A stretch of 64,000 bases of DNA, from the NCBI RefSeq assembly GCF_030144855.1, contig NC_082707.1, positions 71,176,001 through 71,240,000 on the forward strand. Direction: 5' to 3'. The DNA is from Hypanus sabinus (Eukaryota). A program made the position numbers and the translations under genes. The notes under the pieces were generated by a model that was given only the letters and a program-made list of their open reading frames with translations, was not told the DNA's origin and made no database searches. This document shows, piece after piece, positions 1 to 64,000 of this stretch (its first letter is position 1; each line of letters opens with the position of its first letter).

Positions 1-2809
1 CCCAATTGGCATGCATGCTTGGAAATAATAAGCCCTCATGGTTATCAAATTCCCTCCATTTCATCTGCCCATGAATAATTACAAGCTTGAAATCTAATTA
101 AAAGGGCCATATGTTATTCAAAAAGCTGACTATATTCACAAATTTAATTTGTATCTCATGAGACATTTACCACATTGAAATTGCTACCAAATATGTTTGA
201 GGTTATAACATAGGTGTAGGGAAAATCATCCATCAGTGGAGGGAGTAATTATCGCAAGTTTCATGCCTTTGTTTGCTGAGATCCATAGTTAAAGTTTAGC
301 AAAATGAAATACTATGCTGATGGTAGGCATATTAAGTGTTGTTCCACAATACAAGATTATTAAGCCACATTAAGGTAAATACAATTTTCAGTGGATGGAA
401 ATTGATTGCAATTTATTTTAGAAATAAAGATGATTTCAATTGTTTTGGTAACTGCTGTTTGATATGTATGATATTTAATTGTCACGATAAAGGTCAGCAT
501 TTAAAGATGAACACTCAGAAACACACTTTCAGTTGCATGAGGAAGCTGCATAATGTTTGGAGAATTAATATAAAAGAAACAGAGGATGCATGAAATATGG
601 GTTCAAAAATCACTCGAAGGAAGAAAAGCAGAGAGCATGTTCAGTATTATCAACCCTTTGTTAAACCACACCTAAAGGTAATCTACACCGCTATAGACTG
701 CCCTAGGCATGATAGAACTGTACACTGACTGACCAGCGCTTTATAAAGTGGAGTATATCTCTCCTGGCCTTATATTAATGCACCAAGTAATGAAGACAGG
801 TGACCTATATGGTATCTATACTACTTAGCATTAGAGGTTAGGAAAAATCATATTTATATGATTGGTTTAACTGAGCTTCTGGTTAATGATGAATCCCTAA
901 TGGTTGATAGTGGAATACTTGATGATGCTTGATAAACTCATTAAATACATAGGGTAGCTGAAAAAACTTGCCTGGCTAGAAATCGGCATTGCTAATCACT
1001 TTTGTGGTTCAAATATTCTTTCCTTTTATTAATTAATGCCCAAATACTCTTTATTGTGTATGAGGGCATGGGTTGCTTCATTCACTGAAATATATTTTAG
1101 ATGTATTAACTTAATTTAAATTTTAAGTGAAGAGATGGTGCTACTTTTTCCTGGGGAGACTAAAAGTAGTATCCATAGTATAATTGAGTCCCAAATAAAA
1201 CCTTTGCAAATTCACATGAGACTTCTTTATCTAGACAACAGTTAAAATCTGGAATCATTTCTCAAAGAGTGGTTGAGATAAAAAGCATGGATTTATGGAA
1301 GGTAAATATATCCACGAGAGAGAAGGAGAAAGAAGTATGTTCGATAAATTTGGGTAAGCAATGGTGAGAGGAAATATTGTAGATACCCAACATGAACACC
1401 ATCAGAAACCATGTTTCTGTACTCCAGGTGATCCTGTGTAAACTATTGATGATGTTTAAGTATCCAAAAATGTTTAATTTTATGATACTCAAAATAAAGA
1501 ATGTTAAAGAATGAAACCTTTTTCTATATAGTGTGGGCTGTATTAACAACATGCACAGCATGTGGTACAGATCAAGTACCGTTGACTTTTTCATACAGTC
1601 TTCCAAAAATCTGTCTTCATAGAGCACAGTATAGTAGAGTAAGAAGATTGATTCATTCACAAAGATGCTACAGGTATGTATTGAAGTCATTTGATGCAGG
1701 TTTCCAAACTCCTCTCCTCTGGACAGATTATTAGCTCATCCAATAATTATCCTGTTTCATTCCAGAAACAAACCATCTTCATCCTGATAAGATATTTTGA
1801 TGGTTCGACAATGCTCCTCTAAGATATTTTTGGCTAATCTTGTCTACTTCCTGATAAAAATTACTAATTAAGCAAACTACCTGCATTTTGAAAAGAGTTG
1901 CGTGAATGGCAATTAATGTACGAAGGAAAATTTGAGTTATGAGAATTACCTGTTACCCATCATACTTAATTGCAAAGATTGCCCAATCTTCACAACTACA
2001 AGGAGTAAATTAATGAACTTTCAGGATAATTTTTAATAATATTTCTACAGTCTAGGCAGCAAAGAAAAATGTTGTTAGCTAAAGGACTATGTTAATGACA
2101 CTGTGAATAATGTTCCTGTTATTACCATTAATGGATATCCACTGAGATAAGTATGTTTTAACACTGGCCTGTTTGACGTGATGGAAAGGAGTTCTTTCTG
2201 TTCATTTGAAGGAGATGGTTTAAAAGGGTGGTACTTTGCAAATAAATAATTTAAGAACAGTAAGTCTTTCCAGTATGTTCTGCCGTTGATAAAGATTGAG
2301 GGTGATGTCCACTTTTCCCCACCATCTGCATTCTTTTAATGACCAAGAATCTGCTGATTTCAGCCTTGAATGTTTGAAACAAGTGAGTATTCTCAGCTCA
2401 CAAGTAGAGAGTTTTAAAAATTCACAAGGCTTTGAGTGAAGTAGAATAAAATAGCCTTGCTTCAGATTGAAATAGATCTCTTCATTTTGAGAGGTTAATG
2501 ATTTAGGCCATGACCGTCCATTTCAAATAAAGAGTTTTGCTTTTGCGCCACTTTAAAACTTGCTCCTGAACTTCATGAAAAGATGCATAAAAATGTTTAA
2601 TAGTTTGTTAATTAATTAGACACCTGCACTCTTAAATTGCTTGCATTATGATATAATCTGTTGTATTGAAACTTTAGATGGTAAGAATTAGAGGCCGTAG
2701 ACCACACTACAACTTGAGGTTGCTTCACTATTTAATACTATGGCTGGTCTGGTTATTGGTTTCAAAGTTATTTTGTATGATTACCATAGCACTCAATTCC
2801 CTGTTGTCC

Positions 2810-3400
2810 AAAAAATCTATCAGTCGTGGCTTTGAATGTAATGATTCAGTCCTCACACTTTCCCGGAATAGAAAATTTCAGTGATTCTCAACTTTTGAAG
2901 AGAAAGAAGTCCACTTCATCTCAGTCTCTTAGTGTGAAAATGCCCTCTAGGGAAACATTCTGAGAGGATCATATCTGTTAAGCCCCCTCACAATTTTATG
3001 TCTGTCAGTACAATAATTTCTCATCCATTTGAACTCTAGAAAGTAAGGCCCAATTGACTCAAATTTTCCTCAAATGGAAACTATTTTATCCCAGGAGTAA
3101 ATCTGGTCAACTATCTCTTTGTTGTTTCCAAGGCAACTGTAAATTCATTTAAGTGAAGAACCTAAGACTGTGCCAGTGCTGCAGGTGCAGTCTTGCCGTT
3201 ATAGTTGCATTTCTTTCCCACTTTTTTGTGTCATCTTTGCAATAAAGCTGACATTCCATTTCCTTTTTAATTGTTTCTTGTACTTGCATAATCACTTTCT
3301 GGTTTTCTTATGAGGCCATTCAAAGTTCTCTGAATGCCAGCATTTAAATAAAATTCTGCTAAGCAATTTCTCCTACCGAAGTGGATAACCTCATTAACAT
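2810..3400 (-). mobile_element. Old degenerate CR1-type LINE fragment (RT C-terminal region)
   Basis: Contains AAGTGGATAACCTCA (EVIHF on the minus strand) and GCTGACATTCCATTTCC (ANGML-like), matching the better-preserved CR1 copies at 47560-48715 and 51598-52464. Boundaries are approximate. Confidence 0.55.
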
Positions 3401-4986
3401 TTATGATTGTCATGTTGTATTATTCAATCAGGTTTTCAGGTCCAGGAAGTGAGACAGTAAATGCACTGACTTTGAATTGAATATTAGTAATTTATTTACG
3501 AACAGTAGCGTTCGACCAAAAATTCATGTTCCTCAAGTTACTGACACTACAAAGCTGAATATTCAATAAACATACCTACATTCAACAAACATACTTAGTT
3601 AAAAGTGCATGCAGAGCATACCTTCCAATTGTCACATGCATCCTTGCCTTAAACAAAGGAAGAAGAGAGCAAGTCCCTTCCATGTGCTATTTTATATACC
3701 CAGGATATTTGAAACTGGTCACCAGGCAGCTTTCCAATGGGAACAGCAGCTGCAGTTTCTAAACTAACCAATCACAACAGAAGTGAATTTCGATGATCAG
3801 CATAAGGCACGCTACCACAGGATACGTGCACCAAGATATAATACAAAAATGTTTGTGCTGTTTAGGCAGATCATGCCATACAAAAGTACATTGAGATAGC
3901 AAAAAAGAAGGAAGTAATACAGAAGACAGTTTTACAACTACAGAGAAAGTTCAGTGCAGTTAGACAAAGTACAACGAGGTTGTTCAGAAGATGAAGAATT
4001 AAGCTTTAACGTATGATGAAATAATCTGTTTTTCTTTTGTGTAATTTTTTCAGACCTCCACACAATTGACTTTGTGTCTGATCTATTACCACATGGATTA
4101 ATAAACATATCTTCTCTTCATTGAATTTACACCTGATAGATGAATCACTGTATTGTATTCAGAAATGATGTGCAAGTACTGTATTTTTATCATTATGTTT
4201 GGGTGAGTTTACCAAAAAAAAAAATTCACTGTACAACAACATATCTGCCAGTGAAGGAGTACTGAAATTTGGAATTATCTTGCATTGTGTTCATTATATC
4301 AACTGCACTGGGAGTCATGTTTGTCTATTGTCATTTTCATAAGAGCTAGGTCATATATTTGCTTTAATCATGGAAGATCTATTAAAATCAACTTAATACT
4401 TAATATCATTGGCAGTTGTCATAGTTGCATACATCAGTTGATTAAAATCTAGAATGACCTTGAACTTAAGAGTTAATATTGTTTTTGATCAGATATGATC
4501 TACCCCAGTCTAAGCTGTGTACGTTTATCTGTTTGTCTGTGTGCACATATTTGCTACTGTACATAAATCTGCAGGTTAAAAATAAACATATTATGGATTT
4601 GTTTTAAAACATGTCTTTCACTAAGACTTGCAAATTGAAATTATAGATCTACAGGATATCTATTTAATCCTCGTCATCTGATCTGAGTATGTATGGTTTT
4701 TTAAAATCCAAATATTATGACTTTCAACTTGCTCTCTTATAAGTAAGCAGTTTTACTTAGAGGCAGTGACAAGGGATCACTGTAGGTCAACACTGAAGGT
4801 GGGAGAAAATACTAAGAATGCCTATTCTCTGTTATGCTCAAGAACAAAGAAATGTTGTGTTGCTTCTGCTAGAATTTAACCAAAATCATGGAAGTAACTG
4901 GGGATACAATTTTAAGACATTTAATAAATAATAGTAAGTGCAATGATGTAAAATTTTCATGTACTGTAATAATATTAAATCATATT

Positions 4987-5293
4987 GGGCACCACAGTAT
5001 TGTGGCAGTTAGCCTGACACAATTACAGCCTTGGGTATCACAGAGTTTGGAGTTTAATTCCAGCACCATTTTATAAGGAGTCTCTGTATGTACTCCCCAT
5101 GGAATGTGTGTTTTTCCTCTAGGTGGTCTGGTTTCCTCTCACAGTCCAAAGACGTATCAGGTTGATTAATTGGTCATTGTAAATTGTCCCATGATTAGGT
5201 TAGGGTAAATCAGGGTTGAGGGTTTGCTGGGCTGACACGGATCGAAGGATCAGAAGGGCATATTCCATACCATATTGCTAAATAAATAAATAA
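4987..5293 (+). mobile_element. tRNA-derived V-SINE/HE1-like SINE
   Basis: tRNA-like head with a degenerate B box (GGAGTTTAATTCC), V-domain-like GGTTTCCTCTCACAGTCCAAAGAC, and a (TAAA)n tail. A related copy lies at 21780-22017. Confidence 0.7.
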
Positions 5294-6278
5294 GTCAGAA
5301 ACAGGATCTTAAAAGACAACTCCACCAAGGTTGGCATTCAGTTTTTCAGCAACATAGCACAGGCATTTCTCTGAAATGGGTGTTAATAATTCAGCATTGA
5401 TAGAATATTTTGAATTGCTCACTGCATAGTAGTATCTGTTAATTTATCACAGAATATGGATGGCCACAAAAATAATACTATTGCTGTTAGACAAATTTAA
5501 TTGCATGATTTGTATTTGCATGATTTGTTAGACTGTCCAGATAAAACAGGCCCAAGCTTAATGCATTTAAAGCAAAATAAAAGCATCCCATTTTGCCACA
5601 ACTTCTCAATTTCTGTAATCAGTAACTAAGTATTTCTCATTAAGCAGTAGACAGCAAATTTGTGACTCTGTAATGCTGTAGTTATATTATTAAGTGAATA
5701 TTTCTTTGCTCCATTGGACTACAAATTATTTGGCATTGATATCTGGTAATCTATTTATTAATCCATTTACTTGTATTAATATTTAAAAGAAAATGTAGCT
5801 AGTCTTCATGGTGAGTGAACTAATGAAGAATCCTCTCCCACCCCACCAACTTCAAGCTATGTACAAGATATAGAAATTGGTCAACTTGAAAATGTGACAG
5901 TAGTGTTGAAAGTTAGATTGCAAAAAGTAACTAATGTGAAACCAATTTGCCAGACGGTAATACCAAATATTGGAATACAGCCATTTAAACTGTATCATTC
6001 TGCTCTTATTAACTCTTGCTACTGAATCACATTCTTACAGGAATTATCAATGGCAATATATAACACCAGTTATAGTAAAAGCATTAATAATCCACTTTGG
6101 TGTTAGCCTGGCAGACTTTCTGGACTATTGGATGTTACCTATCCACCTTTACAGTTATAGAGAGAGAGCACAGAAACAGGTTCACATCCACCAGGTATTT
6201 TTACTTTAGTCCCATGCTAACCTGCTTTATTCTCCCCATGTACACACCAAATCACCAGATTTTACCATTCATCTGGAT

Positions 6279-6358
6279 CGGGAGTTCTCAAAAATGTTAA
6301 TGCCATGGAGCCTTACCATTAACTGAGGGGTCTGTGGACCCCAGGTTGGGAACCCTTG
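6279..6358. mobile_element. Short hAT/Charlie-like MITE inserted in a SINE remnant
   Basis: Imperfect terminal inverted repeats CGGGAGTTCTCAA...TTGGGAACCCTTG; flanks ATCTGGAT/ATCGAGAC resemble a decayed 8-bp nTCTAGAn target duplication. Confidence 0.45.
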
Positions 6359-9300
6359 ATCGAGACATTAGAGGCAACTTGCAGTGACACACTTCTGGTT
6401 TGCTGGAGGAAATTGAAGTACTCAAGAACACCACTCAGTCATGGAATACATGTGAACTTGACATTGGAGTTAAGGACTGAATCTAGACCAGTGGTGATGT
6501 GAGGCAGTAGCTCTACCAGTTGTGCCACTGCCACACACATACATTTATGGTAGATGTTATAAAGTATTAACTTTCTGTTGAACCTGATCATTGGGAAGGG
6601 GCATAAGAAATATCGCCTGGTAAGCCAGACGCTGAGCCATCAAGATTTTTGAATAGTTGGACAGTAGATTATTTGACTTTGACGTGTATTGATTGATTTT
6701 AATTTTTGTGTTGTGTCACAGAATGTGTTGATTTGGGATATGGTAATAAGTATACAATGTTGTGTTAATGACAGTGTCACCAAATTAGACCTTAACAATT
6801 TTTTTTTTCTGGAACACCCAATCACTGGCAATAGGATGCTTAGCATCTATATCTTCCACCAACACTTTCTGCCCCTGATCCAAAATCTGGGAAGCTTTTT
6901 ACTTCTTATTGATAGAGGACCTCTTGGCTCCAATAAAAACCTAGTAGTCACTCTTTCCCCATTTTCAGCAAGGTCTGAGGACCTATGCAGTGACGATCAC
7001 CGCCAATGCCGTCTGTGAAACACACCACCCTTTTAGAGATGATCAGCTTTGGGCACCTTGAACCAATGCTTGCTGCTTAGGAAGTTATAGTGATTCACAA
7101 AGCCATGTGGTTATTGCTAAAAGTGGAGCAGGCATCCTGTTGTTTTGTTGTGTGCCACCTGTCTTGGTGCAAATGGGCATGGTCTAATGACACATTATCA
7201 TTACCGATATTCACGTTCCCACTTTTGTTGAAGGCTTTGGGACCAGATAGCATCCAAGTACCAATGCCATGGGTAATGTGAATGCAGGTAAATGCCCACA
7301 TCCCAGCAGGTAAATTTAAAATAATCGTAGAGTCATACAGTCATGAATAAAACCATTTAGTCTGTATGCCACCACCAGTTAAAGCAGTGCACTCTCATTT
7401 CACATCCCAAGACTTGGACTCGAACAGATGAAATGTGGATTCAAGTATTTTTTTAAGTGCTGTATCTCGCTGTCTTAAGGCTCTTGAATGGACTTCTTGG
7501 ATGTTGAAGGTGTGTCTTTGCCCTCACAGTCTACCTCATCATTACCTTGGCATTTTACTGTTTACCTGAACCGCAGGCTGTCTGTAGCTATAATACTATA
7601 TTCAGCATTCTAATACTGGTTTCCCTTCACGCTGACTCAACAAACATCTGTATGGATGTCCAATAAAACACTTCTTATTGCATCTTGGCACACGTTACAA
7701 TAATAAACTAATACTATTACTATAATCTTTCCAGCTTCAATCACCCATTTTGACAATGCGTTCCTGACTCCCACCACCCCATTGGGTAAATATATTCTGC
7801 TCATTTCCTTTCAATCCTTTCAAGAAATTAACTTAAATAAATGTTCCTTGACTATTGAGAGTGCAGAATTTTTCCCACAAAGTCTGTATAGGCTTTTCAT
7901 AATCTTGTATACCCAGTGTAATCTCTCCATATTTCTTGTCTTCCGAAGAAGACAACCCCAACCTATCCAGTCTTTACAGGTATCTAAACTTGGCAGCATC
8001 TTTGTAAATCCTCAGTATATATCTCAATTGCCATCATTTTCTGCAATCCTGTGACCAGAACTTTAATTTATTCTTAAACATAGTCTAGAATTTCGCACAA
8101 ATCTAGCACATTCTCTCAGCTCTTGTATGATATGCTTTGGCAAATGAAAAGATCTTGTGTGCTTTTATAATCAACTGATCAACAAAAACTGCATCACATT
8201 AATTTTAATGCATTTTAAGCTTTTAACATTTTCCTGATGTTACATTAGCACTTTTGGTCTTGCTCTATAAACCCAGTAACTGAACTGTCGGAAGATGAAG
8301 TTTTGAGATTCATTTTCTGTGAATTCAAAGTTGGTATTAGGTTATCAATTTTCAAGAAAAAATTGCAGCAATTTGTTTTATCCACAGAATGATGAAATAT
8401 ACCATCTACACTGCTTTCCTCATCTCCCCCACAAAGCCCCAATGCTAAATCATCTGTTTTGTGCTAATTGGAACTTTAAAAGAAGATAACTTAATATTTA
8501 ATGAGCTGCAATTTATGTATACAAGGAACATTTCAGACATTGGAATCTTTCAAATTGCCTCAAAAGATTGAATTGAGGATATTTTGTTTTTAGGCAGAAT
8601 TAGGTTAAATTTGTGACTGGAAAGTTGATGTTTCAACAGAAAAGGTTGATATTTGTTACTATCCCTATTCTGGTAAGTGTCTTAAATACCTTGTTTCTCT
8701 CTTTTGGCTGAACATGAGGTGTAGAGCAGCCACCCACTGGCAAGCTACCACACCATTTATTTTCAGTTGAATTAAAGCTATCTCTCTATTTTTGTCTTTG
8801 CTTTACTTATCTTCAGCACAGTCTCCCTAGCGACAGAAGATTAGAAATTTTGGTTGTCTGCTTTCATACTCCATTGCTAAATTTGATGCAGATGCTGGTT
8901 TAATGAATGTGTTAATCTATTTATTTCACATAATGCATTTGTGAGTTTCGAGTAATCCTGTCCAGCAATTATACATGAGATTCACCTTCTGAAAATTCTG
9001 GTACAGGCTTTGTTTTTTTTCCATGGAGGGCCAACAATGGTTTCTACACTTTGTAGTACCTGGGATGCAACTAAATCCTCTGCCTATTAAACTACAGAAA
9101 ATATCAATTTTTGTTCTGCTGATACTTTGGTGACATTTTTTTGTATTAAATTTTAAGTCATCAAAGTAATTACAGGTTCTGACATGAGGCAGCTCTGTGG
9201 GATTTTTTCGCTTTTGTTCAGCTGTCCATCTTTCTCCTTTTCCTTCCAGCCTTCTCCAACTTCTGCAGCAATATCTGTCCTTCAGTCTTTCGTCCCTTTC

Positions 9301-10829
9301 TAATCAACATTTTGTACCTTCCGACCTTTAGTACCCCATTTACACACCTCACTTGCCCTTCAGCCTCCCGTTTCTACCTCCTTTTAACCTTCCCTCCTCT
9401 AATCCTCTCTTCCCTCCAATCTTCTTGTACTTTCAGCTATAACTGGTCGCTCCTTCTTTGCCTAATTATGGCAAACCTGGAAGTGGAAGCTACTTGAAAA
9501 AAAGAGTAAAAGAAATGTTTAAGTCCTGTATGTGAAATGCCTGTCAAGAACGAGGTCTTTTGCATTGGGGAAGACAAGCGGATCTGCCAAGCCCATCAGT
9601 GCCTGCCAGAAGGCAGTTGTCTCCCCTAGGAATAAGGAAATCTACAGAAGGCAGCAATGTAGAAAAGAAGTTAGTGATCTCAAGGTTTGCCTAATTGATC
9701 TGTATAAGCTACTCACTTATAAAAGCACTCTTATACACATATGACATGCACATACACATTCATACACTTACAGATAGTCACACGTGCACACACAGTGTTA
9801 CATACAAACCGTCCAAATATCCCACTAACTCCTTTAAAACCTCCCACCCTGCTTCCTTGAATGTTAAAGGTGTACTTTCTACAACTTCACACAAATTTCA
9901 GAACTCACCAAGGTCCAGATTATGAAAAGTTTAGTGGTTCTATTGAGTTAAAGACAGTTGTTGGAGAGAGGTACCACACTGGAGAGAGGGGTGTTGTGGT
10001 GTGGAGAGGAAGGAGGGAGGTCTCCTGTGAATTCAGAATTCAGTTAATCACCAGGGATGGGGATAACTATCCTCCTCCAAATGGTGAGAGTGCCCATAAA
10101 GGAGAGCAGAGATCACCTCTTCTTAGGCAGAGGTTGGCTTGCAATAATGCAACAATGCTTACAAATAAAGATTAATTGTGACTTCTAAACACTGTTTTTT
10201 ATCAACAGGTGCCACCTTTGCTACCTCCTGTGGTGTGGTAACACCTCAAAGGAGTTTTGGTACATCAGCGCTTCTTCAAAAAGTGCAATATCTTTTTTGT
10301 TTTGTTTCCTCAAACCATTTCTATATTGCAAAATTTGCAGCTCACCACACATCAGCAAACTCTCCCAACATCCTACCAGCAAATAAATATTCCCTCTTTT
10401 TCCTCTTTTCTTTAGTTGAGGAGGAGGTGGTACCTCTAGCATTTGATTCTGACAGTGATGCTGACATCCCATGAGATCAGGTAGTAATTAGCTTCAGTCA
10501 TCTGACTTCATGGGCTCCCTTTAAAACTTCAGACATTTGCTGCAGTTTCGCACAGGAAGACTGTGAACATACCCACTCTGCACATAGGATTGCGTGGCAG
10601 TGGGTGAAAATAGAACGGCATACTCGAATTTCTAGGCTGATCTCTTTGTTTCTTTGACTCTCTCATAAACCTTTCCACAGTCACTCTTCTGAGCCATCTT
10701 TTACTTGCACTAAAAATGTTTTAAGGCATCAGGTTTCTTTTCATTTGTGCTTGTTGCTGGTCACCCATTTCCTTTTATCTTATACCTCCTTTAGTGCTGT
10801 CTATTTCATTCCTCTATTCAGGACACTTA

Positions 10830-10985
10830 GAGCAGCTGATGTGTAAAAAGGGCCTAGAGGATCATTAAGGACCCCAACCACAAATTGTTTCAGCTGCTTC
10901 TGTCTGGCAAACAATACCGCAGCATTAAGACCAAGACCAACAGGCTCTGGGACAGCTACTTTCACCAGACCATCTGATTTAGCAA
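10830..10985 (+). mobile_element. Rex1/Babar-type LINE 3' fragment
   Basis: Reads RIIKDPNHKLFQLLLSGKQYRSIKTKTNRLWDSY, typical of the Rex1 ORF C-terminus. Confidence 0.6.
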
Positions 10986-11074
10986 TACACATTGATCTGA
11001 CTGTACATACATTCACACAACACAGTTACCTAAACAATCTTAGTATTTGGACAATATCCTCCCACATTTTAACC

Positions 11075-11182
11075 ACTGCAATGGTTCAAGAGGCAGTCAT
11101 CACTACCTTCTCAAGGGCAACTAAGGATGGGCAATAAATGCTGGCTTAGCTGGCAACCCTCACATTCTGTAAATAAATAAAA
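11075..11182 (+). mobile_element. LINE (CR1/L2 group) 3' end
   Basis: GGTTCAAGAGGCAG...CCTTCTCAAGGGCAACTAAGGATGGGCAATAAATGCTGG ending in (TAAA)n; a degenerate reverse copy is near 60330-60540. Confidence 0.45.
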
Positions 11183-13084
11183 ATTCCCTTCCTTACTGGT
11201 TGTACTTGCAACGGATATGCAACATAAAGATTTTAACTCCCTCATGTTGTGAGATGGATGTAAAAAGTAAAATTCTAAATCAAGTCCTATTTGTAATATC
11301 TCCGGCTTTCTACAAATGAATTATACTTGGCACATTAATTCTAATGCTATCTCCACGTCTGTTGTTCTGGGTTTCCAGCACTTTACCTTGTACATCCAGT
11401 CTTTGCAGTTTCTTGTCATTGGTTTCCCTGGTCAGCTTGCCTGCTGTGACTTGAAGCCTTTGGGGCTGGTAGTCTGAAATCACAAATCAATATGGTTAAC
11501 ATGATTTACAAGACCTGTGGTCCTTCTAGAGATTTTATCTTCTGAAGAATATTTTGCTAACTCTTCCAGTGGTAGTTGTGTACTTCTTACAGCATGAAGC
11601 ACCTGTTTCGTGATAAAATCATGTTAATTCCTTTAAGCTCTACTAATACTTGTATCTGGTTCTGCGTAAAAGCAATAGATTAGCAGAGACCTGACTTTGT
11701 ACTGGTGAACAATTTACATAGTTTTCCAGTATATGCACTAACTTGTAGAATCTGCAATGTGTTAATAATCAATATTGTAAAGAAAATCATTTGGTGAAAT
11801 TTTCTACCAATTTGCTACAAGGGCATCAAAGCACACAGTCTAGTTCAGATTGAGATGATTCATGAACTCACACCAGACCTATTAAATTGAACTTGCTCCC
11901 CATTCATTCTGGGAATAAGAGAAGATTTTTTGAAAGTTCCTTCTTGACAAGTGGGAGTTAACTATTGATATGTAGGGATTTTGTGGTGGTTATGGTATGA
12001 GCAAGACTTCCAAATTATCAAGATCATGAAGGGAAATGGAACTAAGGAATAGGTGGAAAGGTACCGATGGCTGTTGGAGAGGGGGCTGACCTTGTTACAG
12101 AAAGTGCACTGGCCAACCTAGACACACCTGCATTAGAAAGAGCTGTTAAGAGTTTCTCTTAATTGGGATTGTAAAGCATTCTGCACTCATTTAAAGGAGA
12201 TAACATTTATTTGATGTGAGATTTGCTTAACAGTATTTAAATAAAAACCACTGCATGTGCCCTTCCCTTTCAAACATATTTCAGCCATCCATCTGGAAGA
12301 CTGGAGTAATCCTAATGAGGGTACAATTGAGGGTCACTACAACTAGTTCAGATCATTGAGGATGCATGTCCTTGATAACACAGTTAGAGATTGACTGACT
12401 TCTGAAGGTTCTGTGCTAAGTGTTTTGTGTGCCCATTTTACCCAAGAAGAATATTTAATGTAAATCTGAAATTAAATGTTGTTCTAAAAGGATTTCTCTT
12501 TACGGATGAAGCTAATCTGCTTGCTGAATGTGAAACATGCTGTGAGAATGGTTTTGTTTATGCATTTGGGTAATCAGCAAAACCATGCAGACTTGTTTAG
12601 ATTAGCTGGAGGAGGTGTAGAGAGAGTGGAATGCATATAGGTGACAGAATGCAAACCAGAGTTGTCCAGGTAACAATTTTGAAAACAGCAGTTAGAGGCA
12701 GGGAAAAGGAATCATATTTAAACAAGGATAAAAAAAAACCTTTCTGGAGAGAAGGAAAGGGTTTAATCTCTGAAAATTGTGAGTTCAGTATTAAGAGATA
12801 CAATATGCCCAGAGAGAGGATGAGGTGCTTACTTTGACCATTATTGGAACATTTTTAGTGAATTGAATTGAATGATCTTTATTGTCATTATACATAGGTA
12901 TAATGAAACTCTGTTTAACTTCCTCTTAGGCAATTAAATAAAGTGGTAGATAAAAACAAACCAGTAATAAAAAAAACAGTATTAAAGCAGTATTAAATGT
13001 ATGTTGTACTTGGTGCCCATAATGTGGTCTTCTCCTCTTTGGAGAAAACAAATGTAGATTGGTTAGCTGTTTTGTGGATTATCT

Positions 13085-13540
13085 CAATTTAGTCTGCAAT
13101 GACAGTGAGCTTTCAATTATCTGTCATTTTAATTCTCCATCCCACTCCCATCCTTTCCTCTCATTCTTCAACCTCCTACAAAACCCAAGCTTGAACAATA
13201 GCACCTCACTTTCTGTCCGAGCATATTGTCGCCTTAAAGGTATATTATGAGTTTAACAATTTCAAGTAACCAACTCTTGTCTCTTTGCATAGATGTGTTG
13301 GACCATTCTGTTTCAACTTTTTTCATTTTCTGACTCTAGCTGCTGGTTTTTAAGGTACCTGTCAATTGACAACATCAGTCCACACTGTATCACAGATATT
13401 CCCTCAGCTCTTTCCTCAGTATTCTCTTGAATTTATGACAAGCTTATTCCAATGAAGGGTACTTGCCCTGAAATATTGTTCATCTCTATTTTTCACCTCA
13501 CTGATCTGACTTGACATTTTGAATGCTTGTATCATTTTTT
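13085..13540 (+). mobile_element. Degenerate Penelope-like element 3' part
   Basis: CATTTTAATTC (HFNS) followed by sequence similar to 20560-20720, and a decayed AATGAAGGGTACTTGCCCTGAAA ribozyme-like motif near 13450. Confidence 0.5.
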
Positions 13541-15191
13541 TGTTTTTGATTAAGATTTTCCACATGACGTATTTCATTCACAAGTAAGCCTCAAATAAAA
13601 AGAATCAGAGCATGAATATACTGCAATTGGATTCACTTTTTAAATGTTGTAGGCTAAAGCAATGTTTCTCCTTGTATTTTACAAATTAGCTGTAAAGCAA
13701 AACATCCTTTTGTATAGTTGCTTGAATAGCTTTATAGACAACTTTTTGTTTACCTCACCATATTAAGGCAGTTAATATCACTCACTTCTGCATTACTGGG
13801 AAACTTACAAATCTATACAAAAGCAATAGATTCATGATGTGATTAAAGTTGACATGAATGCCCATGTGCATACATCTGATAACTGTTCAGGGTCAGAACA
13901 TAATAGCTATTGCATTGCCTATTCGGTCTAACATGTCTTATTTTGTACACAACGTAATACAGCTGCAAAATTTTGGAGCATAATTTGCTACAAGATGCCA
14001 AATGGCACTTAAGGGACACATGGTGCCAACAAAAAAAATTAATCTTGGCTTGTTGAGATTCAGAGATTATTAAATGAGTGGAGAGTACTCCTTGGTTCTT
14101 CATTGTATTGGCAGCTGCTTGACTTGTGATGCTGATCATGCAAATAGACATTATGAGCTGAGTAAGTTATTCTGCTGCAATAGGCTGACAGGGAACTATT
14201 AATTGATTCAGAGCACAACATTGTGTATAACCTTGCCTAAAACAAACACAGCTGGCAATATCATACTCACTCCAAGATATAAATTTAGCCATGACAGAAC
14301 TTTTTAGCCAAGGTTACCAAGAGTCAAGTTTGCCAAAGTAATAACTTTTTTTTCATTGTTTGTCTTAGTGCTTGCAGTGTGCAGTTTATAATGAAGGAGA
14401 AAGAACATTCTGATGCAGGATTTCAACTACTTGTCTGCTCAGGGTGAATTTGTGCTCTCTTTTGCAGAGATAGACAACTGAGTTGCCCAAGGTGTAAAAG
14501 CAAATAATGCCAGTACTCAAGGTATATGTCAGGTAGCATAAAACTTCCTGCAGGCAAAAAAAGTAAATGAAGCATGAGAATAAATATTCAAGGAGTGAAA
14601 GGAATCAGTCTTCCCAACTGGAAGGCATTTTGTGAGGCTAGTGGTGGTCATTTTGCACCTGTTTAGGGTTGTTTTAATTGCATCAAGGTTTTGCCACTGG
14701 GTTTCAGAATGGACTTCTGCATCTCCTTGATAATTCATTTGTTATTCTTTTGAAGTGAAATTGTTAGGTGTGAAAAACTGAAATTTCTTCTTCACAGCTT
14801 AGTAAACCATTTTTATTTTCCATGTTTGCACTGAAGGTTTTCTGCTTCCCTTGTTCCAATGTTATTAATCCATAAGAAAGGAAGTCATAACCGATCAACT
14901 GCTGAGCAAAACAGTTCTCCTCCAATCAACTCACTTCCATCTCCACTGATCCTACTTGACCTGCTGCATGCTGCCAGCGTTTTCTATTTTGTTTTAGATT
15001 TCCAGTGTCTGTGGTTTTTTGTTTTGCATCGTATACCCTGTAGTCATAACTTGTTAGTAGTAAGGGGTCTGTAGCAATTCTCCTTGGTTGAGTTCGTTCT
15101 CAGTAGAGGCAACCATAGCTGTTTGTATCAATCACTTTAGACTGCTCTTACATTCATTTTCTAGCCATTGTATCCTGAGCTGACGGAATCC

Positions 15192-16211
15192 TGCAGTGAC
15201 TAGTGGGATTAGGCAAGGGTCAGTGCTGGGACCCCAGTTGTTTACAATATATATTAATGATTTAGACGAGGGAATTAAATGCAGCTTCTCCAAGTTTGCA
15301 GATGACATGAAGCTGGGCAGCAGTGTTAGCTGTGAGGAGGATGCTAAGAGGATGCAGGGTGACTTGGATAGGTTAGGTGAGTGGGCAAATTCATGGCAGA
15401 TGCAATCTAATATGGATAAATGTGAGGTTATCCACTTTGGTTGTAAGAACAGGAAAACAGATTATTATCTGAACGGTGGCCGATTAGGAAAAGGGGAGGT
15501 GCAACAAGACCTGGGTGTCATTGTACACCAGTCATTGAAGGTGGGTATGCAGGTACAGCAGGCGGTGAAACAGGCAAATGGTATGTTGGCGTTCATAGCA
15601 AAAGGATTTGAGTGCAGGAGCAGGGAGGTTCTACTGCAGTTGTACAAGGCCTTGGTGAGACTGCACCTAAAGTATTGTGTGCAGTTTTGGTCCCCTAATC
15701 TGAGGAAAGACATTCTTGCCATAGAGGGAGTACAAAGAAGGTTGATGGGATGGCAGGGCTTTCATATGAAGAAAGACTGGATCAACTAGGCTTGTACTCA
15801 CTGGAATTTAGAAGATTGAAGAGGGATCTTATTGAAACGTATAAAATTCTAAAGGGATTGGATAGGCTAGATGCAGGAAGATTGTTTCTGATGTTGGGGA
15901 AGTCCAGAACGAGGAGTTGCAGTTTTGAGGATAAAGGGGAAGCCTTTTAGGTCCAAGATGAGGAAAAACTTCTTCACACAGATAGTAGTGAATCTGTGGA
16001 ATTCTCTGCCACAGGAAACAGTTGAGGCCGGTTCATTGGCTATATTTAAGAGGAAGTTAGATATGGCCCTTGTGGCTAAAGGGATCAGGGAGTATGGAGA
16101 GAAAGCAGGTACAGGGTTCTGAGTTGGATGATCAGCCATGATCATACTGAATGGCGGTGCAGGCTCGAAGGGCCAAATGGCCTACTCCTGCATCTATTTT
16201 CTATGTTTCTA
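15192..16211 (+). mobile_element. 5'-truncated CR1 (HER1-like) LINE; RT pseudogene fragment
   Basis: ORF 15196-15789 has QGSVLGPQLFTIYINDL, KFADD, KCEVIHFG and YCVQFWSP. Frameshifted C-terminus VVNLWNSLP, and a CTATGTTTCTA tail. Confidence 0.95.
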
Positions 16212-17059
16212 AACCTGGGAAGAGTCATTTTGTTATCAGCTGTGCAAGAATATTGAATCTGTATGGATGATTTATAATAACATATAAAACTCCAGAAACC
16301 TAAAAAGTATGAGAACATTTTAATCATTGTTATTATCACTGCAATGGATGTGATCTGCAGACTTTATTTTCTTAATTTTCCTGTCCATTTCAGACAATGT
16401 ATTTCTAAGGTCAGCCTCTCATACTTTTTTAATCCACTACTTTTACTTTTTGTAACAAAGCCAGTATGAACTGATTTGGGTTTAAAATCATGGTTGATCC
16501 AGGTCAGTAAAGGGCTGAGCATAGCCCAGGTGTGTGGACCATTTCTTACTCAATGTGTATATTGACATTTACGCATGTGCATCCCAGAAAGATTTGTGCC
16601 CTTTTGAATTATCAGTCTTCTTTCATTATGCAATAGTATGGCAGTTTGGTTTAGCAATTTATTGGTAGATAAAAATTTAGCTTTCTTTAATTTAATCTCA
16701 CTGTTGTTACATTCAGAAGTGTATATTGGTGAATAATGAGTAATAGTCATTTGGACGCTGTTTGAAAGAAGATGTTATGCTTTGCTTGGATATCCCCATT
16801 TTATAAAGTCTCTTTATACATTTGCTTCCTTTAATTGTGTACAAAACATGCTTAGTATTCACCATAATTAGTTGAAGAATTCAAAAGTTGCAAGCTGTGA
16901 AGATGAGAAAGGGAAGAAGGCACTTGGTGAAAGTGTAGAACAGGGTGTAACACACAGGCAGTCTTTTCCAATTTTTGCTTCTATTAAGTCAAAAAAAAGA
17001 CTTTAGGGCACTTCTGTGAGTGGCTGACAGTTATTATCTTGTACAGACTATTGTCTTAA

Positions 17060-17830
17060 GTAGAGTTATATAGCGCAAAAACAGGCTGTGCAGCACACCA
17101 TGTCCATTCCCCCAATCAAGTGTTCATAAACTAATCCCATTGCGGCACCTTCTGTGCCTTGGCAGGTCTAGTGCTTCCCTGCTTACTTATGAAGTATTAC
17201 TGGGCAGTGTTCTCTATTGGAAACTCTGGCTAAAAAGAAATCCTTTAACCTTCTCTAACTCTTCATCTTAAATTCATGCTGGCTGGTTTTAGATGTCTCT
17301 TATGGGGTAAAATTTCTCACTATCCACCTATCTATGTATCTCATAATTTTGTATACTTCTGTCAGCTTTCTCCTTCAGATTCTTCCTCTGCCAAGAAAAA
17401 CAATCACAACACTTTAGTCACTTCTCATAATTGAAATGTTTCATCACAGGCAACATTGTGACCACTGTAGGCAGATCTCATCACCGCACAACAGCAGGGA
17501 TAAAATTGTACTTTAGAAGGACACCTTCTAAAGTACAATTTTATCCCTGCTGTTGTGCGGTGATGAGATCTGCCTACAGTGGTCCGTCCAGCTGTGGCCT
17601 AACAAAAGTCTTATAACGTTGTACTACGATGTCCATACTCTTATATTCTGTTCCCTGGCTCACGAAGGCCAATATTCTCTATGTGTTTTTCATGATCTTA
17701 GCTATCTTTGCTGCCGTCTTTAAGGATCTGTGGGCTTGTACACTGTGGTCTGTCCTGTTCTTCACTGCTCCCTTCAGTTCTACCATTCATAATGTATATG
17801 TTACCTTTATTAGACCTCCTAAGATGTGTC
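17060..17830 (-). mobile_element. Old degenerate CR1 LINE 3' fragment
   Basis: CTCATAATTTTGTATAC, CAGGCAACATT, CCAGCTGTGGCCTAAC and GAAGGCCAATAT are collinear with the CR1 copy at 20918-21540. Confidence 0.6.
17460..17584. repeat. Perfect inverted repeat (61-bp arms, 3-nt loop)
   Basis: 17460-17520 is the exact reverse complement of 17524-17584, with loop ACA. Confidence 0.98.
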
Positions 17831-18882
17831 TCCTAAAAGTTGCTCCCTTTCACTCTGCAATCCTTATTTTCTTTTTTGCAAGGTTTTGTAAAGCTATTTC
17901 TTATGGTTATATACTCTAATTACATTGGTAATCTGTTGTTTGACTCCAATTTTGACTGCAACCTATTATCCTCCCTATAATCCCGTCAGCTCCTCCCAGT
18001 CTGTGCCACTCACCTGTAAACCAGGGGTATTTTACAGTTGGCAGATAGACTACCAGTTTTGCACATTGTTGGGGTGTGGGTGCAAATTGGTGTACCCGGG
18101 AGCAATCCATGTAATTACAGTGAGAATATGCAAACTCAGCACCAGAGGTTAAGTTTGAAGCTTAACCACTGAGGTTGTCTTCTTCTAATACAGTTTTATT
18201 TGTACTGCTACTTGTAAAAAGTAGTTTTGTCTTTTCAGTACCTTAGAGTGATGGAATTAGCATGTATTTCTGCAACTATAAAGCAACTTATTCTGTCACC
18301 AAATAATCCCATGGGTGAGTTATGATTTGGCTTTTTGCAACATGAAGCATAATGTATCTAATCTAAATTACTGTAAGTGTCTGCATCCAACTGGAAACTT
18401 TACTAGATTGTTCAAATGAATCACCGAAGGGTGTCTGCTGCTGTCACTAAGTGAAGAATTTGCTGCCTCTGGATGAACAGTTTTAATTTTTTGCTTTGAG
18501 AAATGTTAGGTGACCAACTATAAACAGAAAATACACAAGAGAATATGTAGTTGAAATACAGAAACCTGTGCTGATCAGTGTAGAGATTTATTTATGAAGA
18601 CATTTAGTGAATATTGGAATATTTTAATACTCAGTGCACTACTTACTATATGTGATTTGCAAGATGGAGTGCAGCAAAGCAGCAAAAAAAAACATTGCAA
18701 GTCTTGTTTTGAGATAAGCTTTGCTCTCCAGCCAAAAAGAACAAATTTTGACACATTTTCCAGACATTTCATGAGGCTTTCTTCTTACTTCTAATTATGG
18801 TCTTGCCCTGTTAGTCAGCTGACCCTTGAGGTCCGACTGCATGCCAGCTCAAACTAACTACACCCCTTCAGATACCAACTTC

Positions 18883-18963
18883 ACTTCACATCACGGAAAC
18901 TGGCATAAGCACCGGCCTGATGAACCTATAAGGCTCGGGGCAGACTTTAACTAACTTAACCAG
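18883..18963 (+). mobile_element. 81-bp retroelement 3' end with target-site duplication
   Basis: GATACCAACTTC repeated at 18871-18882 and 18964-18975; the insert ends in a TTAACTAACTTAAC simple-repeat tail. Confidence 0.6.
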
Positions 18964-19486
18964 GATACCAACTTCCCTCCTCCTTCCGCCTCACCAAACA
19001 TAAAGCCAATTGTGCAATGAATGGGAAGCCGTTGAATGTGTAAGGTTTGTAAAGTTGCAGACATGTCTTTGAATTATTGCGCATTAGAATTTTGCTGCAG
19101 TGTGTCTTTGCAAAAATGGATGTGTTGCATGTAATGCATTTTGAACTGCTCAAGACACTGAAGAATTTATAGGTATTTATCTCAAAATAATTTATTGTTC
19201 CTTGTGGAATGAGAAAATATTTCAAAGGCTATGTCTTGCATGACATAGATGTTCAGATGTGGGCCATGGTTAGTTTGAGTTTATAGGTCAGAAGGAAGAA
19301 GAAGGTCAATGCATTGGAACCAGGATCTAATTGAATGCTATAAGGTGGAGATCTGCCATACCTGGCAAGATGAAACTGATTACACTCAGTAGATAAAATG
19401 AAGCAGTGGTGGATGGTTCTTTCAAAAGATCATTATAATCAGATTTGAGGAATAAAGTGAGGCAAATTGATTGGCTTTCTTTTAAT

Positions 19487-19843
19487 GAGACAAGTGTGGA
19501 TGTAGAGATGATGATTCCAATAGTGGGGGAGTCTAAAATCAGTGGACTCAGCCTCAGAATAGAATGGTATCCTTTTAGAACAGAGATGAGGAAACATTTC
19601 TTCAGCCTTAGAGTGGTGAACCTGTGGAACTCATTGCCACAGGTGGCTGTGGAGGCCAAGTCATTAGGTATATTTAGGTAGAGGTTGACAGATCCTTGAT
19701 TATGGGCATGAAGGGATGAAGGGGGAAGGTAAGATATTGGGGCTGAGAGGGAAAATGGATCAGCCATGATGAAATGTCAGAGCAGTCTCAGTGAGCCAAA
19801 TGGCGTAATTCTACCCCCATATCTTATGGTCTTAAGGTCTTAT
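19487..19843 (+). mobile_element. CR1 LINE 3' fragment
   Basis: FRTEMRKHFFSLRVVNLWNSLPQVAVEAKSL, followed by a 3' UTR and a (TCTTATGG)-type tail. Confidence 0.85.
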
Positions 19844-20334
19844 AAGCAAAGTATCATTTAGGACACAAAGTAAATGTCATAACAGTTATGATGCTGTACT
19901 TTAAAGTAAGTCTGGAAAGAGCAGCTGTTTGGGCCAGGAGGACTGTAATTGAAGCTCTCCTTGAATAATGTAGCAATTGATATTCTGATTGACAGAAGTT
20001 AGGAGCAGAGATGAAGTTAGTTTGAAATGTTTTGAGCTGATCAAAATAACAAATGTCACTGGCAGGGCTTTCACCAAGGATACTAGCATGGAAAACATGA
20101 TCAGTCCAAGTAGCATCTGCCACATTTTAAGAAAGGGCGAGCTGAGGTTTTAAAATCACAACTAATTTCATTGGTATAGATGGAAGGCTGAAAATTATGC
20201 ATTATTGAAACATGGTGAAGGAAGATAGAATTTATGATTTACAGCCCTGAATTATATTTCTAAGTATAATCTTTGTTATAATGTTGGATAATCAGCTTTG
20301 GAGATGGTCACAGTATGATTGAGTGCTTACAAGC

Positions 20335-21652
20335 ATTCCCCCTCCCAGCCCTTACCCCTGCAAGTGGCCTAAGTGCTACACCTGCCAATACACCTTGTCC
20401 TTCACCTCCATTCAGGGCCCCAGGCAGGCCCTCCTACATAGTGTATCTCTTCACCTAGGGTTGTCTATTGTATCTGGTGCTCCCGAAGCAGCGGCCTCTA
20501 CATTGGTGAGACCCATCATGAATTGGGGAACTGCTTTGTTGAGCGCCTCCACTCCATCCTCCACAAGTGAAACATCCCAGAGGCCAAACATTTTAATTCC
20601 GATTCTCATTCTTGCTCCAACGTATCAGTCCATGGCCTTCTCTTGTGCCAAGATGAGGCCTCCCTCAGTGAGGAGGAGCAACACCATCTGGGTGGCCTCC
20701 AACCTAATGGCATAAATATTGATTCCTCCTTCCAGGAAACAAATTTCTCTCCCCATTCCTTCCTCTATTCCTCTCTGTGACCTTTTACCTCTTCCCACTG
20801 ATGTGTTTCTTCCCCTTGGGACCCCCCCTCCTTCCCTTTCTCCTATGGTCCACTATATTTTTATTCTGGCATCTTCAGCCTTCTGAGTCTGAAGAATGGT
20901 CTTGGCTTAAAATATCATGCAGTCATAGAGACATAAAGCACAGAAAAGAACGACCCATTGGCATATTTAGTCCATGCTAATACCAGTTAAACTGCCTACT
21001 TCCATCAACCTGCACCACACTATAGCCCTCCTTACCCCTGCTATCTGGGTACCTTTCCAAACTTCTCTTAAATGTTGAAACTGAGCTCACATCCACCACT
21101 GTTGGCAGCTCATTCCACGCACTCATAGCCCTCCAAGTGTAAAAGTTTTCCCTCATGTTCACCTTTCACCCATGACCTCTGATTGTACCCAACCTCAGTG
21201 GAAAATGCCTGCTTGCATTATCCCTATGTATACCCCTCATAATTTTGTAAATCTCTATCAATTTTTTCCCGAATCCTTTACATTCTAAGGAAAACAGTCC
21301 TAACCTATTCAATCTTTCCTTATAACTCAGGTCCTCCAGACCCGGCAACATACTTGTAAATTTTCTCTGCACTCTTTCAACCTTGTTTACATCTTTCCTG
21401 CAGGTAGGTGATTAAAACTGCACACAATACTCCTAATTAGGCCTCACCAATGTCTTAAACAACTTCAACATAACATCCTATCTCCTGTACTCAATACATT
21501 CATTTATGAAGGCCAATGTGCTAAAAGCTTTCTTTATGACATATGTCATCTGTCAATTCATTTCCATAAATGCTGCCTGAACAGCTGAGTTCCTCCAGCA
21601 TTTTGAGTGTGTTGCTTTGGATTTCCAGTATCTGCAGACTTCATCGTGTTTA
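20335..21652 (+). mobile_element. Penelope-like element fragment (GIY-YIG endonuclease end plus tail), split by a CR1 insertion
   Basis: PCKWPKCYTC, then in a shifted frame VYCIWCS...GLYIGET and HFNS (GIY-YIG). A pyrimidine-rich tract and a ribozyme-like box follow at 20889. The tail resumes at 21541 (ATGCTGCCTG...CTCCAGCATTTTG...GATTTCCAG). Confidence 0.8.
20918..21540 (-). mobile_element. 5'-truncated CR1 LINE
   Basis: Minus-strand ORFs QRKFTSMLPGLEDLSYKERLNRLGLFSLE and AWNELP, with a (CTATG)-type tail at 20918-20935. Confidence 0.9.
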
Positions 21653-21779
21653 AAGTAATAAAGGAACCACTTGGTCATTTGTTTCTAGATTGGCTTTAGA
21701 TACTGCTTTCCAATCAGTTCCATTGACCCTTTATTTCTCCGCAGCACAACACTGATTAATATTCCTTCAGAGATTATAA

Positions 21780-22017
21780 ATGGCACAACAGAAATAATAT
21801 GACAGCACCAGCAACCCAAGTTCCATTCCTCTGCTGTTGATAAGGAGTCTATACGTTCACCCCATGATCACTTGGGTTTCCTTTGGGTGCAGCGGATTTC
21901 TCAAACATTCCAAAGATGTATGGGTCAGTAGGTTAATTGGTCACATGCGTGTACTTGGGTAGCCTGAGCTCGTTGGTCTGGAAGTCCCCATTACTTCTAT
22001 ACCTCTAAATAAATAAA
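21780..22017 (+). mobile_element. V-SINE/HE1-like SINE
   Basis: GGGTTTCC...CATTCCAAAGA...GGTTAATTGGTCA and a (TAAA)n tail; collinear with 4987-5293. Confidence 0.65.
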
Positions 22018-23035
22018 TTCATTCAGTTACTTAGAAGTCTCTGCTGGATTCATGTCCTCCACATTTCCAGACTGTGGACTCCAGATCGATCAGAACAATT
22101 TGTCGATTGTGTATATGTACAAGTACTTGACATTAGTGTCCTGTGCTTATTGACTCATTGAAATGGAAGTAGATTTTCCTGATATAGTGTGAACTCATCT
22201 CTGCACCATCTCTGAATAATCTCAGATTTCAAACTCTAATCACCCCTCCTTGCATCCCTTGTCTGAAGTCCCCTTCCAGTGATTCCCTTCATGCACTTAA
22301 CAAATCTTAGCATCTCCTAAAGATCAGGCTTAGAATTAAACAAAATTGGGTCTGAACGGACTTTCATAAAGGCTTCATATAACTTCATTGCTTGTGCACA
22401 CCTTTCCCTCTGTTAAAAAGCTAAGGCGCTTTGATGTTACCTTCACAATTTTCTCAATTTGTTTTGCTGTCCTTCAAGACTTGAGTGCATAAATCCTCAG
22501 CAACCCCTATACTTGTAAGACACACAAGAATATCTAATTACGTTTGTACAGCCTCTCCTCATACTTCTTAACTAAAGGTGGATTATAGAAATTTAATAGA
22601 ATGTGTGCAAAATAGTAGAAATTTACTTGAAGCAGAAACGCAAAAAGATAATTAAAAGCTGAATTATAATCTTAAAAAACCTTATTAGATTCACTATGTG
22701 TGACACACTTTAAATGGGCAGAGTATTGCCTACACCTTTGACATGTACAAGGGAAACTGCATATTTACTTTAAATTATCTAGGTTGTACTATGCATACTG
22801 ATTGTTGAACTCAATCATGGATAGTGAACTCTGTTGGTTCTCATCATTTGTTTTTGAGTATTCTGAAATATTTTTGCACTATTTACATATACCAGGGACC
22901 TACTGTGGAATTTGTTAAGCTGGAGAAGCAAATTTTGGTAATCACGTTCCAAAGATCAGGGAGACCTACTGGTCAATCAAATTTTGTCCAAGTGCTGAAG
23001 ATGAAAACCTTCATCAAAGCTGCAATATAATTGGC

Positions 23036-23173
23036 AAAACAAGAGAGAATCTGCAGATGCTGGAAATCCAAGCAACACACAAAAATGCTAAAAAAAAACT
23101 CAACAGGCCTGGCAGCATCTATGGAAAAAAGTACAGTCCACATTTCAGGCCGAGACACTTCGGGAGGACTGGA
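23036..23173 (-). mobile_element. Short Penelope-derived tail unit
   Basis: Reverse complement matches 41885-42019 (CAGTCC...TCTCGGCCTGAAA...ATAGATGCTGCC...GATTTCCAGCATCTGCAGA). Confidence 0.75.
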
Positions 23174-23444
23174 GGTGGTGGTGTACCTGACACTGGGCCA
23201 TGATTGTTCTCTGTTGTGATCTTTGGTGCAGTCCTCTGCTAAGTTCTACATTGCAGCACATTGGTGGGGTGTAGACCAGTATAGAGCTTTTACAGCATTA
23301 GGAAAGGACTGCATGTGTATTTTGGCCTTCACGGCCGATGAAGTTCCCAGGCTATCAGAGCTGTCGCTGAAATTGAAAGTTTGTGAATATCTTTTGGTTT
23401 TGCATTAATTCAGATATTTGAGAGCCATATGAGTTCTGTAAGGT

Positions 23445-24410
23445 TGTTACAGCCAAGGGTCGTAATGGGGACAAGCTCCCACTTATCTATTAAATGCTCC
23501 CAATGGTGTGTGCCTCAGTTAGTCTCTGACAACCAAGTTCAGATCCTGTCCTTTAAGTGTGGCTTAGCCACTAAACCTGACAGAGCCATTTTTGCTGACG
23601 GGAGAAGGGGCAAAGGGAAGTTACTGGCACCTGCTTCAGGCAGGTGGGGCTCAATAGACGTGGTTGGCAGCTCATCTAGGAGAAGGAAAACTCTGATTTC
23701 AAACCTCAGCTGCCTTGCAGCTATACCCACTCATGCGGAAGGCTTCGGGAGTAAACCCTGAGGGAAAAATCTGGATCTGGAGTCCCTAAGAATCAGAATC
23801 AGAGTCAGAATCAGAATCTTTTATTATCACCAAGTCTGAGGACACACACAGGGAATTTGATGCCGGTTTCCCTGAGCTCTCTCTGTACAGAATTAAAAGC
23901 AAACAAAACAATAGTGCAAATAATCATAAACTATATACAATGAGGTCCATCTCATTGAATGTACAGGTGGACTTGATTTATAATAGACTAAAATTCAAGT
24001 GTTCATAAGACTGATGGCATATGGAAAGAAACTGTTCTTGTACCTATTTGTCCTGGCAGACAGTGATCTAAAGCGCCTACCAGAAGGAAGGAGTTGGAAC
24101 AGGTGATGTCCAGGGTGTGATGGGTCTACAATAATGCTGCTTGCTCGCTTCCTGACTCCAGATGCATATAAACATCTAGAGTCAGGAAGGCAGTGTTACA
24201 TTGAGTTTAGGGTTGACTACCAACTCTTATGACACTACTGGTACCAAACTGTATTGATCTCTGCCATTCCTTTGGGTTCGTCAGATGCGTGGAGAGGAGG
24301 AGCTTGCTACACAGGCAACAGTTTGCTCTCCATATCGTACTGCCCAGGCTTGTGTATCTAGACAGCTAGGATGCAATCTCCATGGTCAATTCTGTCCAAA
24401 GGAGGCCCTT
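23445..24410 (+). mobile_element. Non-coding retroelement resembling an RTE-type 5' UTR derivative, split at 23790/24190
   Basis: GGCAGCTCATCTAGGAGAAGGAAAACTCTGATTTCAAACC is an RTE-like leader motif; the sequence appears to continue across the nested insertion (CCCTAAG|GCAGT). Family assignment is from recall only. Confidence 0.45.
23791..24189 (-). mobile_element. Rex1-type LINE 3' fragment
   Basis: (GATTCT)n tail at 23791-23818; minus-strand RASSIIVDPSHPGHHLFQLLPSGRRFRSLSARTNRYKNSFFPYAISLMN. Confidence 0.75.
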
Positions 24411-24695
24411 ACCTCATAGGAAATAAAAATAAATGTTTTCTAAATTAGCGCATTATGAAACAGACACATACTAAAACAAAATTTAAAAATGCCTCTTGCA
24501 ATAGATTTCTCTAATTTAATGGGACTGCCGTGTTTGCAGTAGGAGAGCTGAAAATACTACAGAAATTTGTGCTGCCTGGTTGGGCTGCCATGAGGAATTT
24601 ATCTGTGTATGTTAGAGTGGCTTATGTGACAAGCATCAAAGCAAAAGGTGCAAGTCCTGCCTTAAGGACCACCCCCACCGCAGTTGCTTCCACAG

Positions 24696-25140
24696 CATTG
24701 GATTCTGATGCTGTTAATCCAATGTTCTTCTGGAAGTCAGGACAGAGGCATAAAACTTGTTGATTCAATGGAACAAAGGAAACTGAAAATGGACAGTAAC
24801 AGGGCAGAAACTAGTTGTGGAAGAGAGAGAAGATGCACTGATGGCAGTGTCACATTGTTAGCTGCTTTTATACCCCATAGATGAGAAACATGCCATTCAA
24901 ATTCATGGCTATGAGTTAACCAATCAGATAGTCCCTATTCAAATAATGCAATACCAAGAGAACTTTACAGAATTTGTAAAGAATTGTAATCACTAGGGGC
25001 ACACTGATAAACTACATATACATGGTGTAGCCACTAGGAAGCATACCAAACAGTTCCATGTATGTCAGTAGTTATAAAAAATGCCAGCAGGCATAAATTG
25101 TTAAACAAAAAAAAAGACAATTAAATTGCCTAATCCAACA
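24696..25140 (-). repeat. 3' LTR of the provirus
   Basis: Starts TGTTGGATT directly after a purine tract and ends AATCCAATG (decayed inverted repeat). Contains an ATTGG/CCAAT box (~24920) and GGGGTATAAAAG TATA box (~24865-24876). Homologous to 33624-33760 and 25725-26061. Confidence 0.8.
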
Positions 25141-25153
25141 ATACTCCTTTGAT
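25141..25153 (-). promoter_or_regulatory. Polypurine tract (degenerate)
   Basis: Minus-strand ATCAAAGGAGTAT abutting the TG start of the 3' LTR. Confidence 0.55.
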
Positions 25154-25280
25154 TCTAAATCACATATAGAATCATCACATCTGAAAATTCAGAGGTAGCA
25201 AAAAATATTTCTGTTAAGTATAAAATAATGAAAAACTGCCTCAGTATTATCAAAGGTATATACAGTATTCTTCAAAGTAT

Positions 25281-25465
25281 TCATGGGATTTTGTCACGGT
25301 TAGGTAGATCAGTAGCCACACTTTCATGAGTTTGAACTATTCTATTAAAGATAGCCATTAAACAAGTAAAACAGATATAAATTATGATAAGGCATATTAG
25401 TACACATTGTTAGCAGAAGGAATTAGCTAAACTATGATGACAATTAATATTAGAATACATTTCAT
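25281..25465 (-). pseudogene. env: env remnant (signal-peptide-like start next to a transmembrane anchor and cytoplasmic tail)
   Basis: MKCILILIVIIV* from 25465, then QCVLICLIIIYICFTCLMAIFNRIVQTHESVATDLPNRDKIP* (25409-25281), located between IN and the PPT. Confidence 0.5.
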
Positions 25466-25599
25466 AATGTCCAGTAGCTTTATCAACTTGTTTGAAGCCT
25501 TCTGGCTGGTTAGTGATTTGCTGATTGAGGCCCAGCAGCGTAGGCACTTTGTCAGAGGTTACAAGCCGGTTAATCACAACAGTTGTCCTTGCCGGGTAC

Positions 25600-28500
25600 T
25601 ACTTCAGCTTGCTTGTAGTGCTTGGCATGTACCCACTTACTTTACCTTCTACCTCCACTGCTGAGTTAGTAATTAACAGCACTTGATAAGGACCCTCCCA
25701 TCGAGGTCCCAGTGGTTCCTTAATATACCTCCCAAAATAAATTGAAAGTGGACAGTAACCAGAGTGGAGGCTAATAGCAAAAGGGAGAGAAGAAGTAAAA
25801 AGATAGCAGAGCAGCATGGTCAGCTCTTTTTATACCCCATAGTTAAAAAAAAATTCCATTCAAACTTGTAGGTAAGAGTTAACCAATCAGATAGCCCTGT
25901 TCATATAATGCAGCACCAGAGAAGCTTCCAGCATTCTTCAGAACATTACAAAAAACTGTAGTAACTGGGGACATACTGAACAACAGCATACTGTGGCATG
26001 AGGAAACAAACAGTTACACGTACACTATATAAGTTAGTATGTAAAAAATACTAGCAGGTAATCCCAGTGGTTCCTTAATCAGGATCCATTCATCGGGAAT
26101 CAAAATATGTCCTTCTGATAGATCACTGCAGGCAGCAGAAACCTGCAGAGAAGCAGACTGGACAGCTTGGGTTAATTTCACACAATAGTTAATTTAACTG
26201 TCTCCCCTAATGGTTTTTGCAGCCTCTCTGAGATTGAGTGCTCCTGGCAGGGACATAGATGGCACCTCAAATGGACTTAATATTTTCTTGTTTGGGGTTT
26301 CTCTGATGCTACACAAGAGTCATAGGCCATGGTATGCCTTCTTGCCTTCTTCATGTTACTTAGTCAGTCATTGGTTGATGGTTCCATTCATTTGTTGACT
26401 TCTCCTGATGACTCAGGATGATGTGGACAATGAAAAGACCACTCAATGTTCATTAGTTGACATAGGTCCAGACAAACACTCCCAGTGAAATGTGTCCCTT
26501 GGTCAGAGTCAATGTAACATGGCAATCCCCATCTAGGAATATAGTTCTTAATCAGAATTTTTTGCTCTGTGTGTGGCAGTAGCCATCCTTGTTGGAATAG
26601 CTTCCATCCATCTTGAAAACTTGTCCACTATTAGCAGAGCATCCCAGTACTGTTGACACTTTGGCAAAGTTATATTGTCCACTTGAAAGTGTTAAAATGG
26701 ACCAGGTGTGGTAGGAACACTTAATTGTGGTAGCTTTTCCATTGCTCCAGGATTCATTTTTCGGCATGTCATGTAACTTTCAAGTGTTTGTCATGCTTGT
26801 GCCCTGAACTTTGGATTCCACCACCATTGTGTCGATCATCTTTTCCACTCCATTGTGTCCTAGGGAGTGTGTCTTCTGTGTCAGGTAAGGAAGCAGTGTA
26901 ACTGGAGCTACAATGTCTGTGACTAGTGCCATATCTCCATGCTCCATCACTGCTTAACTTCCCACTATTCTCCATCCACAACCACTTTTCCTGGTTAGAG
27001 CATTCAGGTTGTATCTTTTGATAATCTTGTATGTTCATCTGTGAGACAGTGTTCAACTTTGTTTTCATAATTCCAGTTAACAGGTTCAATGCACATTTAC
27101 TTGGAATTTCTTCTTCTTTTGTTTCCTTTGCTGTGTTGCTCTTTCTGCAATTTCATCTGTGAATACACTCCCACAGCTTTCCATTGTAGCCATTTGGAGT
27201 GGCTTTTACATTTTAGTACAGCAACTTCTGATGGCAATTGTATGACATCCATCATTTCTTGTACTAGTTGGCCATTCTTGATTGAGGTTCCTCTTCAGCT
27301 AAAGATACCCTCATCAGCTCCGTAAGTTTCCAAAATCATGAATAATTGCAAAGGTATATCGAGAATCAGTGTAGATATTAGCTGATCTTCCTCCTGCCAA
27401 CTTACAGGCTTCAAAGCTTTTAAATCTGCCCTTTGCGCAGAGTTACCAGCAGCCATGCTTCCTGATGCCAGCACTTCAGGTCCAGAAATAATGGCCCACC
27501 TGGCTATTCAAATTCTTCTCTCAATTGTTGAGGAGCCATCAGTGTATAGTATCATATTTGGGTTCCACAAAAACATTTCTTTGTAATAATTTGCATCCTC
27601 ATGGCAGGTTATTGGTTCAGCACAGTATTGGTCATCAGAATCTTCAATGTCTAACAGTAACAGTGTAGCTGGGTCACACATAATGCTAGAAACAGCCATG
27701 ATTACCAGATAGGTTGACTGCACTGCCCATAAATGTATGCCCCAACCTCCTGCTACATTATGCAATTTAACAGAGTAATAACCAACAGGACACGTAGGTC
27801 TCCATGTTCTTGAGTTCAGATTGCCATCAGGTAGTATGCTTCTCAATCAATGGAGGTGCACTGTACAATGTCACCTTTAAAGTTTGAAACGCTTTCAGTT
27901 GTTCTTCATTAAGAGTCACGGGGTCATCTGAGCACTTACTGCCCTTCAGCAGATTGTTGAGCAATTTCAGTGCATGAGTCAACCCTGGCTCAGTTGTTGT
28001 TGTGCAAACCCAGAAATAACCAGAGTGGCTGGTCTGTTATAGGTGGCTTTGCTGACTTAACAACTTTTGCATGATCCTCAGTGGTTTCCCAAGGAAATTT
28101 TCTATCCCAAGAAAATTACTTCTTGTTGCAATTGTACCTTGTGTCACTTAACTTTGTGACCTTTGGAGGATAGATAATCAAGCAAATAAAGCACACCATG
28201 TTCAAGTTGGTCTGCAGCTTTGGATGCAATCAGAACATCATCCACATATTGTATGATGGTTGAATCAATGGCTGGTAAGTCCCACAGATGTTGTCTCAAA
28301 GCCAGTCGGACTGTTGTAGAGCCCTTGTGTTAGATTCATGCACTGGTGTTGTTCATTAACTGTAAAAGCCAACCATGGTTGTCATTCAGACACCAGTGGC
28401 ACTGACCAGACCCACTATCCATATCAATATGGGTAAACCACTTGTGTAAGCGGTTCAGAGCTTTAGGAATGCTTGATGGATCTGCCGCCAAAGAGGCTGG

Positions 28501-28980
28501 ACTGTCAATGTATTGATTAGCTATCCAGTAATCACTGTTGGTCTTCAGGTACCATTCACTTTCTTACAAGCCAGAATGGACTATTAGATGGGCTGTGAAT
28601 CTTAACCAAATTCCCTCGCTCCTCCAGTTGGTTGACAAAATATTCTACTCTGAGGTTACTGCTTGGTACAAAATGGTATCTTTCCAGCAAACTCAATAGG
28701 ATTCATTTCCAGCAGGTCACATAGTTTATTTTTTGACCATGTGGAATGATTGGTGAATTCAGATTTGGCCAACTGCATAAGATTCCAAACCCTCTACCCT
28801 TTACCCTCTACCAATTCGGGGGTGGAGTTTAAAGCTTAAAAAAATCCTTTCCAAGAGGAGTTTGTGAGACATCTCTTACCCAGAAATGTGCTTCTTGTAG
28901 TTGAGGATCAAGTTGTACCTTGACTGGTTTGCTTTTGGTTATTATACATGGTAGGCCAGAACCTGCATCTTATAAGAATT
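25600..28980 (-). pseudogene. pol: Retroviral pro-pol pseudogene (protease, RT, RNase H, integrase) with many stops and frameshifts
   Basis: PR end QTPLGKDF. RT SPSNSPFWLVRK...KWFTHIDM...WSVPL...AFT...QGLYNSP...IIQYVDDVLIAS (YVDD at 28237-28248). RNaseH LYTDGSS, SAQRADLKA, ANIYTDSRY. IN VDKFSRWMEAIP...IPRWGLPCYIDSDQGTHFTG...HHPESSG and C-terminal LGPRWEGPYQVLL. Confidence 0.92.
25725..26061 (-). repeat. Partial LTR copy (U3-R region) inserted in the integrase C-terminus
   Basis: Collinear with 24780-25092 (shared GGACAGTAAC, TTTTATACCCCATAG, GAGTTAACCAATCAGATAG). Flanked by TCCCAGTGGTTCCTTAAT at 25707-25724 and 26062-26079. Confidence 0.85.
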
Positions 28981-29280
28981 CAGCATTCTCATTTTCAATA
29001 AGTTAACATCTAATTTTTGCTCTTTCAAGGTAAGCAAGAACTGCAGGGAAGGGCCTAGTTATTATCTTGTCCATGACGGTGCATGCATTATATCTAACAT
29101 TTTTTCTTGAAAATCATGCTGTCAAATCAGAATTTTCTGTACTTTGAGAAGCAAGGGATTCTGGTTGTAGTCCTACCAAATTTCACTGGAGAAAGCCAGC
29201 TTCTATTTACCCATTGTATACCCCTCATAATTTTGTATACCTTTATCAGGTCTCTGTCTTCTATGTTCTAAGAAATAAAA

Positions 29281-30150
29281 GGTTCAAAGGTTCACTTGTT
29301 ATCAAAGCATGTATCAATATACAACTTGAAATTTGTATTCTCCAGGTGACCACAAAAACAAAGGAAGAATGAATCATTCTGAGAGAAACATCAAACCCAC
29401 CCCCCCTGTACAAAAATGAATGACATTCTGATCATCAAGCACACTCCTCCACACACAAAATGGAACAGGAACATTGGTCCCCAAAAAGTAACCCTCCCTC
29501 ACACTGATAATTAACAGAACATTAACCCCAAATGCCCTCCCCTCGCACAACAAAACGGAAAGGAATGGGTGATAAAGAACACAGAATATGTAAACCATTA
29601 GTCTGAAAAAGCCCACAGTCCTTAAACGCAATAGTCCAATCCATAAACGCAGAAACACAATACCATCCTGCACCATCATTGACATTGATTGAAAGAGAAG
29701 AGAAGGACAGTACACAAGGCAGAAAGGCTTACCCGCCTGTCACAGACAGCCTCACAGCGACAGGCTACTCAAAAGGAAGGCACCCGGTGTCGAAACTCTT
29801 GCTCACTTCCACATTCGCCTCGATGTTTCAGTCTGCTTCGAAGCTTTAATCGGTGAATACTGGACACTTTAAATGATGAAATGAAGTCGAACATTGACTT
29901 GTACCCCATTCCAAAGTTCCTTCACAATGAGGCCATCCCAGTGCACGCTCGCTTCCTGGAATCTTCTTGGAGACAGCGAAGAGCTAGATCATGCAAATGT
30001 TCTTCAAGCTGTAAATTGCAGGCTCTAACTCCAACAGTCGTGGGAACATACTTAAGGTGAAAAACAAATGTAAAAGAAGTAAAATGAATATTTTTGTGAG
30101 TTATCAGGAAGATGTCGACCTAGATGTTGTATGCTGGCGTCATCTTGACC
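29281..30150 (-). mobile_element. Non-autonomous LINE-derived (Rex1-like ends) element
   Basis: Minus strand starts GGTCAAGATGACGCCAGC and ends in a TGAACCTTTGAACC tail, with no coding content. The host CR1 resumes after it (ATAAAA on both sides). The tail end resembles 42838-43536. Confidence 0.6.
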
Positions 30151-30400
30151 AGATAAAAGTCATAACATATTCAACCTTTTCTTGTTACTCAGGTCCTCCA
30201 GACCCAGCAATATCCTTTCAAATTTTCTGTGTACTCTTTCAAACTTATTTACATCTTTCCTGTAGGTGGGTGACCATGATAATCCAGAAAAGGCCTGAAC
30301 AATGTCTTCTATATCTTCAGCGTAGCATCCCATCTCCTGTACTCCAGTACTTTGATGGCCAATGTGCCGAAGTTTTCATCAACACCCTATCTACCTGTTA

Positions 30401-30543
30401 CAAACAAGAAAAAAGATCTACAGATGTTGGAAATCTGAGCAGCAACCACAAAATGATGGAGGAACTCAGCAGGCCAGGCGGCATCTATGGAAAAGAGTAT
30501 AGTTGATGTTTCAGGCCATAATGATTCAGCAGGACAGCAGGAA
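30401..30543 (-). mobile_element. Short Penelope-derived tail unit with 13-bp target-site duplication
   Basis: TATCTACCTGTTA (30388-30400) and TATCTACTTGTTA (30544-30556) flank a 143-bp unit homologous to 41885-42019. Confidence 0.8.
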
Positions 30544-32789
30544 TATCTACTTGTTATGCCACTATCAATGAATTATGGACCTGTATTCCCAGATCACTTG
30601 GTTCTACCATATTCCTCGGTCCCTACTGTTCACTGTGTAAGACCTACCCTGGCTGGTCCTACAGAAGTACGCCTTACACTTGTCTGCAATGAATTCTTTC
30701 TGCAATTTTTCCAACTGATCCAGATCCCTCTACAAGCCATGGTAGCCTTCCTCGATGTACACTATATCCTCAATTTTTGTATCACCTGCAAATTTACTGA
30801 TCCAGTTAACCACACTCATCCAGATCGTTCACATAGTTGACAAACAACAACGGACCCAGAACTGATCCCTATGGCACAGCACTCATCACAGGTCTCCAGT
30901 CAGAGAGGCAACCATCTACTATCACAGTCTCTGGCTTCTCCCACAAAGCCAACGTGTAATCTAATTTACTACCTCATCTTGAATGCTGAGTGACTGAACC
31001 TTCTTGACCAATTTCTCCTGGTGGGACCTTGTCAAATGCCTTGCTAAAGTCTATGTCGACAACATCCTTGCCGTCATCCAAAAAACTCGAGATTGGTTAG
31101 ACAAGATCTACCACAACAAAGCCATGTGGACAGCCCTTAACCATGTCATGTCTACTACGCAAGTACGTATATATCTGGTCCCTTAAAATATCTTCCAATA
31201 ACTTTCCCACACTGAGGTCAGTCTCACCGGCCTATAATTTTCTGGTTTATGCTTAGAGCCTTTCTTAAACAGCAGAACAGCATTGGCTATCCGCCAATCC
31301 TCTGGTACTTCTCCTGTCACCAAGGATGATTTAAATATCCCTATTAGGGCACTTAACTCTTGCAGGATTTCAGGGGACACCTTGTCAAGCCTGGGGATTT
31401 ATCCCTCCTGATTTGCCACAGGGTAGCAAGCACCTCCTCCTCTGTAATCTGTTCAGGGTCGGTGAAGTTGATGTTGTTTTGCCTTACTTCTATAGACTCT
31501 GTGTCCATCTCCTGAGTGAAAGCAGATGCAAAAGAATTATTTAAAATCTCCCCCATCTCTTTTGACTCTACACATGGATTTCCATTCTGATCTTACAGAG
31601 GACCAAGTTTATCCTTTGAAATCCTTTTGCTCAAAACATATCTGTAGAATCCCTTAGGGCAACTTCATACCTTATTTAGCCCTCCTGATTTCTTCCATAA
31701 GCGTCTCTTGCATTTCTTGTACTCCATAAGCATCTCATTTGTTCCTACCTGCCTCTACCTCTAGGCACCTTTTTTTTAATAACTAGGGCTTCAATATCTT
31801 GAAAACTAAGTTTCTCTTATACAAGCTACCTTTATCTTTTATTCTGACAATTATATGAAAGCTTTGTACTCTCATTAATTTCACTTTTGAAGGCCCCCCA
31901 CTTATCAAGTACTCCTTTGCCGGAAGACAGCCTGGCCCAATCCACAGTTGCCAGATCATTTCTGATAGCATCAAAATTGGCCTTTCTCCAATTTAGAATC
32001 TCAACCCATGGACCAGACCTCTTTTCATATATTTACTTCAAAACTAATGGCATTGTGGTCAATGGATGCAAAGTGTTCCCCTACACAAACTTTTGTTATT
32101 TGCCCTGTCTCATTCCCTAATAGCGGATCAAACATTGCTTACTCACTTGTTAGGACTTCCACATACTGATTAAGGAAACTTCCCTGAACACATTTGAGAA
32201 ACTCTGTCCCATCTGATCTTTTATTGTATGGCAGTCCCAGTCAATATGTAGAAAGTTAAAATCACCAACTGTATCTACCTTATGCTTCTTGCAACTATCT
32301 GTAATCTCTCTACAAATTTGTTCCCCTAAATTGCTAAGACTGTTGGGTGGTCTGTAATATAGCCCCATTGATGTGGTCATACCTTTCTTATTTCTCATTT
32401 CCACTCACAATGCCTCACTAGTTCTCCAGTCTGTCCTGATGGAGCACTGCCATGATATTTTCCCCAACTAATAATAACACCTCTCCTCTTTTAATCCCTT
32501 TCGCTCTGTCACATCTAAGGCAATGGAACCCCGGAATACTGAGCTGCCAGTTCTGCCCCCTCCTGCAGCCAAGTCTCATTATGTCATAATTGCAGGTATT
32601 GATCCATGCCGTAAGTTCATTTGTCTTTCTTACGATACTTCTTGCATTGAAATATACGCAGCTAAGGACACTGGTCACACCATGTGCAACCTTTTGATTC
32701 CTGACTTTGAAGCCTGACCAGCATCTGTCTCCACAACCTCTCCTCTGTCTGTTCAGGCACTCTGGTTCCCATCCGCCAAATGTTGTGTC

Positions 32790-33550
32790 TGTAATTCATC
32801 TTGTCTCTTCTTTCCTGAATTGATGAGTTATTTACTTGCTTAGTTAACTCACAAATTTGATTCTCAAGCTGACAGTATGTTGGCTTAAGCTGTTCTTCTG
32901 ACCCAGTGCGTTTATGCTTTTTTAACTACTTTAAAATTGCTGTCACGGGGGTGGTCTTTTTTGCTTGAAGTTATTTTCTGGATCTTATTCCATAGTTGCA
33001 CATATTATATAAGAGCTATATTTCATTAGACTCAACATCAATGGTATATTTTGTCTGGAGTTTTTCAGTAAATGTATCAAACTGGAATGTTTTAATCAAA
33101 TAAGACCTCAAACCCTCAGTTATCTGTTCACATGTAATGGGAGATTCTGTAATTGGTTTCGGGAAATTGGCCATTGTCACAATTCCATCTCATTACACTT
33201 AATTCGTACATACTTTGACTGTGATCTCGGAGTATTAATAGGTTGTCCTGCAACCCAAAGTTTACTCAATTACTCCCCTAACCTGTACGTATTGTGCCCC
33301 ATGGCTTGTAAGTATTTAATTTCTTTCACACTCCACCGGTTTACACATATTCATGCTCCATCACTTATGCATATTTGATTATCTTTGTGCTCCTCCGGCT
33401 TTTCAGATCAGTTTCTTTTTCAACATAACAACTTTTCAAAATCATCTTCTCAATTCTACTTCCATCCAATGATGCATTGAAGCCAGGACTAGGTTTTCTT
33501 TCAGACAATTTGTAATTAGAAGAAACTCTTATCTCACTTGTTGCATGCTG
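32790..33550 (-). pseudogene. Leader/gag remnant of the provirus
   Basis: Position between the PBS and pro-pol, and an A-rich, codon-like minus strand. No diagnostic motif recognised. Confidence 0.4.
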
Positions 33551-33602
33551 AATAAGTTACACTTCCTTTGTGATTCTTCCAAACCCTTAAGTCTTCGCAA
33601 CT

Positions 33603-33620
33603 ATCCTGCTGACTATGCCA
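33603..33620 (-). promoter_or_regulatory. Primer-binding site complementary to tRNA-Ser
   Basis: Minus strand TGGCATAGTCAGCAGGAT versus TGGCGTAGTCGGCAGGAT (complement of the vertebrate tRNA-Ser 3' end). 16/18 match, both differences CpG->CpA; 3 nt after the LTR end. Confidence 0.85.
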
Positions 33621-33623
33621 ACT

Positions 33624-33760
33624 TATTGGATTTTGATGTTTTTAATCCAAGGTTCTTTTGGAAGTTGGGAAAGAGGCATAAAGCTTGTTGCTTCCTGATC
33701 ATTTTACTAAGTGTTAGTAGAACAAAGAAAATTGAAAACAAGCAGTAACCTTAGCAGAGT
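33624..33760 (-). repeat. 5' LTR remnant (R-U5 only)
   Basis: 33626-33690 matches 24698-24762 (56/65) and 33720-33758 matches 24771-24808. Homology stops near 33760. Confidence 0.8.
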
Positions 33761-35659
33761 TTTCAAACAATCCTTTAGCTTTCCATTTCCTTCTTTGTAG
33801 AAGTGTAAGATTTTGGTCAACTTAATAACTACAGGTACTTTGGGAATTATGAAACTACTATTTAACATGCCATAAATTTAGAATTCATAGAGTACACTGT
33901 CACAAAAAATAAGTTATTGACCCTTTTATTAATCTTTGGATCAATCTTTTTCTTCGGTATTCATTTATTTTTGAAATGTGGATGAATGCCTCTGTTAGAT
34001 TACTGAGCAATGCATACATTAGGAATATGCAGGGTATTTCTTTATTAATGTTGAATTACCTTCCAGCCTTCTAAGTCAAATGATGCATCCTGGAACAGAC
34101 TGGATCTTCAGTGCACACCATATCTCAGGCTTCAGCTAATTTTGTAATCCATTAGTCAAGTCTGTAGCCTTTTAACCAGCAGCTTAATTTCAATTTGATT
34201 GAAATTAATAACTACATTAGTGCAAACCATTTCCATTTCTTTTGAAAGAAATTCTTTGAAGGAAGTGCAAAATCTGTAAATTCATTTCTTTTACAAATAA
34301 TTTAATGAAGAACAATCCACAGTGATAATGTTGAATGAACTGGAAAATTGATAACTTAGAGGCCATTAAAAGGTGGCTTCTTTTTTCTTTCCTTTCTTTT
34401 CATAATATCAAACAACTTTTAAAAGGCAGTTGTGGACAATACATGGATTGAAGGAGCAAATGCAGACAAGTGTGTCTAGTTTGGATGGGCATCTTGGTTA
34501 GTATGGGCCATTTGGGCTGAAGGGCCTGCTTCCTGCTTAATAACTCTATGATAACTTTAAAGATAATTTAAGGAAGACTACTCAAATGTCACATTCTTTC
34601 TGTAAATAAAGTAATATGATACAACTCATAATAGAAATGAAGCAAAGGGTGAGCATATTACTGTGGACCTTTTACTTTAACACACTGCAGATAGGAAGAT
34701 TTCATAGTATGTTATACAATGGGATCAGCAGTTGAGCATTCAGTAATTTGGTGAGAAAATGCCACAAGAAAATATAACTGGGTATTCAGTGCTGTGATGC
34801 AGACAAATTAAGATAATTTTGAAATATTAACATGAAGACTGTCAGCTGTTGAGGAGTTTAGGATGTTGTGATGATGCTTTTAAATGGGTTGAGCTATTAC
34901 GTGAGTTCCAGTTCTGGTGCCATCTTCAGTTTAGTATTTAATTCATACCCCTGCCCCACAACCATCTCACTAAAATTGGATTGCTTTTATCTTAGATGTA
35001 ATAATATTTTGAAATGTTTTTGCTTTCTAGTGTGCCAGAGCATTAGCAGCCAGCTGGTATGATCCATCTGAGAAAAATACTTATGACTGAAGAATAATCT
35101 GAAATAGACAATGCTTTATACTCAATGTGGTTTAAAGAAGAATTTCCTTTAACAGATTGAACCTGGCAGATTTGTAAGTGAACAGTACCAACCTTGTACT
35201 CGAGTACAGACTGAAGCTTTAAATGTTTCTTCCATTTAATTTGCTTTGAGCTTTATTGGTAGATTCAATTGAGAAGACTGAATTGTATTAACTTAAATTG
35301 AGCCTTGTGCTGTCATAGCAAGCAGCTCTGCAGCATTTCTGATATCTCTAGAATTTAATTTCTGTGCGTTCGACACTTTGGGGGCTATGCATCAAAATAA
35401 AACTGCCATCAGCAAATAAAGTTTTTTAAATTGTGTGAAGGAGGCATGGTAATTAACTTAGACAAATAATAATTGCAGTGAGAGTGTTGAAATTATGTTA
35501 TTGCCAGGAGGCCTGAAGATATGTTGGTCACAGTATAAATTTGAATCTATTGTAAAAATCTGCAATTCCGACAAAAGCTAATGTCCCTATTCAATTGACT
35601 TTCTTCCTTCAGGCCTTCATTTCATTCCATTGAGTGGTAAAATTATTGTCTCCTATTTA

Positions 35660-36195
35660 GTTCATAAGTCATAGGAGCAGAAACAGGCCATTCAGCCCAT
35701 CAAGTCTGCTCCATCATTCCATCATGGCTGATTTATTATGCATATCAATCCTGTTTGCCTGTCTTCTCCTCATAACCTTTGACACCCTTATTAATCAAGA
35801 ACCTATCAACCTCCTCTATACATTTACACAATGACTTGGCCTCCACAGCTGTCTGTTGCAAATAATTCCACAGATTTGCCATCCCCTGGTTAAATAAATT
35901 CCTCCTTATCTCTGCCCTACGGGAAGGCCTTCTGAAGCTGTGGTCTCTATTCCTAGGCTCCCCAACTATAGGAAACATCCTCTTTATATTCACTCTATCT
36001 AGACTTTTGTATATTTGATATGCTTCAATGAGATCCTTCCTCATTCTTCTACACTCCAGTGAGTACAGGCCCAGAGCCATCAAACATTCTTCATACATTA
36101 ACCCTTTTATTCTCCGGAATATTCATTGGGCCTTCTCCAGTGACAGATTCTTCTTAGGGAAGGGGTCCAAAACTACTCATAATACTCCATGTGCA
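35660..36195 (-). mobile_element. CR1 LINE 3' fragment
   Basis: ORF 35745-36098: LGLYSLECRRMRKDLIEAY...ANLWNYLQQTAVEAKSL, followed by the CR1 3' UTR. Confidence 0.85.
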
Positions 36196-38519
36196 GTTGA
36201 GATATCTGAGTGGATGAAGAGATGGATCTACCCTTTTTGATTCTTCCAAAAATGTTGTTGATTTCTTTGCAAGCAAATGCATTTGTCATCCTAGAGCAGG
36301 CAGAGTGATGCTCAGAATGGGTGTTGGAGCAGGATCCTAACATTCATTTCATTTGTGGGCCTATCTGTAAATTGCTGTGGCACTTTTGGGTGCTATTATT
36401 ATACTTTACATTTACACATTGTAAAATATGCTGCTCTGGATTGAGGCTGAGCCTGAATGTTCACAGGGGAGATGGGTAGATGTGATAATGAGAGGAAAAA
36501 AAGCCCTGTGGATGCAATTGAGTGTAAGTTGCCAAGGAAGGTAGGGTGTGCTGAGTTTTGGAGGGTGCATATCTTCCATAATGATTAGGTGGAAGATCAT
36601 TGATTAGGTGGAAATAGGAGTCGGGTATAGTGTTCGGATAAGAATGAAGGGTTGGAAGGAAGGGTTGCAGTGAGGTACATGTGGAGTAGTAATCATGCGT
36701 TCATCACAGAATCGGTGTTTCAGAATCTCAGGGACTGGATGAAGTGAAGGTTCAGCAGCATCAGAAATTCAGTTTGGGAGCCCTGAGCAGACAGAGGATT
36801 ATGACTCACTCCATTCTCTCCGCACCCAATCCTCACCCACTTTGCCTTTGTTTGATTCTGTACTTGATTAAACCAGTACCATCTGAAACATTATGGTGTT
36901 GATGAAAGATTATTAAACAAAAATGTTAACTATCTCTTTGCAGCTATTTCCTGACTTGTTGAATGTTTCCTGTATTTTCTTTCCCTAACAGTAATAAACT
37001 AACTTGCTTATATCCTGTTTTGATTATGTATTTGAATTTCAATCAATTTTATTCACATTTTTAATGCTGTTAATATACAGTAAATTACTTCCACAACTTA
37101 AGGATTTTGACATTGACTGTTGGACAGGTATACAGGACCGGAATGTGTCACCACACAGATATCAACAGCTAGCAGTATCCCACGGAACCACCATCAACAC
37201 AATATGGTCTCTTTTCTTTGCACAGGTGTTGACAGATTCCAAAATACTTGTATTTTGCTTGGCTTTTATTTTTCCATTACTCAAGATATTTTTTATTGTG
37301 AGTTACACTGTGCTTTCAGAATTAATCTCAAAGTCTGTCAGTTCCAGTTATTTGTTAGAGGATGCTGAGAAAGTTTCTCGCTGATGAAGAGGAAACTTCC
37401 ATACAGAGTGAGGGGGTATAGACAACTTACCCTTGGATGTTCGATGCAATTATCTTTAAAATGACAGCTTGAATCATGATGGTTGTCTCAGAATGATATG
37501 AGGCTTGGAAGTTAAAGAGAGGAAGAAAAATAATTTGAAAGAAAATAGTGGAAAGATATTGCAGTGTTATTAACATGAAAATCAATGCCCACTTTCCTAT
37601 TGGAAACAAAAACCTCGACCTGAAATCCAATAAAGATGTGAACTATTTAATACGTGCTGGATTAGAGAGGTGACTAGTTTCAGTTGGAGATGAGAGTTGA
37701 CAGGACGGTAAATTGCATTTTAATGAAAAGACTTTGTGCAATAAATCCACCTCTAATACGTGTTATGCTGCTGAAAGGCCAACCTAAAGTCACCAGAGCC
37801 TAGCTGTGCTGGGTCTATTGTGTATTCTATTATGGCAGAGATGTTATGTTTGGATAAACTGAACACAGTTATCCATGGGCAAGTTAAAACATCAACATTT
37901 GGGTCACAGCAATGGGATCTTAAAAGTATAAAACCCTTCATGGAACTGAACCAATGTTGGAGAAATTGCCAAGTATATTTGGTAATCAGGATGATATGTT
38001 CAGAAGGTTTGTTAACTTTGTTTGAAGTGTTGCCACTTGTATATTAATTTAGTGAAATAGATATGATTGTAATATAAATCAGATTTACAAAGTCATGTTG
38101 CAGTATGGATGCCAAGTGGAGTATGCTACTGGAAAGTAAATAAGCATGCATCTGTATCACTAGTGGATGCTTCTTTGGGGCTACATTTGCACATTGAATC
38201 TGTCAGAATTGTCTACAAATTGTGTTGATGTCACACTAGTGTGGACACATGCAAATGTCTACTGGAAGTATGCAGGACAGGCACATCATGATGTTAATCA
38301 GAATGTAGCACTGATTTGAAACCAGTATTTTCATTATGGGGCTCAACTATTAAGATAAAGTCCCATTTTAACCTTATACAGTTGAATACATATGAAGCAT
38401 CAAAAAAGATTGCCCTTCAGGGAACTTCAAAGGAATCATCAGCTCTTTTAGGTTTGTTGCTGGTAGACTTCTTCTGGCTGTTGGCACAATTCTACATGTT
38501 TGTTGTTTACTATTCTTGC

Positions 38520-38840
38520 TTCAAGCAGATGAAGTCTTCAGGGAACAGTATGGCTGATGCTGAAGAACCATTTGCTCACTTCAGGGTTTCTGCACAAACA
38601 ATTTGCCCCAAGGCAGGTGTGCATTTTTGAGTATTCCAGGCAGCATGGCTGGGAGAATGAGGAGAGAACATGTGGAGCAGGTCAAGTTGCTGAAAATCAG
38701 CGGAGAAGGACCTTGATGACATTGAGCGTCCTGGTGCAATTTTCAAACTTGAACTTTGGGAAGGAATATTGAAACATCCACATTTCAATAAACTTTGCAC
38801 TTTCTGTAGTCAAAGGGGCAAAATCTGAGTGGGTTTGAAC
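38520..38840 (-). mobile_element. Possible very old L2-type LINE fragment
   Basis: Faint similarity to the L2 C-terminal motifs SRLDYCN...LQxxQNSAARIL (TGCCTGGAATACTC...TCAGCATCAGCCATACTG). Heavily decayed. Confidence 0.3.
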
Positions 38841-39219
38841 ATGGCTGTGGTTGGTGGGTGGCTGAATATTCACCGTTCCATGAGGGTGGTCAATGAAGCC
38901 CTTTGTTCAAAGAATTATAAATTCATACAGTTTAGAAACAGGCCCTTCAGCCAACTGAGTCCATGTAGCACTCTTATGAACCCAAGACTAATTATGTTTT
39001 CATTCACTCCACCTTCCCTTCAATTTCCTCCAGATTCTACTGCTCATCTTCATGCTAAGAGTTGTTGGAGTAAATCCATACTGTCGCAGGAGAATTTCTT
39101 GAATTCCATATGCACAGTGCCCCAGTTCAAGGTCAAGCCCCATTTGCTGGAGCTGTGAACAGCAGCTCTCTCAGCTATGCCTCTGAGCTATGCTTAGAAA
39201 ATTGATTATCTTAACCCTT

Positions 39220-39525
39220 TCATCAAATTCCAGAATCTGCAACCCTTTGCTATCTCCACTTACCACCTTCCACCCTCTGCCTCTACCTTCACACACATAT
39301 TCCCCAACTAGTTCAAATGGCCATTGTCACTCACTTCGCCTGGTTCTGCCCATCGCCTGCCAGGTCCTGCCTCATCCCTCCCTCTCCTCTATACTGTCTA
39401 TCTCTTCTCTCTGCTCTCAGTCCTGTTGCAGGGTCTTGGCCCAAAATTCTCGACTATCCTCGTCCCACCACAGATGCTGCCTGATCTGTTGCATTCCTCC
39501 AGCAGTTTGTTTTTTGCTTCTGACA
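39220..39525 (+). mobile_element. Penelope-like element tail (degenerate)
   Basis: Pyrimidine-rich tract, then CAGTCCTGTTGCAGGGTCTTGGCCCAAAA...CAGATGCTGCCTGATCTG...CCTCCAGCA. Confidence 0.6.
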
Positions 39526-41831
39526 TCATTCATTTATTGTTGATGGAGAAGAATAGGTGAAGAGACTGCATGGTTTTGGAAAGACTGGCGTATTCTCCAG
39601 AGTGCAGCTGGCTGCATGTTCCTCACCTTTCCTTGTACCAGAGACGAAAATAATTCCATTCCCCAGGTTTAGTGCAACCACAACCAGTCAGATGTACCTT
39701 CTACCCTGTAATAGGACTATTGAGCGGACGTATTTTATGAGAAGATGGACTCTTGATCTCACAATCTAATTTATTGTGGCCTTGCAGCTTGATGCCTGCC
39801 TGCATGGCATGTACATTGTACCCGTAACGCTATATTTTGCGTTTTGCTATTGTTTCCCTTTGATACTACCTCAATGTAGTGATGCAATGAAATGATCTTT
39901 GTGGGTAGCGTGCAAAACAGTTGTTCACTGTACCTTGGTACTGGTGACTGTAGCAGGCCAATAAACAATCTGACTTTGTCCCAGGACATCAAGCCAAAAA
40001 ATGAAGCAAGATGTTTTCACAGGTCTCAAATCTATTGGGGAACAGTGGGCATGCAGTGCTCAAAACATGCATGGGTAGAGCACTGATAAGCCCAAAACTC
40101 TTATCCAGTTCCTGAGATGCTGTGAAGGAGTTCTCCATCAATCTTCCCATTGGTTAAGTGTATGTATGTGACTTCACAAGTGTATGTATGTATGTGTTTA
40201 CTATTCCTTACTACCATTCGTACACTGGACTGAAGAGAAAGGTAAGTGAAATTTGGCCAATCCCATTCTGTGATGAAGTTGTTGTCACTGCTCTCAGTAA
40301 ATGCAGCCTCTGTTTCCTATTGATCAGCTGTTTCCAGTTTATCCTGTCAATGAGAGTTGAACAAAGTGGCTGGAACACTGGTTACCTTTGTTGAATAACT
40401 GGCAGCAGATGAGAATTTTGGGTGTGAAGTTTTAAACAATTCACGTGTCTGGTGGAATTATGAATGTTTAATGCAAGTGCTGATTGGTAGAGGATTTTGA
40501 TGGATTATAATGGCACACTGAGTGATAGAGTTATGCCATTGGTTGGAAATGGTAATTGATACTACATTCACTGCCCCTAAGCTCTTTGAAATTCTTGAAG
40601 TACAACATCCAGATCTTTGTGCCTTGTCTCCTGGCACTGGCCACCAGAATCTTCTTCTGCAGTCTCTGGGGGAATATCAGGAGTGCACTCAGCCACCTTG
40701 TGAACATTTCTTGACATCTTCACCTTCCTCCTTAGTGAAGTGCAGCATCCAAAAAAACATAGTGGAGCCTGTGCTTTTTGATCTTGCACCCTGAATTCTT
40801 TGGCAAGACACAGCCAACTTGGTGATGGCTCTTTCGATTCAAGATGTGCAGTCTAATTTGAAACAGTACATCTACCATAAACTGATTCTAACTGCTCATT
40901 AAATTGGCTTCTTTTCTTACTGGGTACATAAGCATCTGATCAGTTCAGTTAACAATGTGAGGATGCTGATACTTTTGCTATAAACAGGTTATTGCCTGCG
41001 GTCATGCAATAAAATTTTTGCATGTTTTGTGAGATCATCAAATCTACCTGCTTTGATTTTAACTAATTGTTCAAATGACATTTTGACAAAGCAAAACTCT
41101 ATGCAATATCTTCAGTACAGTTATCTTTGTAGATGTAATGGAAATATGCAATGAATCTGAGAAGATAAACCACTGACATGAAATTTGTAGCAATTTGTTT
41201 TAATATTTTCATCACTCCTGGATAGATGCAATTTACCCTGAAACATTTCTTTGGATGAAGTGTCTTTGTCAACATTTCAATTCTGGACAATATAGTGATG
41301 AGGGTCTTCAGTGACATTTCTTCAGTGCATTCCTTCTGTAATTATGTATTAAACTGAACAGTGTATGGGTTAACTGTAATTTTAGCAATATTATTAGGAA
41401 CTCAAATGAAAAGCTGTCAGTGGAATCTAATAGAAGATTAAATCTGACTTGGCCTGCTCATAAATTGAATATGGGAAGATGTCATGCAGCACAAATCCAT
41501 GACTGAACATCAGTTGTCAGGCATTTACTGGCATTGTGCTAGTGTAAAAGAAAAATCTTCGACAGGGTAATAAATTGACCTTGTGAGAAAAGGCTGGGGG
41601 CACTCAATTGACCTGCAGGAAGAAATCTTCAATCTTATTCCAGCAGGTATAACTATATTGGAACATTTTGAGTGTGTTGATGAGAATTTAGAAGTATGTT
41701 TGTTTATCAGTAAAGTTGTAAGAAGATCCTAATAGGGTGCAGAAAAGATAAATAAGCAATACTGAATGGGTGTTGAGCCATGCGGCTGGTTGGAACTTTA
41801 ACTTCTAGTCTGCTTTGTTAGCAAATTTCTT

Positions 41832-42019
41832 TCGCATTTCCCCCTCCCCCCACTACTTTCAAATCTCTTGCTGTCTTTCCTTTCGGTTAGTCCTGATGAA
41901 GGGTCTCGGCCTGAAACGTCGACAGTGCTTCTCCCTATAGATGCTGCCTAGCCTGCTGTGTTCTACCAGCATTTTGTGTGTGTTGTTGTTTGAATTTCCA
42001 GCATCTGCAGATTTCCTTG
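41832..42019 (+). mobile_element. Short Penelope-derived unit with 16-bp target-site duplication
   Basis: TGTTAGCAAATTTCTT at 41816-41831 and 42020-42035 flanks a 188-bp insert homologous to the Penelope tails at 20880-21652 and 47465-48730. Confidence 0.85.
41890..41923 (+). ncRNA. Minimal type I hammerhead ribozyme motif
   Basis: gtc-CTGATGA-agg(gtctcgg)cct-GAAA-c-GTC^gac: intact core boxes, 3-bp stem II, palindromic ACGT in place of stem III, and stem I gtc/gac. Predicted cut after 41920. Confidence 0.7.
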
Positions 42020-42837
42020 TGTTAGCAAATTTCTTGCAAGGTGCGGATGAGCAAAATTAACTCAATCTTAAGTGGCTGCAGTATCCAGTGCTAAGAAAAT
42101 AGAAAAGGGTAGTGGCCAGTTTTTCATCATCATTCAATAAAATGCTGGTCAAAAAAGTCTCCCTCAAATGAAGATTGTACGCTTTGTGCAGTGCCAGGTA
42201 ATATGTGATTTTCTTTTCCGCTTTTCTCGGTCCTATACGTGTATAAAACGCCCTAATTCTGGGTATATAGAGGGCACAGTACCTGGTGTGATATCAGCTA
42301 CAAACATAAATGACATACAGTCATCCACATTAGGAGGAAGGGCACATGGTCTCAATCCTATTTTGCTTTTTCATTATCCCAACTATGCAGTCCACAAAGT
42401 TCAAAGGAAATTTATTATCAGAATACGTAAATGTCATAATATACTACCCTGAGATTCATTTTCTTGCAGGCATTCACAGCAGATACAAAGAAACATACTA
42501 GGATCAATGAAAAACTGCATGCAAACATAGACGTCAAACACCAACGTGCATAAGAAAGCAAACTGTGCAATTACAAAATACAAATAATATTGGGAACTTG
42601 AGTTGCAGAGCCCTTGAAGTTGAGTCCATAATTTGTAGAATAGTACAGTGTTGAGTTAATTATTCACACTGTCTCTGGAGCCTAATAGTTGAAGGGTAGT
42701 AACTGTTCCTGAGGCTGGTGGTGTGGGACCTAAGTCTTATGCTGGCACCTCAGTGACCTTTCACCCATTGGTTATCACAAATCTTATCTATCTCAGCTTC
42801 AGATAATTCAATGACTCTGCTTCCACTGGCCCTTTTA

Positions 42838-43536
42838 AGGTTCAAAGATCCAATTTAACATCAGAGAAATGTATACAATATACATCCTGAAATGCTTTTT
42901 CTTCACAAACATCCATGAAAACAGAAAAGTGCCCCAAAGAATGAATGACAGTTAAATGTGAGAACCCTAAATCCACCCCCCATTCCCCCCCACATGTAAA
43001 TGGCAGCAAGCAGAAATCTCCCCTCCCCCACTGGCAAAAAAAAGCGAGCATCAGCACCACCACCGAGCGCAAGCGTGAGCAAGGCAACAGCAAAGACACA
43101 GACTTGCAGATACCCCAAAGACTTCGCATTTCATCCAGCATTCAGCAAACCACAGGTTCTCTCTCTCCCTAAGAATGGAGAGGGAGGTATCTCCCATTTT
43201 CACAACGAGCAGGAGACATATCAACAACCCGCCAGTTTACGATGTTAAAAGTCCATTTTATAGCTTTTTATGAGCTCTGTGCCTGAAGGTCGCAAAGATT
43301 TCGGGTCTTTGGGCCCACAGTGAAAGATTTTCTGGCCTCTCCGATGACACGTGAGTCTCCTGCCATGACACCAAACCTCGATTTGCCCGTCTCCAGAGCC
43401 CCAAGATCTTAGGCTTCCGAATATGAGTGAGGCTCTCAGGCTGAACCCTTGGTATGTCGGATAATGGCCAGTCCTGAAGATATTACAGATGGAAATAGAG
43501 CTATTTCTGATGATGCAAGCAAAGAAGTCTCTGTTA
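42838..43536 (-). mobile_element. Non-autonomous LINE-derived element inserted in an old CR1 fragment
   Basis: TTTGAACC tail at 42839-42846; near-duplication ACTCTGCTTCCAC (42814-42826) and ACTCTGCCTCCAC (43537-43549); the host CR1 3' sequence continues on both sides. Confidence 0.6.
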
Positions 43537-44967
43537 ACTCTGCCTCCACATCTGGTTGCCAAGGAAGAAAAGTTCCAAAGACTTGTAACCCTACACAGAA
43601 GAACTGTTACCCCTTATTTGTCTTAATTTTGATTGTAAACTCTAGTTCTAAATTCTCTCACAACATGTTCTCTACATTTACCTTATTATGATTCATTCAT
43701 ATCTTTTAACTTTTAATCAAAAGACCTTTCACCTGTCTCTTCTCTACTAATTTCTCTTCTTAGGGTCACCAGCCCATATCAGGCACCAGAGTTTCTCCAG
43801 CTTTCTGTGTGTGCTGCCTCAGATTTCCACCATTGTACCTTTAAATCCATTGCATTTCGGTAAAACTGATATTTGTTTCCCTTTGGCTAATTGATTTGCT
43901 TTAAAATGCTGCTCAACTTGCTCAATCGCGATCCTCCTTTCAGCCTTCTGGAGCGGGTCCTATCCAAGCACATTGAAGAATGCCTGTCCAGGCTACATAG
44001 TTGTGTGCAACTCCTCAGGCTTTGTGCGTCACTTTATTTTGCAACAAATTCTTGACAGAATATCTGTTAGCCAACTGTAAATTATCCTTTAGTTTGCCTT
44101 TGGAGGCATCATTCAGTAGTTCTTGGGCACTTTAGGTTGAGTCCAAAAATACTGTTACATTTTGCTTTCTTTTTTGCCTCTCAGTCCAGTACAATGCGAA
44201 CTCTCACTCTGCTAAAGAAAAGTCCCAAGAATAGCAACCACACCAGATACTGGCAGACTTTCATTGGAATAAATGGCAGCATGAATTACCCTCTTCCATA
44301 AATAAAGACATTCTGGTTATGTATTAATTTCACTTCCCTTTAATTATTCTGTGAATGACATTCATTTCATAAGATTAGTGCTTCTTCATCTCTTGGAAAA
44401 AAAAACAAATACAGCATGTTGAATATATAACTGGCATCTGGATAATTCCTGCTTCTAGTTCTATAATAAGGTTACTGTACATGTCTGGATATACGATTAG
44501 CAGATTTCTAAATTAAGGATCATCTAAGTTGACCAGCCCATTTTATATGCATGACTTCACATTTTTTCCAAAATGTATTTAGCTCTTGTTTTTAATAAGT
44601 GGCTGTGCACTGCCTAGTGAGGAATATCTATCTTGGGAAAATTATGAACAAGTTTCACTTGTTCGGTAGTCAGTGCTAAGAGGACAACTCCCAAACTGGG
44701 CTGATGGATGGATTGCTGAACAGAAAGTTGCCCTTCTCACAAATGATGTCCAGGCAGGTTCCCTGTTGAATTAAACTGGAGCATATTGATGTGGTTTCCT
44801 GAAGATGATATCTGACAGGGATCTGATCAGGAAAAGATCTGATCAGGGATCAGGAAAAATCTGACCTCATTGCCAATATCAGTTCAGGAGGTGGGTTATT
44901 GGGCATTGAAGGTGAAGATGCCTCTCTGAATTGAGGATGTAATAGAAAAAGGAGTAGGTTAATGACA

Positions 44968-45105
44968 AGCAAAGGAGCTGCAAATGCTGGGAACCTGAAA
45001 TAAAAACAAAAACTGCAGGAAACTCTGAGCAGGCCAGTAGCACCTGTGGAAAACAAAATATGAACAAATGTTTCAGGTCCAAGACCCCGCTTCAGAACTA
45101 GAAGG
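44968..45105 (-). mobile_element. Short Penelope-derived tail unit (degenerate)
   Basis: Minus strand AGTTCTGAAGCGGGGTCTTGGACCTGAAACAT...GGTGCTACTGGCCTGCTCAGAG...CCCAGCATTTGCAG. Confidence 0.6.
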
Positions 45106-47464
45106 GAGAGAGAAAAAACAAGTTGGTTTTTGCTAACTACACCACTGCTTAAAAGAGCAGAAAAATCTTTCACAGTTCTAACAAAGGAATTTGGACTTGA
45201 AGCATTATCCATTTCCTTTCCAAATATGTTGTATGAGCTACTAAGTGTATCTGGCACTTTCTGTTCTTTTTCTTTTAAGCCTTAAGCAAATTTGGAGATG
45301 CAAGTAAGATGCTTATCAATGTGCACTGCTGTCGCCATGACCTCCTGAAAGTAAAAATAGTATCAAACTAATTAAATAACAACATGAATAAGAACTCAAC
45401 CAATACTGCAGTGAAACAGCTCCATCTGTTTACATTTGCTAACTCCCTTAACTTGTAGTTGCTTGCTCTTTCCAGATTTAACACCTCACTTTCTACTACT
45501 GCTAGAATCATGGTGATAACTTAGATTAAAGTATGTATTTCAACAAATCAATAGGCATGAAATAGAGGTATTTATAGCTATTTTCTATTCTCTTCGTTGA
45601 AAGGAACATTATCTGCTATTTCACAATGACATTCCATTATACCAAGAACAAGCAAAGTAGTAACCTACTGCTAAAATGTAATTGTAACTTATTTCATGGT
45701 CAACATTCCAAGTGAGTTCTACTTTTTATTAAATATATTATTTTGCAGCCTAAATTTTCTGGTTAATTAATGGCTTTCTCCATTGACCCTGGTGAAAGAG
45801 CCTCTGCAACATTGCTTTTGTTTCCCTCATGTGACATCCTAACAGGTGCCAGCAAAGAAGGGTTTGTTTTATTTGACAAGCGATGTCACAAAAGTATTCT
45901 GAAAGGCCAATCAGAATAAGAACGTCTCTCATATAGCAAAAATAAATCCCAAACTACTTTCATGTTTTATTAATTTTGCAGGAAGTGAAACACAGACTGG
46001 GAATAAATACTGAAATATCAGCGAAATTAAAAATGAAAAATAAAGACCATCATCTGCAAAATGAACAGTTTAAATTAGGTTTTAATGGCCAAACATGTTA
46101 CTCAGTAGTTGCTAAAAGTTAGTTTGCAGTTTATAATCACTTGCATTTATTCAACATTTTTAATTGTTTATACAAGGAAATTTGTGTTTAAGAAGTTAAA
46201 AATATTCTCTAATCATTGCTTCTCTGGTGTTTGCATTTGTGTGTTTGACATTAGCTTGATAATTTAGCACATTCTATTCTCCTGCCAGTTCTATGACCAT
46301 TTCTAACATAAAAATGTCATTCCTGCCTATGTTTGACATTTAGTAACACAGAAACAGCCCATCTAGTCTGTGCCAGCCTGGTCAATGGTCAAAAGATAAT
46401 GGGTGCATAGGTACTTTACCATCTGCTGGTTTCCTTCTAAACCACAGAGTATCTCCATTTTCATGTCATTTGTGCTAAATCCTGAAATCCATTATGTAAC
46501 AGCAGATAATTTTACCCTATAGACACATGGAAGGCAGCTTGTCCCATTGTACCATTAGGCATTTAGGGGTTCTCATTAAGTGCGGGTCTATGCCATTATT
46601 GCCCCGTACTCCTGACTGAAGGGAAAGGTAGTGATATCCATGGAAAACCCGATACCACGAAGAGTAGACACTGGTTTTCCTGTTTGCAGGTGGCAGGAGT
46701 TGCTCTTTGTATAACTGTGTTGGTGAAGCTGAAAGTATTGGCAACATTGCAATTTCAGAGAGACTTTAAAAATAGAAGCCCTCTTTGTTTTCAAAACCTC
46801 TAATCATGTGATTGTTTAATTTTGTAGTTTAGATTGCACCTCTTTGTTAAATCATAAACATTCTTCTCCAAGTGTTGCATTTATCTTCTTTCTTTAGTAA
46901 CATTACAAACTCCCAAAGCCAATGAAGTATTTTTGAAGAGCCAATTCTGTTTATTATAAAAGGTACAGCAGACAGTTTTCACTTAACTCCCACAAGCCCA
47001 ATGTGATATTGGCTTGATAAACTGTTTTAGTAATTGTTTAGAAACACAACCGTTGGCCAAGGCACCTGGAATAATAACCCTGATATGGAATTTTTATGTT
47101 CATCTTGCAGAATATGTGGGCTTGGCATAATGATTCATTGGGAAGTCTATGCCTTCAAATGCTTCTTTAGGTCAGCCCTCAAGTTATCAAAGATTTTGCT
47201 GCTGCAGTATCTGGAGTTGGTCTAGAAACCTGAAAAATGTAACTCAGGAGTAATAACTACCTGCCATGGTCTGGTGCATGTGAGTTAACACATTGATCTA
47301 AGATTGAGGTTGCTACATTTTTTAAGTAAATATTTATGATCTTTTCATTTGACAATGATAGTATAACAAAACCCTGCAAATTTTTAAAGGATGTTTAAAA
47401 TGTTCACCATTCAAAGTGTAGTGAAGCAATACGTAGTTTTCTAAAACCTTCCACTCTGTTGTAA

Positions 47465-49195
47465 TCAACATACATAAAATGCCGACGGAAATCAACAGGT
47501 CAGACAGCAACGATGGAAGTGGATAAACAGTTGATGTTTGGGGCCGAGATCCTTTATCAATAGACAATAGGTGCAGAAGTAGACCATTCGGCCCTTCGAG
47601 CCTGCACCACCGTTCTGAGATTGTGGCTGATCATCTACTATCAATACCCGGTTCCTGCCTTGTCCCCATATCCCTTGATTCCCTTATCCATAAGATACCT
47701 ATCTAGCTCCTTCTTGAAAGCATCCAGAGAATTGGCCTCCACTGCCTTCTGAGGCAATGCATTCCAGACCCCCACACCTCTCTGGGAGAAGGTTTTTCCT
47801 TAACTCTGTCCTAAATGACCTACCCCTTATTCTCAAACCATGCCCTCTGGTACTGGACTCTCCCAGCATCTGGAACATATTTCCTGCCTCTATCTTGTCC
47901 AATCCCTTCTTATATCCAATCTTATATGTTGCAATCAGATGCCCTCTCAATCTCCTTAATTCCAGCATGTACAAGCCCAGTCTTTCTAACCTCTCTGCGT
48001 AAGACAGTCCAGACATCCCAGGAATTAACCTCGTGAATCTGCGCTGCACTTTCCTGTACAGCCAGGATGTCCTTCCTTAACCCTGGAGACCAAAACTGTA
48101 CACAGTACTCCAGGTGTAGTCTCACCAGGGCCCTGTACAAATGCAAAAGGATTTCCTTGCTCTTGTACTCAATTCCCTTTGTAATAAAGGCCAACATTCC
48201 ATTAGCTTTCTTCACTGTCTGCTGCACCTGCTCATTCACCTTCAGTGACTGATGAACAAGGACTCCGAGATCTCTTTGTATTTCTCCCTTACCTAACTCT
48301 ACACTGTTCAGATAATAATCTGCCTTCCTGTTCTTACTCCCAAAGTGGATAACCTCATACTTATTCACATTAAACGTCATCTGCCAAGTATCTGCCCACT
48401 CACCCAGCCTATCCAAGTCACCCTGAATTCTCCTAACATCCTCATCACATGTCACACTGCCACCCAGCTTAGCATCATCAGCAAACTTGCTGATGTTATT
48501 CTCAATGCCTTCATTGAAATTGTTGATGTAAATTGTAAACATCTGTGGTCCCAATACCGAGCCCTGTGGCACCCCACTAGTCACCACCTGCCATTCCGAG
48601 AAACACCCATTCACCGTTACCCTTTGCTTTCTATCTGCCAACCAGTTTTCTATCCATGTCAATATCTTCCCCCCAATGCCATGAGCTCTGATTTTACCCA
48701 TCAATCTCCTATGTGGGTCTGAGAAGGAAGGGGTAAGAAGGCAGGATAAGAAGGTGGGGGAAGGGCAGTAGGAAAAGTTGGAAGGTGATAGGCGAAGTCA
48801 GTTGGGTAGGGGAGGGGAGATGAAGTAAGAAGTTAGATGGTAAATGGAAAAGGCAAAGGACTGGAGAGGAAGGAATGTGACTGGAGAGGAGAGTGGTAAT
48901 GGGAGAAAGGGAAGAAGGAGAGGCACCAGGGGCAGGTGATAAGCAGGTGAGGAGAAGAGATAAGAAACCAAGTGGGGAAATGAAGGAGAGGGAAGGAGGA
49001 AGAGAAAACATTGCTGAAAGTTGGAAAAATTGATGTTCGTGCCTTCAGGTTGGAGGCTGCCTTGACAGAGTATGAAGTTGTTGCTCCTCTAACCTGAGAA
49101 TGGCCTCGTCATGGCAGAGGAGGCGGCCATGGACCAACATGTCAGAATGAGAATGCAGATGAGAATTGAAATGGTTGGCCACCAGGAAATTCTGC
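47465..49195 (-). mobile_element. Penelope-like element 3' fragment split by a CR1 insertion
   Basis: 49020-49195 is the reverse of the post-GIY-YIG segment seen at 20570-20730. A pyrimidine tract spans 48720-49010, and the tail resumes at 47559-47465. Confidence 0.75.
47560..48715 (-). mobile_element. 5'-truncated CR1 LINE; RT pseudogene fragment
   Basis: ORF 47922-48704 has VTSGVPQGSVLGP, KFADD and HLEYCVQFWSP; CTATTGTCTAT tail. Confidence 0.95.
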
Positions 49196-49834
49196 TTTTT
49201 GCTGAATTCTGATCTCAGGTGTATTGCATTGAAACTGTGCTTTGGCAGGGTATGTTTTTTCCAGAGTTATCAAGAGAATGAACCATCACTAGGCTCATTC
49301 ATGTGTTGTAACAACTAGGTCAGAAGAAAAATTGCTAGATACTAAGAAAAACTTATTTAAATTGTTGCATCTATTTAAAGCAATCTTCTTGATGTTTGTG
49401 CATGTGAGAATTCTTGAAGTAAAGGGACCGGGACATTTTTTAACAGTACTTTATAAAAGGACTGCAAATAATCACATGAACTACAAAAGGTGAGCAAACT
49501 TTGAACCATTAAACATTTTTCAACAATATCCTGAACTTTATTGATACCTTTCAAGTTTTGAATATTCAGGAAACCACATTAAAACTGCCCTGCTGTGTGT
49601 TTAACTGATAAAGTCTTGAAGTGTAGGATGTTAAGAGATTTAAAATGGAAAGTGAATTTCTGTTGGGCTTTTGCCTTAAATCTTAATCTTGTATGCTCTT
49701 AAGAGTTGTACCATGAAGGTAATTGATAACTCAAGTGTTTACAAATGCACAGAATAGACGTGGAACAATCATTTGAAATAAAAGTAGGTTTTTCAACACT
49801 ATCTTTAGAACTTGAAGAAGGCCTCCATGCAACC

Positions 49835-50247
49835 GGATTTGCTCTCCACTTGGCCTTGGATCACCTGGATAATAGTAATAGCTGTGTCAGGCTGGTGTTA
49901 ATTGACTACAACTCAGCATTCAACACAAACATGCCCTCATGCAACTCAGGACATGCTCTCTTCTCATTATTGCTATCAAGGAGACAGTAGAGGAAGCTGA
50001 AGACGCACATTCAATGTTTCAGGAATAGCTTCTTGTCCCCTCTGCAACCAGATTTATGAATGGATGACGAACCCCTGAAAACGAACCTGAGTATTTCTTT
50101 TACCTTTCTTCTGGGACTACTTACTTAATTTATATATATATATGTGTGTATTTATGTATTTATTGTAATTTATAGATTTTATAGTTATATATTGCAATAT
50201 GCTGCTGCCGCAAAACATCAAATTTCACAACTTATACCAGTGATTTT
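49835..50247 (+). mobile_element. Internally deleted Rex1-type LINE fragment
   Basis: LHLALDHLDNSNSCVRLVLIDYNSAFNT fused directly to the C-terminal GHALFSLLLSRR and the 3' UTR. Confidence 0.7.
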
Positions 50248-51597
50248 AAACCTGATCCTCGTTCTGAAGTGTGAGAGGATTAAAAAATGCATCAGAAAGT
50301 GCATTGTTTAATTAAAATTTGCTATTTTTGATTTTGACCTCAGAATTGTACTTAAACAATGTAATTGTCTGTAGTTTATTTGTGTAATTACTTTGGTGAA
50401 ATACATCATTCTTTAGCAAGCAAGTAATAGATTACAAATTATAAATTGCCATCTGGCATGTACAAAAATAGTATAAAGTTGAAAAGCTGAACTCTTAATA
50501 TTAATCTTAATGGGCTTTGAACACATATCAAAAGTGTCTTCCATCACAGGTGAATGCCTTTAATTAGACTGTGTGCTTAAAGGAAAATCTAAGGCACTTA
50601 CTGCACATTATGCTAATATGTGGTAAACGCCTTAGTTGGCAAAGCAATAGAAATACAATGGTCTGGCTCAGAGAAAAGTGGTAGCTTACCAATTAGCCAT
50701 AGAGAACAAGTACCTTGCATGGCCATAACCAAGGGTCCTTCAGTGTTAAACTTAAACTAAACTTTATTATAAAAGTATACACGTTCCCATGTACAATCTT
50801 GAGATTCAATTTTTGCATTTATTTACAAAAATCTTAACATAACTAAGATGACAAACAATGTGCAAAAGAAGACAAAGTAAAAATATGCAAATAAAAAAAT
50901 AATATGATTAAAATAATAAATATAATAATAAAATAATAAATAATAATAAAGATGAATTGTTAAAAGTCTTTGAAAGTGAGTCTGTAGGCTGAGTTGTGGT
51001 GAGTAAAATAATCCAGACTGGTTCAGGAGCTTGATGGTTAAAATGTGTTAAATGTTCCTGAACCTGGTGGGGTGGAGTCTAAGGTTTCTGTATCTCCTGC
51101 CTGATAGTAGCAGCAAGAAAAGAGAAAGGTCAAGGTTGAACTGGGATAGCTGGAACTACCTTCTGCATCTGCCACTTTCATATAGGGCAGTGATGTGGGA
51201 CACACCAGGATGTGGCCACAGAAGTGAATTGAGGTTTGCGATGTAAAGCTGGTGATGAATTAAATGATACCATCAGACAATCGGCTTTCCATAGAAATGA
51301 TTTTCAAAGAATTCAAAATAAATTCTCTCATTAGCTCAGTGCAATCTCTTTAATCATTAAGTTTGGTCTCAGCTATGATATAACTCAAAATTATTGTAGG
51401 CAGCTGTTATGACTGACGATGCCCAGGGCCTGATTCTGCATGGTTTGGATTTGTGGCCCAAAGCAAATTAAACCAATGATAAATCTTCCTAAATGGTTAA
51501 ATTTAGAGCTTGTGAACATTGAGCCATACATCTGGAATACCAAATTACTCATTTTTAGGTTGACTGCTGTGAGAAACTGAAGCAAGAAATACCAAGG

Positions 51598-52464
51598 TAG
51601 AAACATAGAAAATAGGTGCAGGAGTAGGCCATTTGGCCCTTCGAGCCTGCACCGCTGTTCAGTATGATCATGGCTGATCATCCAACTCAGAACCCTGTAC
51701 TTGCTTTCTTTACATACCCCCGATCCCCTTAGCCACAAGGGCCATATCTAACTCCCTCTTACATATAGCCAATGAACTGACTTCAACTGTTTCCTGTGGC
51801 AGAGCATTCCACAGATTCACCACTCTCTGTGTGAAGAAATTTTTCCTCATCTCGGTCCTAAAAGGCTTCCCCTTTATCCTCAAAACTGCGACTCCTCGTT
51901 CTGGACTTCCCCAACATCAGAAACAATCTTCCTGCATCTAGCCTATCCAATCCCTTTAGAATCTTATACGTTTCAATAAGATCCCTCTTCAATCTTCTAA
52001 ATTCCAGTGAGTATAAGCCTAGTCGATCCAGTCTTTCTTCATATGAAAGTCCTGCCATCTCAGGAATCAATCTGGTGAACCTTCTTTGTACTCCCTCTAT
52101 GGCAGAAAATGTCTTTCCTCAGATTAGGGGACCAAATCTGTACACAATACTCCAACTGTGGTCTCACCAAGGCCTTGTACAACTGCAGTAGAAACTCCCT
52201 GCTCCTGTACTCGAATCCTCTTGCTATGAATGCCAACATACTATTTGCCTTTTTCACCGCCTGCTGTACCTGCATGCCGACTTTCAATGACTGGTGTACA
52301 ATGACACCCAGGTCTCATTGCACCTCCCCTTTTCCTAATCGGCCACCATTCAGATAATAATCTGTTTTCCTGTTCTGGCAACCAAAGTGGATAACCTCAC
52401 ATTTATCCATATTAGATTGCATCTGCCATGAATTTGCTCACTCACCTAACCTATCCAAGTCACC
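51598..52464 (-). mobile_element. 5'-truncated CR1 LINE, same subfamily as 15192-16211
   Basis: Minus-strand ORFs KKANSMLAFIARG...LEYCVQIWSP and GLSYEERLDRLGLYSLE; same tail CTATGTTTCTA. Confidence 0.95.
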
Positions 52465-53100
52465 AGAAGGCATTTGATAAAGTGCACCATCAAAAGTTAT
52501 TGCAGAAAAACAAAGCTTATGGTGTTGGAAGTAACATTTTGGCATTGATAGACTGGTGAGCAAGAAGTAGAAGAGGCACAAGTTGGTCTTTTATCTAGCA
52601 GTCAAATGTAACATGTGTTGTAGCATCATGTTCGGCCTACATCTCTATAAATGATAATAGTTACACAACATATGATTGCTAAATTTGCAGATGACACTAA
52701 CAAATGTGGTCAAGTTAACTGTGAGGAGAATGTATTTGTGAATATCAATGCAGATAGGTGAAATGTGTGGGCAAAAATCTGGCAAATGAAGAATAATGTG
52801 GGAACATTCAAAATTGTCCCACATTTTGGCAGCAAAATAAGGGACAAGTATCTTCTCAATCATGAGAGTGCTGAGCTTTCTGAGGAATCTGTGTGCATGA
52901 TTTATATAAAAAAAGCAAGTAATTAGGAAAGCTAACAGAATAATATTTATTGTAAAGGGAATTGAATTTAAGCGTTGAAGGTTATGTTCTATTGAATGAG
53001 GGCATTGTTGAGATAGCTGGAGCACTGTGCATAATATTGTATCTTTATTTAAGGAAGGTTGTTAATAGATTAGAATCAATTCAGACAAGGTCTACGAGAC
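52465..53100 (+). mobile_element. Old degenerate CR1 RT fragment
   Basis: AAGGCATTTGATAAAGTG (KAFDKV), AAATTTGCAGATGACACTAA (KFADDT) and AAAGCTAACAGAATA. Confidence 0.7.
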
Positions 53101-54680
53101 TAAAGCTTTCTTTATATTTCCTTCCCAGTGTCGTTATTGAAATAAGTATGTAATTTTGTCCTAGAAATCAAAAGGAAATGAACAAGGATGGACATCAAAT
53201 TTCTACTTTATTTTTACAGCAGCAAGGCATGGCTAAACACATGTTATTATATTTTGAATGATGTATTCAATTAACAGTACAGGAAATAACAGGAAATAAT
53301 AATAATGTTACTTAATTGAAAGCAATGAAAGTGTAATTATTATTTAAAGCAAGTTTAGATTTGTATTTATTTGTACCATTGTTTCAAATGGGTGGTAGTA
53401 TTTTTAATAAAAGATAAACTAACACAAATATAAGTTGTTTAATGAAAAAGTCTGAGCTACTTTACATCACAGTAATTGTGAATAATTAAATGTTTACCAT
53501 TCTGAATATAAAAACAGGTTTCAAGACCAGGTTTGTTGGATGGCTAAGGTTATTATACAGTAGTTATAACCAGTGAGTCATTATGCTGTGAAGTACATTT
53601 TCCTATAAAGTTGGCATCCAAGACCATTCCTCTAAATGGTTATGACCATTTGGCAATAGACACTGGCAGACTGTAAAGACTAGATTTTGAGGACACTGAA
53701 AATTTTGAGCATTGCATACAAATTGCTGGAAGAAGTCAATGAAGTCAGACAACATTTATGGAGGGGAATAAACAGTCAACTGGATGAAGGTGACATGGAC
53801 CTTAAGTGGGGAAAATAGTTCTAACACTAAAGAAGCAAATTAAACTAATGTAAGGAACCAAATAATCCATGTATTTTAATCATAACTATAATTAGAGTTT
53901 TGGAAATTATTTCAAAGTATTACTTCACACAGCTGTAGCTATGTCCTCAACAGACTGCATTTTTATTTATTTTTATCCTGCTGCTTTAGATATCATCTTG
54001 TTTGTGAGGTCAGCTGGTTTAACTGTAGCTGCAAAGCACAAACAGTCCAACTATGTATGTGAAAACTGTAAGGTTTGCTTCTTGGAATGTCTAAAGGCAA
54101 ATCTCTTGCTTAATTATTTGGCCTCTTTGCACTACTTTATGGAGTGGGGCCATCAAACTCTGTAACAAATCCCAACCTAATGTTCAGTTATAGAATGGGG
54201 CCCTTGCTGCTAATTTTGGTGGTCCTCCTTTTCCTGACCGGAATATGGGGCACTCATCCAACTGTGAATTTGCTAGATGCCACTGTTTCCAACATGCCAT
54301 TGACTTAGTGTTCATACAAGTATTTCTCAGTCAATACCTATGGTATGCCTGGATTCTCTAGATTATTATGGTGTCATTCAAAGCTGAGGTTATAGAGTTG
54401 TATAGCATGGAGAGATGTCCTTCAGTGAGCCAGTCCATACCAACCATCCAACAGGCTATCTTAAACTAATTCTATCTTTTTACCACTACATTCCCTTTAC
54501 CTCTCCCCTGACTCTATCACTTGCCTACATACCACAAACAATTTATAGTGACTGGTGGATTGACATGTCTCCATATCTTTAGCATGTGATAGGAAAATGG
54601 AGCACCTGGGGAATGCAGTCACAGACATGACATGCAAACCCCACATATGCAGCACCTGAGGTCAGAGTTCAATCCACGCA

Positions 54681-55552
54681 GATACATAGATAGGTAGATA
54701 CTTTATTGATCCGAGATAACATTTCAGTGTCATAGTAGCATTACAAGTGCACAGATATACAAATTTTAAATGAGAAGTAAGAAAGAATGAAAAATAAGTT
54801 ACCTCAAACAGTCTGAGAGGAGGGAGTCATCACTTCCCTGGCTAGAGGTTGACTCATATAGAGCCTAATGGCCAAGGGTGAGAATGACCTCATATAATGC
54901 TCTTTGGAGCAATGCAGTTGTCTTAGTCTGTTACAGAAAGTGCTCCTCTGTTCAACCAGGGTGGCATGTAGAGGATGAGAAACATTGTCCAAAATTGCCA
55001 GGTTTTTCCAAAGGGTCCTTTGTTCTACCACAGCCTCCAGTGTGTCCAGTTTGATGCCTGTAACAGGGCCAGCCTTTCAAATCAGTTTATTGAGTGTGTT
55101 AACATCACCCGCGTTGATACCATTGCCCTATCACACCACTGCATGGAAGATTGTACTGGCGTCAAAAGAATTGTAGAACATGTGAAGAAGAGGCCTGCAT
55201 ACTCCAAAGGACCTCAGTCTCCTCAGGAAGTAAAAGCGACTCTGACCCTTCTTGTACACAGCCTCTGTGTTGGTGCTCCACTCAAGTCTGTCATCCAGGT
55301 GCACCCCCAGGTACTTGTAGGTCCTCACCACATCCATGTCCACACTATCAACAGTAATAGAGCAGTGCAGGTGTAGTCTTCCTAAAGTCCATCTCTTTTG
55401 TCTTACTGACGTTGAGCTACAGATGATTCAGTTGCACCATTTGACAAAGTCCTCCACCAGGGCCCTGTGTTCATCCTCCCGTCCTCCCTTTATACAATCA
55501 ACTATTGCTGAGTCATCAGAGCATTTCTGTAGATGACATGACTTGATGTTGT
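54681..55552 (-). mobile_element. Rex1/Babar LINE 3' fragment nested in a SINE remnant (54390-54680, 55553-55590)
   Basis: VVRTYKYLGVHLDDRLEWSTNTEAVYKKGQSRFYFLRRLRSF; ILDNVSHPLH; (TATC)n tail. Confidence 0.9.
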
Positions 55553-57687
55553 ATAGACTGGAACTGTGAGACAGTAGCTCTACAAAACCCCATCACATTC
55601 ACAGCCTCACCTCATTCTGTTAATTTAGATTTTTCTATTTTCTGATTAGCCTTTGTTGTACCTCCAGTAGCTTTCTGTTCCATTACCCAGTATAATAGCT
55701 CATTTAATAAAGATTAAATAAAGTTGCCTAGAAAATCAAAGGGCACAGTCAAGAAACTGCTAAAGTGCACCATATAATAGATTTTATTGTACATAATTAT
55801 TAAGTTGAAGCAGTTGTATCCTTACTAGTATATCGTTCTAGACCAGTATTTAATCAATAGTCCAACAGTATTCATTAGTCTAATTTGGAATTGAGAGCTT
55901 TTCAATTATGTGATACTGTCAGTTATAACAATGCTGCAGATTACAGTGAATTAACAATAAATGGTAGAATTAGTAAAATGTAAAGAAATTCTGATAAAGA
56001 TCAAAGGTGTTGGAACTTTTTTGCATTTCACATTGATGTGAGTTGTTCTGTAGTGAGAAGCACTATACATTCAGAGAACACTGTAACCACACAAGATGAG
56101 TTGTTTGCTAAATTGCTGTCTTCCATTGGCTTACCATCTCTAGGAAGGAAGGATGGGAAATTTATGCTGAAAAGAGTGCAGATATTTACAGCTCTGGACT
56201 CTCCTATGATGAAGGAGCAACAGTCTCAGGTGTGGCAACAGTTCAATGGTTTTAAGCAGCACCTATGAAGATACTGTTAAAGGAAGTCAGAAAGGTCAGT
56301 CTGTGAATGTCCACGTGGAGCTAGTACATGTAATTTGGAAGGAAGAAGCAAGTGCACATTTTTTAGTTAATTGTTTCTGACTTCAGAAAAGGTCAAGGCC
56401 ATCACTTAATGGCCATTCCTAATACCCCCTGAACTGAGTGACTTGTTAGGTTATTTTGGAGGGTATTTAGGATTCAACTATGTTCATGGGCCAGCAGTCC
56501 CATACAGAGAATCATGTAAGAGTAGAAGATTTCTCCCCAAAGAGAATTGGTGAATAAGATGGACCATAGAACTGTGCAGTACAAGAACAGTCCCTTTGGC
56601 CCACAGCGTCTGTGCCGGGTACAGTATCAATCTGAAGTAATCCCATCTGCCCGAGCAAGGTCCATATCATGCTATTCCAGGCAGGTCAAATGTGGAATAG
56701 ATGTTCCATCTAAGATCCCCTCCTGAGATCTTCACCATCATGGAAGCCAGTTTTTAATGGTAATCTGATAGATTTGTACTTTTCAATATAAATCAGCGCT
56801 TGAACCTTTTCCAGGTGTAATAACTAAATTTAAATTCTGTGGATACCAAGGAGGAACTGGGTTCTTCCTATGATCCCATAGGTTACCAGGCCAGTACTTT
56901 TCCATGGGGGCCACAGGAATATGAAATTTGGGGCAGAAGTATTGGAAAATATATGGGATTTTATCAAACTGACAAAATTAATGAAGTGAGACCTCAATCT
57001 ATTTCAGATTTGCTGAGGTGCTTTTACATAGTATTGTCTCATGCTATGTAAACTGTAGTATATAATTTTACTTACCTTATTTCCACGGTTAGCTAAGGGC
57101 CTTCCAGTATCTCGCAAGATGAGGTTAGCAACTCTATGACTATCGGATGTAGTCGAGATAAGAGCCACTTCTTTTCCTTGAACTGTTGTTATAATAACCT
57201 CATTAGCAACGCCACCACAGTATTTAACCCTTGGGGAAACAACATTTCCACTTGCCAGGTATTTATAAGAGGCCCACTGCTACTGTCTGAGGGTGAAGAT
57301 ACAGCAGATTTTATTTGTATAGTACCTTTAAGGGAGCAAAAAAATCTCAACTACCGCAAGGATTTTATCATTTCTCTTTTAATGATGCTGAGCCAACTGA
57401 GGTAAAAGAGTAGCTGATCAAGAGGTTATGGAGAAGATATTTTAAACAACATTTCCAAGAGTGAAGAGAGGTAGAGATTTCCAAGGATGTTCAGTAATGC
57501 AGAAGCAGAGGAGATCTCTTGGCCAATGAAATTGTAGAGATACAGTGAAAATAGGGATGAGAACTTTCAAATGGTTGTGTTGATTAATAAAAAACACAGT
57601 GAGGATGATAGGGGTAACTCCACTTTTGATCTCTACCAGAAGGAAGGAAGACCAGGAGTGGCTTGGAATAGTCAAGTTCCAGCAATA

Positions 57688-58236
57688 CACTCAATGCTCA
57701 CTTTATTAGGTACGCCTGCACTCCAGATCATTCATGCCAAACATGTCGCAGCAAATCAATGCAAAGTCAGGAGGATCAGCGGTTGTTCAGACAAAACATC
57801 AGAATGGGGAAAAATGTAATCTAAGTGACTTTGACCATGGAATCATAGTTGGTGCTAGATGGGGTGGTTTGAGTATCTCAAGAACTGCTGATCTCCTGGG
57901 ATTTTCATGCTTAATGATATCTTACGTTTACAAAGAATGATGCAGAATATAAAGCAAATAACAATCCACAGAGTGGCAGTTATGTGGGCAAAAATGTCTT
58001 GTTAATGAGAGAGGTCAGAGGGGAGTGGCCATGATGGATCAAGCTGACAGGTGATAGTATCTCAAATAACCATGTATTACAACAGTGCTGTAGAAAGGAG
58101 CAGAAGAAGAACATCTCTGAACAGACAGCAGGTCAAACCTTGAAGTGGATGGTCTACAGAGCAGAAGACCACAAACATACCTTCATTGGCCACTTGATCA
58201 GGTACAGGAGGTATCTACTGAAGTGACCACTGAATG
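57688..58236 (+). mobile_element. Non-autonomous Tc1-family DNA transposon with transposase N-terminal (HTH) remnant
   Basis: TA-flanked degenerate TIRs CACTCAATGCTCACTTTATTAGGTAC and GTATCTACTGAAGTGACCACTGAATG; LSDFDHGIIVGARWGGLSISRTADLLGFS. Confidence 0.85.
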
Positions 58237-61200
58237 TAGGAAATGAGAGTTTCAGCTGCAGATGAGTTGAGGCAGTGATGTAGGTAGACATTAATCTGAA
58301 GGTGGAACTGCTGTTGGCTCGGAAGCTAAAATTGCTTGTGGAAATGAGCGTTAGGGACCTGAAAAGCAAGCTACTTTGTGGAGTAGAGGAAACTACTGCT
58401 GTCAGTAGCTTGAGAGTATGGGATCTCAGCTTTTTTAAGCTCTATTGTTAAGAATGTTTAAAAATGATTATGAAGTACAGATTGAATGGGGATACTGTCT
58501 CAATGCATGTAGCTGGTTGGTTGAAGAGCCCACAGCATGTTGCACAAAGTATCTCATAATGCTTTGTGAATATGACAAGAAGCAAATAAGAACTTTTCAG
58601 ATCAATAATAGCCACCAGAGTCTCTGTGAATACAAATAGCAGAACAGCACCGTCAATTCAGAGGAGCTGATCTGAAATAATGGGACAGAAATGTCATCAT
58701 ATGATAACACTTTTCGGCCTGTATCAGCTGGTTCTAAACAAAGGCTGCAAACATCACAGTCAGTCGTGAGACTCCAGTTCTGTCTCATTTTAAATCCTTG
58801 CAGGAGTGAATGCCAGACGTATAAATACAGTACTCCTGCTATTACTAATGTAATCTGCCAAATTCTAATTCCTGTGGGGGTATCAGCTACCATGCAGTAA
58901 CAGTCCCTGGGTCTCTGAAGCCAAAAGGGTTCTTTCTAATCTGCCGATCTGTCTCATTCAGCGCAAGCCTCTGCCATTTACTCATTCACCTCTAATTTAT
59001 AATTCAGAAATAAAACTACTCACAGTAGGATATGCATAGTCAGTGTGCTAAGCAATTCTTTGAGCAAAACTAATTAAAATAACAACCAAGAATTGTCCCT
59101 TTGTTTTCAGTTCTTTACAGATTGCCCTGCAGAAAAATAGATGTAACACTGTTTCCACATTTTAAGGATTTTTTTATATATAGTATATAGTTTTAAGGGT
59201 GGAAAACCTGGGGAAATGGTCAAAAGGATTGTTTGCACCCAATAAAATGCCTACCATTTTCAGCAGACCTTGAAGGGGTTTACAATTCCGTAGGAAGAAA
59301 ATGCAGTTACAATATTTTGGTGCAAATTTAGGAGAGTAGTTTAAAGATCTTAATATTCTCCTCTTATTACCATAATTGTCCTAAAATTGATAGTAACACA
59401 AGAAATTTATCTCATTGAGATTAAATTAGACATGGGATATTCTTATCTGCTCGGTCTTCAGTAGTCGGGGGGATTATACTGATCCATTACAAGCTGTATA
59501 TATTTGACTATATCCATTTTTAACCTAGGCACTTTAAATGTCTCATTGGAATTCAGACCAGCTGTAAAAACAGAGCACTATTGTGAATTTAGCAATAATA
59601 GTTGAGATGAGCCAGGTTAAATTAATTTGTGGAGCATTAAATTTATTAAAAAAGGTAAAATTTTGCATAATTGAATTTGCATCATGCCAGAATTTAGAAA
59701 TTGTCATAATGAGATCCCATTATATAAATTGCTTCGTTTTTTTACAGGACAGCTGTCCATGTTTGTTATGATGTGCTTTAATTTTGTAACTGTATCATCA
59801 CAGAAATTCATAATTATAACTTTGCTGTTTTATAACCAGCTCTATTCTTAAATCAGTACAAATGTTAAGTGTTATTGCACTGCTAAAGGAGTGAATGGGA
59901 CTTCTATAGAACTGTCATGTATGGTCCCATGTACACCTAGATTGTGATTGATTCTTCTATAGCTGTTCCTGGCTGCTTGAACAAAGATAATGGAAAAAGA
60001 CATCTTTTCAATTGAATGGTGGTACGTTAATAAAATAGTAAACCAAGGTATGGGAATTCTGTTGACTACAATTTAGGTGCAACTAGATTTAATCTCTTCA
60101 GTGTTAGGATGTTGTTATTTCACCATTGTGATCAGTAGATGACAAACCTTGGCACAATTCCAAGCTAGCTACTGTATGTAAAGAATGTGTTTTTGCTGCT
60201 AAAGATATCCAGCCCAGTCCTGCTTCTAAAAAGACACACAAAAGCTCAGCCCTAAGATCAGAAAAGTGACAATTTTTCATTGTGAATGAGAAGATGAGCA
60301 CTGAGCAATTGTTTGGCCTATTGTGTCCTTTTTATTAATACATTCATTTTTAAAATTCTGCCATTCTTCTTGTGGATGTTGCTGGGAGCCCATAATTTAC
60401 TGATCATCTTATTTGCCCTTTAAGGTGGAAGAAGACATTTTCTAAGCTGTTACAAATCATCCGGTAATGGTCATTGTACAGTTCCACTGGTTAGGAAGTT
60501 CAAGTGACCATGAAGGAATGTTGATGTATTTCCAAGTCAGTCTAGTGAAAAGTCATAAAGAAGCAAGAAGAGGAACACCTATTAATCATGTCTTCCCCTT
60601 CATTATCTGATATGAACTATAAATTTAGCATAAACCAGAATAAGGAGTCTACATCTAAAATTGAATACTACACTTGGTTAGTGAGCTAAATGTAGTCCGT
60701 GTAGAAACAAATGAAACTCCTGCTGTGGTGAGTTTCATCTAGAACCATGCCATAAAAGGGACTTGCCTGATCCAGTTTAATACAGCTGGTGTTTGGTTGG
60801 GAGCAATCATAGATCAGCATTAGCCACTGCTGATGGTGGACCTCCCCCCGCCATCAGCAGGACAACAGAACAGACTTTATGGCTGCCGTGGAGAAGAGAG
60901 GTCAAAAGGAAAAGGGAGAAAACTCAGATTTTTACTCAGATGGTCATAAGCCAGCTATTAGTACTCCAAGTTGAGTTGGCGGTTATGAACCACCAATATT
61001 GGTGGGTTTGGACTGCATGTAAGCCAGGTAAAAATGATCCTCACTCCCTGAAGGACATTACTGTACCACATAGGATGTATGAAAATCATATATTATGCTT
61101 CATGAGAAAAGGCTTTTCAGGTATGTTGTTTTCTTTATATTCATTCTTGCAACTTTGGTGACTATATAATGACCTCATTTATTGTCCATTCATACTTGAG

Positions 61201-62509
61201 AGTGAAGATAGTCCTCCTCAAGCTGCTGGCTGGTCTGTAATTGAACCAGGCATGAATTAAAGTATGATAATCATATATTTTCACCAAACTGCACCATGAC
61301 TTCCACAGTGGAACACTACAGGGATAGATGAAATTTCGCTCATTGTAATTGTTGGTACTATAAACAATCCTGGACATAGACTGTGTCTGCCACTGTCTTC
61401 TGAACGTAGATAATCCAAATCTAATTGGAACAACAACAGGCTGAATCAAAGCAATTATTTAAAAATCATAGTCTATAAGTTAATTGAACATAATTCTCTG
61501 CATTTTATCCTGAGTAATACTTTAAAGAGAACTTTGCTGAACTGGCATATTTTACTTGTTGCATGCCAGTTACAAAAAAATCCTTCCCTGGTGCCAAGGG
61601 GTAGAGCAAATTACATATGGAGATTCTTTGCCATTTGAAAGTGAGAATAATCATTTTGGAATCATCAACCATGCAGTTTAAAATCCAACACGCAGAAATA
61701 TTTTTCTGCATTGATATACATCCATCTGTAAGCCTTGGATTTTAGATTGCCTACAACTTGTGATCCTTACTTTTGATTGACTTGCTTCTAGGCAAGTGAA
61801 ATGGCTGAAAATATTATGCAAGTATACTGCCACATCAGTGGTGGCTCTGGGAATCATTTTCCCTCACAGTTGCAACACAATTTCTATCTATCAAAATAAT
61901 ACACAGTAAACATTTTTGAATAGAAAATGTGCAGAATTCCTGCATATATGTATATGTACAGGTGTATGATTACAAATTGGAATTAAGAATGCAATTTACT
62001 GTTCATTGATTGAACATCACAAAATTAAAGAGGATTTATGAGATTGGGAATGAACTGGCCAATATGCTGCCCACTAAACACAGTCTTATAATTGTCCTGT
62101 GAAATGAACTTGTGAACAGAAGGTGACCTCTGGGTAAATGAATTCCAGTTCCTTAGCAATCAATAAATATTAATATGAAAGTACTTGTAAATTAGAAGAA
62201 GATGTAACTGTTGAAAATGAATCTGCTGCACATTCTTTTTCTCAGGCTTTCGTGTCTTGTAAACTGACTTCAACAATTGTTTGTTAAGACCATATGAGCA
62301 TTGCAGAATAGTAACTGAGGACAGTAGCAGAGATGAGATCTAGTGCACAGAAAACAGTACAACCATTAAACAGCATGTAAAGAAGATTTGGTTTATATGA
62401 TTTTGTGTCTGTACTTCAAATGTACCTGAGTTTTCTGTAAAGACCTTCGGACACCCCAAGGCTGTGAACAAACACTCTGCACTGAAAGTTGTTCTCCCAT
62501 ATTAGCACA

Positions 62510-63955
62510 TTGGTATTTAGTATAGTTACATGTACCAAGAAACAGTGAAAAGCTCATTTTACACACTGTTCATACAAATCAAGTCATTGCATGGTGCACT
62601 AAGGTACAGCAGAACAAGGTAAACCAGTAACAGTGCAGAATAAAGTGTAAACATTGCAACAGTGCAGTGCAGGAACCAATAAAGTGCAAGGTCATAATGA
62701 GGTAGATTGTGAAGACAACATTTCCACTTATTGTACAAAAGGTCTATTCAAGAGTTTAGAGGCTGTCCTTGAACCGGGTGGTACATGCTTCAAGGCTTTT
62801 GTGCCTTTTGCCTCATGGGAGAGGAGAGAAGAGAGAGTGGGTAAGGTTTTCAATTGTATTGGCTGCTCTACTGAGGCATTGAGAAGTATTGATAGAGTCT
62901 ATAGAAGGGAAACTGTTTTCTGTGATGTGCTAACCTGTGTCTACAACCCTCTGCAGTTTATAGCAGTCATGTGCAGAGAAGTTGACCTATTAAGCTGTTA
63001 CACATCCACATAGAATGCTTCCTGTGGTACATTGATAAAGATGGGTTAGGGTCAATGGGAACATACCAAACTTCTGTAGCCTCCTGAGGAAGTAGTAGCA
63101 TTGGTGAACTTTCTTAACCGTGGTTTGATCAGGACAAGGTTTTGGTGATGTTCACTCCTCAGAACATGAAGCTCTGAATCCTCACAACCTCAACACCATT
63201 GAGGTAGACAGCAGTTTGTGCACCATCTCCCTGTCCTGTAGTCAATGCCCAACTTTTTTATTTGGCTGACGTTGTGGGAAGAGTTGTTGCCATGACACCA
63301 TATTACAAAGCCCCCTCTCTACTTCCTGTCCTCCATCTCGTTGTTATTTGAGATACAACCGACTAGTGGTATTATCTGCAAACATGTAGATTTTGGAGCA
63401 GAATATGGCCACATGGTTGTGAATGTCGAAGGATTAGAGTGGGGAGCTGAGGACACATCCTTATGGAGCAACAATGTTTAGAATCATCATGGCTGTGGTG
63501 TTTCTAACTAGCCTTATTGACTGTGGTCTGTTAGTCAAGAGATCAAGGATCCAGTTGCAAAGGGAAGCATTTACTCCCAGGGTCTGGAGTTTGGTGATAA
63601 GATTGCTTGGAATTATAGTATTGAAAGCAGAGCTGTAGTCAATAAACAGTAATCTGATGTAGGTGTCTTTACTGTCCAGATGCTCGATAGTGAGGTGTAG
63701 GGCCAGGAAGATGGAGTTTGCTGTAGACCTGATTTGGTGGTAGGTGACTTAAAATGGGCCAAGGATGTCTGGAAGGCAGCAGTTGATGCATACCAAGATC
63801 GGCCTTTTGAAGCAATCTATAATGGTAAATGACAAAGCCACTGAGCAGTGGTTGTTACGGCACATTATCTTATTTATCTTGTGTATGGCATGTTATTGGT
63901 TGGTTTAAAGCAGGAGGGAACCCACAACCAGAAGCAGGGAGAGGTTAAAAATGTT
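62510..63955 (-). mobile_element. Degenerate Rex1/Babar LINE (RT to 3' end)
   Basis: Minus strand [55 protein letters not shown] and YMFADNT (decayed FADD). Confidence 0.85.
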
Positions 63956-64000
63956 GGGAAATTAGATTTATTGTCAATATTGCAGTTGTAAGCATAGAAG

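Follow-up and report, generated by a model that had tools for sequence, protein, structure and literature searches.

We analysed a window of 64,000 nucleotides of Hypanus sabinus DNA, by which we mean the whole stretch examined, and found in it a minus-strand LTR element spanning positions 24696 to approximately 33750 (Table 1). The locus is a dead, heavily mutated retrovirus fossil; it is inert and probably has no coding function. The preliminary description of a minus-strand provirus was confirmed by LTRs with TGT..ACA-type ends, a primer-binding site (PBS) and a broken series of protease, reverse transcriptase (RT), tether, RNase H plus integrase (IN). Its claim of a full proviral order goes too far: a LINE complex lies in gag, the 5' LTR is truncated, IN is split and env consists of its two ends. 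The LINE complex, the piece inserted in IN and the reduction of env had been overlooked in that description. In total, the pol of this copy contained 15 stops and 18 frame breaks.

Table 1. Features of the element within the window.
Feature	Position	Strand	Evidence
3' LTR, 445 nt	24696..25140	-	terminal inverted repeat TGTTGGATT..AATCCAA; CCAAT-like and TATA boxes
Polypurine tract, decayed	25141..25155	-	purine-rich run adjoining 3' LTR; less decayed in copies L036, L041, L044, L047
env remnant	25160..25480	-	hydrophobic N-terminal piece fused at ~25402 to membrane-anchor/tail end
Integrase C-terminus with GPY module	25600..25721	-	MLVIN_C E 6.6e-5; P0009 62% over 34 residues
LTR-like piece within IN, 340 nt	25722..26061	-	76% to 3' LTR, K2P 0.30
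Integrase zinc finger and core, 6 stops and 4 frame breaks	26062..26960	-	rve E 9e-4; P0012 50%
Retroviral RNase H, broken	27137..27549	-	RNase_H E 0.005; 46% to P0012
RT thumb and tether (degenerate RNase H), partly deleted	27658..28086	-	41% to P0012
RT core with YVDD, 5 stops and 5 frame breaks	28087..28664	-	P0012 56% over 185 residues; RVT_1 E 3.7e-6
gag 3' end and protease remnant	28800..29145	-	tblastn to P0203/P0263, E 6e-4
Secondary LINE complex (endonuclease and RT), nested short repeats	29146..32807	-	Exo_endo_phos_2 and RVT_1 matches
Leader and putative 5' gag, broken	32808..33602	-	68-80% DNA matches in other copies
PBS for tRNA-Ser(AGA)	33603..33620	-	3 nt past LTR end; 16/18 to host tRNA-Ser(AGA)+CCA
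5' LTR remnant, R/U5 end only	33624..33750	-	86% 70-nt repeat with 3' LTR; relatives align from ~33749

The 5' LTR retained approximately 125 of 445 nt and was 81% identical to the 3' LTR over 106 sites (K2P 0.225). LTRs of the family measured 418-469 nt, with identical ends in seven copies. The target-site duplication of the window locus was unreadable because the start of the 5' LTR is gone, and the flank pairs of five other copies gave no clear match. The LINE complex, which we take to be of CR1/L2 type, is 3.7 kb long and occupies the site of roughly 1.3 kb of gag (the capsid/nucleocapsid part). Family homology ended at approximately 32808 and restarted at approximately 29145, and five relatives held 1.2-1.4 kb between these points. 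The LTR-like insert in IN is without both LTR termini and is bordered by a direct repeat of 15-18 nt. Relatives lacked it, and other organisms carried it at the orthologous locus.

The reading frames of the window were picked with a scoring matrix built from the fish clade described below, and a slight bias toward that clade is possible. RNase H, rve and MLVIN_C gave weak Pfam matches in the window, all below the curated cut-offs because of the frame breaks; the RNase H announced earlier was nevertheless recovered in this way. For RT, we located YVDD at about 28240 and IDMDSG..WSVPL over a frame break at about 28420, while the bracketed F of the motif given previously is absent from the sequence. 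Similarly, the integrase carried the expected GPY module (PRWEGPYQV) and an rve match, but the third acidic residue of its DDE triad reads other than E. The tether region showed deletions of 13 and 49 residues. Two relatives (L101 and L113) carried LLDTGA at the protease position. Searched with Pfam at E ≤ 0.1, the reading frames of the window gave no dUTPase match.

Judged from its position and from fuller copies, the segment next to the PBS is probably the 5' part of gag. With Pfam, neither the window nor copy L101 yielded a gag family. In pairwise comparison with Danio Gag, window gag remained at shuffle level (48 versus 31-44 for shuffled sequences); the gag of L101 alone scored clearly (143). 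A CCHC knuckle, CX2CX4HX4C, was present in 2 of 16 gag-selected copies (L101 and L103), and the Gag of the Danio relative P0199 carries it as well.

The 18-nt PBS agreed with the earlier proposal: there were two mismatches to the complement of host tRNA-Ser(AGA), both CG>CA. The comparison covered one tRNA, host tRNA-Ser(AGA)+CCA, and the chance of such a match is approximately 2e-8 per site. In copies L038 and L110 the match was 18/18. The accompanying statement that tRNA-Ser priming defines ERV-S failed, as the same Ser PBS stands ahead of a class I-type RT in another element of the host genome (L083) and an identical one heads CmiERV scaffold 2 of the elephant shark, in the SnRV cluster. 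PBS usage is described in the literature as an unstable marker. A Ser PBS together with an NGFW motif is insufficient to make an ERV-S, and caution is needed. We also considered L080 as a Ser-primed Gypsy element. An MLVIN_C match separates the PBS of L080 from the Gypsy ORFs; therefore the Gypsy element is probably nested, and L080 was not used as evidence.

The element belongs to an old multicopy family, with at least dozens of copies in the host genome at 70-80% mutual identity and with LTR pairs approximately 0.23-0.27 apart. The open-frame ERVs L013-L032, considered as relatives, had no DNA-level match to the window and represent other families. The locus itself was present in at least three other organisms at 94-98% identity. 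Orthologous contigs read across the junction of flank and LTR (X1 record 1, X8 record 25), and others did so across the IN insert (X1 record 4, X5 records 18-19, X8 record 26). For organism I (X12), no long piece spanning the junctions was listed, and one flank bin had no depth. The locus would have been inherited vertically, devoid of coding function, since before the split of the organisms that have it. At the shark rate, 2.2e-10 per year, the age came to 510-610 My; since this is implausibly old, we adopted no single insertion date. The value of the locus is that of a dated fossil. An insertion common to several hosts, in which LTR divergence is 4-8 times that between the hosts, would provide a calibration point if the placement given below holds.

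We compared the family with database proteins and placed it in trees. The trees were built without foamy virus, class II virus and named HERV-S or ERV-L, and their SnRV and ERV-L-like rows were labelled by motif. Summed tblastn bits were highest for teleost/gar Pols (P0009, 650; P0014, 605; P0011, 557) versus 239 for WEHV1, and the X-read window Pol scored 706 bits to P0203 versus 185 to a SnRV-motif protein. The Pols among which the window nested were those of Astyanax, Danio, Coilia, Alosa, gar and the cod cluster, with identities of 37-46%. In careful RT trees, support was 100/98-99 for the family's own copies, 100/99 for the fish clade and 99-100/98-99 for this clade with class I. The topology did not change in a tree of 186 rows or in the whole-Pol tree (100/100), and quick IN and RNase H trees agreed with weaker support, both on the class I side. 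Nearest integrase matches were annotated as NYNRIN-like.

AU tests rejected grouping of the family with SnRV (p = 5e-5), with SnRV-like rows, with ERV-L/S-like rows (p = 4e-7, these rows being labelled by motif) and with eel/shark neighbours (p = 0.013). The whole-Pol test likewise rejected grouping with WEHV1 (p = 1e-4), and in the trees the family was sister to the crown gamma and epsilon retroviruses, not nested among them. Class I (epsilon WEHV1, gamma-like) shares with the family the CCHC knuckle, the GPY module, a gamma-type TM and the order protease-RT-tether-RNase H-IN. It differs in its RT motif (DAFF/NAFF versus NGFW-type), and a long branch with full support separates it from the family, to which it was sister in RT and Pol trees. 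The nucleocapsid zinc finger and the IN GPY/F module are regarded as class I-side markers (PMC1224870); both are present in the family, and SnRV has a weak MLVIN_C match too. Gag-pol read-through is another trait of that side, and the gag-pro junction at which it would be read is badly degraded in this copy. Most zebrafish class I ERVs are described as resembling an epsilon and gamma 'ancestor type' (PMC8672886); these may be the same clade. From these comparisons, the lineage is likely closer to gamma and epsilon retroviruses than to ERV-S or snakehead virus. Overall, we consider it probable that the locus is a fixed, dead copy of an old multicopy ERV with a fish-ERV Pol, likely sister to gamma and epsilon and likely amplified from an env-deleted master.

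The nearest proteins of the family carry RT motifs of published fish ERVs, namely DMSNGFFSVPL / DMANGFWSVPL and IQYVDD. These motifs occur in the ray-finned-fish elements Cy_ca_ERV4, Le_oc_ERV2, Es_lu_ERV3 and Ga_mo_ERV4 (PMC6001957) and in Mamb.ERVi.1a-c and Eluc.ERVi.2 (PMC10435555), which we matched by motif, outside the trees. Database proteins bearing them were monophyletic with the family (100/99-100 for RT, RNase H and IN). The ray-finned elements are young, some of them intact and polymorphic, whereas the branch in the window is old, degraded, mostly env-deleted and found in another host group. Among the skate, whale shark and elephant shark entries listed from the supplement of Xu et al., the clade motifs were absent.

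In an alternative placement, with the element and its history unchanged, the lineage branches early within the SnRV-related clade Huo (class III in a wide sense), and its closeness to class I would result from rooting and missing taxa. In the text of S2 Fig of Xu et al. 2018 (PMC6001957), the four ray-finned elements stand in the Huo block, as far as label order tells. Because of this listing, 'snakehead-like', as the preliminary description put it, has published backing in a broad sense, while grouping with SnRV itself is not supported. SnRV and CmiERV lineage I, both of Huo, resemble the family in their NGFW-type motif, YVDD and GPY-type IN end, and the RT motifs of the lineage are nearer to SnRV than to gamma; SnRV has one zinc finger. 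The Ser PBS of the SnRV-cluster CmiERV also fits, and in the first root test, with one taxon set and no foamy or class II rows, the class III placement was not rejected (p = 0.107). Against it, two later root tests, which used a lokiretrovirus-like outgroup, rejected the family with all Huo-type rows (p = 0.0135 and p = 0.002), the split from SnRV-like rows in whole Pol was supported at 100/100, and RNase H and IN fell on the class I side. Further, the SnRV-motif protein was only 26% identical to the window Pol, and P0009 compared with solved structures gave 428 bits to MLV-type RT and 211 to foamy RT. We consider membership in Huo rather unlikely. Separate Huo-type elements (L116-L118) were observed elsewhere in the host genome.

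The second part of our reading concerns env. In the window, SU and the TM ectodomain are deleted; fuller copies hold 396-1641 nt there, partly other repeats. A TLV_coat match was found in one of five env-bearing copies scanned (L035, E 1e-4), ISD or CX6CC-type motifs occurred in 3 of 36 copies, and sister copies show a gamma-type TM. We dropped the idea of an env-less family, as fuller sister copies retain env. The env junction among the 36 copies was short in 12, long in 8 and unscorable in 16, and the short junction was collinear in 10 of the 12. Among 39 further scored matches, 28 span the junction and 11 start at or near it. The copy sets were gathered with queries derived from the window, which inflates the proportion of env-deleted copies.

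One env deletion common to many copies suggests that an env-less master was amplified in the germ line. A single env-deleted template would have given many insertions, through intracellular retrotransposition or complementation in trans. The shared deletion could also reflect helper-virus spread of deleted genomes or segmental duplication, which we regard as rather improbable. In favour of this view, complementation in trans is an accepted route (PMC10435555), several copies are additionally missing parts of RT or gag, and the genome contains younger ERV families. However, copies L100, L101 and L113 are env-deleted and still keep nearly the whole pro-pol span. The env-deleted copies are spread over many contigs, and no flank is common to the window and the copies compared; both points speak against segmental duplication. 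With amplification of a master, the family offers a fish example of env-deleted amplification.

Membership in ERV-S, or the originally proposed role of linking SnRV-like elements with ERV-S, is very improbable: the tRNA-Ser(AGA) PBS is as in XtERV-S, and the TGT..ACA LTR ends, the gamma-type env and the absence of a dUTPase match would fit, but both groupings were rejected in the AU tests, the family Gag has the CCHC knuckle that HERVS/HERVL and XtERV-S lack, RT reads YVDD and not YIDD, and the Ser PBS is the unstable marker discussed above. HERVS has no dUTPase, like the family, and both HERVS and XtERV-S combine a Ser PBS with a class I-type env. Since gamma-type env occurs in these elements too, env is uninformative for class; class I-type env and absent dUTPase do not discriminate ERV-S either, because class I shares both.

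Other identities were set aside more readily. Gypsy, named earlier as an alternative, is contradicted by a retroviral RT (100/100 for the retroviral clade versus Gypsy in the RT tree), by the tether and RNase H, and by the TLV_coat match of a sister copy. Lokiretroviruses (PMC7947760) are fish-associated and have a dual RNase H like the family, but their Env is paramyxovirus-F-like versus gamma-type; the motif-labelled loki-like rows branched outside all retroviral rows, the family included. A foamy-like (Spumaretrovirinae) identity, judged outside the trees, disagrees with the CCHC knuckle and with the bits given above for P0009. A foamy protease query gave no match in the host genome, and neither did the controls. 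A scan of IMG/VR with P0009 also gave no match.

The family represents a new host branch; its lineage has been catalogued before, in carp, gar and pike. The 'poorly described fish lineage' of the preliminary description is accordingly catalogued in ray-finned fish, although in the literature examined it is not named or described as a clade. Our searches of the open literature returned no description of the family in cartilaginous fish. With this family, a lineage known from young teleost elements reaches another host group. If the placement as sister to gamma and epsilon holds, the branch that separates the SnRV-like grade from class I is marked, and clade Huo is paraphyletic. A bolder reading, to which we give somewhat less than an even chance, is that the clade, until now classed with SnRV-like elements, would be an unnamed genus-level sister of all gamma and epsilon retroviruses. 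The family would then be its first cartilaginous-fish branch and oldest fossil (plausibly >100 My), with env loss followed by germ-line superspreading far before the rodent examples. Another ERV family of the host genome shares an RT motif with a skate ERV, which we note as no more than a hint of a cartilaginous-fish host.

We observed that the element keeps part of the full proviral order claimed in the preliminary description. LTRs, the PBS and pol were present, while a portion of gag was replaced by a LINE complex (which we take to be of CR1/L2 type), the integrase (IN) was split and env was reduced to its ends. Five relatives had 1.2-1.4 kb of gag where the window carries the LINE complex.

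Features of the endogenous retrovirus in the window
Feature	Position	Strand	Size	Remark
LTR element	~33750 to 24696	minus		
5' LTR remnant			about 125 nt left	
PBS	33620-33603	minus		tRNA-Ser(AGA)
LINE complex	29146-32807			occupies place of gag portion
LTR-like insert	25722-26061		340 nt	splits IN; between 15-18-nt direct repeats
env remnant	between IN and 3' LTR		460 nt	two env ends, joined at ~25402
3' LTR			445 nt	terminal inverted repeat present

Window pol was translated with X placed at every frame break. It was 45% identical to the Pol protein P0012 over 910 aligned residues and was interrupted by 15 stops and 18 frame breaks. It retained YVDD and the acidic residues of RNase H (one E read as D). 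From the proposed DDE integrase core with GPY, the first two aspartates and the GPY module were found, but the third residue reads as other than E. The PBS was compared with two host tRNA-Ser(AGA) genes (3' end with CCA added) and was identical at 16/18 positions, both mismatches being CG>CA, which confirmed a tRNA-Ser PBS with only two CpG decays; in copies L038 and L110 the match was 18/18. Given this anatomy and established retrovirology, tRNA-Ser would have primed reverse transcription and a GPY-type integrase would have integrated the element. The insert in IN diverged by 24% from the element's own 3' LTR and had no LTR termini. Its pattern is not that of an insertion made by integrase, and template switching or repair capture is its likely origin.

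Phylogenetic trees were built from RT sets of 78/123 non-redundant RTs, a 60-row subset and further sets of 186, 49 and 36 rows, all without class II and foamy virus rows. The closest proteins were Pols of Astyanax, Alosa, Coilia, Danio, gar and further fish-type records. In all RT trees the family's own copies grouped together within a clade of ray-finned-fish Pols, sister to gamma+epsilon (class I), and SnRV-like, ERV-L/S-like, loki-like and Gypsy rows fell outside (the ERV-L/S-like and loki-like rows carry motif-based labels). In the whole-Pol tree, which had no Gypsy outgroup, both nodes obtained 100/100. The proposed affinity to ERV-S was rejected (AU test, LG+G4, family with the motif-labelled ERV-L/S-like rows, p = 4e-7), as was grouping with SnRV-like rows (LG+G4, p = 4e-7), with WEHV1 (named reference P0033; LG+G4, p = 1e-4) and with SnRV (p = 5e-5; P0057, whose RT motifs agree with those that the supplement of PMC7947760 gives for SnRV). 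Grouping with the eel and shark neighbours gave p = 0.013, and Huo-type rows without the family gave p = 0.079.

Placing the family within a single Huo/class III clade (Huo is the SnRV-related clade of Xu et al.) gave p = 0.107, 0.0135 and 0.002 in three tests, without foamy or class II rows. Against the placement beside class I, and in favour of the proposed SnRV affinity in a broad sense, the supplement tree text of Xu et al. lists ray-finned members of the lineage in the clade Huo block, beside eel and whale-shark elements (PMC6001957); these elements were the next branches in our trees too. The conflict probably concerns the root and the attachment of class II and foamy viruses. PMC1224870 had already placed SnRV in an intermediate position, between epsilon viruses and spuma-like ones, so that a grade towards class I is unsurprising. 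Loci L116, L117 and L118 of G000, the genome searched for relatives, were genuine Huo-type elements, nearest to Mustelus-cluster and Latimeria rows; they match the preliminary idea better than the window element.

The preliminary description suggested that the lineage may be poorly described. Members are in print as individual ray-finned-fish entries (Cy_ca_ERV4 and Le_oc_ERV2, PMC6001957; Mamb.ERVi.1a-c and Eluc.ERVi.2, PMC10435555), and in the accessible open literature, with Repbase and subscription journals outside the search, we found no description in cartilaginous fish. The window family is an additional host branch of a known fish ERV lineage, in a host that is plausibly a cartilaginous fish. 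The placement as sister to class I and the great age, if true, add to the interest of the element.

The serine PBS, put forward as an ERV-S marker, is no family marker. In L083 the identical 18-mer lies ahead of a class I-type RT, and it also heads further LTR elements of G000 and CmiERV of elephant shark (SnRV cluster); XtERV-S shares the serine PBS, judged by its described tRNA. PBS use was judged unreliable for classification in PMC1224870 and a further paper. Among 25 exact matches to the tRNA-Ser(AGA) 3' end fetched from G000 (the search yielded L074 and L075), two were tRNA genes and the others PBS-like sites. Sixteen exact matches with similar flanks lay ~100-430 kb apart in C1:26.3-29.5 Mb (L053-L068), and 13 more clustered in C81:8.8-20.3 Mb (flanks not compared); the arrays look like an element within a tandemly duplicated gene cluster. 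Loci L081, L085 and L087 were younger Ser-primed LTR elements (LTR pairs 89-91%) with RT undetected, a TLV_coat match in two and protease in one; they are likely non-autonomous ERVs.

Searches of G000 gave at least 513 first-look candidates with IN (40 scored, 75-81% identity), at least 498 with the env remnant and at least 107 with gag, which are lower bounds and not copy numbers. None of the 36 family loci retrieved at 10 kb was intact; each was fragmentary or broken. Of these copies, 12 had the short form of the env deletion, eight had the long form and 16 were unscorable. Ten of the 12 short copies were collinear with the window over the junction, and two had an additional small deletion; in seven long copies similarity to the window dropped and resumed near the same point. 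A separate search scored 39 other matches, of which 28 spanned the junction and 11 started at or near it (a query-biased count). Given the common junction, one env-deleted template likely founded many insertions, moving either in cis or with a helper. The window copy decayed once inserted, and nothing suggests co-option. Env loss with high copy number, as in this family, is the 'superspreader' pattern treated in a review (PMC10536682).

Fuller copies retained ISD- and CX6CC-type motifs (3/36) and a TLV_coat match (1/5 scanned; E 1e-4, slightly below the curated cut-off). Among 16 gag-selected copies, two had a CX2CX4HX4C knuckle and two had LLDTGA. From these we infer the ancestral layout LTR-PBS(Ser)-gag(CCHC)-pro-RT-tether-RH-IN(GPY)-env(gamma-type)-PPT-LTR.

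Divergence (K2P) of LTR pairs was 0.234-0.267 in five copies, and 0.225 over 106 sites for the window remnant. Part of the window stretch was present in 20 public runs from 12 coded organisms. In three of four organisms compared (A, C and E; three studies), contigs of 94-98% identity ran across either the junction of flank and LTR or the insert in IN; this insert is older than the split of the organisms sharing the locus. Thus, the insertion of the provirus is roughly 4-8 times older than the splits among these hosts. Estimated ages, all inflated by CpG decay, were 51-61 My at 2.2e-9 and 112-134 My at 1e-9 (our own bracket); the elephant-shark rate of 2.2e-10 raised them to 510-610 My, which is implausible. 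For a shark, PMC10587355 gives a value of 7e-10 per generation.

Loci L013-L032, L088 and L089 of G000 represent at least two further ERV families in which pol keeps long open frames; both are class I by RT, and one had near-identical LTRs and a different PBS. In their DNA these families are unrelated to that of the window. The window contained more LINE RT fragments (15184-15844, 47560-48797, 51600-52464). A repeat of ~195 nt at 16017-16212 was 96-97% identical to inserts in family copies L036 and L051 and is therefore a recent mobile repeat.
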